Source: a virus. Taken from it: DNA of 64,000 bases. Under the pieces are notes generated by a model, which was not told where the DNA came from, made no database searches, and saw nothing but the letters and a program-made list of their open reading frames with translations. Position numbers and translations under genes: made by a program. Location: positions 62,922 through 126,921 of the IMG/VR virus record IMGVR_UViG_3300045051_000978; one strand, given 5' to 3'. This document shows, one piece after another, positions 1 through 64,000 of the stretch. Position 1 is the first letter of the stretch; each line of letters opens with the position of its first letter.

Positions 1-1
1 A

Positions 2-2116
2 ACCAAGACTGAGCGCGTCGATAGCGCAGCCGAAGACGTACTCCAGGGTGGGTCCAAGGACAGCGAGCTGAACGAGTACGAGCGCAAGCTGTACGACGAA
101 CTCATCGAACGTTTACGGAATGGTGAATCCGACGTGATTGGGGATTTGTGGCGCTTGGACTACGTCAAACCGCCACCGGACATTCGGAAATTCATCCTCG
201 ACGACTACTACGTAGGCGCAAGCCTCCGACCTATTCCGGGTGAAAACGAAGGCATCTGGCCTGCCTGGCTGGAAATCTTCACGAGGGACTTCGACCTAGA
301 CAGCTACATCCACAACCTGGTCATCACAGGATCACTCGGTATCGGCAAGACCTGGATGATGGTCACGGTGCTGCTGTACCGCATTTGCATCGCGACGCAC
401 CTGAAGAACCCGCAGAACTTCTTCGGCATCAGCCGCGGGTCACGCATCATCTACAACTTCCTGTCCGTGACCAAGGAAGCGGTCCGCGACACGGCTTTCG
501 GCGACGCCATGAACTTCATGGGCAGTTCGCCATACTTCCGCGAGGTGTGCGGCTTCGATCCAGACATGGACTACGCCGGGTTCCGCATCCCGATGCTGAA
601 CAGCCTACCTGGAGGCGGCACGTCGAACATCTACCTCACCGCCGGTTCCAAGGGTCAGCACATCCTTGGTCGTAACGTTGTCGGCGTGGGACTGGACGAA
701 GGTAACTTCCGCCTGGAAAAAGACCCTGATCTGAAAGCGTACGTGCTCTATGACGCCGTGCGCACGCGTATCAGCAACCGCTTCCAGAAGCTGTCAACGT
801 TTCTACCTGCCCTCTCTGTAATCGCGTCCTCGGCAGCAGACGAATCCAGTTTCACTGAAAAGGTCGTAGACGAAATAGAGAAGCAGAACGCGGCCCGCGA
901 TGCCGACAACGCAAAGCTGCCGCCTAGTCAGCACATACCCAAGACTCAGGTCGTTTACAGAAATGCCGTATACAAAATAAAACGGCACGCGCTTCAGGAC
1001 ATTGGCCCAAACCACCTCTGGTTCAAGGTCGCGTACGGGCTCAAGAACATGGAGCCCTACATCCTCACCGGCTGGTACCGTGAGGACGGAACACCGGTAG
1101 GCGACGAGTCCCACGAGGAACCACCGTCCGGCGCGAAAACGGAGCTGGTTCCGAAATTCTACTACGAGGCATACCGGCGCAACTGTCGCACGAACCTCCA
1201 GGCCCTGTCCGGCATCAGCGTCAGCGGCGCACACCGCCTGTTCGCCTCGATGGTGGATGTTGAGTGGTGCATCGCGCAGTCAGAAGCCGAGGGCGTTCCA
1301 AACTCCGTGCGCCCCGGCATCGAGCGCATGGCGATTTCCAACGAGGACGGCTCAAACATCTGGGATTTCCTCATCCACAAAAACTTCGTCCAACGTGTCG
1401 CCAGCCGCCACATTCCGAAAAGGCATCCTGATCGTTTACGATACGTGCACATCGACTTGGCTACGCAGAATCTGTGCGGCGTAGCCATCTGCCACCTGGT
1501 CGGCGCTCAGCTTGTTGAGGGCATCGTGAAGGAAGGAGGGCAACCATTCGACGAATACCGCTTGATCGTCGAGTACGACTTCATCCTGACCATCTGCGCA
1601 GGTCAGAACAAACCCATCTCCATTGAGAAGGTGCAGAACTTCATCTTCTGGCTGCGTGATATATGCGGTTTCCGATTCGGAAAGGTAACTGCCGACATGT
1701 TCCAGTCCGAAAGCATGCTCCAGGCCCTCGACGCAAAGGGATTCGAGACGGACAAGCTCTCGCTGGACCGCGACAAGTCCGTCTACCATGCCTGGCGCTC
1801 TGGCTTCGAGGAGCGTCGAATTCGTTTACCGCGCAACGCCCAGATGATTCGAGAAGCCGAGGCCCTTCTCGAAATGGACAAGAAATACGACCACCCACCG
1901 GACGGTTCAAAAGACACCACCGACGGCGCGGCCGGGGCCTACTACAACGCGATCACGTCTGAAGAGACGATGACCCTCATGAGCGTCAATGCACCGACAC
2001 TGGTCACGAATCGGCGCGCTGACGATCCGGAGGCGCAGCAGGTCGAGCGAGCGAAGGTACCTATCGAGACCGTTTTGCCGAAGGGGTACACCCGCGTGAA
2101 GAACTTCACTGCATGA
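2..2116 (+). CDS. terL: Large terminase subunit (T4 gp17-like), 5' end truncated by the window
   Basis: Walker A GSLGIGKT, Walker B VGLDEG, RNase H-like nuclease motifs HIDLA and HPPDGSKDTTDGAAG; the frame is open from base 2, upstream of the GTG at 134. Confidence 0.9.
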   Translation, partial: TKTERVDSAAEDVLQGGSKDSELNEYERKLYDELIERLRNGESDVIGDLWRLDYVKPPPDIRKFILDDYYVGASLRPIPGENEGIWPAWLEIFTRDFDLDSYIHNLVITGSLGIGKTWMMVTVLLYRICIATHLKNPQNFFGISRGSRIIYNFLSVTKEAVRDTAFGDAMNFMGSSPYFREVCGFDPDMDYAGFRIPMLNSLPGGGTSNIYLTAGSKGQHILGRNVVGVGLDEGNFRLEKDPDLKAYVLYDAVRTRISNRFQKLSTFLPALSVIASSAADESSFTEKVVDEIEKQNAARDADNAKLPPSQHIPKTQVVYRNAVYKIKRHALQDIGPNHLWFKVAYGLKNMEPYILTGWYREDGTPVGDESHEEPPSGAKTELVPKFYYEAYRRNCRTNLQALSGISVSGAHRLFASMVDVEWCIAQSEAEGVPNSVRPGIERMAISNEDGSNIWDFLIHKNFVQRVASRHIPKRHPDRLRYVHIDLATQNLCGVAICHLVGAQLVEGIVKEGGQPFDEYRLIVEYDFILTICAGQNKPISIEKVQNFIFWLRDICGFRFGKVTADMFQSESMLQALDAKGFETDKLSLDRDKSVYHAWRSGFEERRIRLPRNAQMIREAEALLEMDKKYDHPPDGSKDTTDGAAGAYYNAITSEETMTLMSVNAPTLVTNRRADDPEAQQVERAKVPIETVLPKGYTRVKNFTA

Positions 2117-2475
2117 ACGCTCGACGCATCATCTCGACCCTCATCTTCTTTGCGCTGCTCGTCGTTTCCGTTTACACGCGAGCAGGTAAAATCGACCTGG
2201 AGTGGGATCACAGTCCAGACCCGCTGGTCGTCGGCTACCGCATTTACGCCGGCACGAACAGCGGCATGTACACGCAGAGCCAGACGGTCCCTCGAACCAA
2301 CTGGACGACGTTTTCAAACCTGACCTACGCCGTGCGCTACTACTTTGTGGCAACCGCCTTCAACGCAGCCGGCGTCGAGAGCATTCCGTCGAACGAAGTC
2401 GCAGCCACCATAGGCCAGCCTCGCACGCCTTCCAACCTGGCACTCACCAACGCGCCGCCAAAACCCGGTACCTAA
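2113..2475 (+). CDS. Secreted fibronectin type III domain protein
   Basis: Signal peptide, then LEWDHSPDPLVVGYRIY..G...Y...YYFVATAFNAAGVESIPSNEV; ATGA-coupled to terL. Confidence 0.75.
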   Translation: MNARRIISTLIFFALLVVSVYTRAGKIDLEWDHSPDPLVVGYRIYAGTNSGMYTQSQTVPRTNWTTFSNLTYAVRYYFVATAFNAAGVESIPSNEVAATIGQPRTPSNLALTNAPPKPGT

Positions 2476-2478
2476 GCT

Positions 2479-2802
2479 ATGAGGAAAACGCTCGCGCTCA
2501 GCTTTCTGGCCATCGTTGCCCTCACGTGCAGCGCCGGTCTGCGCGTCCGCTGGAAGGCCAATCCGGTAGAGGACAACGTGGTCGATTACCGCGTGTTCTG
2601 CGCCACAGGCGACACGCTGGTCTGGGTCAAATCCGCCGGCACAGCGACGCAGCTTGACCTCACGGGAACGGTACCTGAAGGACTGCTTCGACTCCACGTC
2701 ACTGCCGTAGACGAAATCGGACTCGAAAGTCTGCCGTCTGCTCCAGCCTACTACACCAACAAGCGCCCCAGCCGGCCAAACCTCAAGCAACCACAAGGCT
2801 GA
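2479..2802 (+). CDS. Secreted FN3-like protein
   Basis: Signal peptide, WKANPVEDNVVDYRV...VTAVDEIGLESLPS. Confidence 0.65.
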   Translation: MRKTLALSFLAIVALTCSAGLRVRWKANPVEDNVVDYRVFCATGDTLVWVKSAGTATQLDLTGTVPEGLLRLHVTAVDEIGLESLPSAPAYYTNKRPSRPNLKQPQG

Positions 2803-3035
2803 TGAACCCAATCGTACGTCGAGTCCTCGGAGAATCCGTTGAAGCCAAGCCCCTGGTGCGCTCGTCCAAGCCGCAGGACATCCTCGTGTGCCCGCACTGC
2901 CAGAAGGAAGTCTTGGAGAAGCACACGTACTGCGAGAACGGCGTCGATTATCACAGCGACTGCGGAGGGGCCATCGCGTTTCCGAAGCCGGACCCCGCTT
3001 CGATTCCTGCCTGGCTCAAACCCTACATGCCATGA
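2802..3035 (+). CDS. Small Zn-ribbon protein with IVxxVLGES N-terminal tag variant
   Basis: CPHC...HSDCGG; N-terminus MNPIVRRVLGES; TGATG overlap with the upstream gene. Confidence 0.6.
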   Translation: MNPIVRRVLGESVEAKPLVRSSKPQDILVCPHCQKEVLEKHTYCENGVDYHSDCGGAIAFPKPDPASIPAWLKPYMP

Positions 3036-3376
3036 TCGAGCCTTCCGAAATCGTAGACAGTCTGCTCGAAGCCTCGGGCAGCAAAACGCGCCGTCTGATT
3101 CTTCAGAAAATGGATGCTGTGCGAAAGCGTCCAGGCTTGAGCGCAAATTACGCTCAACTCGTCTCAGGCCCATTCGGTGCCATTCCATCGTATGCCGAAG
3201 AGGACCCCAACTCGGAGTGGTGGGATAGTTCTGCCGCTCAAAACCTGTTGCGAACGCTGACCGACATGCTGTCCCCTGACAGCGATTACGGTGTCAAACC
3301 CGGTGGGCCGACCCACGTGTACCCCGGTGCCCGTCAGAGCTGGCAGAAGACTGACCGCGATGTTGCCGGCCGATAG
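3032..3376 (+). CDS. Hypothetical protein, IVxxLLE-tag family
   Basis: ATGA-coupled start at 3032; N-terminus MIEPSEIVDSLLEAS. Confidence 0.65.
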   Translation: MIEPSEIVDSLLEASGSKTRRLILQKMDAVRKRPGLSANYAQLVSGPFGAIPSYAEEDPNSEWWDSSAAQNLLRTLTDMLSPDSDYGVKPGGPTHVYPGARQSWQKTDRDVAGR

Positions 3377-3380
3377 TTAG
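3374..3380 (+). promoter_or_regulatory. TANNTAG element (candidate late promoter)
   Basis: TAGTTAG, 3 nt before the GTG at 3384; the same motif and spacing recur at 13565 and 17823, with variants at 16857 (TAGTTAC), 35806 and 42576. Confidence 0.55.
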
Positions 3381-3383
3381 AGC

Positions 3384-3704
3384 GTGGCAGGCCAACGCAT
3401 CGAGCTTCCAAAGCACAGCATGTGGAGCGACACTCCCGTCTACGAAGTAGGCGGCGAGGTGGTGTTCGGGCTCCTCAAAGATTCTGTCGTTCCCGATGCT
3501 TCCGACGAGCTGTACGTCGTGCCTACGGCCGGTGCGGGCAGGCTGGACCTGATCTCTGACCACGCCTACGGCACGCCTGAACTGTGGTGGGTCATCGCCC
3601 GCGTCAACAACATCGCTGACCCGTTCATCGGACCATCAACCGCACAGGAGCTGCGCATCCCAACGCGTGCGCGCCTGGTCAACCTCGGACTTCTCCAGGT
3701 ATGA
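3384..3704 (+). CDS. Baseplate wedge/LysM-like protein (T4 gp53 / P2 gpX-like)
   Basis: RLDLISDHAYGTPELWWVIARVNNIADP...LRIP. Confidence 0.75.
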   Translation: MAGQRIELPKHSMWSDTPVYEVGGEVVFGLLKDSVVPDASDELYVVPTAGAGRLDLISDHAYGTPELWWVIARVNNIADPFIGPSTAQELRIPTRARLVNLGLLQV

Positions 3705-4360
3705 GCGCCGCATCCCGCATCGTGCATAAGCTCCTGGAAGATGATTTTGATTTTGATCTGCGAGACGAGATCGAACAGATCAAAGCTCCCAAGACGCATC
3801 GTTGGAAAATTCAACAGCTGACGTTTCGCGGCTGGGCTGACGTAAAGGTTTCGACAAACAGAGGGTGGTACAGAACGCTGTATTTCGGCTCCGAAGCAGG
3901 CGCACGCGCTGAAATAGCCGGAATGCGCATCCCCGGCAATGACGATGACGAGTACCGGGTGGTAAGTGAGGAAGTACCTCAGGAGTTCGACCTGTACGAA
4001 GACGAGGACGATTTTCGCGACGAGATCGAAGCGATCCCCGTAACAAGCCGAACCGTTACGCGCATCGACGGTCGGTACACGGAAGACGGCGATCTGTACG
4101 ACCACGACACCCATGACCCCGTCGTCATGGAACTTGACGAGTACGACATCGAAGACGGGAAAACGCTTACAGACATCGTCGTTCGGCACCTAGTTGACGA
4201 CGGCGCATGCTTCGCATCCAGCTCACACTTTCATCCTGGCGTCTGGTACGACGGTCAGTCCGAGTTCATCGACGATGGCAGCCAGCAATCGAGCTGGCAT
4301 CTCAAGGGGTTCTCTGAGGAAGAGGAAGAAGCCATCTTCAAATCGATGATGGGGCGATAA
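3701..4360 (+). CDS. Acidic protein, IVxxLLE-tag family, with an internal second acidic tag
   Basis: MSAASRIVHKLLEDDFDFDLRDEIEQI and internal EDEDDFRDEIEAI. Confidence 0.7.
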   Translation: MSAASRIVHKLLEDDFDFDLRDEIEQIKAPKTHRWKIQQLTFRGWADVKVSTNRGWYRTLYFGSEAGARAEIAGMRIPGNDDDEYRVVSEEVPQEFDLYEDEDDFRDEIEAIPVTSRTVTRIDGRYTEDGDLYDHDTHDPVVMELDEYDIEDGKTLTDIVVRHLVDDGACFASSSHFHPGVWYDGQSEFIDDGSQQSSWHLKGFSEEEEEAIFKSMMGR

Positions 4361-4372
4361 AACGTAAACACT

Positions 4373-4846
4373 ATGCCATATCTCACAGAAAACCAACTTG
4401 CAACGACGCTGGACATGCCGGTGGCGCTGCCAGCCACTGAGCTGCGCCAGGGAGATTGGCTCGTGATCGCTTCCATCTCCGTCGTCACGCCCATGCGCCT
4501 GCGCTTCAAGCAGGTGAACCTCAGCCTGCTCTCCTGCTCGGTCAACACCAGCCTGATCGCCAACAGCAATCGCATCTTCGGCAACCTGGGATTTGTCTAC
4601 CTCGCTCTCCGCAAGGACTACAGCGGAGAATCTCCCGGTTCGGCTGACGCGAAGGACGTTTTCGGCGTCACGGCGCTCGGAACTTACGCCAGACCCGGAG
4701 AAGAGCTGGTGCTGTCCGAAAGCGGTGTCTACTCTTGGATCATCGCCAACAACATGAAGGCGAGCGCCACGTCCAGCGTCCCTACCGACACCGAAATCAA
4801 TTTCAGGGTCGCTGTGACAGGTATGGCTCGTCTGGAGATGGAGTAA
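4373..4846 (+). CDS. Putative virion structural protein, paralogue of 4851..5270
   Basis: Beta-rich; TTLDMPVALPATELRQG matches KTLTIPISLPQTELKRG in the next ORF. Confidence 0.55.
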   Translation: MPYLTENQLATTLDMPVALPATELRQGDWLVIASISVVTPMRLRFKQVNLSLLSCSVNTSLIANSNRIFGNLGFVYLALRKDYSGESPGSADAKDVFGVTALGTYARPGEELVLSESGVYSWIIANNMKASATSSVPTDTEINFRVAVTGMARLEME

Positions 4847-4850
4847 ACCC

Positions 4851-5270
4851 GTGTCTTACGTCAACACCGCCAGCTACGCCAAAACGCTCACAATCCCAAT
4901 CAGCCTGCCCCAGACCGAACTCAAGCGTGGTCGGTCCGTGCGCGTGGCCAGTTGGAACCTGAAGCTGGGCGAGAGGCTTGAACTGCGCTCGTTGACTCTG
5001 CACGTCCTGCGCATCCTGACGCCAGGGCCGCAACCGATCTACACCAACACCGCGCTCGGAGCTGCCAGCGCCGGCATCTACCTCGGGGAAACCGTCACGA
5101 GTCCTATCGCATGGACCTTCGTTGGAAGCGTGGGCGCAGCTTCCACCAACCCGTTCCACGTGCGCCGAATGATCACGCCAGGCACGTACACGGTCATCGT
5201 CAGCAACAACACTGCGAACCTTGATCTGGCGGTCTGCGCCACCGGCTGTGTTCGCCTGCTCAGCCTATGA
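4851..5270 (+). CDS. Putative virion structural protein
   Basis: Similar to the upstream ORF; lies in the baseplate-like operon. Confidence 0.55.
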   Translation: MSYVNTASYAKTLTIPISLPQTELKRGRSVRVASWNLKLGERLELRSLTLHVLRILTPGPQPIYTNTALGAASAGIYLGETVTSPIAWTFVGSVGAASTNPFHVRRMITPGTYTVIVSNNTANLDLAVCATGCVRLLSL

Positions 5271-7765
5271 ATCAGCTCGAATCAGCCCTGGTTCTCCGCC
5301 TTCGGACTCCGTTCAAGTGGGGTTCTGCCATCGACGCAACGCCGGGTTCAACGATCTCTGAAAGCGGCGTCCTGCATCCTGTCTACGGAACGCAGACGTT
5401 CAACCCTCTGGACTACCAGTACCGCGACCGGCAGCTGCGCTACCTGGACCTGATCAACGCCGCGGCACTGGTGGACGTGGCGATGCAGGTCTCCGATGTC
5501 TGGAACGCTCCGACCGACTATCCATCGATGGAGGGTCCGGCTCCCAAGGCGATGCCGGCCATCGTGAGCGCGCAGCTCACTTCGTACGGCGTCGGAAGCC
5601 TCGTGCGCTACGTCTCCGGCACCTCGACGCCCTATGACGCCCGCACGACCGACAACGACCTGTACGGCCGGGACCTGCTCCTGCACGAAATCCTGGCGCG
5701 TGCCTGCGCCATCTTCAACGAACCACCCATCACCCCGCTCGACAGCACAGGCACCGTCGTCCCCAGCACAGGCACCTGGTCGCTGGCGGACGGTCTCGAA
5801 ACCCCAGCGGACATCAACGCAGCGCTCCCGCTGACCAAGTCCCTCTTCAAGAATCCGGATCGGCATCTGGCCGACCGCGACAACCAGCTCGCAGCCTACG
5901 TGGCCCGCGTCGTCCAGGCGCTCAAGAACCCATTCGCGTTCGCGCATCGCCTCTACGTGCAGGCTGAGGACGTAGAGGCCACAGAGCCCGAGGTGTTCGT
6001 CCTGACCTCCGACACCAGCGCGCAGCGCGTCTGGACTGCCGAACCCGCTCTGAGCGGCCGGAACCGGATCATCTACGACATCGCCGACCAGACGCTTCAG
6101 TGGTTCCGCGAACGCCTGGATGAAGTCCACGTGCCCCAGCTGGTCGCCCTGGAGATTCCTGGCGTGCTGCCTGGGCAGATCGTCAAAACGCTGCCGAACA
6201 TCCCCAGTCAGACCGACGCTCAGTTCTGGCGGCAGAAGGCCGCTCGCGTGATCCCATTCGGTGGCTCCGTTTCAGACGAGCTTTCGCTCGGCTTCACGGC
6301 GTCCGACGCCGCGGTTGGAGGCTACACGCAGATCAAAGCAGCAAGCCTCACAGTCCCTGGAGAGCTTTCCATCACGCTCGACGGCGCTCTGGATGCCGGC
6401 GTACACCGCGTCGCCGTCCTGGCCGTACCGAACCCGACAGTCGAGATCGCCGGAGCCAGCAACGCCACCAACGACAGCGGGACGGACGGCGGAGCCACGT
6501 TTGCGGTGAACGTGGCCAGCGGAGCCATCGGAGTGAAGCGCTACCTGGTCATTGGCGGCGATGGCATCATCTACAACTCCGGCACCTACTACAGCGGAAA
6601 CGTCTTCGACGGCGTCGATGGAGTCACCACGTACACACAGGTTGGCGCACCTTCCACCGTACGGCAGTATGCCATGGCCTGGAAGCTGGCGCTGCCCCCT
6701 GGCGCGTGGAAGCTGCGGATCGACTACACCAACGTCAGCGGTTCCACGACAGGCTTTGGCGTTGGAGCCAACTACGTCGAGGGAGGCAACACAGTCCAGG
6801 TCATCAAGGACACGACAGCGCTGCCGTTTACAGAAGCGAACGGCGTCGTTGTGTCGAGTGCCGAAGGCGCTTTTGACGTGCTCAACGGCAACGAATTCTC
6901 GATGCCGATCTACTGGAGCTACGGCGACGGTCAGCTGCACATCCGCAAGCTCACCTTCACCAACACCGACCTGACCGACTGTCGGATCGCGATGTCCGGA
7001 ACCATCGGCATCGGCGAAGCCCAGGTCAACGTGGTCGGCACCCGGTACCAGCCAGAGGTGCTCCTGTTCACTCTCCAAAACGACGCCCAGACGCCGCAGA
7101 CGGTCGTCACGTTCCGAATGGGCGGCACCATCGGAGTGGACCCTTTGCTGCCGATCCAGATCAAGCAGGTGGCTGTCCAGAACGTCGGCGACTACAATGC
7201 CACGCTCGATGCCGACGGCTTCCAAGGTTGGCGGCAGGAGTGCGTAGACCGTGCGGAACGCGCCATCGCGACGACGTACAACACCACCGTGCGCGAATAC
7301 GGCACAGCCTTCTTCCCGACCTTCTACAGCTCAGGCACCGCCTGGAGCGCCTACAACACCGAGGTGTGGATGGCCGTCGCGCAGGCCAAGCACCCAAGGC
7401 TGCGCGAGCTGACCGCGATTCCGACCACAGGGATCGCTCCGGGACGACAATACGAGGTAACGACCGGGCCAGTCACCTATGCCAGCTCCGTCTACGTCGC
7501 AGGCGAGACTTTCTACGGCGTCGAAGGCGAGACCACGTATGCCGGCGGCAGCGTGGATCAAATCGGGGCCTTCCGGAAATCGAACCCGGGCCACATCGGC
7601 AAACCTTGCCTTGTCCCGTACGGCCTCTCGTTCAACGGCAGCGTTGCATCCCTGACCGTCAACGGCACATCCGCGGTGCCCAGCGTCGTCGCCGCCCAAC
7701 CGTGGATGATCGACCTTGGCTTCTACACGGCCCAGGAAGACTTCTGGATGCCCGAACAGCGTTGA
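5267..7765 (+). CDS. Large putative tail/baseplate structural protein
   Basis: 832 aa, G/T/S/V-rich beta composition; internal repeat Y.V..G..I/V.Y.S..Y..G..F.GV.G.TTY present twice. Confidence 0.6.
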   Translation: MNQLESALVLRLRTPFKWGSAIDATPGSTISESGVLHPVYGTQTFNPLDYQYRDRQLRYLDLINAAALVDVAMQVSDVWNAPTDYPSMEGPAPKAMPAIVSAQLTSYGVGSLVRYVSGTSTPYDARTTDNDLYGRDLLLHEILARACAIFNEPPITPLDSTGTVVPSTGTWSLADGLETPADINAALPLTKSLFKNPDRHLADRDNQLAAYVARVVQALKNPFAFAHRLYVQAEDVEATEPEVFVLTSDTSAQRVWTAEPALSGRNRIIYDIADQTLQWFRERLDEVHVPQLVALEIPGVLPGQIVKTLPNIPSQTDAQFWRQKAARVIPFGGSVSDELSLGFTASDAAVGGYTQIKAASLTVPGELSITLDGALDAGVHRVAVLAVPNPTVEIAGASNATNDSGTDGGATFAVNVASGAIGVKRYLVIGGDGIIYNSGTYYSGNVFDGVDGVTTYTQVGAPSTVRQYAMAWKLALPPGAWKLRIDYTNVSGSTTGFGVGANYVEGGNTVQVIKDTTALPFTEANGVVVSSAEGAFDVLNGNEFSMPIYWSYGDGQLHIRKLTFTNTDLTDCRIAMSGTIGIGEAQVNVVGTRYQPEVLLFTLQNDAQTPQTVVTFRMGGTIGVDPLLPIQIKQVAVQNVGDYNATLDADGFQGWRQECVDRAERAIATTYNTTVREYGTAFFPTFYSSGTAWSAYNTEVWMAVAQAKHPRLRELTAIPTTGIAPGRQYEVTTGPVTYASSVYVAGETFYGVEGETTYAGGSVDQIGAFRKSNPGHIGKPCLVPYGLSFNGSVASLTVNGTSAVPSVVAAQPWMIDLGFYTAQEDFWMPEQR

Positions 7766-7790
7766 CCGTGGACGCGAAATCGTATACAGT
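7762..7790 (+). promoter_or_regulatory. Sigma70-like promoter, GTATAC class
   Basis: TTGACC-N17-TACAGT, 9 nt before the ATG at 7800. Confidence 0.65.
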
Positions 7791-7799
7791 TTCGGCAGC

Positions 7800-8006
7800 A
7801 TGAAGCTCAGCACCGAAACCACCACGGGAACACTGCACAAGGACACCGCCGGCAAATGGTACGCCAGGACAGGCTTGATTGCGAAGGCGTACCTCGACGG
7901 AACGATTCAGCACCGACCCGATCCCAACCTCGAAGGCGTCGAGGTCAACGTGACCCTCAAGGGCGCTGGACCCACCTGGGTTGTCACCGAGTACAGCTTC
8001 ATCTGA
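7800..8006 (+). CDS. Small hypothetical protein
   Basis: ATG at 7800 lies between the promoter and the terminator (MKLSTETTTG...). Confidence 0.65.
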   Translation: MKLSTETTTGTLHKDTAGKWYARTGLIAKAYLDGTIQHRPDPNLEGVEVNVTLKGAGPTWVVTEYSFI

Positions 8007-8022
8007 TCCCGGCCTTGAAAGC

Positions 8023-8054
8023 AAAAAGCCCCCGCCAGCAAGCGGGGGCTTTTT
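8023..8054. terminator. Bidirectional intrinsic terminator
   Basis: AAAAAGCCCCCGC-cagcaa-GCGGGGGCTTTTT between convergent ORFs. Confidence 0.85.
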
Positions 8055-8070
8055 CGTGCTTCCAGGCACC

Positions 8071-8205
8071 TCAGCCGAGGAACGAAATCTGCGCAGTCGG
8101 GTACCTGGCAGTGATGATGCCCCGCGCCTGGGACTGGCTGGTTGCCTGGACCGTTTCGGTGAAGGTTTGGCCGTTCACGAAGACTCGCCAACGATAGGTG
8201 TTCAT
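8071..8205 (-). CDS. 44-aa small protein, not in the ORF track
   Basis: MNTYRWRVFVNGQTFTETVQATSQSQARGIITARYPTAQISFLG*, with its own TTTACA-N16-TATAGT promoter upstream and the terminator downstream. Confidence 0.6.
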   Translation of the reverse strand: MNTYRWRVFVNGQTFTETVQATSQSQARGIITARYPTAQISFLG

Positions 8206-8242
8206 CGCCGAGCACTATACGCCCCGTTGATATTTTGTAAAC

Positions 8243-8271
8243 AAAAAACCACCGCCGTGAAGCGGTGGTTC
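8243..8271 (-). terminator. Intrinsic terminator
   Basis: Minus strand GAACCACCGC-ttcacg-GCGGTGGTTTTTT, just after the 8295 stop. Confidence 0.75.
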
Positions 8272-8294
8272 TGGAACCGAAGCAAAGCGAAGGA

Positions 8295-8624
8295 TCAGTA
8301 GCCGCGAGGAGCCCGCGTGCCGACCTTGCCGGTGTAAGGGTTGATGTTGGGGTAGGTGGAGAAGTTGTTGTTGAACGACCGATCAGGCGTCGTGCGGAAG
8401 TGCGGGGCGACGTAGGTGCCGTTACCGCGGAAATACGGCGAAACGGTGGTCACGCTGGGCGACGGCAGTCGCGGCATGGTGTACGTCGGCATGGTGTACG
8501 TCGGCGTACGGGGCATCGTGTACGTCGGCGTACGGGGCAACCCGTACCGATCCGCACCGCGGGATTCGCCACCAGGAATGAGAAGAGCCGCGAGGGCAAC
8601 TGCGACGAGAAGCATGGACTTCAT
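8295..8624 (-). CDS. Secreted protein of the 'GTYV.PH.RT.P...N.NPYTG..GT' family with PRTPTYTM repeats
   Basis: Signal peptide; motif YFRGNGTYVAPHFRTTPD...NINPYTGKVGT; short coding tandem repeats at about 8472-8537. Confidence 0.65.
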   Translation of the reverse strand: MKSMLLVAVALAALLIPGGESRGADRYGLPRTPTYTMPRTPTYTMPTYTMPRLPSPSVTTVSPYFRGNGTYVAPHFRTTPDRSFNNNFSTYPNINPYTGKVGTRAPRGY

Positions 8625-8668
8625 GGGCGTGAGCCTGCCTGAATGGCTGGCGAAGTTCAAGAACTTGT

Positions 8669-9094
8669 TTACGAAAAGTGCTTGCAGGCATCCCGAATCT
8701 GCCGAGCGTTTTCCCAGGCCAGCTCTGGCAGGTTCGACACCTTGGCCCAACGCACCTTTTCGGCGTCATCGTCGGCCACCGCCTTCGTTCCTGCCGGCAC
8801 CCATGTCCAGAAGAAGGTGAGGTGACCGATGTCTACGTCATCCTCCTCGAACTGGTGCATCTCGTCCGCCTCGATGCCCGTCTCCTCGGTCAGCTCGCGG
8901 TACGCTGCATCGCGGTCGCTCTCTCCGCTGTCCACGTGGCCACCTGGGCATGCCCATTTGCCCTTCATGGGCTCACCGCCACGCTTGATGATCAAGGCTT
9001 CCGGGTCCTCGCGGTTACGCAGGACGACGATCCCGACGTAGCGTGCCTGCTCTTCCAGCAAGCGCGCCGCGACTGCGTGAGCGATGCCTCTCAT
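8669..9094 (-). CDS. Nudix hydrolase with N-terminal VAARLLEE tag
   Basis: Nudix box WACPGGHVDSGESDRDAAYRELTEETG; ATGA-coupled start at 9094. Confidence 0.85.
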   Translation of the reverse strand: MRGIAHAVAARLLEEQARYVGIVVLRNREDPEALIIKRGGEPMKGKWACPGGHVDSGESDRDAAYRELTEETGIEADEMHQFEEDDVDIGHLTFFWTWVPAGTKAVADDDAEKVRWAKVSNLPELAWENARQIRDACKHFS

Positions 9095-9447
9095 GCTGTT
9101 GTCTCCACCCACTTGTAGGCGCTGATCGCGCCGCGCAGCGTCGGCTTGCACACACCGGCACGATGCGTGTTGCAGCAGTACCAGGTCTTTCCGTTTACGA
9201 CAGACTTCCAGACGGCCGGTGTCGGTTTGTCCTGGTGGCTGTAGTGCCAGACTGCTCCTGCATCCATGACCTGCTTCCGCTCCTTGGCTGTAAGCGCCAC
9301 CTTGCCACGCTTCAGCTTCGCCATGGTCGGCCCGCGCTTGGCCTCCAGGACGCGCCGCGCAAATCCAGGCGGCATGTCCAGGACAACTTCAACCAGAGCC
9401 TTGACCTGAAAAGGCGTGTAGAATTCAGTCGGCATACGGGCAATCAC
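9091..9447 (-). CDS. Hypothetical basic protein
   Basis: Translationally coupled ORF in a minus-strand operon. Confidence 0.55.
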   Translation of the reverse strand: MIARMPTEFYTPFQVKALVEVVLDMPPGFARRVLEAKRGPTMAKLKRGKVALTAKERKQVMDAGAVWHYSHQDKPTPAVWKSVVNGKTWYCCNTHRAGVCKPTLRGAISAYKWVETTA

Positions 9448-10664
9448 AAACTCTCACGCCAGCGCGCAGACGCCAGAAAGGTTTCAGTCGTACCGGAAAT
9501 CCTGGTCGCGCAAATCCAAATCTGGTCGCTGACCCCGGCGATGCTTGCTCCGAGCGAAAGAAAGCCCCTGATCTCTCCCGATGACGAAGGCGAATACCCA
9601 CCGCCTTGCTGATCGTACCCGCTGAGCACGATGAAATTCGGACTGCTTACTGTTGTCGCATTGGTTGGAGTAGCCGATTCAAGCGCACTGTTCGTGACTG
9701 GTACCCACGTCGGCGCTGTACCGGCCAAGGTAGGGTTGAAGCACACCACGTATCGGTACGTGGCCGTAGACGTACACAAAATGTTAAAACTGATCGGTCG
9801 AACAGTTGCGCTTTGATGCGTGGATTTCAGGCGAAGCCCGAGCACTGGATAAAGACTAGTGTCGTTGTTCGTTACCAACCCAGTGATGCCAGTATCAACT
9901 CCGCGCTCAACACCCGTATCGTCAAGACCACCCTCACTGGTTACCGTGCAGCAGATGCAGTCCATGCTCGTAGCTGCTCCGGCTCCCGTGTTGCTAATCT
10001 CGTAGCGCATCGGGAGGTTAGGCGTCGAAGTGTAAACAGACGTTTCAATGTTGGCGTGGTCGATCTGATGCGCGATCAAGATACGACCATCGAGCACGAA
10101 CCCAAGGCGTATGCTGCCAACGCCAAGCCACTCGAAATCGAAGTAGAACAGCTGCGCTTTTGTCAGATCGAGTGTGAAGCCGCTGTAGCCGCCACCGTCG
10201 AGCCTGTCGAGATTCCAACCTGACTGAGGGTATACACGATCAACACCTGCCTTACGAACGACGAACGACAAAGTCGTACCGTCAAGTTGAAGGAAAACAC
10301 CGTTGTTGCTGTCGTACAAACCAGCCCGTTTGATCACGCTAGCCACACCGCCATTGAAATTGAACGTCATGAACGCAGTGTGGCTCTTACCCGGCTGGTA
10401 ATTGAACCGCCGGAAAGTCTGGCGCACACGTGTGCCAGCAGTAGCGTTCGAGACAGCCAGCCGAATGCGAGCGTCGGACTGCAAGTACGTGCTCGAAGTT
10501 CCTGAACCTGAAATTTGCTGATCGTCCCAGAAGAGGGTCGGCATGTCCGCCACGATCAGCTTCGAGTCGAACAGCGTTTTTGGCTCGCTGGTGCGCAGTC
10601 GGCCGAAAGCGTCTCGGTACGCTTGAGCCTCGTTGGGATGCGGATTTGGTTGAAAAAGTCCCAT
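9444..10664 (-). CDS. Putative virion structural protein with a concanavalin-like beta fold
   Basis: RQTFRRFNYQPGKS...FDFEWLGVGSIRLGF motif typical of phage structural proteins; lower GC than the flanks. Confidence 0.65.
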   Translation of the reverse strand: MGLFQPNPHPNEAQAYRDAFGRLRTSEPKTLFDSKLIVADMPTLFWDDQQISGSGTSSTYLQSDARIRLAVSNATAGTRVRQTFRRFNYQPGKSHTAFMTFNFNGGVASVIKRAGLYDSNNGVFLQLDGTTLSFVVRKAGVDRVYPQSGWNLDRLDGGGYSGFTLDLTKAQLFYFDFEWLGVGSIRLGFVLDGRILIAHQIDHANIETSVYTSTPNLPMRYEISNTGAGAATSMDCICCTVTSEGGLDDTGVERGVDTGITGLVTNNDTSLYPVLGLRLKSTHQSATVRPISFNILCTSTATYRYVVCFNPTLAGTAPTWVPVTNSALESATPTNATTVSSPNFIVLSGYDQQGGGYSPSSSGEIRGFLSLGASIAGVSDQIWICATRISGTTETFLASARWRESL

Positions 10665-10667
10665 AGG

Positions 10668-11018
10668 TCACCTGATCAATTTACGTTTGGCAGCCGCAGC
10701 TACAGCCACGAGCGTCTCCGCCATCCTCACGAGCCACGCCTTCTGTGGTGGCGGCAGCTGATCCTCTGGTTTGTTCTTGCTGCGGGCTTTACCGGTCATC
10801 TCCAGCACTACCTCTCGAACCAACGGCTGCACGACGTGTCCGTCTACACGTGGCATACCGTCCGAACGATTGGCCATCACGTAGACAACGCAGTCATGCG
10901 TTACGTTTACAGAATTGTAGCCGGGTCGTCCGGCCACCTGCCGAATGAACTCCCTGATCAATTTCTTGATCTCATCGCGATGCTCACCGACATCGGGTGA
11001 TTCGTAGCGCTGGATCAT
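10668..11018 (-). CDS. Hypothetical protein
   Basis: Coupled ORF in the operon. Confidence 0.5.
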   Translation of the reverse strand: MIQRYESPDVGEHRDEIKKLIREFIRQVAGRPGYNSVNVTHDCVVYVMANRSDGMPRVDGHVVQPLVREVVLEMTGKARSKNKPEDQLPPPQKAWLVRMAETLVAVAAAAKRKLIR

Positions 11019-11557
11019 CGAACGCTGCCGAGGTAAGTTGTCAGTACACCGTTACCGGCGACGTAGGCCGCGCTGATATACTTGCTCGGACCAACCAGCA
11101 CGTGCACGACCGACTCCCTGTCCACCGCTTCCACGTGCCAGTTCACGCCGTCCATGGAGCTGCGCGTCTGCACAGACACCGTCCCGTTTATCAGGTGCTG
11201 CACCGTGTGATATAGGCGACCAGCAACAAGCGCCGCTGGCGAAGCCCCTGGGCCTGTGGCGGCGTTGAAGAGCGTGGTCTCGTAGAGCGTACCCGCACTG
11301 ACGGACAAGGCAATCGCCTCCAACGTAGACTGGCGCAGGACGTTGCCTTCGTCGTCCACAGGCTGAACAGGCACGACGACAGACGCTGCTCCGCGAGGCT
11401 CCGCAGCCGTTCCGAACGGCAGCCGAACTTCAGTTCCAGCCGACTTCAGCTCAACCGCGCCAATGGCGTTGGTACCTGACGAAAAAGTCGCAGTGATCGC
11501 AGACGTTACATCTGGATCACGCACAAAGGTCACCGGTAGACCGCCGCTGTCGATCAT
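11015..11557 (-). CDS. Putative structural protein
   Basis: Beta-rich; TAGGTAG element 6 nt upstream (11564-11570). Confidence 0.55.
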   Translation of the reverse strand: MIDSGGLPVTFVRDPDVTSAITATFSSGTNAIGAVELKSAGTEVRLPFGTAAEPRGAASVVVPVQPVDDEGNVLRQSTLEAIALSVSAGTLYETTLFNAATGPGASPAALVAGRLYHTVQHLINGTVSVQTRSSMDGVNWHVEAVDRESVVHVLVGPSKYISAAYVAGNGVLTTYLGSVR

Positions 11558-11585
11558 CTTGTCCTACCTACCCGTTCTTAGAGGC

Positions 11586-12185
11586 ATGTATTCGCAGAAC
11601 GACGAGGAACGCCACATTGTAGAACACCTTTCCGGAATTGCGCCGGCTGACGGTCGCTTCCTGGACATCGGCGCGTACGACGGCAAAACGCTCAGCAACA
11701 CCTACCGCCTGGTCGAGCTGGGCTGGGGCGGGCTGTGCATCGAGCCATCGCCGTACTGCTTCACCCAGATGCTCAACATTCACCGCGGCAACGAGCGCGT
11801 GCAGCTGCTCAACACTGCCGTGATCCCGGGAGCCCACGCGGCCATTCTACCATTCCACGATTCTCAGGGTGACGCTGTCAGCACCCTGGTGGACTCGCAC
11901 GTGGCCCGCTGGTCCTCCTCGGTCAAATACCGAAGCTTCTTCACCCAGGCCATGCCGTTGCGCGCCGTGTTCGCCCAGTTCGGCGTCAACTACGACTTCA
12001 TCAACCTAGACGTGGAAAGTCTGAACATCGACCTGTTCCGCGAACTGCCGTTCGACCAGCTGACCCGCCTGAAGCTGATCTGCGTCGAACACGACGGCCA
12101 CTACCCGGAGATGCTGACCGAGCTGGCCAAGCACGGTTTCCGCCTGTTGGCGCAGAATGGCGAGAACATCATCGCCGGCCGGTAA
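11586..12185 (+). CDS. FkbM-family SAM-dependent methyltransferase
   Basis: YSQNDEE, FLDIGAYDGKTLSNT, GWGGLCIEP, FINLDVES, LICVEH. Confidence 0.85.
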   Translation: MYSQNDEERHIVEHLSGIAPADGRFLDIGAYDGKTLSNTYRLVELGWGGLCIEPSPYCFTQMLNIHRGNERVQLLNTAVIPGAHAAILPFHDSQGDAVSTLVDSHVARWSSSVKYRSFFTQAMPLRAVFAQFGVNYDFINLDVESLNIDLFRELPFDQLTRLKLICVEHDGHYPEMLTELAKHGFRLLAQNGENIIAGR

Positions 12186-12240
12186 TTACGGTGGAGCCGT
12201 TTGGGCTTGAAAACCGTAAACAATTTGATACCCTGCTGCC

Positions 12241-12723
12241 ATGTCTGAAATCGCGCCCAGCCTCGTCGGTAAGCTCCTGGAGGACGGTGAGCAGCCTAAT
12301 CCCGAACGGGAAGAGCTGCATCGTCCGGAGGACGCAGACAAGTGGGAAGGTGCCTACAGGACCTTCGACGAGCTGTGGGCGCTCAAGCAGAAGCAGATGG
12401 AGCTGTTCCGCGAGCTGGGCGCGTCCATCGCCTACCGGCGGGCTCTGCACAAGGTCGGTCTGGTGCCTGGACAGGTGAAGAATGTCGTGCGCGCCAGTGA
12501 CATCTACGAGACGACGCCCATCACGCCTGGGCACCCGCTCAAGGCCATCCGCTTCAGCTACGCGAAGCGGTATCCGAATGCCCTGGTCGGTGTCGTCACC
12601 AAGGACGACCGACACGTCTACTTCCACGATCCCGTGCCGCGGCAGTACGGCGAGCAGGCACCGACCTACGCCGAGTTCAACGCTAAGCGGCAGGCGGCTC
12701 GGGAACAGGCAGCGGGTTACTAG
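12241..12723 (+). CDS. Hypothetical protein, IVxxLLE-tag family
   Basis: MSEIAPSLVGKLLEDGE; TTGAAA-N16-TACCCT ends 6 nt upstream. Confidence 0.65.
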   Translation: MSEIAPSLVGKLLEDGEQPNPEREELHRPEDADKWEGAYRTFDELWALKQKQMELFRELGASIAYRRALHKVGLVPGQVKNVVRASDIYETTPITPGHPLKAIRFSYAKRYPNALVGVVTKDDRHVYFHDPVPRQYGEQAPTYAEFNAKRQAAREQAAGY

Positions 12724-13561
12724 GCTCAGCGTAGAAAGCCGAGAAGGTGACGGGCAGAATTTCGGACGTGCGCAGCCGCATGTCGTCGGGCAGATGCACG
12801 CGGACGTTTACAAATCCGCGATCCATGAGGTGCTGCCGAATGGTGCGCGCAATGTCGCCGACGTTCTGCCGCGTCATCTTCTGCCGCAGCCTTCGCCCAC
12901 CTGACGCGTGCGTGATGACGCGGGCGCTTACGTTGACGATTCCCTTCCCCTCGTACCAGTTGACGTGCTCGATCTCGTAGACACCTGGCACGACAGCGCG
13001 CAGCTTCGGCAGGAGATCGCCGTGCTCGTTGGGCCACTGAATCTCGTCGGCGATTGAGCCGTCGTCGTCCAGGCTCTCTTGGCGCGAACCAAACTTGCGC
13101 TGCCACTCCTGTTCCTTCCAGAGCCTGCGTTTCTTCGCGATGGACCACCAGTCCCTGTACTTCGGCGGCGCGTACAGCTTGGGCGCGACCCTGAACGAGA
13201 CCATGCCTCGCCCAGGCGCATCACTGAGGTTCACGTAGACCTCCACGACAAAAAGATCGTGGGCCGTCGCGAAGCGCTCTGCACCGCGGCGCAGACGCGT
13301 GCGTAGAGCCGACTGTGATGTCTCGGGCGGAGCCTGTACGTCAACCTGGAGGTAAACGTCCCGGTCATCGTGGCCGAGATCGCGGCTGTCGTGGGCCAGG
13401 TGAAACTTCCAGGGTTGAAGATTGTCGTTGAAGAATTTGACGACCTCTTCTTTTGAAAACGCCGTGGGCGACGCGGCACGAACCAGCTCCTCCGAGTCAA
13501 AGTCATCGGGCGCTCCATCTTCCAGGAGCGCCCGCGCAACCGAACTGGCCGACGAGATCAC
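12683..13561 (-). CDS. Hypothetical two-module protein, IVxxLLE-tag family
   Basis: MISSASSVARALLEDG...DDFDSEEL; internal QESLDDDGSIADEIQ; TAGTTAG 3 nt before the GTG. Confidence 0.7.
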   Translation of the reverse strand: MISSASSVARALLEDGAPDDFDSEELVRAASPTAFSKEEVVKFFNDNLQPWKFHLAHDSRDLGHDDRDVYLQVDVQAPPETSQSALRTRLRRGAERFATAHDLFVVEVYVNLSDAPGRGMVSFRVAPKLYAPPKYRDWWSIAKKRRLWKEQEWQRKFGSRQESLDDDGSIADEIQWPNEHGDLLPKLRAVVPGVYEIEHVNWYEGKGIVNVSARVITHASGGRRLRQKMTRQNVGDIARTIRQHLMDRGFVNVRVHLPDDMRLRTSEILPVTFSAFYAEPSNPLPVPEPPAA

Positions 13562-13914
13562 GCCCTAACTAGCGGCGTCTGCGCGGCCAGCCATGCCTGG
13601 TAGCAGCGTTCCGCGGCCAGCTTGGAATCGTCGCGAGCACTCATCATCTCGCGAGCGCGTTGCTTGGCCTTGAACAGCAATCCTGTCGGGAACCAGTGCG
13701 GCGCGGCAACGCTCAGGCGCTGACGGATCGCCTCGTAGCGTGGCGTATCCACCTCCGCCCGCTGCTTCACAGCGCTGCCTGAGTTCGGGTTGACGGACCG
13801 AAGCCGGTGCTTGTGCGCCCACTTCAGGTCACGGATGTTGGCACTCAGCTGTCTGTACTCGGCGCGCCACTCAGAACGCCACAGCAGGTAATCTTCCTTG
13901 GTCTTGAATTCCAT
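13558..13914 (-). CDS. Helical phage hypothetical protein
   Basis: FKTKEDYLLWRSEWRAEYRQLSANIR; last gene of the pth2-like operon. Confidence 0.65.
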   Translation of the reverse strand: MEFKTKEDYLLWRSEWRAEYRQLSANIRDLKWAHKHRLRSVNPNSGSAVKQRAEVDTPRYEAIRQRLSVAAPHWFPTGLLFKAKQRAREMMSARDDSKLAAERCYQAWLAAQTPLVRA

Positions 13915-13916
13915 AA

Positions 13917-14153
13917 TCAGCGATCAAATACGGGGTTGATGTCAGCCAGTCTGTAAACGTTATCGACGCGCCTGTCGTTCTCCTTCCAGTCCTTGTTGAT
14001 GGACTCGGCGAAGCGACACGCAGCCGCGTCATCCTCGAAGGTCAGCACTTCCGTCTGCGTATCGGTTCGCCGGCAACAGCCGCAGAAGTAGCCGTTGCCA
14101 ACGGTGTAAACAACGAGGTAGGGCACCTACGTGGGTTCAGTCTGTTCGCTCAT
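13917..14153 (-). CDS. Small Cys-motif protein with an in-frame TAG at codon 9 (readthrough candidate; alternative GTG start at 14126)
   Basis: ATG at 14153 is coupled to the pth2 stop: MSEQTEPT-TAG-VPYLVVYTVGNGYFCGCCRR. Confidence 0.5.
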
Positions 14154-14578
14154 GGTATCAGTCGAAGGCGCTTGGTGATGTGTTCCACTTCGTCTCTGGT
14201 GGCCGGGCCAAATCCGAGCGCCGTAACGGTCGGCTCGCCGCCAAAGAAATCGGGGCATCCTGAGTCCACGACCAGGAAATGGGGGATGCCAGAGGAAGCG
14301 CAGAGATCGGCTGCGCGCAGGAGATGAGAGTAGGACGCGGTGAGGGCGACCTTGGTGCCAGGAAGGTCAGCAGCGTACGCACGCGCCACCTCCGGCCGGG
14401 AGGACTGCGAGGACAAAAAAGAGCCCAGGAACGCGTGTCCAGCTTGGCTGGCAGCTTTTCCTGGGGTCATGCCGGCGTCGGAGCGGACGACGGCGTACAG
14501 ACGAAGCGTTGGGTCAGACGACACCTCTTCCGTGAGGATCGGAGGAGGGGTAGAGTTGGAAACCTACGTCGGCTTCAC
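14150..14578 (-). CDS. Peptidyl-tRNA hydrolase, Pth2-like, with an in-frame TAG at codon 5 (alternative GTG start at 14524)
   Basis: LYAVVRSDAGMTPGKAASQAGHA...TKVAL...VDSG...TVTALGFGP; upstream GTG AAG CCG ACG TAG is in frame. Confidence 0.8.
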
Positions 14579-14585
14579 GTGGGAC

Positions 14586-14614
14586 ACTTTTGCTTGAAGC
14601 GTTGAAGGTGTCAA
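14586..14614 (-). promoter_or_regulatory. Sigma70-like promoter of the pth2 operon
   Basis: TTGACA-N17-AAAAGT, 7 nt before the GTG at 14578 (perfect -35, weak -10). Confidence 0.5.
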
Positions 14615-14622
14615 GCGCGAGT

Positions 14623-15030
14623 TCAGAACTGACGGTGAAAAGCTTTGATCAGCTCTTCACCGCCGGCATCCAGTGCCTTCAGGCGCTTGCGCACGCTGTG
14701 CTTCCCACCGTGGTCACGACAGGAGACGTGCCGACCCTGCACGCCGTGGAACACCTCAGCTTGGTAACCGATACTGTCGAGGTAAACGTCCAATCGCCAA
14801 TCGGGCAAGCGCCCAGTGAACACCTGAACGTCTACAGTTCTGACGATTACGAAGCCGGCACCTTTGACGCCACAGAGCTTCAGCTGCCCAGGTTTCACGA
14901 CCTCGACAGATCGAAGATGAAAGGCAGACCCTTCGGAAATGATCACAGGCTGCGTGCCGTTCCGCATGACCGGAGTTGGGCGTGTGAACACAGCCAGCAA
15001 ACCATCACGGACTGCCTTCTCGTGCTTCAT
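14623..15030 (-). CDS. Hypothetical protein
   Basis: ATGA-coupled ORF. Confidence 0.5.
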   Translation of the reverse strand: MKHEKAVRDGLLAVFTRPTPVMRNGTQPVIISEGSAFHLRSVEVVKPGQLKLCGVKGAGFVIVRTVDVQVFTGRLPDWRLDVYLDSIGYQAEVFHGVQGRHVSCRDHGGKHSVRKRLKALDAGGEELIKAFHRQF

Positions 15031-15554
15031 GCCTGGATGGTTGGAGGCGTGGGGCGCTCAGGCGCAGGCTCCGCGGCGGGCGCAGAGACCGCAGACTTCT
15101 TGGGTGGCGCAGACTTCTTGGGTGCCGTCGGTTTGGGCGTAGGCTTCTTGGGTGCCGCGGTCGGCTTCGCCTTGGTCTTCAACGCAGCCTTGGCTTTCCT
15201 GTGTGCCGCCCAGCGCTTCTTGGCTGCCGCGACGATCTTGGCGCGGCCGGCTTCGCTCAAACGGTACGGAGCCTTGCTCGACTGCTTGGGCGCGGCCCCG
15301 TAAACCGTAGACGGCTGCACGACGCGCACCGTCGCGTCGGTGACCAAGCCCATGCGCTGAAGAATGGTGCCGACAGCACCACGACACGTCTGCGCGAACG
15401 GCTGGGCAGGGTCGTACAAATGCCAGATGTGCCACCAGAGGTTCAGATACTTGGGCTTGAGCATCTCGTCGATGGCCCGCACATCGAACTGCATGCACGC
15501 CACAGTCCATCTCTGCATGAACTGCTTGATCTCGGCTTGGGACGGGGTCTTCAT
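15027..15554 (-). CDS. Protein with a basic histone-like C-terminal tail
   Basis: LSEAGRAKIVAAAKKRWAAHRKAK followed by K/P/A-rich APKK repeats. Confidence 0.65.
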   Translation of the reverse strand: MKTPSQAEIKQFMQRWTVACMQFDVRAIDEMLKPKYLNLWWHIWHLYDPAQPFAQTCRGAVGTILQRMGLVTDATVRVVQPSTVYGAAPKQSSKAPYRLSEAGRAKIVAAAKKRWAAHRKAKAALKTKAKPTAAPKKPTPKPTAPKKSAPPKKSAVSAPAAEPAPERPTPPTIQA

Positions 15555-15557
15555 GGA

Positions 15558-15854
15558 TTACTGTCTCGACGCCAACGCCCTTTCGTAGAAGAAAGCACGG
15601 TGCTCCGGAGGAACGCGACAAATCACGACCGTGGGTGAAAGCTGGGTGATCATCGCTTCATACCCGGTGTTCCCGCCTTGGGTAAACCGGACAACCAGCA
15701 GGCGCATCGTGGGCGAAATGCCTTCAAACCCAGAAGCTGTCCCGCCTTTCGGAGCCGGCGGAGGCGGGTTGCACGCCGTCCAGACGAACTCCGTTGCGCG
15801 GGCGCGATCCATCAGATCGCAGACTTGGGCTTGAACTCCCTTGAACAAGGACAC
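15558..15854 (-). CDS. Hypothetical protein, probably leaderless
   Basis: GTG lies 6 nt after a TACAGT -10 element. Confidence 0.55.
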   Translation of the reverse strand: MSLFKGVQAQVCDLMDRARATEFVWTACNPPPPAPKGGTASGFEGISPTMRLLVVRFTQGGNTGYEAMITQLSPTVVICRVPPEHRAFFYERALASRQ

Positions 15855-15860
15855 GGCAGA

Positions 15861-15888
15861 ACTGTATACGATTCTGCCGTTCCGTCAA
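15861..15888 (-). promoter_or_regulatory. Sigma70-like promoter, GTATAC class, with the -10 region inside a 9-bp inverted repeat
   Basis: TTGACG-N16-TACAGT; ACGGCAGAA(15853-61)/TTCTGCCGT(15872-80). Confidence 0.65.
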
Positions 15889-15896
15889 CCGCAATC

Positions 15897-16853
15897 TCAG
15901 CTGTACCCGGCGAACTCGAAACCGTCAGGCAGGCCATCACCGTAGCCGTTCACCTCGTTTACGTGCCGCTCTGGATCGTGCCGGATCGTGATGTATACGC
16001 GGTCCATCTCGCCACGGGGCATCGCCTGTCCAGGCTGAAGCTTGATCTTGGAATTGTCGCAGAAAACCGTGACCGTGTACCCCTTGTAGCCGTAATCGGC
16101 GATCTCGGCAAAATGACGACGCAGGTCCTCGTAGATGCGCTGCATGTCCGACCTGGTGATCCTGCGGTCGAGCGACCGAGGAACCGCGGTGACGCACAGC
16201 TCCTGCGGACCTTTTGACGAACGCCGCCGGTAGACGCTGACGCCGAAGCCCATTCCGCGGAAGACCCGGCGGATTGAAGGGATGTCGATTTGCATGAGCG
16301 GCTCCATGCTCGAAAGCAGCTCGTCGAAATCGTACGCGCTGTCGTCTTCGACGGACTCGCTGATGCTCTGACCGATCTTGCGGAACCTGTCGAGGACCTG
16401 GCCGCGCTCCTGCCAGTCTCTGATTGAGCTTGCCTGCCCGATGACCTCCTCGATCTGCTCCAGGAAGTACCTCAGGCGCGACCCCTCGATGTCAGGTGTT
16501 TTGACGACGAGCTTCGTGTTCGCCTGAGGCGTCGCACGCGGATTGTGCGGGTCATCGCTATCCGTAGACAAAACTGCCCCAAGCCATTCAGTGAGCTGCT
16601 CCCCTGAATCACCGACGCGAGTGCGACGAATCAAAGTGACGACAAGACCGGACCATGTGAACGCGCTCCAATCGCTGCCAATATCCCACGCTGGATCGAG
16701 CTTGAAGAGCTTTCGGTACGGACCTTCGGGTTCGCGCTTGTTGGTCGTGTAGCCGTACTCGCGAAGCGCAGACCTGTAGTCGAGCGCCTCGACCTCGTCG
16801 GTAAAGTCGAAGTCGTCCTCCAACAGCCTGTTTACGATTGCAGCAGCGCGCAC
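15897..16853 (-). CDS. Hypothetical two-module protein, IVxxLLE-tag family
   Basis: MRAAAIVNRLLEDDFDFTDEVEALD; internal ISESVEDDSAYDFDELL; TAGTTAC 3 nt before the GTG. Confidence 0.7.
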   Translation of the reverse strand: MRAAAIVNRLLEDDFDFTDEVEALDYRSALREYGYTTNKREPEGPYRKLFKLDPAWDIGSDWSAFTWSGLVVTLIRRTRVGDSGEQLTEWLGAVLSTDSDDPHNPRATPQANTKLVVKTPDIEGSRLRYFLEQIEEVIGQASSIRDWQERGQVLDRFRKIGQSISESVEDDSAYDFDELLSSMEPLMQIDIPSIRRVFRGMGFGVSVYRRRSSKGPQELCVTAVPRSLDRRITRSDMQRIYEDLRRHFAEIADYGYKGYTVTVFCDNSKIKLQPGQAMPRGEMDRVYITIRHDPERHVNEVNGYGDGLPDGFEFAGYS

Positions 16854-16863
16854 ACCGTAACTA

Positions 16864-17283
16864 TCAACGTGCGCGCAGCTCCATGCACAAAATCAGCTGC
16901 CTGCCGCACTCCGGGCACCAAGCTTGAAACGTCGCTTTCACTTCGTCTTCAGGCTTTGACAGCCGTCGAAAAGCCTTCATGTCGAACGGCACTGTGAACC
17001 GTGAATGGTACGTGTTTTCAGCCGAAAACAGATGGGCGAACCTACCCGATAAAAAGCCCGTCTGGAGGTAACCAACTTGTCCGGCCCCTGGTAGTTTGGC
17101 TGCGATCTTTGCCGCCCTGTCAAACATGAGCGTGTTGTACCGCTCGTTTTCCATCAGCACGACAGCACGCGAGTGCAAGCCCCGCAAATCGTGGTCCAGA
17201 GACCGAGCTGCCGTCTGAAGCAAAGATCGGTACGAAATAGAAGTAAACCAGCTCAGCGTGAGAGCTGTTCTGTTTACACTCAT
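16864..17283 (-). CDS. Hypothetical protein with C-terminal CPEC
   Basis: ORF fills the gap; lower GC. Confidence 0.4.
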   Translation of the reverse strand: MSVNRTALTLSWFTSISYRSLLQTAARSLDHDLRGLHSRAVVLMENERYNTLMFDRAAKIAAKLPGAGQVGYLQTGFLSGRFAHLFSAENTYHSRFTVPFDMKAFRRLSKPEDEVKATFQAWCPECGRQLILCMELRAR

Positions 17284-17351
17284 GAAATTAGGAGTTGAAC
17301 GAAAGCGCCGACAGATGCAGATTACCGGAATAGCGTTCGGTTTGTCTACAG

Positions 17352-17825
17352 ATGAAACTCAAGGTCATCATCAGCGGAGGGCAAACTGGAGCCGACCGCG
17401 CCGGTTTGGATTTTGCACGCGAAAACGGGATGTACCACGGCGGCTTTTGTCCGGCCGGCAGGCGTGCAGAAAACGGACGAATACCAGAACAGTACAAGCT
17501 GATCGAGCTGGACACGGACGACTACGCAGTGCGTACCGGCCTGAACGTGCTCATCAGCGACGCAACCGTGATCGTACACGCCAACCCGATCACGCCTGGA
17601 TCGGCGCTGACGATCCGCTGCTGTGAAGAAGCCAATCGGCCCTACCTGCTGATTCCTGTGAACATGGTTCCTCTGGAAGCAGCTTCAGCCCTCAGGAAAT
17701 GGGTGTGGGCGCGAAATATCCGAGCGCTGAACGTGGCTGGCTCCCGCGAATCGCGCTGCCCAGGCGTCTACGCCTACACGCTCGACATCCTCAATCGAGC
17801 GCACGCGATGGATCAGCCCGAATAG
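17352..17825 (+). CDS. SLOG-superfamily protein (circularly permuted YpsA / 'putative molybdenum carrier')
   Basis: IISGGQTGADRAGLDFA...GGFCP.GRRAENG..P...RTGLNV..SDATV...LNVAGSRES. Confidence 0.85.
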   Translation: MKLKVIISGGQTGADRAGLDFARENGMYHGGFCPAGRRAENGRIPEQYKLIELDTDDYAVRTGLNVLISDATVIVHANPITPGSALTIRCCEEANRPYLLIPVNMVPLEAASALRKWVWARNIRALNVAGSRESRCPGVYAYTLDILNRAHAMDQPE

Positions 17826-17832
17826 TTAGGCC

Positions 17833-18090
17833 GTGAACAGTCTGGTCGCAAAGGTCACAGGCATCAACGAAGCCGCGGAGCACACGGTGGAAGGCTTCAT
17901 CGCCATCGGACCTGACGGCCGGGTGTTCAACGGCAACGGGCAGACCGGAGCCTACGTCGTGCGCAGCGCCAATTACCTCGCCAGGATCGCCTTCCCGGGT
18001 TCTGCCATCGTGCCGGTCAAGCTGACGATCCAGGCTGACCCCTCCATCGACCCCGCAGTCCTGGCTCGCGCCATCGAGAGCATGCGCTAA
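17833..18090 (+). CDS. Small hypothetical late-type protein
   Basis: TAGTTAG (17823-29) 3 nt before the GTG. Confidence 0.6.
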   Translation: MNSLVAKVTGINEAAEHTVEGFIAIGPDGRVFNGNGQTGAYVVRSANYLARIAFPGSAIVPVKLTIQADPSIDPAVLARAIESMR

Positions 18091-18091
18091 A

Positions 18092-18170
18092 ACGCGGACG
18101 CCCTGCGACCGCGCCCAAGAAACGCAGCCGCAGGGCTCCTTGCATGGCACTCAAACTCCCGCTTACGTCC
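18092..18170 (-). ncRNA. Candidate small structured RNA
   Basis: TAGTTAG at 18170-76 with no start codon behind it; long hairpin at 18100-18136 with several G-U pairs that form only on the minus strand; ends in GCGTTTT. Confidence 0.35.
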
Positions 18171-18241
18171 TAACTACGTTGGAGCAAATCGTCAACAATT
18201 TGCTTGCACCACTACTGTTTTCGCGTATGCCCATGCCCTGC

Positions 18242-18877
18242 ATGAAGCACATTATCCTCAGCCTCCTGATGGCCGCGGCATTCTCCGCCAACGCCTCCAA
18301 CATCACCATCGACACGCTTCCGGCGACTTCCAACGTCGGACCGTTCTCGGACACCTCCATCGCAACCTGGGGCCAGACGTTCCGCTCTCCTGGAGCTGGC
18401 ACGCTCGACCGGTTCCGGCTGTCGCTGGACATCGTCGAACCGGGCGAGTTCAAGTTCTACCTCAGCGAGTGGGCCGGCGACCGAGCCACCGGAGTCCTGC
18501 TCTACGAGAGCATCCTGCTCAGCCCTTCCGCTGGCGATTTCCTCCTCGACGTTCAGCCGAACGTGGCGCTCAAGGCCAACACCGACTACGTCGCGTTCGT
18601 AAACAATTCGGCGTTCAGGAACACCGGATTGCCCCTGAACGCCGGAATCGACACGGGTGCCAGCTACCTCGGCGGCAACCTCTATTTCAACGACAACGGC
18701 ACATCGTTTCCCGCCTTGTCCGTCTCATCCTGGATTGACGTTGGTCTCGACGCGGCTTTCCGCGCCGACATCACCGTCTCCACTGTCCCCGAATCCGGAA
18801 GCACGACGCTGTACGGTGCGATGGCCCTTGGTGTACTGGCCTGGCTACGGTTCCGTCGGAATCAGCAGCAGGTTTGA
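18242..18877 (+). CDS. VPDSG/PEP-CTERM-type exosortase substrate (secreted surface protein)
   Basis: Signal peptide; C-terminal VPESGST, hydrophobic helix, then RFRR. Confidence 0.8.
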   Translation: MKHIILSLLMAAAFSANASNITIDTLPATSNVGPFSDTSIATWGQTFRSPGAGTLDRFRLSLDIVEPGEFKFYLSEWAGDRATGVLLYESILLSPSAGDFLLDVQPNVALKANTDYVAFVNNSAFRNTGLPLNAGIDTGASYLGGNLYFNDNGTSFPALSVSSWIDVGLDAAFRADITVSTVPESGSTTLYGAMALGVLAWLRFRRNQQQV

Positions 18878-19279
18878 TGGCACCCCCTCGACCACGCCGT
18901 TCAACGCCGACATCGAGACGAACGTCAACGGCTTACTGCCGCCGGCTACGCCACTCATCAAAACCTTCTGCGCTGTCTTGGGAAGGTCCACTGAGTTTGT
19001 AGCACCACCGCTTCGCCACCAGTACAGGCGATACCCGCTGATTGAAGTGTCTACGGTTTGATCAGGCAGCAAAGGCTGCGTCCAGGAAAACACCTGAGCA
19101 CCGCGGCCCACGATGTAGACACCAGACAGGTTTGTAGCGTCCGTCACAGGGACGCTTGGAGCCGCTACCGCAGAGACCGAGATGACGCGCAACGCGCCTT
19201 TCTCGGTCTCTTTCTTTGCCGGAGCAGCCGTCTTGCACCCAACGGCCATCAGGAGCAAGACAAGCGGTAGGAAGCGCAT
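18845..19279 (-). CDS. Lipoprotein with an FN3-like segment
   Basis: Lipobox MAVGC; FSWTQP...ISGYRLYW...EGVPSN. Confidence 0.6.
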   Translation of the reverse strand: MRFLPLVLLLMAVGCKTAAPAKKETEKGALRVISVSAVAAPSVPVTDATNLSGVYIVGRGAQVFSWTQPLLPDQTVDTSISGYRLYWWRSGGATNSVDLPKTAQKVLMSGVAGGSKPLTFVSMSALNGVVEGVPSNLLLIPTEP

Positions 19280-19281
19280 GC

Positions 19282-19896
19282 TCAGTTGCGGCGCACGTTG
19301 ACGGACGCCGGGATGCGGAGGTTGAGCGCAGCGCTCTGCGCGGACTCAAGGCTGTTCGTGCCGACGGCTGAAACCTGCACGGCGTAGAGCACTCCGGGCA
19401 CGAGGGACGGCAGATCGATCACCACAGGTGACGCTGTTCCACGTGGAACGGTGAGCATCAGCACGCCGTTCGTAGACACCTTGAAACTGCCCACCGAGGT
19501 GTCGGCGTACGGAAACGTGACGCCAGCCTTACCGCGCCCACGGTTTGCTGCGGCAAGCGACACAGGAACCGCCGGAGGCTGCGGCGTTGCTACCGTCGCC
19601 GAAACTTCGTTCGAGAACTCCGACTCCAGCCCGGCCGAGTTGAACGCGGTGACTGCGAAGTAGGTGGTGATGTCGTAGAAGACGTTGGTGACTGTATACG
19701 TCGTCACCAAACCCAGCGTGACGGTGTTCGTGTAATTCCGAGAGGCCGTACCGTAGTAGACCTTGTACCCTGCCAGATCGGGCTCCGTGTTCGCGTCCCA
19801 CGCGAGACCCACCGAGGCAGCATTGATTTTCGGGCCAATGAGAATGGCCACGAAAAGCGTAAACAACAGGACAACTTTGTTGGTAATGTTCTTCAT
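19282..19896 (-). CDS. Secreted tandem FN3-domain protein
   Basis: Signal peptide; LAWDANTEPDLAGYKVYYGTASRNYT...YFAVTAFNSAGLESEFSNEV; TACTTAG at 19929-35 upstream. Confidence 0.8.
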   Translation of the reverse strand: MKNITNKVVLLFTLFVAILIGPKINAASVGLAWDANTEPDLAGYKVYYGTASRNYTNTVTLGLVTTYTVTNVFYDITTYFAVTAFNSAGLESEFSNEVSATVATPQPPAVPVSLAAANRGRGKAGVTFPYADTSVGSFKVSTNGVLMLTVPRGTASPVVIDLPSLVPGVLYAVQVSAVGTNSLESAQSAALNLRIPASVNVRRN

Positions 19897-19944
19897 GGGC
19901 AAAGTGGGCCGTGGTTTGCGGCCCTGCCCTAAGTAGAACCCAAC

Positions 19945-20199
19945 TCAGCCGTGCAGTATTTGCGGCCCCAACGTAGCGCCCATCACGCGAGGCGGCTCAG
20001 GAAGGTCAAGCGGTCTGAGCGCTATCCGCACCATCACCTGCGCATAGCTGCTGTTGAATGTGTTCTGGAGCATCTCTCCCTGAAGCGTCCAGCCCTTGGC
20101 CAGAAGGGCGTTTACCCCTGTCTCGAAGTCCTCGGCGGTTGCGGCGCGCACGATCTTCAGCTCTACGGGTTGCGGATGCAGCGGCATGTTCATGCTCAC
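19945..20199 (-). CDS. DUF1737-like small protein
   Basis: KIVRAATAEDFETGVNALLAKGWTLQG...YAQVMV. Confidence 0.55.
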   Translation of the reverse strand: MSMNMPLHPQPVELKIVRAATAEDFETGVNALLAKGWTLQGEMLQNTFNSSYAQVMVRIALRPLDLPEPPRVMGATLGPQILHG

Positions 20200-20878
20200 G
20201 TAGAACCGACTTGGCGCGAATCTTCCGCCGAAGCTTGTCCAAAATCCGACCGTGCATCTGGCATACGGCAGCCAGCGTTACCCCGAAGTGGTTGGCGATA
20301 GCCTCGAACGTCGAATCGTGCATGTAGCGCTGAATCAAGACGTAGCGCTCGCGCTCAGAAAGGTCGTCGAGATAAGGAGCCAGGGACCGAAGCTCGTCGC
20401 TGAGTTCGACGGCAGCGCTGGGCGTCGGCCGGTCGTCTGGCAACACCTCTTCCGGGGCGACTCCGTGGCAATAGGTGTCGATCAGCTTGAACAGCTCGAC
20501 TTCAGACTCCGGCAGGCTGAGCAGCTCGCCGATCACGTCATGCGCGACATCCGCGCCGCGCAGCTGCTGAATCGTCTGCCTGTGCTCGTCGTACCGGTTG
20601 AAGCGCTCCAGCTCAGATCGCGTGAAGAAGCTCTGCCGGCGAAGCTCGTCGTAGATCGCGCCTCGAATTCTGAGGGCCGCGTACGCCTTGAAAGTTGCTG
20701 GATTACCTCCAACGCCTCGAACCGCCGCCTTCCACAGCCCTACGAGCCCTGCCGAGCGTAGCGCCTCAATGTCCAGCGACCCTACCTGGCTGAGGCCCGA
20801 GATCACGTTCTGAGTGACCCCAAGCGCGTACCTGTAGTATTCCTCGAATAGGCGCTCAGCCTCGACGTTCGGCTGCAC
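20006..20878 (-). CDS. Sigma70-family sigma factor, FliA/WhiG-like
   Basis: Region 2 LRSAGLVGLWKAA...FKAYAALRIRGAIYDELR; region 4 LSERERYVLIQRY...TFEAIANHFGVTLAAVCQMHGRILDKLR. Confidence 0.85.
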   Translation of the reverse strand: MQPNVEAERLFEEYYRYALGVTQNVISGLSQVGSLDIEALRSAGLVGLWKAAVRGVGGNPATFKAYAALRIRGAIYDELRRQSFFTRSELERFNRYDEHRQTIQQLRGADVAHDVIGELLSLPESEVELFKLIDTYCHGVAPEEVLPDDRPTPSAAVELSDELRSLAPYLDDLSERERYVLIQRYMHDSTFEAIANHFGVTLAAVCQMHGRILDKLRRKIRAKSVLREHEHAAASATRRAEDRARRNRRGLRDRGKRPSGQGLDASGRDAPEHIQQQLCAGDGADSAQTA

Positions 20879-20886
20879 GCCATAAC

Positions 20887-22236
20887 CTACGCATGGGGAT
20901 CGGCCAAAACGCCAGTGGTAAACGTCTTCTCAACGCTGGTGCGCCCTTCGGAGTAGAGCGCCAGCGGAATGCGAAGCCCGACCGAGAACAGGTTCGCAAG
21001 GTCGTCCGTTTTGAGATTTTCGACGCGGCAGGACGTGATCGGACGCACACGTTCCAGCTGCGCAGACTGACGTTTACGCGCTTCCAGGTCGTCAGCGTCG
21101 AGCGGCTTGAGGGCGAACGGCTGCGAACTGCGAAGGCCCTCGGTAAGGCGAAAATCACCCACGCGAGCAATCTGGTCGAGGCAGGTCACTGCCAGCGCGT
21201 CGAGCCCGCCGTTTGTCTTGGCGACATCGATGCTGTACCGGAGGATGTCCAGGTTCCACCAGCCGCAGCGAAGCTTGCTCTGCCACGGATTCTCGGGGTT
21301 GTACTCGTCCGGCAGCGCCTGCGTAAGCAGATCATCCTGACCTACAAAAGGCCCGGCTCCGTGGCGTGTGGCGTAGGCGCGGATGACTCCGATGACCGTC
21401 CGTGGGCACCTGACCTCAGCTTCGTCCAGGACGACGTGCGCGTTGCGCGCCGTGGTGGTGGACCAAGTCGTGTACGGATGGAATCCGTAATTCTCGTCGA
21501 GGAGAACGCCCTGGGCACCCTCCATGATCGCCGTATCGTACCGGTTGAGCAGCTCCGCAACCTCCATCGGATCGTTCAGGATCGTGACCTTCTGGCCCCA
21601 GGCCACGTAGCGCTGGACCAGGTCTGAAACAGGCACGTCCATGGTGCTCAACTCCTTGACAACGATCTTGTTGGTCAGATCGAGCGGAAAGCGCCCCACA
21701 GTCTGCCGCATCACGGTTCGCAGGTGCTGAAGCTTGGTTTCAAGCAACTCAGGCTGAAGAACATCTTCGATCACCGGAGCCATGGTGAGCGCCGCGGTGG
21801 CGTAGGCGACCGTCTCGCCGATGCCCATACCGCAGCTGCCGTGCCGGTTGTCGCCGCGGGCCAGCTCGCGCAGCCGGTTGGCCATCCGGTGGTAGGGCGT
21901 GGTCATCAGGCACCGGCCGTCCACGTACATGCGGTTGAACGCTCCGGTGACGCCTTGCTTCACGAGGTGAGCTTCCTCGTGGACCATCGCCAGCGGGTTG
22001 ACCAGACACGGCCCGGCCAGGAGCGTCCGGCACCCTGGAACAAACGTCCCTGAGCCGAACTGCGCGAAGCAGTGGTGCTTCCCTGAGATCGCATCGACGA
22101 CGTTATGGCCGGCTTGGGCTCCTCCGTTGAAACGGACGACCAGCTCGGCTCCGTACCGGCGCACCAGGGCATCCACCACGGTGCCCTTGCCGGAGTCTCC
22201 GTATCCCAGGTCAACGACGACGAACGCGTTTTTCAC
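20887..22236 (-). CDS. Adenylosuccinate synthetase-like protein (divergent PurA family)
   Basis: DLGYGDSGKG, RFNGGAQAGHNV, HGSCGMGIGET, MEGAQGVLLD, TRHGAGPF. Confidence 0.85.
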   Translation of the reverse strand: MKNAFVVVDLGYGDSGKGTVVDALVRRYGAELVVRFNGGAQAGHNVVDAISGKHHCFAQFGSGTFVPGCRTLLAGPCLVNPLAMVHEEAHLVKQGVTGAFNRMYVDGRCLMTTPYHRMANRLRELARGDNRHGSCGMGIGETVAYATAALTMAPVIEDVLQPELLETKLQHLRTVMRQTVGRFPLDLTNKIVVKELSTMDVPVSDLVQRYVAWGQKVTILNDPMEVAELLNRYDTAIMEGAQGVLLDENYGFHPYTTWSTTTARNAHVVLDEAEVRCPRTVIGVIRAYATRHGAGPFVGQDDLLTQALPDEYNPENPWQSKLRCGWWNLDILRYSIDVAKTNGGLDALAVTCLDQIARVGDFRLTEGLRSSQPFALKPLDADDLEARKRQSAQLERVRPITSCRVENLKTDDLANLFSVGLRIPLALYSEGRTSVEKTFTTGVLADPHA

Positions 22237-22389
22237 GGTAGCTCACTCGATCAGGTTCAAAGTTCAACTCACGCCGCGTCATGTTGCGCACTTCGGCGTC
22301 CGCATGCAAAATCGATTCCGCAGTCACCTCGCCCTCCATCTTCACCTTGACGCCTCCGGATTTGCCGGTGGCGCGGAAGGCGTATCGTT

Positions 22390-22749
22390 TCAAAACGGGT
22401 GCAGCTCCATCTCCATCTCGTCGATCTGTTGGCATAGGTCAAAGTAGCGTTCGGTCCATTTCAGATCACCGCGTTTACACCCGAGCGAGTTCACCTCGCA
22501 GGTGTGTCGAGTGCAGATCGGTCGAAGATGAGGGAGCACCGTACACCCGGCCGGTCCCATGAACGGCAGCCGAGGATGACCTGTTCGCGCCAGGGTGACG
22601 CCCCACTTCTCCTGCGCCCAGCGCTCCGCTTCACGGCAGTATTCGGCACCGCAGCACGAGTTGGGTACTCGACACGCAGCGCACTCCGGCCGCGTCAGGT
22701 CCGACAGCTGGCGGTACAGCTCAACCAGCTGCTCTTCGCCAGGGCTCAT
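22390..22749 (-). CDS. Cys-rich YkgJ-like metal-binding protein
   Basis: CAAC...SCC...C...GCTVLPHLRPICTRHTC. Confidence 0.5.
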   Translation of the reverse strand: MSPGEEQLVELYRQLSDLTRPECAACRVPNSCCGAEYCREAERWAQEKWGVTLARTGHPRLPFMGPAGCTVLPHLRPICTRHTCEVNSLGCKRGDLKWTERYFDLCQQIDEMEMELHPF

Positions 22750-23051
22750 ACCGACTTGATGAAGCTGGAAATATCCCTGACCAACCGCAATTGATCCTCG
22801 GGGAATTTTTCCAAGGTGCGTTCATCGGCAACCTCCAGGTCCTTCTCGCCGTATACCAAAATCGCGCCGCAACGACCGCAGACCGACAGGTCACCCGGCT
22901 TAGGTGAAACCTTGTCAGCATCAGTGACCGCTGTCGCGCCGTCCATCTTGACCAAGCACACCGGGCACTCGTACCACTTTGTTTTCACGGAGTGCTCCGC
23001 GACAACGATGACGCGCTTTTCAGGGCGCATCGGTCCAGTGGGGTCTCTCAT
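22746..23051 (-). CDS. Zn-ribbon protein
   Basis: CPVC...PKPGDLSVCGRCG. Confidence 0.55.
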   Translation of the reverse strand: MRDPTGPMRPEKRVIVVAEHSVKTKWYECPVCLVKMDGATAVTDADKVSPKPGDLSVCGRCGAILVYGEKDLEVADERTLEKFPEDQLRLVRDISSFIKSV

Positions 23052-23090
23052 TGTTTACAGTTTACGCATCAGTGCCTTCAGTTTCAATAC

Positions 23091-23119
23091 AAAACGGCCC
23101 CAGGTTTCCCTGGGGCCGT
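23091..23119 (-). terminator. Intrinsic terminator after the vWA gene
   Basis: Minus strand ACGGCCCCAGG-gaaa-CCTGGGGCCGT-TTT. Confidence 0.75.
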
Positions 23120-23171
23120 AGTGCTGAACAAGCCAACCGACCAAGCTGCCTGGAAGCCGACCAGGCAAAGA

Positions 23172-24179
23172 CTACAACCGCGGCGTGCGCTTGCCGGCGG
23201 TCTCGACCAGGGTTCCGCCCGTGACCTTGGCACCCTTCACCACGCTCTTGGTGCCTGCATACGTCGCCAGCGCCGTCGAAGCAGCAGCGACCGCCGCGGC
23301 CGACAGGCCGACATCCTTCAGCGCCGTGCCGACCTCGTCCAGCTCGTAGCCCTCGCAGAGCCCGATGGTCGTCGTGATGGTCTCCACAACCGTACCGGCA
23401 TCAGCCATCTTGATCAGGTTCTGGCCGAACATCTCCTTCAACGGCTCGACCACTTTGGGATCATTGAAATGGCTCGTGCCTCCTGGCAGCAGCCAGAACA
23501 CCTCGAAGCGCTCGCGCAGCTCCGCCAGGATGGACGGCGTGGGAATCGGTTCGCCGATGTCGTCGCCGATGACCTTCTTCACCTCGGCAGGGCTGACCTG
23601 CTTGTACGGCAACTCGTCACCAAGGAAAAAGGCGTAGCCCTTCTTGCCCCGCTTGTTGACGCTGTCCAGATCGGTGTGCCGCGCCAGGAAGTACATGCCC
23701 AGCTCGTAGGACTCCGTGTGCTGCCCGCCGCCGTTGCCCTCCAGGAAGATGTTGGTCAACGCCGCATCCATCTCGTTGCCGGCCTCGAACTGCCCGACCT
23801 GGAGGGGCACCTCGTCGCTCTTCGCGTCGCCGATGGCACCGAAGAGAATGTGCGGATGCTCGATGAAGCCGCGCTTCACCAGGGCAGCCATCAGCTTGCC
23901 GAGTTTTTCGACGAAAACACGCGGCGTGTTCGCCATGGACCCGGTCACGTCGAACATGATCGCGACCGGGATCGAGTTGGGATGAACGTCACTGTCGAAC
24001 GACTCCCGAATGACCTTGCCTGCCTTGTTCTTGCGTGACGGATCGAGGGTTTCGTGCAAGGAAGACGCTGCCGTGCCTGCCCTGACGGCAGCAGTATGTG
24101 CGAACACATCCGCTCCGGTTGATTTCGCCGTCGTGAGACGGGCCGAATAGACTGCATCACTGTAGCTGGAACCACCCAT
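23172..24179 (-). CDS. vWA (MIDAS) domain protein
   Basis: MGGSSYS start; IMFDVTGSM; LEGNGGGQHTESYEL; FFLGDE; strong AAGGAG RBS. Confidence 0.8.
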   Translation of the reverse strand: MGGSSYSDAVYSARLTTAKSTGADVFAHTAAVRAGTAASSLHETLDPSRKNKAGKVIRESFDSDVHPNSIPVAIMFDVTGSMANTPRVFVEKLGKLMAALVKRGFIEHPHILFGAIGDAKSDEVPLQVGQFEAGNEMDAALTNIFLEGNGGGQHTESYELGMYFLARHTDLDSVNKRGKKGYAFFLGDELPYKQVSPAEVKKVIGDDIGEPIPTPSILAELRERFEVFWLLPGGTSHFNDPKVVEPLKEMFGQNLIKMADAGTVVETITTTIGLCEGYELDEVGTALKDVGLSAAAVAAASTALATYAGTKSVVKGAKVTGGTLVETAGKRTPRL

Positions 24180-24208
24180 GGGTATCTCCTCTTCTGGTTG
24201 TTGACGGT

Positions 24209-24757
24209 TTACTGACGAGACTGAAAAATCGTAGACAGCGTAAGCGCGCCATCAGGGATGGGAGGCAGGTTGGGAGGCTCAGGACGCTCGGTCTCCAGAT
24301 TGGCAGCAGCGCGTTCCTCGTCCCGCTTCTGATCCTCAAGCGCCCGGTTGTTCTGGTACGCCCAATGACCTGGCACGTACTCGACGAAATGAACGTTCGG
24401 GCCAGAAAAAGGAAACCGGTCAGGTCCGCTACCGCCCAGGACCATCAGCTGACCCTCGGCTGCGCGCTTCAGCTGCACCTCGGCCAGAAGAGCATCGACA
24501 GCCCCCGGCGGCACCATGCGGCTGTCGATGCAGGCCACGCCAAAAGGCAGGTCCTTGAACTCCATCGCGAAGAACTCCAGGAACTGGTTGCGCGGAGTCT
24601 GCGGCCTGAAGTAGCGCCATTCGAGCGCTGTCACGAAGTGCAAGAAACCGGCACGGAGAGCCATGCCGACGTAGCACTGAATGTGTGGGTTTTGCTGAAC
24701 AGCGCGCACCGCTGGCATCAGCGGGCTTTCAATCACGCCGGACATGTCTTTGAACAT
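24209..24757 (-). CDS. Hypothetical protein
   Basis: ORF between the kinase and vWA genes. Confidence 0.5.
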   Translation of the reverse strand: MFKDMSGVIESPLMPAVRAVQQNPHIQCYVGMALRAGFLHFVTALEWRYFRPQTPRNQFLEFFAMEFKDLPFGVACIDSRMVPPGAVDALLAEVQLKRAAEGQLMVLGGSGPDRFPFSGPNVHFVEYVPGHWAYQNNRALEDQKRDEERAAANLETERPEPPNLPPIPDGALTLSTIFQSRQ

Positions 24758-24761
24758 AGAT

Positions 24762-25832
24762 TTACAGTGTGAAGTGCCGAAACGAAGGTTTGCCGAAAGC
24801 GTTCCGAAGAACCGTGTCAAAATCGGTATACAGTTCAATGGCCTCCTGCGTCCGGCCGCTGTAGCCGAGCAGGCAGGCGCGCAGCACCGAAGCCATCGCC
24901 CTGGGCGCGTGGTCGAGCCCGCCGATCAGCTGCTCGAAGCACTTCACCGCCATGTACAGGTCGAGCCCATAGCTCGCCGGCATCTTCTTGCGCACGTCCT
25001 CCGGGTAGTAGAGTGCGCTGTCCTCGGCCATCGCCTTGGGCTTGTCGCCCTTCTTCACGGCATAGGAGAAGTCGAGAAGGATGCCGTTGTGCGCTCCCTT
25101 CTCGGTCTTGTCCAGGAGGCAGACCAAAACGTGCTTCGGCACAACAGCCGTGTGCACGTACCCGGCCCCATGCACGGCCATGAGCGCACCGACGAGCCGG
25201 CGGAACATCCAGGCCGCGTCCGGCACAGCGATGCCGCACGGGTGTCGCTCGATGATCTCGGCCAGAGTGTGGTAGCCCGCACCCGGGTCTTTCAGGACGT
25301 TGACGCGCCGACCGTCCACATCGAACTGGTCAACGAAATGTGGCAGGTGAAACTCGCAGAGCTGCTCGGTCTTCGCTGCCGCGGCAGCTTCACGTATGGC
25401 TTTCAGCGCAGCGCGCTCGTTGTCGAGCAGATCGTTGTCACCTGGGTGACGCGCCGCTTTGAATATCAGGGGCGCGTCCTTGGCGCTGGACGCGTAACCG
25501 CTGTAGACGTTCGAGATGTCCCCAGGCGGGCGCACGCGCACGAGTTTGTACTCGGCCTTCTTGGTCGCGACGGTGATGTTGACGACATCGCGCTGTCCGA
25601 AGGTACCGGCAGCGATCTTGTCGTCTGCCTCCACTTTGAAGTCGTCGAGCAGCTTGAAGCACTCCTCCGCGATCTTCTTTTCGCGCTTGCCGCTGTACAG
25701 GTCAGGATGAACCACCTTGGCCAGCTCGCGATACCGCTTCTTAACGTCTTCGTCCGGTTTTCCGTTTACAGGAAACACGTCCTCGCAGTAGCGAGCTTCA
25801 GTCAAGATTGTCCTGGCCTCAGTGAGCGTCAT
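24762..25832 (-). CDS. J-domain plus protein-kinase-like fusion
   Basis: VKKRYRELAKVVHPD (J-domain HPD); LIFKAAR, LLDNE, GYVHTAVVPKHVLV, ILLDFSYA. Confidence 0.8.
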   Translation of the reverse strand: MTLTEARTILTEARYCEDVFPVNGKPDEDVKKRYRELAKVVHPDLYSGKREKKIAEECFKLLDDFKVEADDKIAAGTFGQRDVVNITVATKKAEYKLVRVRPPGDISNVYSGYASSAKDAPLIFKAARHPGDNDLLDNERAALKAIREAAAAAKTEQLCEFHLPHFVDQFDVDGRRVNVLKDPGAGYHTLAEIIERHPCGIAVPDAAWMFRRLVGALMAVHGAGYVHTAVVPKHVLVCLLDKTEKGAHNGILLDFSYAVKKGDKPKAMAEDSALYYPEDVRKKMPASYGLDLYMAVKCFEQLIGGLDHAPRAMASVLRACLLGYSGRTQEAIELYTDFDTVLRNAFGKPSFRHFTL

Positions 25833-25981
25833 TGCGTGAGTAGCGAATAGTTGACCGGCGGCATTGGAATCACGTTGTTGGTGCTCGGCGGCGCGAGCGG
25901 AGGCGCAGGAACGGGCGCAGGCTCCGGAGTGCGGCAAGCGGTGAGGACGACGAGACCAAGGAGAGCAAGAGCTGCTTTCAT
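25829..25981 (-). CDS. 50-aa Pro-rich lipoprotein, not in the ORF track
   Basis: MKAALALLGLVVLTAC-RTPEPAPVPAPP...; ATGA-coupled at both ends. Confidence 0.65.
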   Translation of the reverse strand: MKAALALLGLVVLTACRTPEPAPVPAPPLAPPSTNNVIPMPPVNYSLLTQ

Positions 25982-26463
25982 AGGCGGAAGAGCATGCAGG
26001 ATTGGATTTCGGTTTTCGACGGCCGAAGGATACGACCGTTCTGTGGTTCCATGAAACCGATTTCCAAAGTGCCGCCTTGGTGCAGCGTGTGAAAAAACGC
26101 GTTGACCGCGTGCGGCCCCTGCGCAGGCGTAAACCAGAATTCACCGAACGCCAAACCGGCCGCAGGCTTCACCGGTCCCTTGCCCGGCTGGCGGGACTCC
26201 TGGATGGTGCGATTGTTCAGGAGCTGCGCGTAGCCGGCGCACATGCGGGAGAAGTCGTCACAGTCGTTGGCGTCCGCCTGATACTGGCCGATGCCGAGAA
26301 CCTGCATGGTCTGCAACCACGCGTCCGAGAACGTGGACTCAACCCACGGAAGCGACGGCAGAAGGTAGGTCTCGTCCGAAAACAGCAGCGCGTTTGCGCT
26401 GATGCCACAGGCAACAGCAGCACGGACGAGTTCGTGAGACTGGGCTTGAGTGAAGTAGCTCAT
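25978..26463 (-). CDS. Papain/transglutaminase-like protein (agglutinin C-terminal-like)
   Basis: YQADANDCDDFS...FGEFW...PHAVNAF...FMEPQ. Confidence 0.6.
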   Translation of the reverse strand: MSYFTQAQSHELVRAAVACGISANALLFSDETYLLPSLPWVESTFSDAWLQTMQVLGIGQYQADANDCDDFSRMCAGYAQLLNNRTIQESRQPGKGPVKPAAGLAFGEFWFTPAQGPHAVNAFFHTLHQGGTLEIGFMEPQNGRILRPSKTEIQSCMLFRL

Positions 26464-26870
26464 GCTGGGGAGAACTCCATTCGAGTGTAGTCCGCAAAGC
26501 GCTTTCCGGATTTGCGGTGCGCGTTGATGGCGACGACTTCACGCAGACCGGCGCTCGTGAGGCTGACAATCGGATGAATACCTGTGCCACCGACACTGAC
26601 GTAGCCTGCCTTCTCCAGGTCATCCAGACAGTCCCAGTCATCGTGCCCGGATTCGGTTCCGTTTTTCAGGCGGGTGGAGTACACCTCCCGCCAAGTCAAA
26701 AGCGCCGCGTGCCGATCCGTGCGCAAACCTGGATGCCGACCCACATTGCAGCGCAAGCGGCTGCGGTCTACTTCCGCGTGCTCACCAAGAAGGTTTGCGC
26801 AAGCTGCGCCGACGTAAGCCAGCAAACTCCAATGGTCCTGGCCAAATTCGTCAGGCGGAATCGTACGCAC
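26460..26870 (-). CDS. Hypothetical protein, probably leaderless
   Basis: FGQDHWSLLAY...HDDWDCLDDLEKAG; GTG 6 nt after the -10 element. Confidence 0.6.
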   Translation of the reverse strand: MRTIPPDEFGQDHWSLLAYVGAACANLLGEHAEVDRSRLRCNVGRHPGLRTDRHAALLTWREVYSTRLKNGTESGHDDWDCLDDLEKAGYVSVGGTGIHPIVSLTSAGLREVVAINAHRKSGKRFADYTRMEFSPA

Positions 26871-26876
26871 AGTAAA

Positions 26877-26905
26877 ACCGTATACAAACAGGCAACGTGA
26901 GTCAA
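26877..26905 (-). promoter_or_regulatory. Sigma70-like promoter, GTATAC class
   Basis: TTGACT-N17-TACGGT. Confidence 0.55.
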
Positions 26906-26907
26906 CC

Positions 26908-28291
26908 TCAGTTTCGCACGATGTCCTTGACCGGCGTGATGTCGATCTCGCCGATGCTGCTCAGGTCGTTCTTATCCCCCACGCCGAGAACGCGCTGGCT
27001 GTACAAGCCGCAACGCAGACAACGTCTCCGCTGGAAGATCGTGTAGCCGTGAGCGTGCGACAGCATCCACTTCGACCACTTGTGCATGAACGGAAAGCAT
27101 CTTTTCATGGCGTATACGGAATCAGTTTAAGGTCGTAATCGTCAACCACGCCAGTCTCCCAGTCCCTGCGCTCGTTGCACGCGATGACCGTGTACAGCCC
27201 GTCTTCAACCGAGTCCAGGTTCACGATCATCTGCGCAGCCAGGTCAGCCCCAACAGCGCTGATCTCCTCTTCCAGAAGGCATGCCTGCGGCCCCGAGAGT
27301 TTACGCATGAAGCTCACGTCGCGCCTGACGGAAAGCCCGCGGCGCGTCGCCCAAGTGGACGTGCGCACGCGCACCACGGTGCGGTACAGCCGCTCCTTCG
27401 TCTCATCCACCGGATCGAGTTCCAGGTTCATACGCCAAGCTTCTGCCGCAGCGCGGACCACGCGGCGTCGGTCGGCTCAGCAAGGACGCCCATGCGGTGC
27501 AGCAGCATGATCTGGTAATCCCGTGCGCCGCGGCACAAGTGCGTCTCAGGCTTCCCGTGCAAACGAGGATGGTGGCAAACCTGCGAAGTCTTCAAAACGC
27601 GTGCCTCCACCTTCGCACGAACCTGCCTGTCGCCTCGCGGTCCGAACGGGCACGTCGGACAACACTTGGCCATCACCTGCATATCCCTGACGATCACTTC
27701 ATCCATTGCCTGAGCTGTTTGCTGAGCCGGCCGTAACGTCGCGCACGGCGCATCAACTGTTCGTGTTCAAACGAGCGCGGAGCAAAGCCGCTCGCCTTCA
27801 GACGAGCGGCTTGTTCTGCCTCAGCCAGTGCCCGCAGCAACGTAGGACTCTGCCTACGCACCGCGTACCCGAGCGTCGCGGCTTCAAAGTCTTCCAGCAG
27901 CGATGACGTGCTCGAAGTCTTCGGTTCGGAAGGCATAGTGGATGGCGGCGCGGCTCATCTGGGCATCCAGAGGGTGCACGTTGCGCTGAACCAGGGCTTG
28001 GATGCGCTCGCGCACTTTGTTGACGGCCTTCTTGAACGCCGCCTCGGTCTTGATCTGCTGGTTCCAGGAGACGCTGATGTGAACCACGCGCAGGACGCCG
28101 TCTGCGTCTACGGACGCAATCATGCGCATGCCGTCACGCCAGTCGAACACGTGCTTACGCAGCTGACCAGGGCGCTTGACGAGGCCGGCAACGACAGCGC
28201 CAGTCTGCACGTCCGGGTAGAGAGCCTTCGGAAAGCGCTCCCTGATCTCCTTGTCGGTTTCCGGCTCAAAGGGTAGGCGCTCGTCGCTCAT
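26908..28291 (-). other. Run of small coupled hypothetical ORFs (26908-27108, 27105-27431, 27428-27706, 27884-28291)
   Basis: ATGA overlaps; Cys-rich small proteins typical of phage early regions. Confidence 0.5.
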
Positions 28292-28293
28292 GG

Positions 28294-29094
28294 CTACGCC
28301 TCCAGACCCAGCACCAAATCGTCTACATTTTCAACGACAAACTGCGCGAGACGCAGCGGAGCGTCCGCATCCATCTTGCCCTCGGCATCCGGCTTGGCCG
28401 CAGCAGCGAGGCGGGCCAGCTCGAACCGAAGGCGCTTCGCGTTCAGGACCATGTCCACCGCAGCCATCACGTTGGGGAAATGCTCCTCGATGATCGGCCG
28501 CACCGCGTTGGCCACCTGCCGGTGCTCCTTCTGCGTGGTCGGCTCCTCGCGCACCATCAGGTAGTGAATCCAGGACCGGATGCTGCCCTTCATGTAAAGG
28601 CGCGTGCGCGTCGAAAGCGGCAGAACGAACCGAGCCGTTTCGTTGGATGCACCACGCTCGATGCACTCCTCGTACAGGAGAAACGAGCGGGAGATGTGAT
28701 CGGTGACGCGCTCGTCCAGGGCCACGTTGCCCAAGGGCTCCTCGCTCGATTGCCGGCTGGTCGCGCCCGGCTTGCGCAACTCGATGGGCTCCGACTGCGT
28801 GACCTTGGCATACCGCTGGCTGAACTCCTGGAAGCGAAAGGAGTGGTGGCGCAAAATCTGCGCAGCGATGGCCCGGCTCGTGGTGATCTCCACCGTCACA
28901 TCCGCCTGATCGAACACCGACCAGTGCTTCTTGCGGATGCAGTAGGCAAGGAGGCGCGGAGCCGTGGCCGTGTTGAGCTGGTTGTTCGGATTGCTGACGC
29001 GTGCTTCGTAAACAATCAGCTGCTCTGCTGTCAGCTCCTGGCCGTCTTCGTCGCGGACAAAGGACTTGGTGATGGAAGCAATGGTGACGTTCAT
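28294..29094 (-). CDS. thyX: Flavin-dependent thymidylate synthase
   Basis: ARVSNP, HWSVF, RAIAAQILRHHSFRFQEFSQRY, ARFVLP, TQKEHR; ATGA-coupled start at 29094. Confidence 0.92.
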   Translation of the reverse strand: MNVTIASITKSFVRDEDGQELTAEQLIVYEARVSNPNNQLNTATAPRLLAYCIRKKHWSVFDQADVTVEITTSRAIAAQILRHHSFRFQEFSQRYAKVTQSEPIELRKPGATSRQSSEEPLGNVALDERVTDHISRSFLLYEECIERGASNETARFVLPLSTRTRLYMKGSIRSWIHYLMVREEPTTQKEHRQVANAVRPIIEEHFPNVMAAVDMVLNAKRLRFELARLAAAAKPDAEGKMDADAPLRLAQFVVENVDDLVLGLEA

Positions 29095-29399
29095 ACGGGA
29101 GTTTGGTTTTCGGGTACTAGAACAGCGTCGATCTGGCTCTGAAGCACTGGGTCGCTGACATGCGGACGAACTGTACACAAAACCACCAGGACCTGCGCAA
29201 GCTTTCTGCGCAGCTGTTCGATTTCGCGTTTGGCAGATTGCGCGTACCCGGCACCATCGAGCAGCTCCTCGGTCTGGTGATCCAGCCACTGCTCAATGGT
29301 GAGGTCCTTGCGGTCGAGGCTTACCCCGTACTTCCTCAACCCGGTCGCGTCGCGCTCAAGAAGACGACCAATCAGATTCTCCGTTACCTTAGACGCCAT
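29091..29399 (-). CDS. Phage protein, possibly an all-alpha NTP pyrophosphatase
   Basis: GLRKYGVSLDRKDL...WLDHQTEELLDGAGY; adjacent to thyX. Confidence 0.5.
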   Translation of the reverse strand: MASKVTENLIGRLLERDATGLRKYGVSLDRKDLTIEQWLDHQTEELLDGAGYAQSAKREIEQLRRKLAQVLVVLCTVRPHVSDPVLQSQIDAVLVPENQTPV

Positions 29400-29404
29400 G
29401 CTCC

Positions 29405-31022
29405 CTAGAACGCGGCATCCGGATCGATGCGCGAGTACCAGAGGGAAAGCATATAAGCGACCGCGGCAACCTTGTGCCGATAGCTGACGTGGAACGAACC
29501 CAACACGGCGCGCAGGTGGCGCATGGCTACCCTGTGGTCAATGCCGTCCTTGGGCTCGTAAACAGTTGCTTGAGGCAGCCCGTCGTAAAACCAGCGACTG
29601 GCCAGGACGTGCCAAGCGTTGGTGGTATCGTAGAATTCGGCAGGAATCGCCTCTTCGCCTGGAAGCAATGTTGCCGATTGCGTGGGTAACGCGGTGTCGA
29701 AGTCGCTTACCTCTTGTGGCTGGATTGGGATAGCCATCGAGTGATAGCCGCCGGGCTCTGATCTTCGAGCTTCCGAACAGCGATGTTGTCCTCAGGACTG
29801 AATCGACGGTGGTCGCCACGCACCTCGCACATCAAACCCGCGTTTGGGTAACACAGGGTGACCTCACCTGAGGCTAAACGCGCCTCGTAGAAGTCTTTGT
29901 CGTAATCCCCGTCCCACGCGCCGAATTCAGGCATAGCTCAAAACGTGTCCGTACTCAACATAGGTAGCGAGGCTGCGTTTCGTTTACACAAAACTGTTGC
30001 AGCTGTTCGCAGGCTCGCCGATGTCGCCCAGTGCCGTGAGGTTGATTTTGCCGATCAAGCGGCGCAGGACAGCTCGATCCGCCTTGGTGACGCGCCAGAG
30101 CAGGGTCCTGTACGGGCTGCGCACTCCCCAAGTCGTGAGGTTGGTGACGTGAATTCGCAGCGTTCCGCGCTGCTGTAACGTCAACCAGGTCATGGGGATA
30201 GTTGCCGAAGCCTCTACGGCAACTGACCGGGCTGGATGTCGAACCTTCTTCGATGGCCGCTCTCCACCCAGATGCCCGCGATGTGGTTTCCGTCCTTGTG
30301 CGCGTGCACGCTTTCCAGGAGGCCGTTTTCGTCGCCTTGTGTCCATGTTCCAGTCTGGGTTGCCGGTGTGATGCGCAGCTTGTATCGGATTGGCCGGCGC
30401 GTCCGCTCGTCGATGCCCTTGCAGAATGAAGCCTCGAATGCCTCCGGCCGCTGCTGCACCCATTCCAGCTGGCAGGTTTCGACTGCGCCTCGGCTGTCGA
30501 ACTCAGACAGCTTGATGTTCCACGGCTGGGGTGAAGGCTCGGTTGTCGGTGTCGTCATAAACGGTGAACTGATCGAGGTTGATGCCCGTGCAGAACTCGC
30601 GCAGGTCGTGCAGGAGCGCCTCTGTTGAAAAATACTGGCGCGTGTTGATGGCAATGGCGGTGCCATTCAACTCGAACCGGAACCCGTAAGTTCCAGGCAC
30701 GTACTCGAACAGCACCAGCTTCAGCATTCCATCCTCCAGAACGTCATTGGAGGTTGAGCTGCCACTTCGGGCTGTAGGGGTCTGCGGCGTCAGGGGTGAG
30801 GGGCTTGAGGGCATCGATGATCTTCTGGGTGGCTTTCCAGTCCACGCGCTTGACGTTCTTGCCCGGCGGGCGAAACACGAGATGCAGCTCGTGCCGACCT
30901 TCATCGACCAGGGTACGGAACTGGAACACACGATCCGGGAAGCCCGGCCTGTGGACCAGGACATGGTCGCCTTGAAGCTGCGTGATTGTCTCGCGTTGGG
31001 TCAGATCGAGAACAGGTCGCAT
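29405..31022 (-). other. Run of small hypothetical ORFs (29405-29737, 29707-29934, 30214-30557, 30503-30730, 30744-31022)
   Basis: Tightly packed ORFs with no recognisable domains; some start positions are approximate. Confidence 0.45.
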
Positions 31023-31103
31023 GGACTGAAGAACGGTTTTTGAAGTTGACCGGCGTGCTCAAAGTGTTTACATTTTTCGAGGACGACGCAAGCCCTTTCA
31101 ACC

Positions 31104-34100
31104 ATGACCACACGAGACCCGAGAAACGACCCGCAGCCTGGAGACGTGATCCGCAAAGGCACCGCCCACCGCGTCATCGAGCGGCACGTCCTTCGCGTCC
31201 ACGAGAACAACGTCTACTACCGCACGTCCAACTCTCAAATCGAGAAGTGCGCCTGGATCACGACGTGGCGCACGTGGGCCAGGGACGCTTCCGTCGTCAA
31301 CAAGTCCTGAGCCATGGCCAGAGGCAAAAAGGACCGCAAGGTCGAGACGATCCATCACCGGTCAGGGGTGAAGGTGGACATCATGTTCGACCCGAACCCT
31401 GGCGGTGAGTACGGGCTCACCTTCAGTGCGCGTGTTGGCGACAAATGGTTTCGCGAGCCGAGCGCTGCTGCCATCAAGCGCGCCGTCTACAAGTACCTGG
31501 ACGAGCAGGTTCAGATGACATGGATTCCCGTGATCATCGTTTCCGAAATCGCACCCTTCCACCCTGGGACCGCTTCTTTCGTCGGCATCGAGGTCACACG
31601 TGCCTACATGGCCAACGGTGCTGATGGTGCTGTCCGCCGGCTCAACTGGGACGACTACCACGCCGAAGCCAACACGTTCGCCGGTCCTTCCGAAGGGGAA
31701 AACGTGGACGCTTGGCGGCTCCTACGCGCCCAAACGGCGTACCTGGGCATCAAGAGCGTGCCTGACGGCCTACCCTTCGTCACCAAGAGCAGCGACAAGG
31801 AGACGCGCATCCTGCCGTACACGGAAGAATTGTACACAGGACTCGTCGAGATCGACCGCGGCATCGAGCGTCTGCGCGAGAAGCTGCGCGAGCTGCTTGG
31901 CAACAAGGATGGCTGGTCACGGATCGCCGAGATCGGCAGCCAGATGATGAGGATGCTTCCGGCTCCGACTGAAAATGAAGGCGAGTGAAATCACCGTCGG
32001 CCGGGTCTACACGAACGGGCGCACCTTCCGGTGTGTCCTGGCCGTAGACGACGCCGGCAAGGTCCAGGTGGCCGAGGTGCAGCAGGGGCAGCCCAGGACG
32101 ACCACCATGCGACGCTGGATCGGCAGGACGACGCTGGCGCGATGGGCGGTCCGCGACGCCCTCTGGAGCCAGTGCTGCAATGTCCCCTACGACATCGTTG
32201 GCAGGACGACGCTGCACGCCAGATGCCCTACCTGTGGAGAATCCTGCGACCCATGATTGCCTACATCGGCTGCCTTAGGAACACGCACACGGACGAGGTC
32301 GAACTCATCCGCAAGCTCTGCGCATTCGAGGGAATCATGGTGTTCGAGATGCCTGTCCAACACCTCAAAACCTACTACAAGGGCGGACGGCCAGTCGTCG
32401 TGTACGGCAACGAATTCATCGACGTACCCAGCGAGCGCCGCGTTGTCGTTTACGGTTTCTATGCTTTTGTCGAGCACCTCACCAAGCACGGTTTGATTCG
32501 CGCATGAACGCACCAGGAAAAACCAGGCACAAGAAGCTTCTGATCGCCCTAGGCAGGCCCAAGCACTTTCTGTTTACGGTCATGAACCGACAGCGGCGGG
32601 CCTGCGGTGCAATGTCCGGAGAAGGTACCACCGACAAGAGTGAGGTCGATTGCCTTCAGTGCCGTAAAACCGTAGCCTTCAAGGAGAGCTGACGCATGAA
32701 CCCACGAGGCCGACTCATTGCCCAGTGGTACGTGTTCTGCAACCTCTGTTCCAACCAGCACCTGCTTGGAAAGCCGCGTACAACTTCAGTCAAGGAGGCT
32801 GAAAAGCGCATTCGGGCTGATGGCTGGGTCTCGCACCGCGAAATGGTCATGGGCGAGCGCCTGACCTACTGGACCTGCCCGTCTTGCGCGGCAGATCGCA
32901 AACGCTTCTTCGAGCGCGAGAAAGCGATTCGTCAACGCCGGCAATCTCGATCCTGAAAGGCAGCCATGACCGAAAAAGAATGTGAGGGTATCTTCACCAC
33001 GGCCGGCATTCCGTTTACGCACAAATGGGAGCTGATGAACCAGTATTGGCCTCGTGCGTATCCCGACATGATCCTCAACAGCCCCTGGTGGCTCGTGGAG
33101 ACGCCTATGGGCCTGATCCGCATTGGCTGGAGAAAGCGCGTGATCGAGATCGACTGGTCGCACACGCGCTTCGAGCACAAGGTGACCACGGACAGCGTCA
33201 CCATCAGCAACACGAGCGTGCACGCCTGGGAAATGCCGAAGGCCGCTGAGTACCTGAAGAATCTGTATACGGCTTGGTTGTCCCTGCCGAGTCAGCGCAA
33301 GTGCGCAGTCGATGGGTGTACCCAGCACGCGTCCTGTGAGCTGGCTGTCGAAGGTGAATGGTTCCCTGTCTGCACCACACATTCGACCAACGTGCTCATG
33401 CCGCGTCGCCAGCTTCAACTCCAGTAATCCGATGGCCTTCGAGATCAAGCCAGACCGCTACTTCATCGGCATGTGGCATTACCCGTTGCCGCCACTGCTC
33501 TCGGAGTACGGCAAGGGCGGCAACGTCTGCTGCATGGTCTGGCGCGATCCAGGGATGCCGCCGGATACCTGGACGCTTCAGTTTCGATTTCGGCACTACA
33601 AGGACGACCGCGTCTTCGAGCACAGCGACAAGATGTCCTGGTACATTGGCACGCTCAACGGCGCAGAAGCCGACATCGAGAAGCGCGTGGGGATCGTCTA
33701 CAACATCCAGACTATTGCTGCCGGCAGCACGCTCGACTTCTATCCGCTTCACTGCACTGGCGATGAAGCGTTGACCAAGTTTCAGGAGAAACCGCCGTAC
33801 TGGATGCACATCCAGCAGGCCCTTGCCGAATGACACGCTACCCTCGACGTGAGATGGTGCGCTACCGCCGTGTGCGGCTGAAGCGCGTCCAACGGCTCCA
33901 CCCCTTTCCGGCCGACGGCGTTCCCGTTGCCTCCTGGCGCGAACTCCAGGACGGCAGCGTCGAATGCACAACGCCCGCCGGCCGGAAACACATCTACGCA
34001 CCCAACCGAATCACCTGGACCCTGCGATGAGCAAAAACGACATCCGAGTTGCCCTATCCCCGCTCAGCGGGCGCGTTTACGCGGGGCGCGTCAACAAAGA

Positions 34101-34359
34101 CGGCATGACCTGGCGCGAGGGGCACAAATGGGATGTGACCGGCGACGTGATTCGTGCCGTGGTGCACCTTCTGGAGAGAGGCCCGCACCTGGTTCGTGTT
34201 GACAACGAGCCAACCTACGTCCTCAAACTGGAGAAGATTTCGAGCGGCGGTGTGGAAGCCCAGTCCCAAGCGGGAAAGGCGGCGTCAGCAGCTCCCGGGC
34301 TCCGGAAGCGCTCGTCGGGACACACCGGACCACGCAGGCGGACAAAAGGCACTACGTGA
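31104..34359 (+). other. Operon of about 10 small hypothetical ORFs (31104, 31314, 31975, 32253, 32504, 32696, 32966, 33432, 33830, 34027)
   Basis: Overlapping starts and stops; several Zn-finger-like CxxC pairs. Confidence 0.55.
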
Positions 34360-34504
34360 TTGCCCCAGCGCTTGGCGGCTGCCTACTCGGAGGCAGCGGA
34401 AGAGCCCGCGGGTGATCAGCCACGCGTGATGCGTCTGTCATACGGTCCGCAGCAGCCAGGCCGAGCAACCTGCCTGTCGCTGGGGTAGCGCCCAGCCCGC
34501 TCGA
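34240..34504 (+). ncRNA. Candidate ~265-nt structured RNA with a tRNA-like closing architecture
   Basis: TCGAGCGG/CCGCTCGA closing stem; CGGTGTG/CACACCG; GCTGCCT/AGGCAGC; GCTGGG-gtagcg-CCCAGC next to the 3' closing strand. Confidence 0.45.
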
Positions 34505-34627
34505 TTACTTCTCCACCACGTGAACGACAGCCGTCGTGGTCGCCTGATGCACGATGACGATCACGGCAACCGCCGCAGCGAACGAAATCAGTGCCATCAG
34601 CGCCAGTTTGAGATTCTCCCTGTTCAT
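34505..34627 (-). CDS. 40-aa single-TM membrane peptide, not in the ORF track
   Basis: MNRENLKLALMALISFAAAVAVIVIVHQ...; ATGA-coupled to the 34624 stop. Confidence 0.5.
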   Translation of the reverse strand: MNRENLKLALMALISFAAAVAVIVIVHQATTTAVVHVVEK

Positions 34628-35385
34628 TTGCGCGTGATGATGTTGTCGATCCCGCCGAAGTAGTTCAAGTCGTTGTTGCTCGCAGTACCGCCCGCCGGAT
34701 GGCAGATGTAAACGGCGGTCATCGTGGTCGCAGCACCTGAGTTGAAACGCGTGTCCCCGGTGTAGTCGATCATCAGGACGCCGTTGTACGTGACCTTGAT
34801 GAAGCCGGACAGGCCAAGCCTAATTTCGTAGCGAATGCCACGCCAATTACCTGCATCGGGCGTGATCGCACCCGTCAGCGTCGGAAGAACGCCTGATGCG
34901 GGAGCCGCAGAATCTCCGGCCGTACTGTTCAACCAGACACCGAACACATTGGTGCTTCGTATACCGAATGCGTGCCAGCGCGTGCCGTTGCCGATGGTCA
35001 GCCACCCTGCGATAGACGAGCTGTAGCCCTGCGTTGCGTCCTGCTTCGCGTACCCGCCGAGGCTTGGAAACTTCACATCGGAATCGATGCGTAGATCGGT
35101 GGTGATGCCCTGGTTGGTGAGGTACGTGCTATTCAGGATCGTCTGCGTCCTGAACAACGAATTCTGGCTACCTCCCACCTGTGACTGCGTTGGAAAACGC
35201 AACGCTTGACCGCCATTTTGGCCGGTCCAAATAACAGGCGAATAGCCAAAGTCACCACCGAACGACCAGCCGGTCGCCGGGCTGACGACGCCGCTTTCAA
35301 AGCCGGCCGTATGCAGGAGCGTCCACACCTTGGACGTGATGCGCTTCGATCTCGAAAGCCCGCGTGGACCGATGACCAGGCTCAT
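34624..35385 (-). CDS. Putative lectin/concanavalin-like virion protein
   Basis: Beta-rich; WRGIRYEIRLG..GFIKV..NG....DYTGDTR...IDNI. Confidence 0.55.
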   Translation of the reverse strand: MSLVIGPRGLSRSKRITSKVWTLLHTAGFESGVVSPATGWSFGGDFGYSPVIWTGQNGGQALRFPTQSQVGGSQNSLFRTQTILNSTYLTNQGITTDLRIDSDVKFPSLGGYAKQDATQGYSSSIAGWLTIGNGTRWHAFGIRSTNVFGVWLNSTAGDSAAPASGVLPTLTGAITPDAGNWRGIRYEIRLGLSGFIKVTYNGVLMIDYTGDTRFNSGAATTMTAVYICHPAGGTASNNDLNYFGGIDNIITRK

Positions 35386-35798
35386 GCTGCGGTGTCTCCT
35401 GTGAGGAGGAAGTCGTTCGTTCCGTGTGCGAAGAGCGTCACCACCGCGTACTGCGCGGCGGTCTTGGTGTGGGACTGGCTGTTTCGGACGGTGGCACCGC
35501 TGCCGGTGACGGTGACCTGGCCCGCTCCGAGCTGGGTGAGCGCGACGCTGAAGCCCTGGCGCAGCCCTGACGGCACCGTGACAGCGATGGCCCCAGCGTT
35601 GTTCATCAGCAGCGTTCGCCCGTCGTCCGTCGATTGAATCGTATACGCGGTGCCGTTCTGCGTCGCAATCGTAGACGCCGGAACGGTTGTCCCGTCTGAC
35701 GTGCTTGTTCCGGTGGACGAACTCGTGTAAACGACAGCCGCGCCGTCGGCTTTTGACGGATCGGGCACAGGAGTAGTTGGCAAGCCTTGTCGCGACAT
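35382..35798 (-). CDS. Tail-fibre-associated small structural protein
   Basis: YTIQSTDDGRTLLMNNAGAIAVTVPSGL..GFSV...QLGAGQVTV...TAAQYAVVTL...LTGD. Confidence 0.65.
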   Translation of the reverse strand: MSRQGLPTTPVPDPSKADGAAVVYTSSSTGTSTSDGTTVPASTIATQNGTAYTIQSTDDGRTLLMNNAGAIAVTVPSGLRQGFSVALTQLGAGQVTVTGSGATVRNSQSHTKTAAQYAVVTLFAHGTNDFLLTGDTAA

Positions 35799-35804
35799 GA
35801 CATC

Positions 35805-35812
35805 CTAAATAG
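35805..35812. promoter_or_regulatory. Bidirectional CTANNTAG element
   Basis: CTAAATAG reads TATTTAG-N6-ATG(35798) on minus and TAAATAG-N3-GTG(35816) on plus. Confidence 0.55.
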
Positions 35813-35815
35813 ACG

Positions 35816-36586
35816 GTGACCCTTTTCACGCCCATCTGCGAACGGTGTACCCTCTTGCCGTACTACCTCAGGTACTACCAACGCCTTGGGATCGATCAGT
35901 TTGTCCTGGCACTCTGGAACGGGCCGGACAATCCGGAGATCGAGGCCATCCGAGCGTTCAGCCAGGGCTACAACGTGAAGATCGAAACCTCCGTGCGCTG
36001 CGCGTATGAGGACTACTGCGGGCCGGCTGAGACGAATGGGCTGAACGACCTGCGCGAGCGCTACGTCCGCGCCGACGAGTGGTACGTCATCGCCGACCTG
36101 GACGAGTTCTGCTGGTTCGGTGGCTATCCTCTGACCGAGCTGCCCCGGATCGCCGAGGAACGGGGCTTCCTGGCCGTCCACGGGCGTTTCCACGACCGCC
36201 TGGGTGAGAACGGCCGGCTCATGCCCGTGCCTGTCAACGGCAGCCTGGACAACACGTACCCGTGGCAGGTCTGGCTCACCAACCGAACAGGAGCCTGCCA
36301 CGACAAGGTCTGCCTGGCGCACAAGAGCGTCCCGATCCACAGCGGGCACCACGAGGCACCTGGCATCGAACGCAGCCAGCTCTGGCACGACCTTCTCGAA
36401 GTCCACCACTTCAAGTGGATCGCGGGCGTTCAGCACGTCCTGCGCGCCCGGCACAAGAACTACGTGCGTCAGGGGCACTACTGGGCCAACGAAAGCCGGG
36501 ATTTCCTCGGCATGCTGAAGGGCGACTGCTTCGACCTGTCCATCCCCGAGCTTGGGGCGCAGCGCGCTCGACGCCTGGGCATCTAG
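35816..36586 (+). CDS. GT-A fold glycosyltransferase (GT2/GT92-like)
   Basis: LLPYYLRYYQRLGID...EWYVIADLDEF...HSGHH...VHHFKW. Confidence 0.75.
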   Translation: MTLFTPICERCTLLPYYLRYYQRLGIDQFVLALWNGPDNPEIEAIRAFSQGYNVKIETSVRCAYEDYCGPAETNGLNDLRERYVRADEWYVIADLDEFCWFGGYPLTELPRIAEERGFLAVHGRFHDRLGENGRLMPVPVNGSLDNTYPWQVWLTNRTGACHDKVCLAHKSVPIHSGHHEAPGIERSQLWHDLLEVHHFKWIAGVQHVLRARHKNYVRQGHYWANESRDFLGMLKGDCFDLSIPELGAQRARRLGI

Positions 36587-36705
36587 CGCTGCATGTCGAA
36601 GTCGGAGCAGGACATGAAGTAGCCGCACCTCGGGCACCGCAGCTTGCACTTCAGCTCGGTCAGCCTACCGCCGCAGTTGAGGCAGTAGAGCCAGTGCTCA
36701 CCCAG
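36583..36705 (-). CDS. Small Zn-finger protein (start codon unclear)
   Basis: CLNCGGRLTELKCKLRCPRCGYFMSCSD. Confidence 0.5.
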   Translation of the reverse strand: MGEHWLYCLNCGGRLTELKCKLRCPRCGYFMSCSDFDMQR

Positions 36706-36707
36706 CT

Positions 36708-37364
36708 CTACGCGTTCAGGCGTATCCAGGTGTCCAGGTACTCCAGCTTGTCCTTCCTGAGCAGGTCCTCTCGCTCCTCCAGGTGCTCGATCTGCTGAAG
36801 AAGCATCGTCACCAGGGGGACAGCTTTGCGAAGCGTCACGCATCGGGAAATCGAATACCTGGGCGAATCGTGGAAGGAGTAGCCGATGCGCGTACCATCC
36901 TCCGCCCACTCGCGGCTGCGCACTCCGATCTGAACCCATTCGTCACCCTCGGATCGAACGGTCACCGACAGGGCCAGTTCCCCGGGCAGCTCCTTCTCGT
37001 AATACTGCGCCCAGTGCTCAGGGCTCGGAGCGAGGCGCGCCACGTCGAAGCCCATCTGGCGCAACATCTGCAATTCCGGAACCTGGTTCCACCTGAACTC
37101 CGGCGTGTCGGCGTAATCGTCCAGGGCGTCGCCGAAATCGACATCCTCGTCTTCCAATAGCGTCTCAACCACTCTGTTGACGTGCTGACGCATCTTCTTG
37201 AAGTGCGCAGCAGCAACGGAAATCGGCATGCGTCGGGGCTCCAGCATCTGCACCAGGCGCGCAATCTCCTGCTGAATGAGCGTCGTGGACTGGCCTGTCG
37301 AGTCGAGCCTATCCAGCTCGGCGCGCAGCTCATCGAGACGATGCTGTATTTGTTTACGGTTCAT
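36708..37364 (-). CDS. Hypothetical protein with an internal VVxxLLE tag
   Basis: HVNRVVETLLEDEDVDFGDALDD. Confidence 0.65.
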   Translation of the reverse strand: MNRKQIQHRLDELRAELDRLDSTGQSTTLIQQEIARLVQMLEPRRMPISVAAAHFKKMRQHVNRVVETLLEDEDVDFGDALDDYADTPEFRWNQVPELQMLRQMGFDVARLAPSPEHWAQYYEKELPGELALSVTVRSEGDEWVQIGVRSREWAEDGTRIGYSFHDSPRYSISRCVTLRKAVPLVTMLLQQIEHLEEREDLLRKDKLEYLDTWIRLNA

Positions 37365-37933
37365 CGAGGCGCGCCGGCTGCATTCGGACCTGGGTTGTTG
37401 CGGCTCACTCCGGCAGCGTTAAACCCGACTCGAAGATTTGTCCCCGCAATCGCCCCATCCGACTGAACACCTTTGCTACTGTCTACGAAATCAAGCACAG
37501 CCGCAGGCGCTAAGGTCTCGATAGGTATAAACAAGGGTGCGTCAACAAGTCCGGTACCAGTCTCGCCGTCAGCAACTCGAAGCTCCACTTCCTTCGACAA
37601 GCCGTCTGTGTTTGGCAGTGCGTTAAACAGCGCTACGAGAGCTGCCGCAGTCAGTGTCGAAGCACCTTCGCTGTCAGTCGGAAAAAGTACGGTTGCTGAA
37701 AACGAATTCGTTTCTATCGTGATAGGCTGGTCAGCACCGAAATTAAGCATGGTCATACCAAACGTGCCACGATCCGGTGCCCGATTGATGATGGTTACGT
37801 TGCTGTTCGGATTCAGCAATCCGCTGGTGGTCGCTGTGCCAGGAACAAGCGTCTTGGCCGAAGATTCAACAGCACCTGCGACGTTGGGGCCTGCGTCGTA
37901 CTGAGCGTTTGGGTTGTTTCGAGCGTAGGCCAT
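37361..37933 (-). CDS. Putative virion structural protein
   Basis: A/G/T/N-rich; TAGTTAG at 37943-49 upstream; lower GC. Confidence 0.55.
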   Translation of the reverse strand: MAYARNNPNAQYDAGPNVAGAVESSAKTLVPGTATTSGLLNPNSNVTIINRAPDRGTFGMTMLNFGADQPITIETNSFSATVLFPTDSEGASTLTAAALVALFNALPNTDGLSKEVELRVADGETGTGLVDAPLFIPIETLAPAAVLDFVDSSKGVQSDGAIAGTNLRVGFNAAGVSRNNPGPNAAGAPR

Positions 37934-37942
37934 AGTCTTTTC

Positions 37943-38731
37943 CTAACTAGGCTCATTGCCGAAGGTGGTCGTCCAGTCGATCCAGTTGAAGCTTACCTCG
38001 ACGGACACGTCGCCAAGCGTAGCCTCCACGCTCTCCAGGTCCAGCGTGTTGTAGATCGTATTGACCTCCTCGACGCGCATGTTGCTGAACTTGAAGCCAG
38101 CCCGGCGCAGCGCTCCTCGAAGCGTGTTGGTCGCGAACAGCGCGAACTTCCTGACGCTCTCCTTCGTCAGCTCTGGAGCAGGAATCGCACGGGCTCCCGC
38201 CTCGTTCCACATAGCCCTGTGTTCCTGATCGAAGAAGGTTCCAATCACGGTGAAGGTTTCATCCTTCGCCTCACCGTGCACCTCGACGCTCATCCAACCG
38301 CGGTCGTAGAGGTCGTCCTCGATGCCAGCCTTGAGCCGCTTCTTCGGCGCATCCCAGTCCAGCTCGCCGAGCGTCGCCTCCAGGTCAGGGTCCAGCTCGT
38401 CCTCCAGGAGAGTGCTGACCACACACGCGGCGCTCTCGACAACGTCCTCAGCCGACAGCTCTCGGTTCGGCTCAAACCCGTCCATGGCGTCACCCTTTCC
38501 GTAATCAGCGCGTACCTGACCAGCGCTTGTTGCGATTTCGTGTGCCTGCTCCCTGTCTACAAACTCACCACGATCCGTAACGAACCCATCCACCCACGGA
38601 CTATGGGCAATGAACGCCTCGTACGAACCGGACTCGTCGCGAAGCCGGTCGTAGATGTGCGCATGACTGGGACCGGTCAAAACCCGCCCATCCTTCAAAC
38701 GCACAGCCGCAGCTTTTATGCGCGTCGTCAC
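37943..38731 (-). CDS. Two-module protein with an internal VVxxLLE tag
   Basis: N-module AAAVR...DGFVTDRGEFVDREQAHEIA..AGQ; linker VESAACVVSTLLEDELD; GTGA-coupled start. Confidence 0.65.
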   Translation of the reverse strand: MTTRIKAAAVRLKDGRVLTGPSHAHIYDRLRDESGSYEAFIAHSPWVDGFVTDRGEFVDREQAHEIATSAGQVRADYGKGDAMDGFEPNRELSAEDVVESAACVVSTLLEDELDPDLEATLGELDWDAPKKRLKAGIEDDLYDRGWMSVEVHGEAKDETFTVIGTFFDQEHRAMWNEAGARAIPAPELTKESVRKFALFATNTLRGALRRAGFKFSNMRVEEVNTIYNTLDLESVEATLGDVSVEVSFNWIDWTTTFGNEPS

Positions 38732-39036
38732 AGGTAACACTCCGGATGGTAGATGGGATCAGGGCTCCCTGGTTTGAGCGGCGCGTCAGGCTCATGCACC
38801 GACAGCGCGCCGCAGATGTTGCAGACGACCGTGTCCGAGAGCGTGCCGAGCTGAACCTCCTCATGCCTGGAGCCCTCGCGTCGGCTTGCGGCTTCGGCGT
38901 AAATCTCGTCCGGGTCCGTCGTGCCGTACGCCGCGTAGATCATCTGCACAGCTGTCTCGGGCATGGCGTTGACTTCGTCGGTCAGATCGTCGCCGTCCGC
39001 TTCGAGCAACTTGTTTACGATTCGATCAGCGTTCAT
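38728..39036 (-). CDS. IVxxLLE-tag family protein
   Basis: MNADRIVNKLLEADGDDLTDEVNAM. Confidence 0.7.
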   Translation of the reverse strand: MNADRIVNKLLEADGDDLTDEVNAMPETAVQMIYAAYGTTDPDEIYAEAASRREGSRHEEVQLGTLSDTVVCNICGALSVHEPDAPLKPGSPDPIYHPECYL

Positions 39037-39668
39037 GGCAGTACGCTTCCCTGGGCCACGCGAGCGAGCTGCGCTTCCTTGGTAGCCTGATGCACGCAAA
39101 ACTGCGACAGCAGCTCGTCGTTCGGAAATCCCTGCTCGATGAGGGAGAGCGGATCGTCAGCGATCATCGCGCATTGCCGAAAATACTCGGCCCGCGCTTC
39201 GTACCATTCTGCGTACGAATACTTCGCCTTGGCCTGCTCGTACTCCGGAGTTCCCCACGAATACGAACCTTCCGCGTGCACTTTGCTGCCTGTGTAGTCA
39301 CCAACCATCACGTCGATGACGATGATCGGCGCGCCATCGTCTGGACCTGGGTAGAGCGTGATGCCTGGAAAAATCCGCCTCAGGGTGAATTCACCGTACC
39401 GACCTGGGACAGGCCAAAGCGGATAGTCCTTCTGCTGCTTGCGCGGCGGCGTGTAGTCGGTCTCAGCCTCGCACTTGTGGATGCTGAGGATGAAGTCCGC
39501 AGGAGCAAAGTGAATGATGTCCCGCAGCTCAGCAGGCCATGCCGCCCGCGCCTCCTCAACGGAAGCAGCGACCGCCGCGTCGGCTGCGTCAATTTCGTCC
39601 ACAAGATCAGCCTCGTCGTCGTCGAGACCGTCTTCCAGCAACCTGTTTACGATACGCGCCGCGTTCAT
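39033..39668 (-). CDS. IVxxLLE-tag family protein
   Basis: MNAARIVNRLLEDGLDDDEADLVDEIDAA. Confidence 0.7.
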   Translation of the reverse strand: MNAARIVNRLLEDGLDDDEADLVDEIDAADAAVAASVEEARAAWPAELRDIIHFAPADFILSIHKCEAETDYTPPRKQQKDYPLWPVPGRYGEFTLRRIFPGITLYPGPDDGAPIIVIDVMVGDYTGSKVHAEGSYSWGTPEYEQAKAKYSYAEWYEARAEYFRQCAMIADDPLSLIEQGFPNDELLSQFCVHQATKEAQLARVAQGSVLP

Positions 39669-40846
39669 GACTGCGTTCGGACGTAGGGTGCTTTGCCGGT
39701 GGCAGCAAACGCCGCCCTGACCTGCTGCCTGTACGTCGCGTCAGGAGGCACGTAGGTTCCGCCCTCGGTCGTGTACCCGAAGTCGGAGATGGAGTGGATG
39801 TCGCCGTCGATCTTGCGTCCTGGGTACGCTCGCTGAAACTCCTCTATGTCCAGCCGGCTCGGCGTCTCCGGCGGCTCTTCGTCCTCCCAGTCCTCAGTGT
39901 CCGCGTAGGGCATGTACTCGATGCAGCGACCGCTGGCGTCGAACACGTGCTCTCCCCAGTCGGAGACAACCTTGATTCGCAAAACCTCCGCCGGCTTGAG
40001 CTGATCGATCTCATCGCGCAGATCGTCTTCGCTCTCGTCGATGTAGTCGTCCTTCAGCGCTGGCCATACCGGATCAAAGATCAGCCCGAAACTGTTGCCC
40101 AGCGAGCGCGCCTCGAACTTCCGGATATGCGGATACAGCTCATTGAACGTCGCGTATACGGTTTTTTGCGCTTTGTCGGCACGCTCGATGTACGGTTCGT
40201 CGCCGTCTGGAACACTCCAGTACACAGCAAACATGTCCTTGTGACTGCCATCGGGCATCGCCATGGCCACGGCATGGCAGAGCGTGCCAGGCAAGCCGCG
40301 CTGACGGAGGCCGCGCACCAGGTCCTCAGGGTCGAAATACTCCGGAAGCTGATCGACCTCGTCCTCAATGTCCTCGATCAGTTTCCGCACAACCCGGTGC
40401 GCTGCGCTCTCGGGCACAGCCTTCCACTCGGTCCGGTCAATGCCCCACTCCTCGACATACTTGGCCATGTCCCGATCCGCCAACGCGGTCTGGAACGCGG
40501 TCTTCCAGCTTTTGGTGTGGCCTTCCTCGGTCTCCCGGTACTTGCGGCGCGCCGTTCGCAGCCAGGTCCGCCAGGCGCGCTCAGCGTGCTTCTTGGCCTC
40601 AGGAAGCTTGGCGCGCTTCAGCTCACCGTCGCGGATCGCACTCAGGCCACGGGGATACTTGATGGATGCCCAGACGCGCTTGATCTCCTCGTCGCCGGGG
40701 AAGACCACCGCCATCGCCGTCAACGAATCCTCCCAGTCGTTGGCTCCGACATACAGCGACCAGCCTGCGCCCTTCTCGACGGAGTCGAAATTCTCCGGCT
40801 GCCGGAAACGCTCCGAGGACTTCTGCGCTTTCTCGTGGAGGTTCAT
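39665..40846 (-). CDS. Three-module protein with two internal tags
   Basis: PESAAHRVVRKLIEDIEDEVDQL and IDESEDDLRDEIDQL. Confidence 0.7.
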   Translation of the reverse strand: MNLHEKAQKSSERFRQPENFDSVEKGAGWSLYVGANDWEDSLTAMAVVFPGDEEIKRVWASIKYPRGLSAIRDGELKRAKLPEAKKHAERAWRTWLRTARRKYRETEEGHTKSWKTAFQTALADRDMAKYVEEWGIDRTEWKAVPESAAHRVVRKLIEDIEDEVDQLPEYFDPEDLVRGLRQRGLPGTLCHAVAMAMPDGSHKDMFAVYWSVPDGDEPYIERADKAQKTVYATFNELYPHIRKFEARSLGNSFGLIFDPVWPALKDDYIDESEDDLRDEIDQLKPAEVLRIKVVSDWGEHVFDASGRCIEYMPYADTEDWEDEEPPETPSRLDIEEFQRAYPGRKIDGDIHSISDFGYTTEGGTYVPPDATYRQQVRAAFAATGKAPYVRTQS

Positions 40847-40848
40847 GG

Positions 40849-41313
40849 TCAGAGCTGTCCGTCAGCGTAAAGCCGGTCCTGAACTCGATTCATCGCCTCC
40901 CTGTCGAGCTTGCCGTACTCCGGGTACGCCGCAGCCCTGATTTCGCGCAGGTGCATGTCGCGCCGCCAGTCCTCTTCGGGCGCGCCGTACTCCCCGTTGG
41001 CCATCCAGAAGCCCCAGTCCAGGATGTCGTGATGACCGTCGAGCGGGAACGTCGGATACGTCCTCCTGAACTCCTCGATGTCGAGACGCACCGGAGCGTA
41101 CTCCGGGTTCATGTCGTCCTCACCCGGGCCGTAGGTGAGGTTGTCCTCTACCACGTTGCCGTAGCCGTCGAAGGTGATCTCGCCGTGGCTGGAGCCGAGC
41201 GTAATCGTGATGGTGGCCGGATCGTACGGTACATGCTCGATCTGCTCGATCTCGTCGTTGAAATCGGCGTCGTCCTCGATCAGACGGTTTACGATTTGAT
41301 CAGGCGTTTTCAT
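40849..41313 (-). CDS. IVxxLLE-tag family protein
   Basis: MKTPDQIVNRLIEDDADFNDEIEQI. Confidence 0.7.
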   Translation of the reverse strand: MKTPDQIVNRLIEDDADFNDEIEQIEHVPYDPATITITLGSSHGEITFDGYGNVVEDNLTYGPGEDDMNPEYAPVRLDIEEFRRTYPTFPLDGHHDILDWGFWMANGEYGAPEEDWRRDMHLREIRAAAYPEYGKLDREAMNRVQDRLYADGQL

Positions 41314-41839
41314 CGTCCTCGTTTTCCGCGTTGAGCGGCGTGATGGTGAAGCCTTCCCAGTAGCCACTGCCGAAAACGCTCTCGAAACCGTACATGCGGT
41401 ACAGGTCGTAGATTTTGTGCGGGAGCGGAAGGGCGTGCCACTCAAACTCAGCCATACCGTTCATCTGGGCAACTTCGCCGAAATCAGCCCAGTCGTACTC
41501 CGTCTCAAGGTTCAGGTTTTTGGCAATGTCAGCCCGGTCAAAACGTTTACGGCTTTCATCTCCAAGCGTGTCGCTGATGTTGTAGATGAAGATGTACTCG
41601 TCGCCAACGTCAGCCCAGGCGATGCCGTACTCAAACAAACTCTCTTCCAGGCTCGCATCCGGACCCTCAAAATTCAGGTAATCCAGATACTCCAGATGCT
41701 TGAGGTTGTCCGTGTGGTGGAGGTTGTCCGGCACCGGCAGGAACGCCGGAATTGCTTCGATGTCCGAACGGAGATCGTCGTCTCCGAGATCGTCGTCCTC
41801 CAGGAGACGGTTGACCGCGGTCTGTGCCAACGTCTTCAT
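41300..41839 (-). CDS. IVxxLLE-tag family protein
   Basis: MKTLAQTAVNRLLEDDDLGDDDLRSDIEAI. Confidence 0.7.
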   Translation of the reverse strand: MKTLAQTAVNRLLEDDDLGDDDLRSDIEAIPAFLPVPDNLHHTDNLKHLEYLDYLNFEGPDASLEESLFEYGIAWADVGDEYIFIYNISDTLGDESRKRFDRADIAKNLNLETEYDWADFGEVAQMNGMAEFEWHALPLPHKIYDLYRMYGFESVFGSGYWEGFTITPLNAENEDDENA

Positions 41840-42171
41840 CGGATCACCTCCACCTTCCAGCCGGCGTCGCTCCACTTCTTCATCTCCTGCTCGATCCAGC
41901 GCTGCGCCTCGTCCGAATCCCGCACAGGCTGGTGCGCAGCCTTGATGACGCGCAGCTTGCCGGTGTAGTCGTCGAGCCACCACTTCGACATCCGGTACTC
42001 GAAACGCGTCTTACTCCCAGGCGCAGGTTCCAAACGCCACTCCACGCGCTCCGGATCGTTCCTGGCGACGAAGCCCGCCGGGTAGTCGTACTCGCTGGGC
42101 TGATCGAGCGGATCGTCGATGTCGTAGGCCGACATCTCCAGCAAACGATTGACGATGCGCTGCGCGTTCAT
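41836..42171 (-). CDS. IVxxLLE-tag family protein
   Basis: MNAQRIVNRLLEMS. Confidence 0.7.
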   Translation of the reverse strand: MNAQRIVNRLLEMSAYDIDDPLDQPSEYDYPAGFVARNDPERVEWRLEPAPGSKTRFEYRMSKWWLDDYTGKLRVIKAAHQPVRDSDEAQRWIEQEMKKWSDAGWKVEVIR

Positions 42172-42572
42172 TTGACCACCCACCCTCCAAAGAAGCCGTC
42201 GTGCCTGACGTAAACGTCCCGCCACTCATCGGCGTATTCGCCGGTTTCAATGTGCGTCAACGAGTCAAAGTCCACACAGCCCTCGTCCCAAACGTAGCCG
42301 ACAACGCTGCAATCGCGCCGCACCTTGACCGGCACGTCGTGGTCAGGGTCAATGTCCGGGCACTCGTACCTGGCCAGGAAAAAGTCCTTCTCCGAGCAGC
42401 GCTCAGGATTCTGAAGCTCAGTGGGCGTAAACGGCCAGCGGGCCACGCCACGCGTCACCTCCGCGTGCGCGGTCTCCAGCTCGTCGCGGATGTCGTCGTC
42501 CTCCGACAAAACGCCACGAACCCCGCCGGATTGCTCCAGCAGGGTTCGTACGATGCGCTCGGGCGTCTGCAC
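42168..42572 (-). CDS. IVxxLLE-tag family protein, first gene of the cluster
   Basis: MQTPERIVRTLLEQS...LSEDDDIRDELE; TATTTAG 3 nt before the GTG. Confidence 0.7.
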   Translation of the reverse strand: MQTPERIVRTLLEQSGGVRGVLSEDDDIRDELETAHAEVTRGVARWPFTPTELQNPERCSEKDFFLARYECPDIDPDHDVPVKVRRDCSVVGYVWDEGCVDFDSLTHIETGEYADEWRDVYVRHDGFFGGWVVK

Positions 42573-42599
42573 GACCTAAATAGCTGGTCAGCTGAAAGG

Positions 42600-43094
42600 T
42601 CAGCCCGTGCAGGGCGGGCACACAACCGCCTGGAAGGTCTCCTCGTGTTGGGACGGCACGTCGCCTGCCGCGTTCACCTCGACGACCCAGCCAGCCCTAC
42701 GCCACGCTGCCGCTTCAATTTCGATCCTGAAGCCCTCCGACGGACCGTAGACAAGCGGCTTGCCGGCCACGATCTCGTTCATCAGTTTGTGCGCGTCCGT
42801 CAACGACACGCCAGGGCTGCGCTCGCGCAGACAGCGCATGGCCCTGATCTTCGCGTAGTCACCCGACTGAATACCCACGACCCGCATTTCCTTGTGCACG
42901 ACCGCACCGGGCGGAGGGCCTTCCGCGAGGCGCTTCGGATTGGCGTTGAAGATGGACAGGCCCAGAGCGAACAGCTCCTCACTGTAGACCGAGGCAGCCC
43001 ACTCCGTGACCGTATTCAGGTCCTCTCCCTTCACGCGCCGGATGCACTCCAGAAGCTCACGCAGCGCGGCCTGTTGCTCGATGGTGGCGCTCAC
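42600..43094 (-). CDS. Protein with a ribosomal L7/L12 C-terminal-like segment
   Basis: AKIRAMRCLRERSPGVSLTDAHKLM...WRRAGWVVEV. Confidence 0.4.
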   Translation of the reverse strand: MSATIEQQAALRELLECIRRVKGEDLNTVTEWAASVYSEELFALGLSIFNANPKRLAEGPPPGAVVHKEMRVVGIQSGDYAKIRAMRCLRERSPGVSLTDAHKLMNEIVAGKPLVYGPSEGFRIEIEAAAWRRAGWVVEVNAAGDVPSQHEETFQAVVCPPCTG

Positions 43095-44399
43095 TGATTG
43101 GCTTTCTGGTAGCGCAACCCTTCACGCCGGCCGCTGATGTACGACTGCACGACGAGTGCTCGCTCCTCGATGCGGCGGTGCCACGCCCGAACCTTGACGA
43201 GGCGGCGAAGGTCCATCTCACACTCGTTCAGCTCAGCTTCGGTCTTGGCCGTCTTGGCGCGCTCCAGGACAGCGTCGAACTGCCGGTAGAGGTCCTGGGT
43301 GTCCATCGCCAGCCAGTACATGCCGTAGACGAGCAGGCCACCGATGACGATTCCGATGAAGATCAGGAGATAGGGCATAGGGGTCGGAAGTGTGGTTCAG
43401 ATGTTGTCCTCGTCGAGCAGGAAACTGACGGCGTAGCACTTCCACATTCCGCTCACCTTGGTCTCGACGAACGCGTGCCTGTTGACGAAATGCTTGCAGA
43501 AGACGCAGAAGGCGTCGGCGTCCTCCTGCCTGGGCATCTTGACCGACACGTACGCGCCACGCGCCGTGATCTCACCGGTAACCGGCAGCGATGCGCGGAG
43601 ACCGAAGGAGGTGCAGATGTTCTCCAAGCGCTCCATCAGGATGCGCGCCGCCACGGTGACAGGGTCAGTGTCCGAAATGGGCGTGAGAGCGTCATCGACC
43701 TGCTTGAGAGCTTTGGGATCGTTGGCGAGCAGCCAAAGCCGAATAGCCGGCGTCTGCGCGATGACGTTGAGGGCGTTAAAAGCATCGGTGATCTTCATGG
43801 TGGTATCAGGTGGTGGTGACGCGGCCGGTGAAAACGTTGACGACACGAGCGCCAGGACCGAAGGCGGCGCGCATCTCACACAGCTCCTCCGAGGTCGGCT
43901 CCTTCTGGTTGGCACGGTACTCGGCGAGGAAGGCGTCCAGCTCCTGGTCGCGTACGGCTTCCATTCGGGCCAGCTCAGGACCGGTGATGCCCATCTCCTT
44001 CAAGCAGTCGGTCGGCGGGACCTGATCGTTGCTATTCCAGCGGCGGATGCCCTGGGCATCGAGGTGGCTGTCGGCGAGGAAGCGTGCGTTCATGACCGGG
44101 GCTCAGATGAAGTTGAGGCCGCGGAACTCCATGGCGAACTTGAGGCCGGGAATCTGCTTGGCGCGCTCGTCACCGACAGCCTGGGCGATCAGGCGGGCCA
44201 GGGCCACGAAGGTGGTGATGACCTGACCGTGCTTCTCGCGAGCGAGCTTGTGCTCGTACCAGCCGGGCTTCTTGGTGTCGGCCGGACCCATGGCCTTGTA
44301 GTGCTCAACCGCGTCCTTGGCGCGATCCCAGGCGAGATCGAAGTCGAGGCCGAGGGGGCTGCTCTTGCGGAGGTCAACTTTCAGTGCGCCGTTCGTCAT
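43091..44399 (-). other. Small early-type hypothetical ORFs (43091-43378, 43397-43798, 43806-44093, 44103-44399)
   Basis: Downstream of the GTATAC-class promoter at 44406-44433. Confidence 0.55.
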
Positions 44400-44405
44400 G
44401 GCGCT

Positions 44406-44433
44406 ACTGTATACGGAATGACGCTGCCGTCAA
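44406..44433 (-). promoter_or_regulatory. Sigma70-like promoter, GTATAC class
   Basis: TTGACG-N16-TACAGT, 6 nt before the ATG at 44399. Confidence 0.65.
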
Positions 44434-44443
44434 CCTCAAATAC

Positions 44444-44926
44444 TCAACCGCTCGCTTTTTCTGGCAGGAGGCCGCGCATACCCGACGCCTTCAGCCGCTC
44501 GTAGAAGGTCGTCCTGGTCGCCGAATTGTAGACGTACGGCAGGAACACGGCCAGGAAGTCCGCCTGCTTCAGCGCGATCAGGCTGAGCTGCACCTCGACC
44601 CAGTCCTGCATGAGCTTCCAGGCCGTGCGCTCAGCCTGAGGCAGGAAGTCCTCCGCGGTGTACTCGCGCCGCACGCGCCGCTGCCGGGCGCAGAAGTCGT
44701 CATGCAGCCGACTGGCCAGCGCACGCGCATTCACCGGCAGATGGACAGTGACCGAGCTACCGCCCACATCGATGTCGAACTTCAACGCAGCCACGTCGGC
44801 CGCTGGACCGTACTCCTTCACGACGGAGGCAGCGCCAGCCTTAGCCAGGGCCTGCTCGATGCGCGCAATGGTGCGCTCCACAGGCACGGCGCTCGTGTAA
44901 TTCTTGATCTTGAACGTTGGCTTCAT
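44444..44926 (-). CDS. Phage hypothetical protein
   Basis: KNYTSAVPVERTIARIEQAL...QAERTAWKLMQDWV...VFLPY. Confidence 0.65.
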   Translation of the reverse strand: MKPTFKIKNYTSAVPVERTIARIEQALAKAGAASVVKEYGPAADVAALKFDIDVGGSSVTVHLPVNARALASRLHDDFCARQRRVRREYTAEDFLPQAERTAWKLMQDWVEVQLSLIALKQADFLAVFLPYVYNSATRTTFYERLKASGMRGLLPEKASG

Positions 44927-45116
44927 ACCTGTCCTGTTTCAACGAACTGCCAGTCACGGTAAAAGGTCTCCTTCAGCACCCAACCGCGCCAAAGCATGCC
45001 TTTGATCAGCAGTCGGTCCTTCTTTTCCACCATGATCCGTGCAGTGGAATTGTACGCCTTGCGTTGAACCAATCGGCCTACAAACGTTGTTTGTTTTGGG
45101 CTGGAACTTTTCACGG

Positions 45117-45124
45117 CTAGTTAG
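45117..45124. promoter_or_regulatory. Bidirectional CTANNTAG element
   Basis: CTAGTTAG reads TAGTTAG-N4-GTG(45129) on plus and TAACTAG-N2-GTG(45114) on minus. Confidence 0.5.
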
Positions 45125-45128
45125 CTGC

Positions 45129-45551
45129 GTGAAGCGCAGCCGCAACATTCAAGACCCGGCAAGAGTCGTCGCGGAGTGCCTGCTCGAAACGGCGGACACC
45201 TCGTCGAACTTCTGGCTGGGCAAGGGCAAGCTGCATCACGCCATCTATGGGCACGAGCAGTGGGTCGTAGACAATTTTCCAGACCTGGCCCTGGAACACT
45301 CTGGCGGCGACGAAGAACGCGAGGAGCAGCGCTACGAGAACTACGCGATTGCCGAGAAGGCCGGTTACGTCCGTGCGACACGCATCCGAGACACCCTGTA
45401 CATCGACACGACGACGTACGAGCGGACCTGGACAGACCTTCCGCGGAAGGATCGCAAAGCTGTCGAGGACTACGCATTTGCCGGCAACCTCGCCGTGGTG
45501 TTCGATGGCATCACTGTGCTTGAACGCCCACATGATCCGTCAGCTTCCTGA
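45129..45551 (+). CDS. IVxxLLE-tag family protein
   Basis: MKRSRNIQDPARVVAECLLETA; lone plus-strand gene in a minus-strand block. Confidence 0.6.
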   Translation: MKRSRNIQDPARVVAECLLETADTSSNFWLGKGKLHHAIYGHEQWVVDNFPDLALEHSGGDEEREEQRYENYAIAEKAGYVRATRIRDTLYIDTTTYERTWTDLPRKDRKAVEDYAFAGNLAVVFDGITVLERPHDPSAS

Positions 45552-48500
45552 GCTGGACTTGGAAATCTTCACCGACCGCACCGTGCGTGATCCAGGACGA
45601 TCCACCGTGACCTTCCCAGGCACCGGCCACACCGAAACCGTGTAGTAGTCCTCCGGCTTGATGCGCAGCGCAGCGCGCACGTTCTCGTCCTGGCCGAGCG
45701 GGTCAGCCAGGTACTTTTCGAGAAGCGGTTGCGGAATGGTCACTGGAGGAGTTTGAACAGCCGCTCGACCTGGCTGTCCGCCAGCATGATGTCCTCGTCG
45801 TGCAGGAACTGCCGCACTGCTGCGACACGATCTCGCTCGTTCGTCACCACCTGGATGCCGCTGGTGATGTAGTTCGCCTGGGCCATGTGCCGAACGGTCT
45901 TGAACCAGTCGCAGATGGCCGGGATCGCTTCCTCCTGCGTCTTGCCCTGGAGATGCTGGGCAAGCGTGAGCGCGAAGAGCTGCTCGCTCATCTCGCACTG
46001 CCGGTTCATCTGCTCCACCTGCTCGTTGGTGGCCCGTATACGAAACGTGATCTCTTTCATACCTGGTAGAACTGTCAGACTGCACCTTCACGGCTGATGA
46101 CATACCGATCCGAAGGCGCGATGATCTCGGCGTGCATAGCGCGGATGGCGACTGCCGATAGGCTCTGGTCACCCGCGGAAACAGCGCTGAACATCACGTG
46201 ATCCACGCTGCCGTCATCGTGCGTAGACAAGACAAAGGCGTGCAGCACGATCTGGTTGCTCTTGTCCACCTCGCTGCCGACTGCCCTCCTCAGCTCGGTT
46301 GTAGCGCTGCCCCTGTAGTCAGGACTACGCGGCTGAAGCTCGACCCCGAGCGCAGCCCGAATGTCATCCATATCGACCACCATGGCTGCCAGAGTGGAAT
46401 CGTCGGCGAAGACGTAAGCAACCAGGTTGGGGTACGCCGCGACCAGGTGCGCGCCCTTGGTGTGCGCCCTGAGCAATTGATCCAGACTGAATCGTGCTGT
46501 CATCATAGGTGATCCTTTAGCTGGCTGAGTAATCGCTTCCTCGTCTGAACCAATGGCAGCGTGGCCAACTGTCGCTTGGGCCTTTACCCCACAGGTAGCA
46601 CTTGTCCACCCTGAACGACTCTGCGTGCGGCACGTTGTCATGACGCACGAACTGGTGCTCGGGCTCGATCCAGATGCCGTAGATGACGATGGCCCCGCGG
46701 CGCAGCTCGACGAAGCGCCCGAAGAACACTTGCATGTGGCCGTTCAGCATGCGCGTCCCGTAAACAGTATCGGTACGGCTCAGCTGACGAGGTGTGCGCT
46801 CGTGCAGGTTCTCGACGCGTTTGTTCTCTCGTTTCATGCTCAGCAGGGATCGTGGTGCCACCGGACTTCGCCGGTACGTGTGTTGCGGTAACGGTGCGAG
46901 AAGCTGTGCAGCCAGGGAATGCTCGCTTCGAGCGTCCAACCGACCTTGAGCCACCAACGCAGCTGAATGCACAGTTTGCGCATCATCGCCCTGAGAGCAT
47001 GGCCAGCATGATGAGCAACGCATCGCGCTGCTGATCAGACGGCGGAGTGTGCTTCACGTAGAGACCGGCCACGATGTCGTCGCCCACGCTCTCCTGCTTA
47101 TGCCCACCGAGCGCGAGGGCACAGGCCCCCAGGGCTCCCGTGGCAGCGGACAGCTCGCCTTCCCCGACGGCTTCGTCGTGGTACTTGTTGGTGTAGGCTT
47201 CGTGCGCGTCCACGACCATTCGATTGGAACGGAGCACGTCCGCGACCCGCGACCGGAAGGCAGCGGCCGACTCATCTTCCGCCTTGGGCGCGATACCGAA
47301 CTGCCCGACGTACATGCTGGCGATTTCGATTCCGTCTGATGCTGGCATAGTGTGTTTCTTTGTTTACGGGTTGATCACGCAGATTCAACCCAGGTTTGGA
47401 GGGGAAAGATTTTGCGGTCGCCACCCAGGCCGTCCCTGTGCAACAACGAGCAGACGCCCTCGGCCTGCTCCTTGGTGTCGTGGGTGTCCTTGGAGACGTT
47501 GTGCGGGTACTCGGTGCTGACCTGGACCGGCCACTTGGCGCAGCTGCGGTACTTCCCGATCTGCGTGGTCAGCACGGGGTTGTCGATCTTGCGCACGATG
47601 TCCAAGGCGAACGGACAGCCGATGATCTCAGGGTCCCTGGCAGCGCTGACGCCCTTTGCGTAATCGACAGCCTTCTCGAAATCCGTAAACACCGTGCGCG
47701 TGGCCAGGACACGCGCCATGGGCTGATCGCTGTCGTCGTTGCAGATGACGAGGAAGCCCGGGTAGCCGGTGATGGCGACGGCTTGCCGGTAGACGGCGAG
47801 CTTGGCGTAGTAGGCAGTCCACTCCGGCGCATCTCGGTCGCTGACCGTGGCGAGACTGCGGGTGGCGGCGTGGGCGGCGTTCTTGGCCGCATCCACGTCA
47901 CGCTTCAGCTGGATGATCTCTCGACTCGTCATAGGGGTTTCTCCTCGAAGAACGCCGCCTGGAACGGTCCGACCTGCTCAGCCGGGCGGACAGCGCGGAT
48001 CAGGTTACCGAGGGCTCGCGTCATGCTGATGCCGGCACCGTACTTGGCACCGACGTGCGCCATGACAGGCGCGAGCCTGCCCTCGGCCATGATGCGACGA
48101 ACCAGGACGACGAAGCGCTCCGCAGTGATGCCCTCGCTGCGCAGCAGGCCGGCGCGGATGCGATCCTGAAGATCAGCCATGTCCTGCGCCACCGTCTTGC
48201 CCTGGGCGCGCAGACTGGCTTCGTAACGCATCCGGTTGCGCGCTGCTCGCTGCTTCTGGGTCATATTCGTTTACACTGGGAGTTCCGTTTTGAACATCTC
48301 GCGCCACTCCTGGCGCACGAGCGCGCCGTAGCCTCGGGTCACGAGACCGCGAGCTGCCTGAAGCGCCTTGCGCCTCCACGCTTCGCTGACGCGCTTCTGG
48401 TTCATCTTGCCCCAGTAGTGGTACCAGGAGGCGTTCTGGCGAAACTGCCTGAACAGGTCCTGATCAGGCGCAGGCATGCGGCGGAAGCGAGCGCGCTCCT

Positions 48501-49688
48501 CGGCACTGGCATACTGTGCTGCGGTCTTCATGACTTGGCTTTGAGGTAGAGGGTGCAGCCGGTGATCCAGATGCGCCGCATGTCGCGGGCATCCTCAGGT
48601 GTCTGCTTGTAGTTGAGCCACCGGCATCGAGCGTAAGCGTGTGTGAACTGGATGGCGCGCTTGGCAGATCGAGCGCGCACGTGAAGCACGAGCTGGCGCG
48701 TCTGGTCGCCGGCCGCAGTGACGCGGTAGTTGTTACCGGCCGTCTCCCTGTTGACGACCATCGAGTCGAACGCCGGCACCAGCTCCGGGTGCATCTCGAT
48801 CTCCTTCACCGGAACGGGCAAGCGCCCAGGCATGGTAACGGTCCAGATGCTCTCCCATTCGTACACCTGGACGTGTCCGGCGTGCCCGCTGAAGAGGAAG
48901 TGTCCGAACCTCACGTGCTGCCGCAGGACCACGCGCTCCTTCCGCCTGTAGTCGAGGAACGTGCTCAGCGCCTCCGTCTGCTCCGGGATGTTGGCGAACG
49001 GAATCAGCTGCCCGCGCTTGGTGATGGCGAACGCGCCGGACGCCGGAGCGTAGTGGAACTGACAGCCGTAGTAGGGTTCAGATTTCATGGTCAGACGGGT
49101 GGGCGATGACGGTTACGTGGTGACGCCAGGGATGCTGAGGACTTCGCTGAACTTGGCGAACAGTTCGTCCGCGGTGCGTCCGGTGACGTAGATTTGCAGG
49201 CGAGCGCCGGCAGGGCCTTCGCCATCGGTGCAGACCGTGACGAACTTGTTGTCGTTGCCAAACGCAACGCGCAGGCGCTCATTCACCTCTTCGGCGATCC
49301 GCTTGGCTTCGTCGCGGATGCCGCTGTGCTTCTTCCGATTCGCTTCCTGCTGATCGAGGGTGGCCTTCGCGATGGGAATCTGCTCACCGATCCACTGGCT
49401 GACGACGGACTCCCAGTTGGCGTCGGTGGTCTTGACGCGCAGCTCGGCCAAGCAGTGGATGCGTCCCTTGCAGCCGCGGCGGGGGTCCACCTCGAAGACC
49501 AGGGTGGAGAAGTCGGAGGAGTTGCGCGTCCGACGCACGCCGATGGACACGCCTTCGCGGTGGATGAAGGTCTGCCAGCGGTTGTGGTAACCCTGACGGA
49601 GAAGCGCCTCTTCGCTGCGCAGGAAGCCCAGGCGCATGAGGGCGGGGGCGACAGACTCGGCGGAGACGGACTCGGTTGCGGCGTTCAT
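45540..49688 (-). other. Block of small early-type hypothetical ORFs (e.g. 45740-46060, 46075-46506, 46983-47348, 47375-47932, 47929-48264, 48271-48531, 48528-49088, 49113-49688)
   Basis: Dense coupled ORFs downstream of the promoter at 49698-49726. Confidence 0.55.
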
Positions 49689-49697
49689 TGTGGCGTC

Positions 49698-49726
49698 ACT
49701 GTATACAGAATGAACGCCACCGTCAA
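49698..49726 (-). promoter_or_regulatory. Sigma70-like promoter, GTATAC class
   Basis: TTGACG-N17-TACAGT, 9 nt before the ATG at 49688; flanked by GGCGTTCATT/AATGAACGCC. Confidence 0.65.
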
Positions 49727-50311
49727 CCACAAATGTGAAACGTTTACAGAAGCTGCGTCATCGGTTCCTGGTCTGGTGGCTCAGGCAGGTTCGGATCAGG
49801 CAACACGTCCGGCACGTCTTTGAGCGCCTGGGCAATCGCCTGAACCGTGCGCACCCAGAGATCGCACTGGCGTGGATTATCAGAGAAGGGCACGTCGTCC
49901 GAACGCCGGTACGCTTCAAGCACCAGATCGAAGCCGTTGATCGTGATCACCTCAGGCACGTTGGTGCTGTGCCCACGGCAACCGTTTGGAGTGCAGGGCT
50001 GCCCGCACTCGTACTCACCGCAGACAACCTCAACGTTCATGGCTCCGATCCTCCCAGCCAATCTGCGCTGTACCAGCCGGCGTCGAGCCAACCCTGCTCA
50101 ACGCCGTGGCAGCACTTGCTCTGCACCACGATGCCGGTCACCGCTCCAGGGTCTTCCTGAATGCCCGTGACGATCACCTGGATCGGAACAAACTGACAGT
50201 ATTCGCACACTCTTCTATCTGTTCGCCTAAACTCTGGCATCTGTGCGTAGTGGGAGAACAGGCGCGCACCAGGCGTGATGCGCGCCGCCGTTTCCCGGGT
50301 GAAGCGCACAC

Positions 50312-51424
50312 TCATACCTGCACGGGTTCAGCGCCGTCGTCTACAGCTTCAGCACCTTCCTGGAGCACGTAGTCCTGCCATGGGTGGTCGGGTACGCCGA
50401 TCCAGGTGCAATCCTCTTCGTAGACCTGCGTCACGCCCGCGCCGCGCAGCCGGCCCTTGGAAGCGTTGACACCCCGGGCAACGAACGTGCAGCGCTGCAA
50501 ACGCGTCTGCTCGATGTACGCATTCGGCGCAGCTTCGAGCAGGATCGCTTGAGCCCACTCCGTGTTGCTCTGCTTGAATACGAAACGCGAATCAGCAACG
50601 ACCATGCGCGTGCGCAACGTGCCCTCGGCCACGGCGCGGAAGTCGAGCGCCCAGTTACAGTCCCAGGCGCTGAAATTGCGCACCAACACGTCCGCGGCGT
50701 TGTCCGTGTCGCAGAAGATCGCCCGAATGAATCCCTCGCTCGTGCAGTCCGTGATCGTCGTGCGGTCGTTGACACCGAAGCCGGCGTGCGCGGGCGTCGG
50801 CGCAAGCACCTGAACGTTGGTGACGTGATTGGCCATGTGCAGAAGACCAGGACGCTTCACGCAGCCCATGTAAACAGCCGTGATGTAATTCTCCACACCA
50901 GCGAGCGCCCGCGTGATGACCCTGCAATCGACGATGCTGTTGCCGCCGTCAGCAAGCGCTTCAGCTGCGTTGTTGACCAGGATGCCGAAACCTTCATTCA
51001 CCTCGCCCGACCAGACGCGCATGCCCACCACGTCCTGGACGACCACATCCTTCACCGTCGCGCAGGTCGAGTAGATGTGGATCGCAACGGTCGGCACCTT
51101 GATCTCGGAGCAGTCCAGGGTGAATCCCTCCATCCGCATGGCATGGGAAACGCCCTTGGTGCGCGCACCACCCGTCAGCAGCTCAACGTACTGCGCGTCC
51201 TTCCCTCCGATCTTCGTGTCCACGTTCCTGGCCTTGATCTTGGTCAGGTGCGAACCAGCACCGATGAGGAAGCAGCCTGGAGCAAGGACGCACAGGTCGT
51301 TGCTCTCGAACGCGAATCCGCCCTGCGTCGTGTACTCGCCTTCCATCAGCTGGAAGGTTGTCCCGGGCTGCCGGTTGTTGCGCAGCACCGTGTCGATGGA
51401 GCCTGGAGGAATGGTAATGGTCAT
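50312..51424 (-). CDS. Parallel beta-helix (pectin lyase-like) protein
   Basis: GTTFQLMEGEY...LIGAGSHLTKI...MEGFTLD; repeated I/V-x-D/N-C/V strands. Confidence 0.6.
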   Translation of the reverse strand: MTITIPPGSIDTVLRNNRQPGTTFQLMEGEYTTQGGFAFESNDLCVLAPGCFLIGAGSHLTKIKARNVDTKIGGKDAQYVELLTGGARTKGVSHAMRMEGFTLDCSEIKVPTVAIHIYSTCATVKDVVVQDVVGMRVWSGEVNEGFGILVNNAAEALADGGNSIVDCRVITRALAGVENYITAVYMGCVKRPGLLHMANHVTNVQVLAPTPAHAGFGVNDRTTITDCTSEGFIRAIFCDTDNAADVLVRNFSAWDCNWALDFRAVAEGTLRTRMVVADSRFVFKQSNTEWAQAILLEAAPNAYIEQTRLQRCTFVARGVNASKGRLRGAGVTQVYEEDCTWIGVPDHPWQDYVLQEGAEAVDDGAEPVQV

Positions 51425-51936
51425 GGCGTCTGTGTGTGTTCCAGTTTGCTGAAGTGCTCGGCAGCCCCCTTCATTCCCCGCTCCGAGCAGACACGTTTGA
51501 ACAGCCTAGCAAGCGTAGCGCGCTCCTGGGCGTCAGCGTACGACATGAGATCGTGGGCCGATGCGTGCATGTACTTCGGGTCGAACCAGACCTCGTCCGC
51601 CGTGGTCTTCACGGCACCCTCCTCGTCGTACGGCCGGTGCTCGTTGTCCAGGCGGATGGCCTCGGCCAGGATTAGAAGGGCGTTGCGGACACGCAAGCTC
51701 GAACCGCCGCCGGCATGCGTGCGAAAGCGCGTGCTCGGCATCCCGGATGGTTCGGTCAGAGACATCCCCAACCAGGCGTCACCGTCGTCGCTGAAGATGA
51801 TGCGTATCTTGGGGAAGAAGGTGCCGTCGTGGTCGTCGTGCGACCGCTCGTAGATCGTTCGTGTGCGGAGCTGCGGCAGCCAGAAGTTATCTTCCAATAA
51901 GCTCCGCACCATAGACTGGGCTTTTTCTGGGGTCAT
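51421..51936 (-). CDS. Hypothetical protein
   Basis: DGDAW...RFRTHAGGGSSLRVRNALLILAEAIRLDN; N-terminal MVRSLLED may be a chance match to the tag. Confidence 0.6.
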   Translation of the reverse strand: MTPEKAQSMVRSLLEDNFWLPQLRTRTIYERSHDDHDGTFFPKIRIIFSDDGDAWLGMSLTEPSGMPSTRFRTHAGGGSSLRVRNALLILAEAIRLDNEHRPYDEEGAVKTTADEVWFDPKYMHASAHDLMSYADAQERATLARLFKRVCSERGMKGAAEHFSKLEHTQTP

Positions 51937-52357
51937 AGTCGTCAGGTTGGTTGTCGAAGGCTGAGAGGACGAGCAGCAGGAAGATGACGAAAATACAGAG
52001 GAAGCCGATCACCAGGATGGTCGTATGAAAGCGCGTGCGCCATGCGACGTGCGCCATCAGCTCATCGGGCGGTTCATCGGCCGATGGTTCCGTAAACAAC
52101 CAGCGCAGCTTCATCGCATCGCCCATCCTTGCACGCGCACGAGGTTGCCGTCTTCATCGTACGTCAGGTGAAGCCGCGCCTTGTTCGAGCGCGCAATGGA
52201 TCGATGCGCCTCGACAAGCACGGCATCTTTCTCCGGGAAGCGCGACACGAGCCTGTCACCCTCGTAGTGATTGACCTCGGCGCTGCCGGTGTGCGCGATG
52301 TTCACGAAGCGCCGCAGCACCTCCTGCTCCACCTGCTCCAGGTCAACGGTGATGACC

Positions 52358-53842
52358 TTATTGATGGTCAGGGTTTTCTTGGGCGGCTGCATGGATGGAT
52401 GTGCTGGACAGTGGGAGGTTGCGGTGAATGTATACGGCTTGTCCACCGTATTTCTGGACCTTCTCACGCTCCTCGATGCCGGCGGGCGTGTCCTTCGATT
52501 CGTCGCCGTGAACGACCACATCAGGACGCAGGCGCTCAATGAGCGCGGCTGGTGAAGACTCGTCAAACCCCACTACTGCATCGACGCAGGCCAGGGCTGC
52601 AAGGACTTCAGCGCGATGTGACCAGGTGTTGATCGGGCGGTCCTGGCCCTTGAGTTCACGAACGCTGCGGTCGGAGTTGAGCGCCACGATCAGCTTGTTG
52701 CCGAGCGCGCTGGCCTGCTTGAGCAGGTCCACGTGCCCAGCGTGCAGCAGATCGAAGCAGCCGTTGGCCATGACGATGACCTCCTCCGGCTCGCGCTGGT
52801 CGTAAACCTCAATGAAGTCGTCCACCGTCTCAAACACCTTCTGTTCCCAAACCGTCTGCGGCAGTGCGTCCAGGAGCTGCTCGCGCAACACTGGCGCTGT
52901 ATACGGCATGGCCACACAGATGCGTCCAGCCTCGCACGCCAACTGACACGCCTGGTCGAGTGGCACGTTGCTGCCAAGGCACAGCCCGAGCACTGCGGCG
53001 ATGGTGTCACCTGCGCCTGTCACGTCCATCACCTCCACCTCGCCAGCCTTGGCGTGCTTCGCGAATTTGCTGGTCCGCTGGTGGTAGTAGATGCCCTCGT
53101 GCCCCGCGGTGATGACGACACCGTACGCGTTGAAGCGCTCCATGAGGTGACGCATCACGTCACCGATGGGCGTGTCCTGTGTGATCGTGCGCCCGTAGAA
53201 GTGCTCCGCCTCCGTCCAGTTGGGCTTGATGAGCGTGCATCGTGCGTACGCCTCCACCGCGGCTGATCCAGGCTTCGGGTCCACGATCCACGGAATGCCG
53301 CGACGGTCGCAGAACTCCTTGATCACGATACAGGCTTCCGGCGTCACCGTGCCCTTGCCGTAATCCGAAACGATGACGGCATGCACCTCGTCCTTCGTTT
53401 CGAGGAAGCGCGCCAGGAAGGACGCGTCGCAGGTACAGGCAGCGTCGTGATCGAGGCGCACGTACTGGTGCATGCGCTGCCCCTGCCGGCCGATGATGCG
53501 CGTCTTGCGCGTCGTGTAGTTGGCCGAGGCTGCGGGCGTGATGGTGAGTCCGTGACCGCTGACCAGGTTCATCAGTCGCCTGCTGGTGTCGTCGTTGCCG
53601 TAGCAGGTGATCAGATTTGCCTGACCGCCGAGACTCACGACGTTGGCCGCGACATTGCCTGCCCCTCCCAATCTGTAAACGGTTTCGTGCGGCTTGAGGA
53701 CCGGCACAGGCGCTTCAGGCGACAAGCGCGTCGGCGTGCACTCGACGTACTCGTCCACCATCACGTCGCCGAAGACGACAACCTTTTTGTTTTTGAAGCC
53801 GCGAACGGCCTGTCGCAGTTGATAAGCGCTACTGGAGTTCAT
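52358..53842 (-). CDS. hldE: Bifunctional heptose-7-phosphate kinase / heptose-1-phosphate adenylyltransferase
   Basis: [39 protein letters not shown]; C-terminal [14 protein letters not shown]...[20 protein letters not shown]. Confidence 0.9.
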
Positions 53843-54236
53843 GGATAAGGTTGAGCGGCCCACTGTAATTGACCAGTATGGACCGATCACCTGTCAGAAC
53901 CGCAGCGCAGAACCTGTGGTGACCATCGATGATGGATGGCCTGAACGGAGTCGTCTGGTGCCATATCCAGTCGATGGCGATGGGGTCTTCCCAGCCTGTG
54001 TCGATGAGCCAGGCGATGCGGCCCATGTGGTAGGATTTGTCGCGCAGCTTGACCGGCAGGTGCTTCACCTGATGTGGCACGCCAGCATAGGCATCCGCTT
54101 CATGCGACACGTCAAAAACTGTAAACGGATTAGCCTCGTACGGATTCAGGTACTGCGCGATCCGTACGAGGCTAAGTTCGCAGATCAGATCGTCAGTTCG
54201 CCTGAGCTTGCACGTCAGCTGCGGGTTCGGGCGCAT
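53829..54236 (-). CDS. ParB/Srx-like domain protein
   Basis: HMGRIAWL...DPIAID...[13 protein letters not shown]. Confidence 0.55.
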
Positions 54237-54452
54237 CACTGACCGGTACACCCGACGGATCACCTGCACCGGCTTGAAGCTTGACGCTGTCTTTGACAGC
54301 TGCTTTGTGTTCTGCGATCTGGCGCTCGATGCTCTTCGCGACTTCATACAGGCGATCTGACTCACGCCGAAGAGCGAGGGCGCGTCTACGCGTCGCTGCG
54401 GCCATCTCGACAGCTTCGGCGATTTCCACGGAAACAGAAACGACGCTCGGGT

Positions 54453-55136
54453 TCACACCTCTTTTGCGAGATTGGATTGGTACTTGACGACCAGGGCAAA
54501 GCGCCCGTCCTCCATCTGGCGCGCCGAGCGCACCCAAGACCTGATCGTGCCGTCCTCCAGCTTGCAGCCGTAGACGTAAGCCGGCTCGCCGGTCGCCTCG
54601 ATGAACAGGTTGGCCGAACATCCGTGCGTGATCGTGTACTCGCCACCCGTCCGCACATGCTTCACGCGATCCCCCGGCGCAAACAGCCAGGCCGGCGTGA
54701 ACTCACGACGCACCGTCTCCTTCGACCGGCACATCCGGATCACGTCGCACAGGAACTGCACGACATCCGGCGACGCCAGGGACTCGGTCGCCTCGCGCAG
54801 CAGGACCGCGGCGCGGTGGGCCAGCTCCATGGGCGTAAGATCGCAGCTCCCGGCCACCGCAGGCAATCCGCCTTCAGGGGCGTGCTCCGCCTGATTGAGC
54901 GCCAGGACGACAGCCATTGCTGCCGCATCCCAGGACGCCGCGATGTCAGGCTTGGTCTTCCGCAGCTCGGTGAAGTCCGGCAGCTTGTCGCCGTTGAACG
55001 CCTTCCAGCCGCGAGTCTCGCAGTATTTCGTATACGCGATGTCGCCGGGTCGGTTGGGCTCGTGCTCAGGCTCGCTGATTGGGGTGCTCGCCGCAGGCGG
55101 ACCTTGATCTTCGTCGTCGTACAGGTTTTGTCCCAT
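54453..55136 (-). CDS. Protein with a C-terminal DUF1653-like SH3 domain
   Basis: GDRVKHVRTGGEYTI...IEATGEPAYVY...WVRSARQMEDGRF. Confidence 0.5.
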   Translation of the reverse strand: MGQNLYDDEDQGPPAASTPISEPEHEPNRPGDIAYTKYCETRGWKAFNGDKLPDFTELRKTKPDIAASWDAAAMAVVLALNQAEHAPEGGLPAVAGSCDLTPMELAHRAAVLLREATESLASPDVVQFLCDVIRMCRSKETVRREFTPAWLFAPGDRVKHVRTGGEYTITHGCSANLFIEATGEPAYVYGCKLEDGTIRSWVRSARQMEDGRFALVVKYQSNLAKEV

Positions 55137-55435
55137 GGTGATGTGCTTTGAGGGTTGACCGAAAGGTTACTCAGCGATGCGCCGCCGGTATTCTGCGACG
55201 CACTTCTTGGCGTCCAGGCACGAAATCGAAGTGCGCGCCTCAGCGCTTTTCATGATCAGCTCGCTGCGCTTCCATCGTCCGCACAGGCAGGTAGCGGCCC
55301 TGTCTTCGATGAAGTGAAAACGGTTGCTGCTGATGCAGGTCGGGAAAGCCCAGACGCCGTGCAGCCTCTTGACGTGTGCTCGCGCACTGGTGATGGCAGC
55401 CGGTGGTTGAGGAGGCGGCTTCATGGGATCGGCAG

Positions 55436-55464
55436 TCTGTATACGAAAGCTGCGCCTGCGTCAA
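55436..55464 (-). promoter_or_regulatory. Sigma70-like promoter, GTATAC class
   Basis: TTGACG-N17-TACAGA, 11 nt before the ATG at 55424. Confidence 0.55.
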
Positions 55465-57017
55465 TACTCGCCCTCGGCGTCGTCATCGTCGCCAACGTCG
55501 TCCTTGGACACGCGGCCGGCATTCATGCGCTCGCGCAGACGGAGCAGGTACTCGTTGGGCTCGCCGCGGAAGAGACCGTGCACAGCCCCATTGAGCGCGA
55601 CCTGTTCGATGCCGCGGGTCATGGCCACGTACAGCAGGTTGATCTCGTTGGAGTCGATGCTGCGGAACACGTCGTCGCCCTTCACCGGCTTCTTGCTTGG
55701 CTCCAGGGGCGTGCCGACCTCATCAGTGAGGAACGGGAAATCGTTGGCGATACGCACGCGCCGCCACTCGCGGCCCTTGGCGCGATGCGCGGTAACGAGC
55801 AGCACCTCCGCATCCTCGTCAGACACCAGCCTGGACTGGATGCGCTCCACCACCGACGGCAGCGTGGTCGAGTACGTCTCGACGATGTCCATCTTGCTGG
55901 CGAGTTGCGTATCCCCACGACGCGTTGCCCACGCCTTCAGTTCCTCCCAAGGTGCGAAGATGCGCGCCAACGGATTCTTGCACTTCTCCGAGCGCCCCTG
56001 GTGTGCCTGAAGCAGGTCGAGCAGCTCCGCCATGAAGCCGTTGAAGCTGTCGCCGCCTGTGAGCGCGATCTTCGTTCCGCGCTGCGCCAGGGCGTGCGCT
56101 TCACGGAACAGCGACGCGTTGCCGCGGAAGAGATGCGTATACGGAAACGGCAGGGTGACCGGTTCGCCTTCAGCTTCCGGATTGATGCACTCGGTGTAGA
56201 CGCGGTCGTTTCCGACGAGCGGGTGCTCGATGGGGTAGAAACGGTTCAGGAACTCCGTGGCCATGTCCGCCAGATTGTCACCGAAGCGCCAGGACTTGGT
56301 GAGGAAGTAGCGCGCACCGCGCAGATTGTCCATGGCGTCCACCGCGCCGTTGAAGGCGTAGATTTGCTGGAAGGGGTCACCGACAGCCACCACGCGACAG
56401 CGCTTCGCATCCAGCTGCTGGTTGAGGATGTCGAGCATGAGCGGGTTCGCATCCTGCGCCTCGTCGAGCAGGATGGCGTCCTGCTTCAGCTTGGGCTGAC
56501 TCAGCTGGTAGAGCTTGAGGTAGCAGTTGTGCGTCATGTCGAGCTGCCCGGTGCGCAGCGCGTCGAACACCTTCTGCGCACGCTCGGCGATCACGTCCCG
56601 GATCGCTTCATCCTGCTCGGCCTCGAACCTGAACGGAACCACGTCGGCCGTGATCTTCGGGTGCGCGCTGCGCATGAAGACTTCGACCGTGTCCACCACG
56701 TCTACAGCCTCGGGCAGGCTGATCCTGAGCAGCTTGGCGACCGAGAAGAAGCTGATGAAGCCCGATAGCTGCCCACGAATGCGCATGGCGCTGTAGGCCA
56801 AGGAATGGATCGTCGAGCAGTACGTGTTGCTGGGGAAGGCCGCTTCGGCAGCTTCGCGCACCGACTTGTTGTACGCGAGGTAGAGGAAACGCGAGTGCGG
56901 GCGAGCCTCAGCGTAGCGCGCAAGTGTAAACGTTTTGCCGGTGCCGGCGTAGGCGATGATGCTCTGCGCGTCGTCGTCCTGCGAGTCTACGATTGCTGAT
57001 TGTTCTTCGGTGAGCAT
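55461..57017 (-). CDS. UvrD/Rep-like SF1 DNA helicase
   Basis: LTEEQ, AYAGTGKT, LAYNKS, ILLDEAQD, VGDPFQQIYAFNGA, LTKSWRFG, TAHRAKGREW, LYVAMTR. Confidence 0.9.
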   Translation of the reverse strand: MLTEEQSAIVDSQDDDAQSIIAYAGTGKTFTLARYAEARPHSRFLYLAYNKSVREAAEAAFPSNTYCSTIHSLAYSAMRIRGQLSGFISFFSVAKLLRISLPEAVDVVDTVEVFMRSAHPKITADVVPFRFEAEQDEAIRDVIAERAQKVFDALRTGQLDMTHNCYLKLYQLSQPKLKQDAILLDEAQDANPLMLDILNQQLDAKRCRVVAVGDPFQQIYAFNGAVDAMDNLRGARYFLTKSWRFGDNLADMATEFLNRFYPIEHPLVGNDRVYTECINPEAEGEPVTLPFPYTHLFRGNASLFREAHALAQRGTKIALTGGDSFNGFMAELLDLLQAHQGRSEKCKNPLARIFAPWEELKAWATRRGDTQLASKMDIVETYSTTLPSVVERIQSRLVSDEDAEVLLVTAHRAKGREWRRVRIANDFPFLTDEVGTPLEPSKKPVKGDDVFRSIDSNEINLLYVAMTRGIEQVALNGAVHGLFRGEPNEYLLRLRERMNAGRVSKDDVGDDDDAEGEY

Positions 57018-59025
57018 GTCGTTTCCTTTGCGCGCTTGGCGGCTTCCTCGCGTGCGAACACCTCCACCAGGGTCAGGCCCTTCGGCCTCTGCTCCGGTGC
57101 GAGCGCCGCAGTCGCTTCTGCCAAGAACGCATCGGCGTTGGCTTCTGCCCACTGATCAGGCGTCAGGTGCGCAGGCGATTCGCCGACGTGTTCCGCGTGG
57201 TTCTTCCAGCCCAGCGCGTACGCACGCGCCAAGGCACGCGCTACCTTTTGTATACAGTTTTGCGTCACTCGCGTCCAGCTTCTTTTCGGTCCGTGGCGAT
57301 GCAGCGATCCACCCAGGGCTGCGCCGCCTGGACGACATCCTCGACCTTGTCCACGTAGACCCAGTGCGTGCGGTAGTGGCCCCAGCCGGACCGGTAGATG
57401 TCGTCATCCGGCTTGTCGTACTGACGAACAGGCAGCGCCACCTGGACGAGGAAGCCGAACTTGCCGGCGCGATGTGCTGCTGTGAGCAATTCCTCCGCGT
57501 CGATGTTCTCCTCACGCACCATCTTCTTGCCGGCGCAGGATGAGCACTCGGTGCCCTTGTCGCTCTCTCCGGTGCCATCGCACGCTTCGCACTCCACCAG
57601 CTCGCGAGGATCGGCGATCTCCAGGAGCTTGATCAGCTCGTCCGGATCATCGTCCACCAGCTCCTTGAAATCGTCCGACGGGCGGGCGGCGATACCGGCA
57701 AGCCAGATGATTTTGTGTACGGCTAGATCGGCGTCGAACAGGTCGGACGCCAAGCGTCGATGATGGCTCATTGATCGTCTCCGACGCTGATGATGTGCGT
57801 GCGCTTGCCGCTGTAGTCGTACGGCCCGTCAGCCACCTCGTGGCAGGTTGCCTTGCAGCCGTTTTCCTGGGCCAAGGTGCGCGCCCAGCCCTCGGCGTCA
57901 GCCCGGTTGTTGCGGTTGACGTGTACGTGTTCCTTGCCGTCCCATTTGCTCGTGTATCTGATTTCGTAGGACATAGGTCATGCGGTGCGATGGTAACGTT
58001 GAGGTTCAGAGAACTGTGCGCCCTTGGCCAGCTCCGCGGCACGGTGATCCTCGGCTTTCTTTTTGTCTACGAAAACCCACAGGTATCGCCAGGTCATCGA
58101 GTGCCCGTTGGTCTGATCGAAGATCGCCCAGACATTCTCCGCACCCTTCACGTGCCCGCGGCGCATCGTCATCTTGACGGCACGCTTCTTATCGCGCTGC
58201 CGCATGTACCCGGCGCGCTTGTACGTGTGCTCGAACCAGGTAGCGTGCGCCCCTTCCTCAAAGGAGGGTTCGTCGTCTTCAACAGCCAACAGGATCAGGC
58301 TGCGAGTGGGGAGGTACTGAGTTCCAGGCATGGCAGGTCGATGCGGTGAATGATCTGGTTGGGAAGACGGAACAGGGCGATGCCGATGCCCTCCTGATGT
58401 TCGTAGCGCAGCAGCCAATCGCCTGGGCGCATGTCGTAAACGATTTCCTCGAAGCGTGCATCCAGGTGGCGCGACGCCTCATCACGCCGGAGCAGCTCGG
58501 CGACATCGCGCACGAACGCCGCAGCAGACACGTTCTGCGCGACGGCCACAACCTGGACCGGTTTGAGGCCGGGTGTGTTGAATCGCTCCGGGAGATTGAA
58601 TCGCGTGGACCAAGGCAGATTACCGAACGGGAACAGGAACTTCTTCATTTGAGGCGCAGTTGATCGCGAATCGTGTCGAGTGAACCCATGTAGCCTGCGC
58701 GCTCGAAAGCGTACTGCCGCTGCAACACCTCACCAGCGTTGCTCGGCGGAGCGCACTTCAGGACCTTCACGCACGCTGCATGTGCTTGGTCCAAAAGAAC
58801 GCGACGGCTGAGCGTGCGCACCAAGAACAGCGCGCTGATGGTCGTAAACGAGCCGTGGACCACAGCTCCGCGCATGTCGTCGTCCACAATTCTGTTTACG
58901 AACAGCACGAGCATCGCGCCCAGAGCGGCAAAACCGACCATCAGCGCCAGGTAGTTCCACTTCGACTGTACGCTGATCTGCTCGAAAACCTGAACGACTT
59001 TATGCCGATCTGCTTCTTCGTCCAT
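56987..59025 (-). other. Small hypothetical ORFs (56987-57268, 57265-57771 with CxxCxGxG zinc finger, 57768-57974, 58295-58648, 58645-59025 membrane)
   Basis: Coupled ORFs. Confidence 0.5.
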
Positions 59026-59094
59026 CTACGCGAGGGGGTTGAGGTGTGAACTGACGAGCGCCCGCTCGTCACCGGGACCGTTTACACTTCTCGC

Positions 59095-62000
59095 TTGCCA
59101 AAATCAAGCCGTCAACCGAAAAAGTATCCCGCCATACGGCCTCTTCCCACAACCATTCCTCCCATGCCTGAAAGCGAAAACCCCCGAGAAAAGTTCCGCG
59201 CACGCCTTGCGAAGCTCACTCAAAAGCCCGCCCAAAATCCCGGTACCAAGCGCGCTCCCAAGTCCAGCTTCGTCAGCGAAAAGCTGGAAGCAGACTTTGA
59301 ACGGTTGAAGGGCTTGGCGAAAGTCCTCAAGCCTTGCGACTGCACGCACGATTCTGAAGTCCCGCGATGCAGCCATATCGAACGCAGGATCAAAGCCAGG
59401 GCGGAGCGAAGTCACCTGCTGGAAAAGGACCAGGTTTACCTGTGCTTCGTCTGCGCAGATGAGCTAAAGGCGGGCTACACTGATTTGTCGAACTGGACGA
59501 ACGGCATCTGCGATGGGTGCGGACACCTGCAAGCTCGCGAATGCGCCATCCCAGTTCCTGAGGACTAGCCTCCCATGCTCCTCGTCTTCGCCGCTACCCT
59601 GGGCTACCGGCTGCTCCTCTTCCTGGTTTGCGTAGGGGCGCTCTGCACCTACTTCTACGGAGTGCCCCCTCCTGGACCGGACATCTTCCTGGTGGCGTTC
59701 TCCATTGCGCTGGGTCCATGGCTGCGCGCTGGATACGTCCGTTGGCAGGCTGAGCGCGCTTTCCTGCTCCGCAAATCCTGAACACGCTTATGCTCGCCGT
59801 ACCCTGGGTGGCTGAACATCACGCCCAACCTGCTTCAGGCACTCCCGTTCCTGGAATGGTCTCTGATCTGCCCAGGGTACGCGCTTTAGTGGAGGAGCTG
59901 CATGCCTGCTCCTGCACTCCGGGCTGCTTCACCTACGGCTGCAAGCACACCGTTCGGCGTTTGAGGGCTCGGCTCTGGGCTCCCACGTATGGGGCGGTGC
60001 TGTGCCGCATCTGTGCTGAGGAGCTGGGGGTGCCGCTCAAGAGTGCTGAGGTTGCTCGGCGCTGCTCCAGCTGTGCTTCCTGGCACGCACATGAGGTCTT
60101 GAGCTGGCCTGCATGATGAGCGTCGAGCCTGAAGCACGTGCGCTGGCGGCTTCCTTGGTGCGCGATCTGCGTGCTGCCTTGCGCCCCAGGGTGATCGTGC
60201 TGCGCATTGGCATCCTGGCCTGGCTGGTTGCCCTGGGCTTCCTGGTGCTCGATCTCGCCTTGGCGCACTGGTGGACGGCTCTTCTGGTGCGCGTACCCCT
60301 CTTCGCGATGGTTTCGTTCATGGTCTGGGAGGTGCGTTTGACCGTCCAGCTGTACCGCCGGCTCATCTGGCTTTACCAGCGCGTGCAGGCTCAGGACGAG
60401 CGCAGTCGGGAGTACGTGGTTCTCGCCAACAAGATTGTGCAGGCTGTGAACAAAAATGGTTGGACAACCGCGGCGAGAAAAACGTATACAGAATGACCAT
60501 GACCGACTCCTCCGACGAATTCATCACTGAAATGCCTGACGGCAAACCGAACGCCAAGCTGGCCAGCGCGCATGAACGCGTGAGGGCCATCCTGGATGAA
60601 GCGGGACTGTACTACGACTGCACTTTCACGGACGGCAAGAACGGCGTTGTTTTTACCAAGCTGCCCGTCGATACCGACACGCCCACACCGGAGGAGGCTC
60701 TGAAGCGCATAGCGCCTGACGATCTGTCGAAGGTTGCCAGTGTTATGGCCTTCCTGATCGACGCTGATCTCACGCACGCCGGCCGCAACCTGATGCTGTG
60801 CAGTGCCATCTTCGACCTGATCTACGCGGGCAAGGCTCCGAAGCTGTCCGCCGAGAGCTTCGGACAAAACATTTTCATGGCGCTCGGACACTTTGCATCG
60901 AGCTTCGACGAGTTGCTGGCCATGGCCAAGAAGGCTTACGAGAACATGGAAAGCGTGCACGAGGAGCTGCAAGCAGTCATGAACGAGGTCGTGAACGCAC
61001 ACAAGACGCCGGAAGAAGCGGTTGCAGACGTGCAGAAACTCATGCGCAAACGGGGCTTCAAGCTCGGCAGCGCACGCGCAACGCCTCCCTCGGAGGAGAA
61101 GGAAGGTGCAGCGTGAGCATCAGCATCGTTTCGCCCAAGGACCTCAAGCTCACCCCTGAGCAGGAGGAGACTTCCAAGCGCTGGCTCAAGCTCTGTGACG
61201 AGATCACCGAGTTCGCCAAGGCTCGTGGCGTGGTCCTGATGGGCTACATGGCCGTCAACAGCCTCACCGGCCAGATCGCGCAGCAGACGGCCGAGTGGAG
61301 TGGCTGCCTGAGCCAGGAGCCCAACTGGGATGCTGTGGTGGCCGCGGTGCCGCCGGAGAAGATGGAGACCTTCGTCATGCTCCAGCTCGCCGGCCTCCAG
61401 CAGGCTGCCCTGCTCCTCAGCAAGCAGCTGATGATGCTCAACGCAGCTGCCCAGGCTGCCAGCGACGAACTCGCCTCCGACGCGCTGCCCAAGACGGTGC
61501 AGATCATGTACGAAGTGCACCAGGGCATGCAGCATGGTGCCCGCATCTTCCAGGAACGCTACAAGCACCTCTTCGACAAGCTCGATGAACCGAAACCTTC
61601 CCCAGGGCCTCCCGACGGGGGCGATTGAAGTCAGCACCTGCACGGTCCCCGGCTACTACTGGTGGCTGCCCTCCTGCGCTGTCAACGAGGCGCAGGAGGA
61701 GAAGCAATGGACCATCGTCAGCTTCCATCCGGACAACCCGCAGCGCCAGAAGTCCGGCTGGTTCCTTGGCCCGCTCCTGTGCCCGGTGGCGAACAAGCCT
61801 GCGGTGGCGTCGCGTCTGCCCAAGGGCCTCGAAGCGGCCGAGGGCCTGCGTGTGGACTTCAAGGACTTCGCTCGCCACGCCAAGCCCGACGAATTGCTGG
61901 TGCTCGCGGAAGTCCTCTCACGCGCCTGCATCGCCGAGCAGTGGTTCGAGATGGCGGCGGTCTTCCGTGAGTACATCAGGTCGTGCAAGAGGAAGACCTG

Positions 62001-64000
62001 ATCGATCACGACGCCCTCGTCGATGACAGTCTGCCCAGTCGAGGTTTCTACACCTTCACTCGGGCACGAGTTTCGTATACGTTCCTGGAGGACAGCCTCG
62101 AAGTCGCCTGCCACCACTTCTTCGAGTACCTCCAGGAACACCACCATGCCCTGCGCGTGGCGGAGGAACCTGTTCACTACGTCCTGAAACACTATGAGTG
62201 GTCCTACCGCCCGCCGGACGACCCGGATGCCCCACGTCCCTTTCGATACCTCCGGCACTACTACGCGCATCGACGCGTTTAAGCTCCACCCTGGCGACGT
62301 GCTGATCGGCACCACGGCGGAGGAGTGCGCCGGTCCCGGCTGGACCAACAAGCCCCTCTGGGTCCACATCCGCACCGTGGACGGCAAGCTGCGCACCGAG
62401 TGCCTCCAGCCTGAGGATCAGCCTCGAATTATCGCCATGCTCCACCACCTCAAAGCCTGGCTCGACCAGCGCTTCCTGGGCATCCTGGATCGCGCTCTTG
62501 TGCGCGCCCGAAAGAAGCCATGAACCTCGAAAGTACGCCAGAAGAGCTACGCACCGCTGCGAAGGTACTGCGCAGGCAGCTCCATGCCATCGTCTACGTT
62601 TACACGGAGATGGGCCTCATCTCACGCATGCTCTCCTGGTACAAGTATCACCGCATGCGACACGCCCTTCTCTTCCTGATCGCCGGCCTTGAAATCGAGG
62701 CGGATAGGATCGAAAAAGTGTAGACAATTTGATCACCCTACTCTACTACTCTTCTCATGATCCTCGCCCTCGCCACCAACATGAGCCTTGCCGTCGCTGT
62801 GATCGCGACGCTCTTCTCCGTCGCCCTTCTCAGCCAGCCCTACGTGCGCGCCTTTGGTGGTCGCATGTCCGTCTGGAAACTTGGCCTTCTCCACCTCCTG
62901 CTCGGTGCCGCCGTCTATGTCATCGCCCGATCCCTCTGAACGACTGCGGCTCGCGCATCTCCTGATCCGCCAGCGCCGGCAACGCGAGGAAGCACGTTTC
63001 AAGGAAGCCCTGCGCGACAAACGCTGGAGCGCTCTCCCCGGCCAGGATGGGATCACCCTTGGCCTCCTGATCGCCGAACGTACCATCGAAGAACTCCTGC
63101 CCCCATGCTCCAAATCCTCTGCAAAACGACGGCCGACCTCACCCAGCCGGAAACCCGCGAAGCCTGGGCGCGGCTGATCGGCACGACGATTGCCGGCAAG
63201 GACCCGCAGTTCACAGTTCTCACCGATGACGGGCTGAAGTACGTGTTCCACCCGGACTCCTGGTGGCGGCTCGTGTTCATCGATGGCGACACCTTTGCCA
63301 TCCAGCACGACCACAACTACGAGAAGCTGAAGGCACTCGCCATCTGGCTGCACCTCCAGTGGAACGTCACCCTCGTTGAAAACACTTTGAACGGCGTCTA
63401 CAGGCACGCCTTGGAAACCAGGTACAGGAGCGTATTTGGCGACACCTATGTCCTCCGATTCACCGACACCTCCGGCCATAACCGGCCCGTCTGGGTCCGG
63501 GAGTGATAACCGTTATCAGGTGCTCTGCCGGGTCTGCGCCGATCTTCACCCGGCGACCAAAGCTGCGTACGCTCTCAGCAATGTTGCAACGGCCCCCGAA
63601 GACCCTGTGCCCTGTGCCATCTGCGGCTGGGCCTACCAACCTCCCACCCCTGATCGAGGCACGCTGATCGAATGCAAAATCCCGTCCTAGGCTTCGTGCC
63701 GTACGGCTCCATGGGCCTGCCGCTCGTCACGGCCGAGCGCATCATCCTGGTCTGCAAGAGACCTGAGCGCGCCGAGAATCTGACTGTAAACGGCGTGCGC
63801 GCCACCAAAGCATTCTTGTGGCACCTGACCGACGTGCTGGCCTTCTCGGATGCTGGCTACGCGGTCGTTCTCGAAGACGAGGACGGCCTTACTGCCAACG
63901 TCAAAGCTGTTTACGAGCGCGTCAAAGACTTCTCCCTGTCCAAGGTCTGCCTGGAGCAGGTCACGATACGCAACACGACCACGCAGAAATCCACCCTTTG
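59095..64000 (+). other. Plus-strand operon of small hypothetical and membrane ORFs (e.g. 59575-59781, 60113-60496, 60493-61116, 61113-61628, 62520-62723, 63105-63506), running off the window
   Basis: Overlapping coupled ORFs with no recognisable domains. Confidence 0.5.

Follow-up and report, generated by a model that had tools for sequence, protein, structure and literature searches.

The window analysed here is a stretch of 64,000 nt (positions 62,922-126,921 of the IMG/VR record IMGVR_UViG_3300045051_000978) from a soil phage whose record comprises 126,921 bp, is 76% complete and yields 189 called genes with a simple in-house caller. A Megablast search of the phage collection with positions 13000-16000 returned nothing. 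In this part of the window, a gene for a Pth2-like protein is followed by two small ORFs, and an in-frame amber codon precedes both the Pth2-like domain and the first of these ORFs (Table 1). A reading of the sequence places the two ambers, their Pro-Thr-amber-Val contexts and a promoter-like leader exactly where the preliminary description of this DNA had put them.

Table 1. Features of the pth2 region and the suppressor tRNA gene (positions in the window unless indicated)
Feature	Position	Strand	Remarks
-35-like hexamer TTGACA	14609..14614	minus	putative pth2 leader promoter; sequence, and architecture common to relatives
-10-like hexamer AAAAGT	14586..14591	minus	17-nt spacer after TTGACA; 7 nt before GTG 14578
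GTG start codon of the predicted gated long form	14576..14578	minus	aligns with ATG or GTG of the L009, L010, L011 and L013 leaders
In-frame amber TAG, codon 5, proposed gate	14564..14566	minus	sequence and homologous leaders
13 codons VSNSTPPPILTEE between amber and GTG 14524	14525..14563	minus	readable only from upstream of the TAG
Pth2-like domain ORF, 124 codons	14150..14524	minus	from GTG 14524; stop TGA 14152-50; PF01981
8-codon mini-ORF	14127..14153	minus	ATG 14153-51 overlaps the pth2 stop; ends at TAG 14129-27, directly before GTG 14126
69-aa ORF, small GNGY-C-x-CC-R family	13917..14126	minus	N-termini of relatives at GTG 14126
118-aa ORF	13558..13914	minus	conserved downstream neighbour of gated Pth2 genes
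tRNA-CUA	genome C1 36958-37031, outside the window	minus	ARAGORN; Rfam 45 bits against a cut-off of 29

The domain that lies in frame after the first amber, as the preliminary description had it, matches PF01981 with an E-value of 9.4e-19 (68.2 bits against a cut-off of 23, profile positions 2-114 of 115) and, at 67.5 bits in a six-frame search, is the sole PTH2 match in the genome of the window phage. Judging from the sequence alignment, the domain is complete, the first beta-strand included: residues 8-123 align with residues 2-115 of chain A of PDB 2zv3 (E 2.5e-10). K23 and D87, invariant in 27 sequences, align with a lysine and an aspartate of 2zv3 that may be the residues proposed as catalytic in archaeal Pth2, and the phage subfamily to which the protein belongs is marked by the motifs GM-x-PGK-x-ASQAGHA and DSGC. 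Translation from GTG 14524 would give the N-terminus MSSDPTLRLYA, which closely resembles those of the ungated homologues P0019 (MSDPTLRLYA) and P0060 (MPDPTLRLYA), so the window copy could work without readthrough. Among the 120 best database homologues, 68 are called from the invariant Met19 and thus without beta-strand 1; these calls fit gating because an upstream stop would halt gene callers, which is probably what happened.

The leader consists of GTG (14578-76), AAG, CCG, ACG and TAG (14566-64), followed by GTT, TCC and AAC, that is, a canonical start and three codons before a stop in frame with the domain; beyond the TAG, 13 open codons lead without a change of frame to GTG 14524-22 and on into the PF01981 domain. 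A sigma-70 promoter scan returned no sites at the pth2 leader, where AAAAGT falls below the threshold because only three of its six bases match, and the promoter reading is drawn solely from the architecture common to relatives: TTGACA, a spacer of 15-18 nt, a -10-like hexamer and 7-9 nt to the start also occur in L009, L010, L012, L013 and L014. The 7 nt between AAAAGT and GTG 14578 would imply a leaderless or nearly leaderless mRNA. Across both strands of the 126,921-bp genome, the two amber sites are the only places where the word CC[C/G]ACGTAGGT is found. When up to one mismatch is allowed, the window contains four matches against 1.82 expected; since at least four are also obtained in 14 of 100 shuffled sequences, this relaxed form of the word shows no enrichment. 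The minimum-energy fold does pair the two arms of the hairpin proposed earlier to follow the first TAG, CCTCCTCCG (14548-40) and CGGAAGAGG (14532-24), but the structure itself is not significant (z = -1.01; 29 of 200 shuffles fold as well).

Early stops and suppressor tRNAs at related Pth2 loci

The preliminary description had suggested looking among Pth2 homologues for a conserved early in-frame stop with homology on both sides, and this is indeed what the related loci display. These IMG/VR loci were found with peptide patterns drawn from the Pth2 subfamily of the window; the tested set consisted of 62 sequences (61 loci and the window), from which the removal of four without an anchor and three duplicates left 54 loci besides the window. 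Going upstream in frame from the domain, the stop met first is TAG in 45 of these 54 loci, TGA in seven and TAA in two; given the origin of the search patterns, these figures hold for the subfamily, not for phage Pth2 genes at large. By comparison, TAG makes up 26.8% of the 1,289 other stops that bound ORFs in these loci (binomial p=6e-18). In 43 of the 45 TAG loci, which we call gated, the stop is followed by no ATG, GTG or TTG that would include beta-strand 1, and in 35 of these 43 a start lies no more than eight codons before the TAG; L016, L017 and L026 have two in-frame TAGs. A purine comes directly after the gating TAG in 40 of these 43 loci, and the codon after the TAG is mostly not a start (GTT in nine, GAA in eight, others in the rest). 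The start-free stretch from the stop to beta-strand 1 is absent in the window, where GTG 14524 lies 18 codons before Met19. Gating is not universal either: the Pth2 genes of nine of the 11 GenBank phages examined (EBPR siphovirus 2, CcrMagneto, phiCbK, RsoM2USA, Sandalphon, XacN1, SCTP-2, RAS14 and Xoo-sp13) have ordinary ATG starts.

The leader of the window gene is homologous to those of related phage Pth2 genes (alignment A4), as can be seen from the peptides MKPT*VSN in the window, MKDT*VSN in L013, MKET*VSD in L010 and MKFT*VSD in L009, where the asterisk stands for TAA in L009; the core common to the relatives is [A/G]TG-AAN-NNN-ACR-TAR-GTW-TCN-RAC. The context of the first amber, ACG TAG GTT TC with G as the +4 base, recurs in L010, L012 and others. 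In L009, the closest relative (67% identity), the 13-codon stretch has a counterpart homologous codon for codon (VSDRSPSPIPSGD), without indel or stop; of the two in-frame TAA codons of this locus, the second follows the codon homologous to GTG 14524, and the window has no second stop there. Two contigs from two other studies, X5 and X6, are about 95% identical to the window region (42 differences in about 846 bases), and none of the 40 differing positions listed (4 more exist) falls in either TAG, which argues that the TAGs are not assembly errors. These contigs vary around the hexamers, at 14602, 14584 and 14580, with no listed difference in the hexamers themselves, and the one listed difference within the 13-codon stretch, at 14555, is at a synonymous third position. 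The sequencing runs listed for the stretch include none of RNA, and runs X3 and X4 cover it only in part; a 212-nt contig of X4 (depth 3.3) lacks one base at 14526, a loss that, if real, would shift the leader into a different frame from the Pth2 domain, and that was flagged as a possible error. Taken at the level of sequence comparison, these observations support the view that the amber in front of Pth2 is a conserved device rather than the result of damage.

A tRNA with the CUA anticodon, also anticipated in the preliminary description, is predicted in the genome both by ARAGORN and by Rfam. It lies 40 kb away on the same strand as pth2, has its own TTGACC-N17-TAAACA site and folds into an ordinary cloverleaf with a GG D-loop and a GTTCGA T-loop, with an A31-C39 mismatch adjoining the anticodon loop; its identity is at most 66% to the other tRNAs of the phage and at most 72% to other suppressors. 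The suppressor tRNAs are themselves diverse, with both A73 and G73 discriminators. Within flanks of up to 3 kb, tRNA-CUA is present at 26 of the 43 gated loci versus one of the 19 non-gated or control loci (Fisher p=5e-5), and all 29 tRNA-CUA genes near gated loci, out of 87 tRNAs there, are on the pth2 strand. Furthermore, the type of the stop and the anticodon vary together: the TAA stops of L009 are paired with a tRNA-UUA 121 nt upstream, Atu_ph07 combines an in-frame TGA, with no start after it, with a tRNA-UCA, and Phosso, a phage of Sinorhizobium meliloti, has a TAG in its leader (ATG-AAG-TAT-TAG) along with two tRNA-CUA genes. RsoM2USA and XacN1 possess tRNA-CUA genes although their Pth2 is ungated, and the Pth2 of XacN1 was accordingly rejected as the target of the tRNA-CUA genes of that phage. 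A narrow whole-record pattern did not detect tRNA-CUA in L010 (19% complete), L016 (49%) and L018 (100%, 543 kb). The 76%-complete record of the window phage yielded neither a release-factor gene nor a match to PylS.

Downstream genes and the use of TAG

The second amber presents a different picture. The mini-ORF that it ends consists of the codons ATG AGC GAA CAG ACT GAA CCC ACG before TAG 14129-27 and GTG 14126-24, and the change at 14133 in X5 and X6 makes this site identical to the first, CCGACGTAGGT. The 69-aa family includes 28 relatives at E<=1e-3, and most of the 23 aligned begin with M-x-Y-L at the position of GTG 14126; all five viral homologue loci have plain ATG starts and no common early TAG. 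Thus, the 69-aa ORF most likely starts at GTG 14126, as far as can be judged from its relatives, with the TAG most likely standing just in front of this start, and the mini-ORF may act as a coupling relay. The proposal that both ambers are functional is accordingly supported for the first, with its conserved and homologous leaders, but not for the second. A terminator-like element at 14130-14118, GTAGG-TGC-CCTAC, is one of three matches against 1.9 expected and is not relied on.

The 69-aa gene had also been considered a partner of Pth2, a suggestion that the comparison contradicts: none of the 61 Pth2 loci contains a homologue of it, and the conserved partner is the 118-aa ORF, which tblastn (E<=1e-3) detects at 24 loci; there it generally follows pth2 immediately and has a plain ATG start. 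The ORFs neighbouring pth2, the 118-aa ORF included, have no match among Pfam and PHROG families, and a protein atlas search with the 118-aa ORF returned only helical look-alikes with scores of 0.81 or lower.

Elsewhere in the window phage TAG is a normal stop, ending 37 of the 189 called genes. Neighbours in the same frame across the stop are no commoner for TAG (4/37) than for TGA (15/125) or TAA (6/27), and no domain crosses the junction in any of the four TAG-separated same-frame pairs. The next base is a purine after 11 of the 37 ordinary TAG stops, as against 88 of the 152 TGA and TAA stops (p=0.003). A gene start falls within one codon after the bounding stop in 12 of 38 cases for TAG versus 12 of 151 for TGA and TAA (p=4e-4), and TAGG is located within 12 nt of 15 of the 189 starts, with about two expected, so that a TAG immediately before GTG 14126 is ordinary in this phage.

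A candidate translational gate and its alternatives

The explanation that we consider probable is that the first TAG is a translational gate opened by tRNA-CUA, whereas the second merely precedes the GTG start of the 69-aa gene. Under this scenario, transcription of the pth2-like gene from TTGACA-N17-AAAAGT would yield an mRNA with little or no 5' untranslated leader, on which ribosomes would start at GTG 14578 and reach UAG at codon 5. Release factor 1 would then end a 4-residue peptide unless tRNA-CUA inserted an amino acid, in which case translation would reach the hydrolase; the full Pth2-like enzyme would thus probably be made only when the phage tRNA-CUA overrides the stop, and the amount of the long form would depend on how active the suppressor tRNA is compared with termination. 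The 69-aa and 118-aa ORFs, with their abutting or overlapping stops and starts, would probably be expressed by translational coupling. The window copy would represent a relaxed design: the second stop of L009 is absent after GTG 14524, so a short, ungated form starting there is also possible. As for the purpose of the gate, we favour a supply of extra peptidyl-tRNA hydrolase that is limited, in time and amount, to the activity of the suppressor.

Could the leader instead be a relic, GTG-AAG-CCG-ACG-TAG being a functionless, decaying remnant upstream of a Pth2 translated from GTG 14524 only? The homologue-like N-terminus encoded from this GTG, the missing second stop, the tRNA-CUA that is no longer adjacent to pth2 and the X4 contig with its 1-base deletion are all compatible with decay. 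Against this stand the preservation, with no indel or stop in comparison with L009, of the leader, its TTGACA hexamer and the 13 in-frame codons, the absence of any listed difference at either TAG in the 95% identical relatives, and the Rfam-passing tRNA-CUA still kept in the genome. Besides, a Shine-Dalgarno sequence needs spacing from the start codon, so GGAAGAGG, which directly abuts GTG 14524 with zero spacing, is a poor arrangement. On balance, we regard a relic as unlikely. Another possibility, namely that both genes are gated and the 69-aa gene is also read from ATG 14153 through the second TAG, appears doubtful, with several points in its favour: the 11-mer context that only these two sites of the genome have in common, rendered fully identical in X5 and X6, the ATGA overlap with the pth2 stop that is typical of coupling, the G at the +4 position, and the 6-8 extra N-terminal residues in some members of the 69-aa family (P0122, P0133 and P0141). 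It is opposed by the M-x-Y-L starts of most aligned relatives, by the ATG starts in all five viral loci and by the frequency with which TAG immediately precedes starts in this phage.

Two further explanations dispense with a dedicated gate altogether. Termination followed by reinitiation, or by a non-canonical start after the TAG, with the mini-ORF as an upstream ORF and no suppression at all, could be invoked for the one clade (10 of 43 loci) in which the TAG is followed by ATT, a rare start codon, and for L012 and L014, which lack any start codon from the tRNA up to the last TAG. This seems highly improbable, considering that most of the codons that follow the gate are not start codons, that in L002, L005, L008, L035 and L039 a Shine-Dalgarno sequence is spaced for the upstream ATG, and that both the TAG in 45 of 54 loci and the match between stop type and neighbouring anticodon would be left unexplained. 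General reassignment of TAG ('code 15'), with which the presence of tRNA-CUA would agree, has a vanishingly small chance of being correct in view of the genome-wide use of TAG described above, and was rejected.

Known stop-codon systems and implications of the proposed gate

The gate proposed for the first TAG brings to mind several known systems without being identical to any. The gene for release factor 2, prfB, has an early in-frame UGA passed by a +1 frameshift, and its product recognises that stop; as in prfB, an early in-frame stop lies in a translation-factor gene and synthesis would depend on the efficiency of termination, but in the window pth2 the frame is the same after the stop and passage would be the task of a dedicated tRNA. 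In the pyrrolysine system, the tRNA-CUA gene pylT lies beside genes with an in-frame UAG. The likeness is in the link between a dedicated tRNA-CUA and an in-frame amber, and ARAGORN labels these tRNAs 'Pyl' from their anticodon alone; by contrast, the record of the window phage has no PylS match, the tRNA cloverleaf is ordinary and the amber occupies a non-conserved N-terminal leader, not a catalytic position. Minigenes such as lambda bar cause peptidyl-tRNA drop-off that requires Pth. The leader resembles these in being a very short ORF (a start, 1-8 codons and a stop), here gating a homologue of peptidyl-tRNA hydrolase, and differs in that it continues in frame into a protein. The archaeal and eukaryotic Pth2 of solved structure (PDB 2zv3, 1q7s/Bit1, 1wn2 and 1xty), which the window protein matches in sequence over the full length of residues 8-123, include no member reported as gated; the window protein itself belongs to a phage subfamily and is a predicted hydrolase.

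Recoded phages (crAss-like and Lak, in which TAG encodes Gln) carry suppressor tRNAs of their own (Borges et al., 10.1101/2021.08.26.457843). In such phages, a phage-encoded tRNA-CUA reads UAG in the genes of the phage, the host having the standard code, and expression timing is the proposed role; late genes contain many in-frame TAGs, and TAG is avoided as a terminator. The window phage, with a single early TAG in one small gene and TAG as a common terminator, differs in both respects, and the covariation of the stop type with the neighbouring tRNA sets the gated Pth2 genes further apart.

An intriguing if speculative extension, which we consider quite unlikely, is that the suppressor tRNA and the stop-gated Pth2 make up a dedicated, portable two-part switch in which the hydrolase acts back on suppression. 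If so, the key would have been swapped on two or more occasions, UAG, UAA and UGA each being served by the matching anticodon, and the hydrolase may remove acylated or peptidyl suppressor tRNA or clear the products of readthrough. Readthrough would thereby set its own ceiling, as a tRNA-based counterpart of prfB autoregulation, and without the tRNA the 4-codon leader would be a bar-like minigene.

The proposed gate also has consequences for annotation, given that so many database homologues miss the first beta-strand, probably for the reason suggested above. We know of no target so far for the suppressor tRNAs of otherwise standard-code phages, and a literature search found no publication on a suppressor-tRNA-gated Pth2 leader. 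As far as the available parts of the respective reports go, the authors of XacN1 looked for a target of its suppressor tRNAs and found none, and those of Atu_ph07 named no target. The conserved early stop matched to a linked anticodon now offers a concrete target, open to experiment in at least two phages in culture (Phosso and Atu_ph07), and, if the gate is real, would provide a natural example of expression controlled by a dedicated suppressor tRNA.

The early stop in the Pth2 leader

The preliminary description read the window's pth2 leader as TTGACA-N17-AAAAGT followed by a GTG start and a TAG in frame with the Pth2 domain, and the sequence agrees with it exactly (see the table). The domain matches PF01981 (E 9.4e-19) and, over residues 8-123, PDB 2zv3 (E 2.5e-10), and is the only Pth2 copy in the 76%-complete record. 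The conserved in-frame stop that was to be sought among Pth2 homologues is indeed there. Starting from 58 IMG/VR loci and three GenBank phages (61 loci), we took the invariant Met19 of the GM-x-PGK motif as the anchor and followed its frame upstream to the first stop; after exclusion of four loci without this anchor and three duplicates, and with the window not counted, the first stop in the remaining 54 loci is TAG in 45, TGA in 7 and TAA in 2, compared with a TAG share of 26.8% in the 1,289 stops that delimit other ORFs of the same loci (p=6e-18), the counts describing the subfamily because the loci were found with peptide patterns from it. In 43 of the 45 TAG loci, no ATG, GTG or TTG could include the first beta-strand. 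In 35 of the 43 loci gated in this manner, the TAG has a start codon no more than 8 codons ahead of it; the start of the resulting mini-ORF is often preceded by a well-spaced AGGAG, and three loci carry two amber codons in the leader. The best 120 database homologues look as expected if gene callers halt at such a stop: 68 have their called start at Met19 and 9 have it within the first strand. Among 11 GenBank phages, two are gated, Phosso (TAG) and Atu_ph07 (TGA), and nine have plain ATG starts. The early stop is a property of the gene family.

The leader peptides are closely similar (window, MKPT*VSN; related loci L013, MKDT*VSN; L010, MKET*VSD; L009, MKFT*VSD), and the window and its relatives share an arrangement in which TTGACA is followed after 15-18 nt by a -10-like hexamer and the start codon comes 7-9 nt further on, which suggests that the pth2 mRNA is leaderless or nearly so. 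By peptide and by arrangement, the window leader belongs to the gated design seen in the family. The 13 codons that follow the window TAG align codon for codon with those of L009, the closest relative, without indel or stop; their translation has to begin ahead of the TAG. In L009, a second TAA follows five codons past the counterpart of GTG 14524; the 18-nt segment that holds it is missing from the window, so that GTG 14524 could yield a short form, with an N-terminus resembling ungated homologues, as ungated output. Among the 40 differing places listed (4 more exist), contigs from two other studies (X5, X6; ~95% identical) leave both TAGs unchanged; the promoter spacers vary and the hexamers do not, and a change at 14555 in the leader is synonymous. 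One short low-depth contig (X4) lacks a base at 14526, which may be an assembly error; if real, the deletion would put leader and Pth2 domain in different frames.

Coordinates of the features discussed (bare numbers, window; C1, whole record; L, related phage loci)
Feature	Position	Strand	Context or basis
TTGACA	14614-09	-	sequence reading; 17 nt, then AAAAGT
AAAAGT (-10-like)	14591-86	-	7 nt ahead of GTG 14578
Start GTG	14578	-	then AAG, CCG, ACG
First in-frame TAG (codon 5)	14566-64	-	then GTT, TCC, AAC
13 in-frame codons	between TAG 14566-64 and GTG 14524	-	lead into Pth2 domain
Pth2 domain ORF, 124 codons	from GTG 14524	-	PF01981, PDB 2zv3
ATG overlapping pth2 stop	14153	-	seven codons, then second TAG
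Second TAG	14129-27	-	directly before GTG 14126
69-codon ORF	from GTG 14126	-	then 118-codon ORF
118-codon ORF	13558-13914	-	downstream of 69-codon ORF
TAGTTAGG-like 8-mer	13564-13571 (-); near 3376 (+), 17825 (+), 45120 (+), 37947 (-), 18174 (-)		2-12 nt ahead of ATG/GTG starts
Lone tRNA, anticodon CUA	C1 36958-37031	-	ARAGORN; Rfam
8-base-loop tRNAs	L004 3402-3480; L005 3352-3429; L011 ~1 kb, L031 ~0.3 kb after pth2		ARAGORN alone

Suppressor tRNAs and the probable gate

Could the phage itself supply the means of reading through? A CUA-anticodon tRNA, for which a search had been suggested, is present: ARAGORN identifies 19 tRNAs genome-wide, 18 clustered at 0.2-9.3 kb and the lone one bearing CUA. 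It scores 45 bits against an Rfam tRNA cut-off of 29, has a TTGACC-N17-TAAACA site of its own, and carries an anticodon stem whose base shows an A-C mismatch. Across the family, 26 of 43 gated loci have a tRNA-CUA gene within flanks of up to 3 kb; of 19 non-gated or control loci, one does (p=5e-5). In the gated flanks such genes account for 29 of 87 tRNAs, all 29 on the pth2 strand and many less than 200 nt from pth2. In L009 (67% identity), TAA takes the place of TAG twice in the leader, and 121 nt upstream lies a tRNA-UUA (66 bits). The Atu_ph07 leader consists of ATG, five codons and TGA, with no start codon thereafter, and the sole non-canonical tRNA in the available text of its description has the anticodon UCA (PMC6102473), in agreement with ARAGORN. 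Phosso, with the leader ATG-AAG-TAT-TAG-GTT, encodes two tRNA-CUA genes, one of them 4.6 kb upstream of pth2. These comparisons indicate that, across the family, the suppressor tRNA is linked to the gate and its anticodon co-varies with the stop type.

In two loci (L012 and L014, 2863-2997 in each), the tRNA-CUA gene is inside the pth2 leader, in frame, preceded by a first mini-ORF of the MKDT-TAG type and followed by a second TAG; save for these two TAGs the stretch is wholly open in frame, and tRNA processing and mRNA translation would then compete. Beside gated Pth2 genes of four further loci, ARAGORN reports tRNAs with 8-base anticodon loops (gcaa, gtaa, ggaa), four-base-anticodon tRNAs that may be frameshift-suppressor-like. 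Ralstonia phage RsoM2USA (L064/L098-L099) and XacN1 (L100) have tRNA-CUA genes and an ungated Pth2, so their suppressors must act on another target or on none; the XacN1 authors report that they could find no target for theirs.

The second amber codon and its neighbours

The preliminary description had the next gene gated by an amber codon in the same context. The shared context stands: the word CC[C/G]ACGTAGGT occurs just twice in the genome, at the two TAG sites, and a change in X5 and X6 renders the common 11-mer identical at both. The gate itself fares worse. The 69-aa family (GNGY-C-x-CC-R motif, 28 relatives at E<=1e-3) has its M-x-Y-L N-terminus at GTG 14126 in most members, and its five viral loci all have plain ATG starts and share no early TAG. 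Moreover, a TAG just before a start is common in this phage, being found within one codon of the called start in 12 of 38 TAG-bounded genes versus 12 of 151 with other stops (p=4e-4). We accordingly regard a second gate as rather unlikely. TAGG within 12 nt of the start (15 of 189 genes, ~2 expected) belongs to a TAGTTAGG-like start-associated motif; of the 189 called genes, 12 have AGTTA upstream where 0.3 would be expected, and the classical AGGAG shows no enrichment there. The motif is a candidate ribosome-binding signal, regulator site or phage sigma-factor promoter element.

With or without a second gate, the 69-aa gene is within a probably coupled unit downstream of gated pth2; no homologue of it occurs in the 61 Pth2 loci. 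The 118-aa ORF, with a KEDYLLWRSEWRAEY-like N-terminal motif, is conserved next to gated Pth2 on its downstream side, with tblastn matches at E<=1e-3 in 24 loci; searches of Pfam, PHROG and a protein atlas gave no family or fold lead.

Probable readthrough within a standard code

The record (126,921 bp, 60% G+C, the window being its right-hand half) has its best sources of matching DNA, by sequencing-run search, in rhizosphere metagenomes. The window encodes a virion protein, a helicase, a sigma-factor-like protein (20006-20878, minus strand; PHROG 351, E 2e-16) that may direct phage-specific promoters, and a 449-aa homologue of PurZ-type adenylosuccinate synthetase (20887-22236, minus strand; PHROG 1211, E 2.9e-80), a match that may imply 2-aminoadenine in place of adenine in the phage DNA. 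Our codon-usage caller assigns 89% of the genome to 189 genes, which end in TGA (125), TAG (37) or TAA (27). Same-frame neighbours across the stop show no TAG excess (TAG 4/37, TGA 15/125, TAA 6/27), and no domain crosses the junction in the four TAG-separated pairs. Despite its amber suppressor tRNA, the phage uses the standard code. Outside the window, two tandem paralogous baseplate/tail-fibre-connector-like genes of ~291 aa each (L105, C1 48611-50362) have just a TAG and one further codon between them; they are distinct genes, since the T4 gp9/10 N-terminal domain begins at the second gene's own start.

In classical work, a 3' purine favours amber suppression. In 40 of the 43 gated loci the base directly after the gating TAG is a purine, and both TAGs of the window are followed by G; genome-wide in this phage, a purine follows 11 of 37 ordinary TAG stops versus 88 of 152 TGA or TAA stops (p=0.003). 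If the rule holds here, the pattern would fit a gate selected to be read through and real stops selected not to be, and ordinary TAG stops may shun suppression-prone contexts.

We found no paper linking Pth2 with suppressor tRNAs in phages. The design is reminiscent of several known systems, none of which it matches: it is neither genome-wide recoding (code 15) nor, lacking a frameshift, prfB-type regulation, and it differs from the pyrrolysine system because no PylS gene is found in the 76%-complete record, its tRNAs are ordinary and varied, and the leader that holds the stop is not conserved. The phage release factor that was also to be sought is likewise absent from this record. It is quite probable that the long Pth2 form would be made only when, at codon 5, the phage tRNA-CUA outcompetes release factor 1; the Pth2 level would then report suppressor activity. 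The simplest ideas as to purpose are that hydrolase capacity would be supplied only during readthrough, or that its synthesis would be delayed until the tRNA accumulates.
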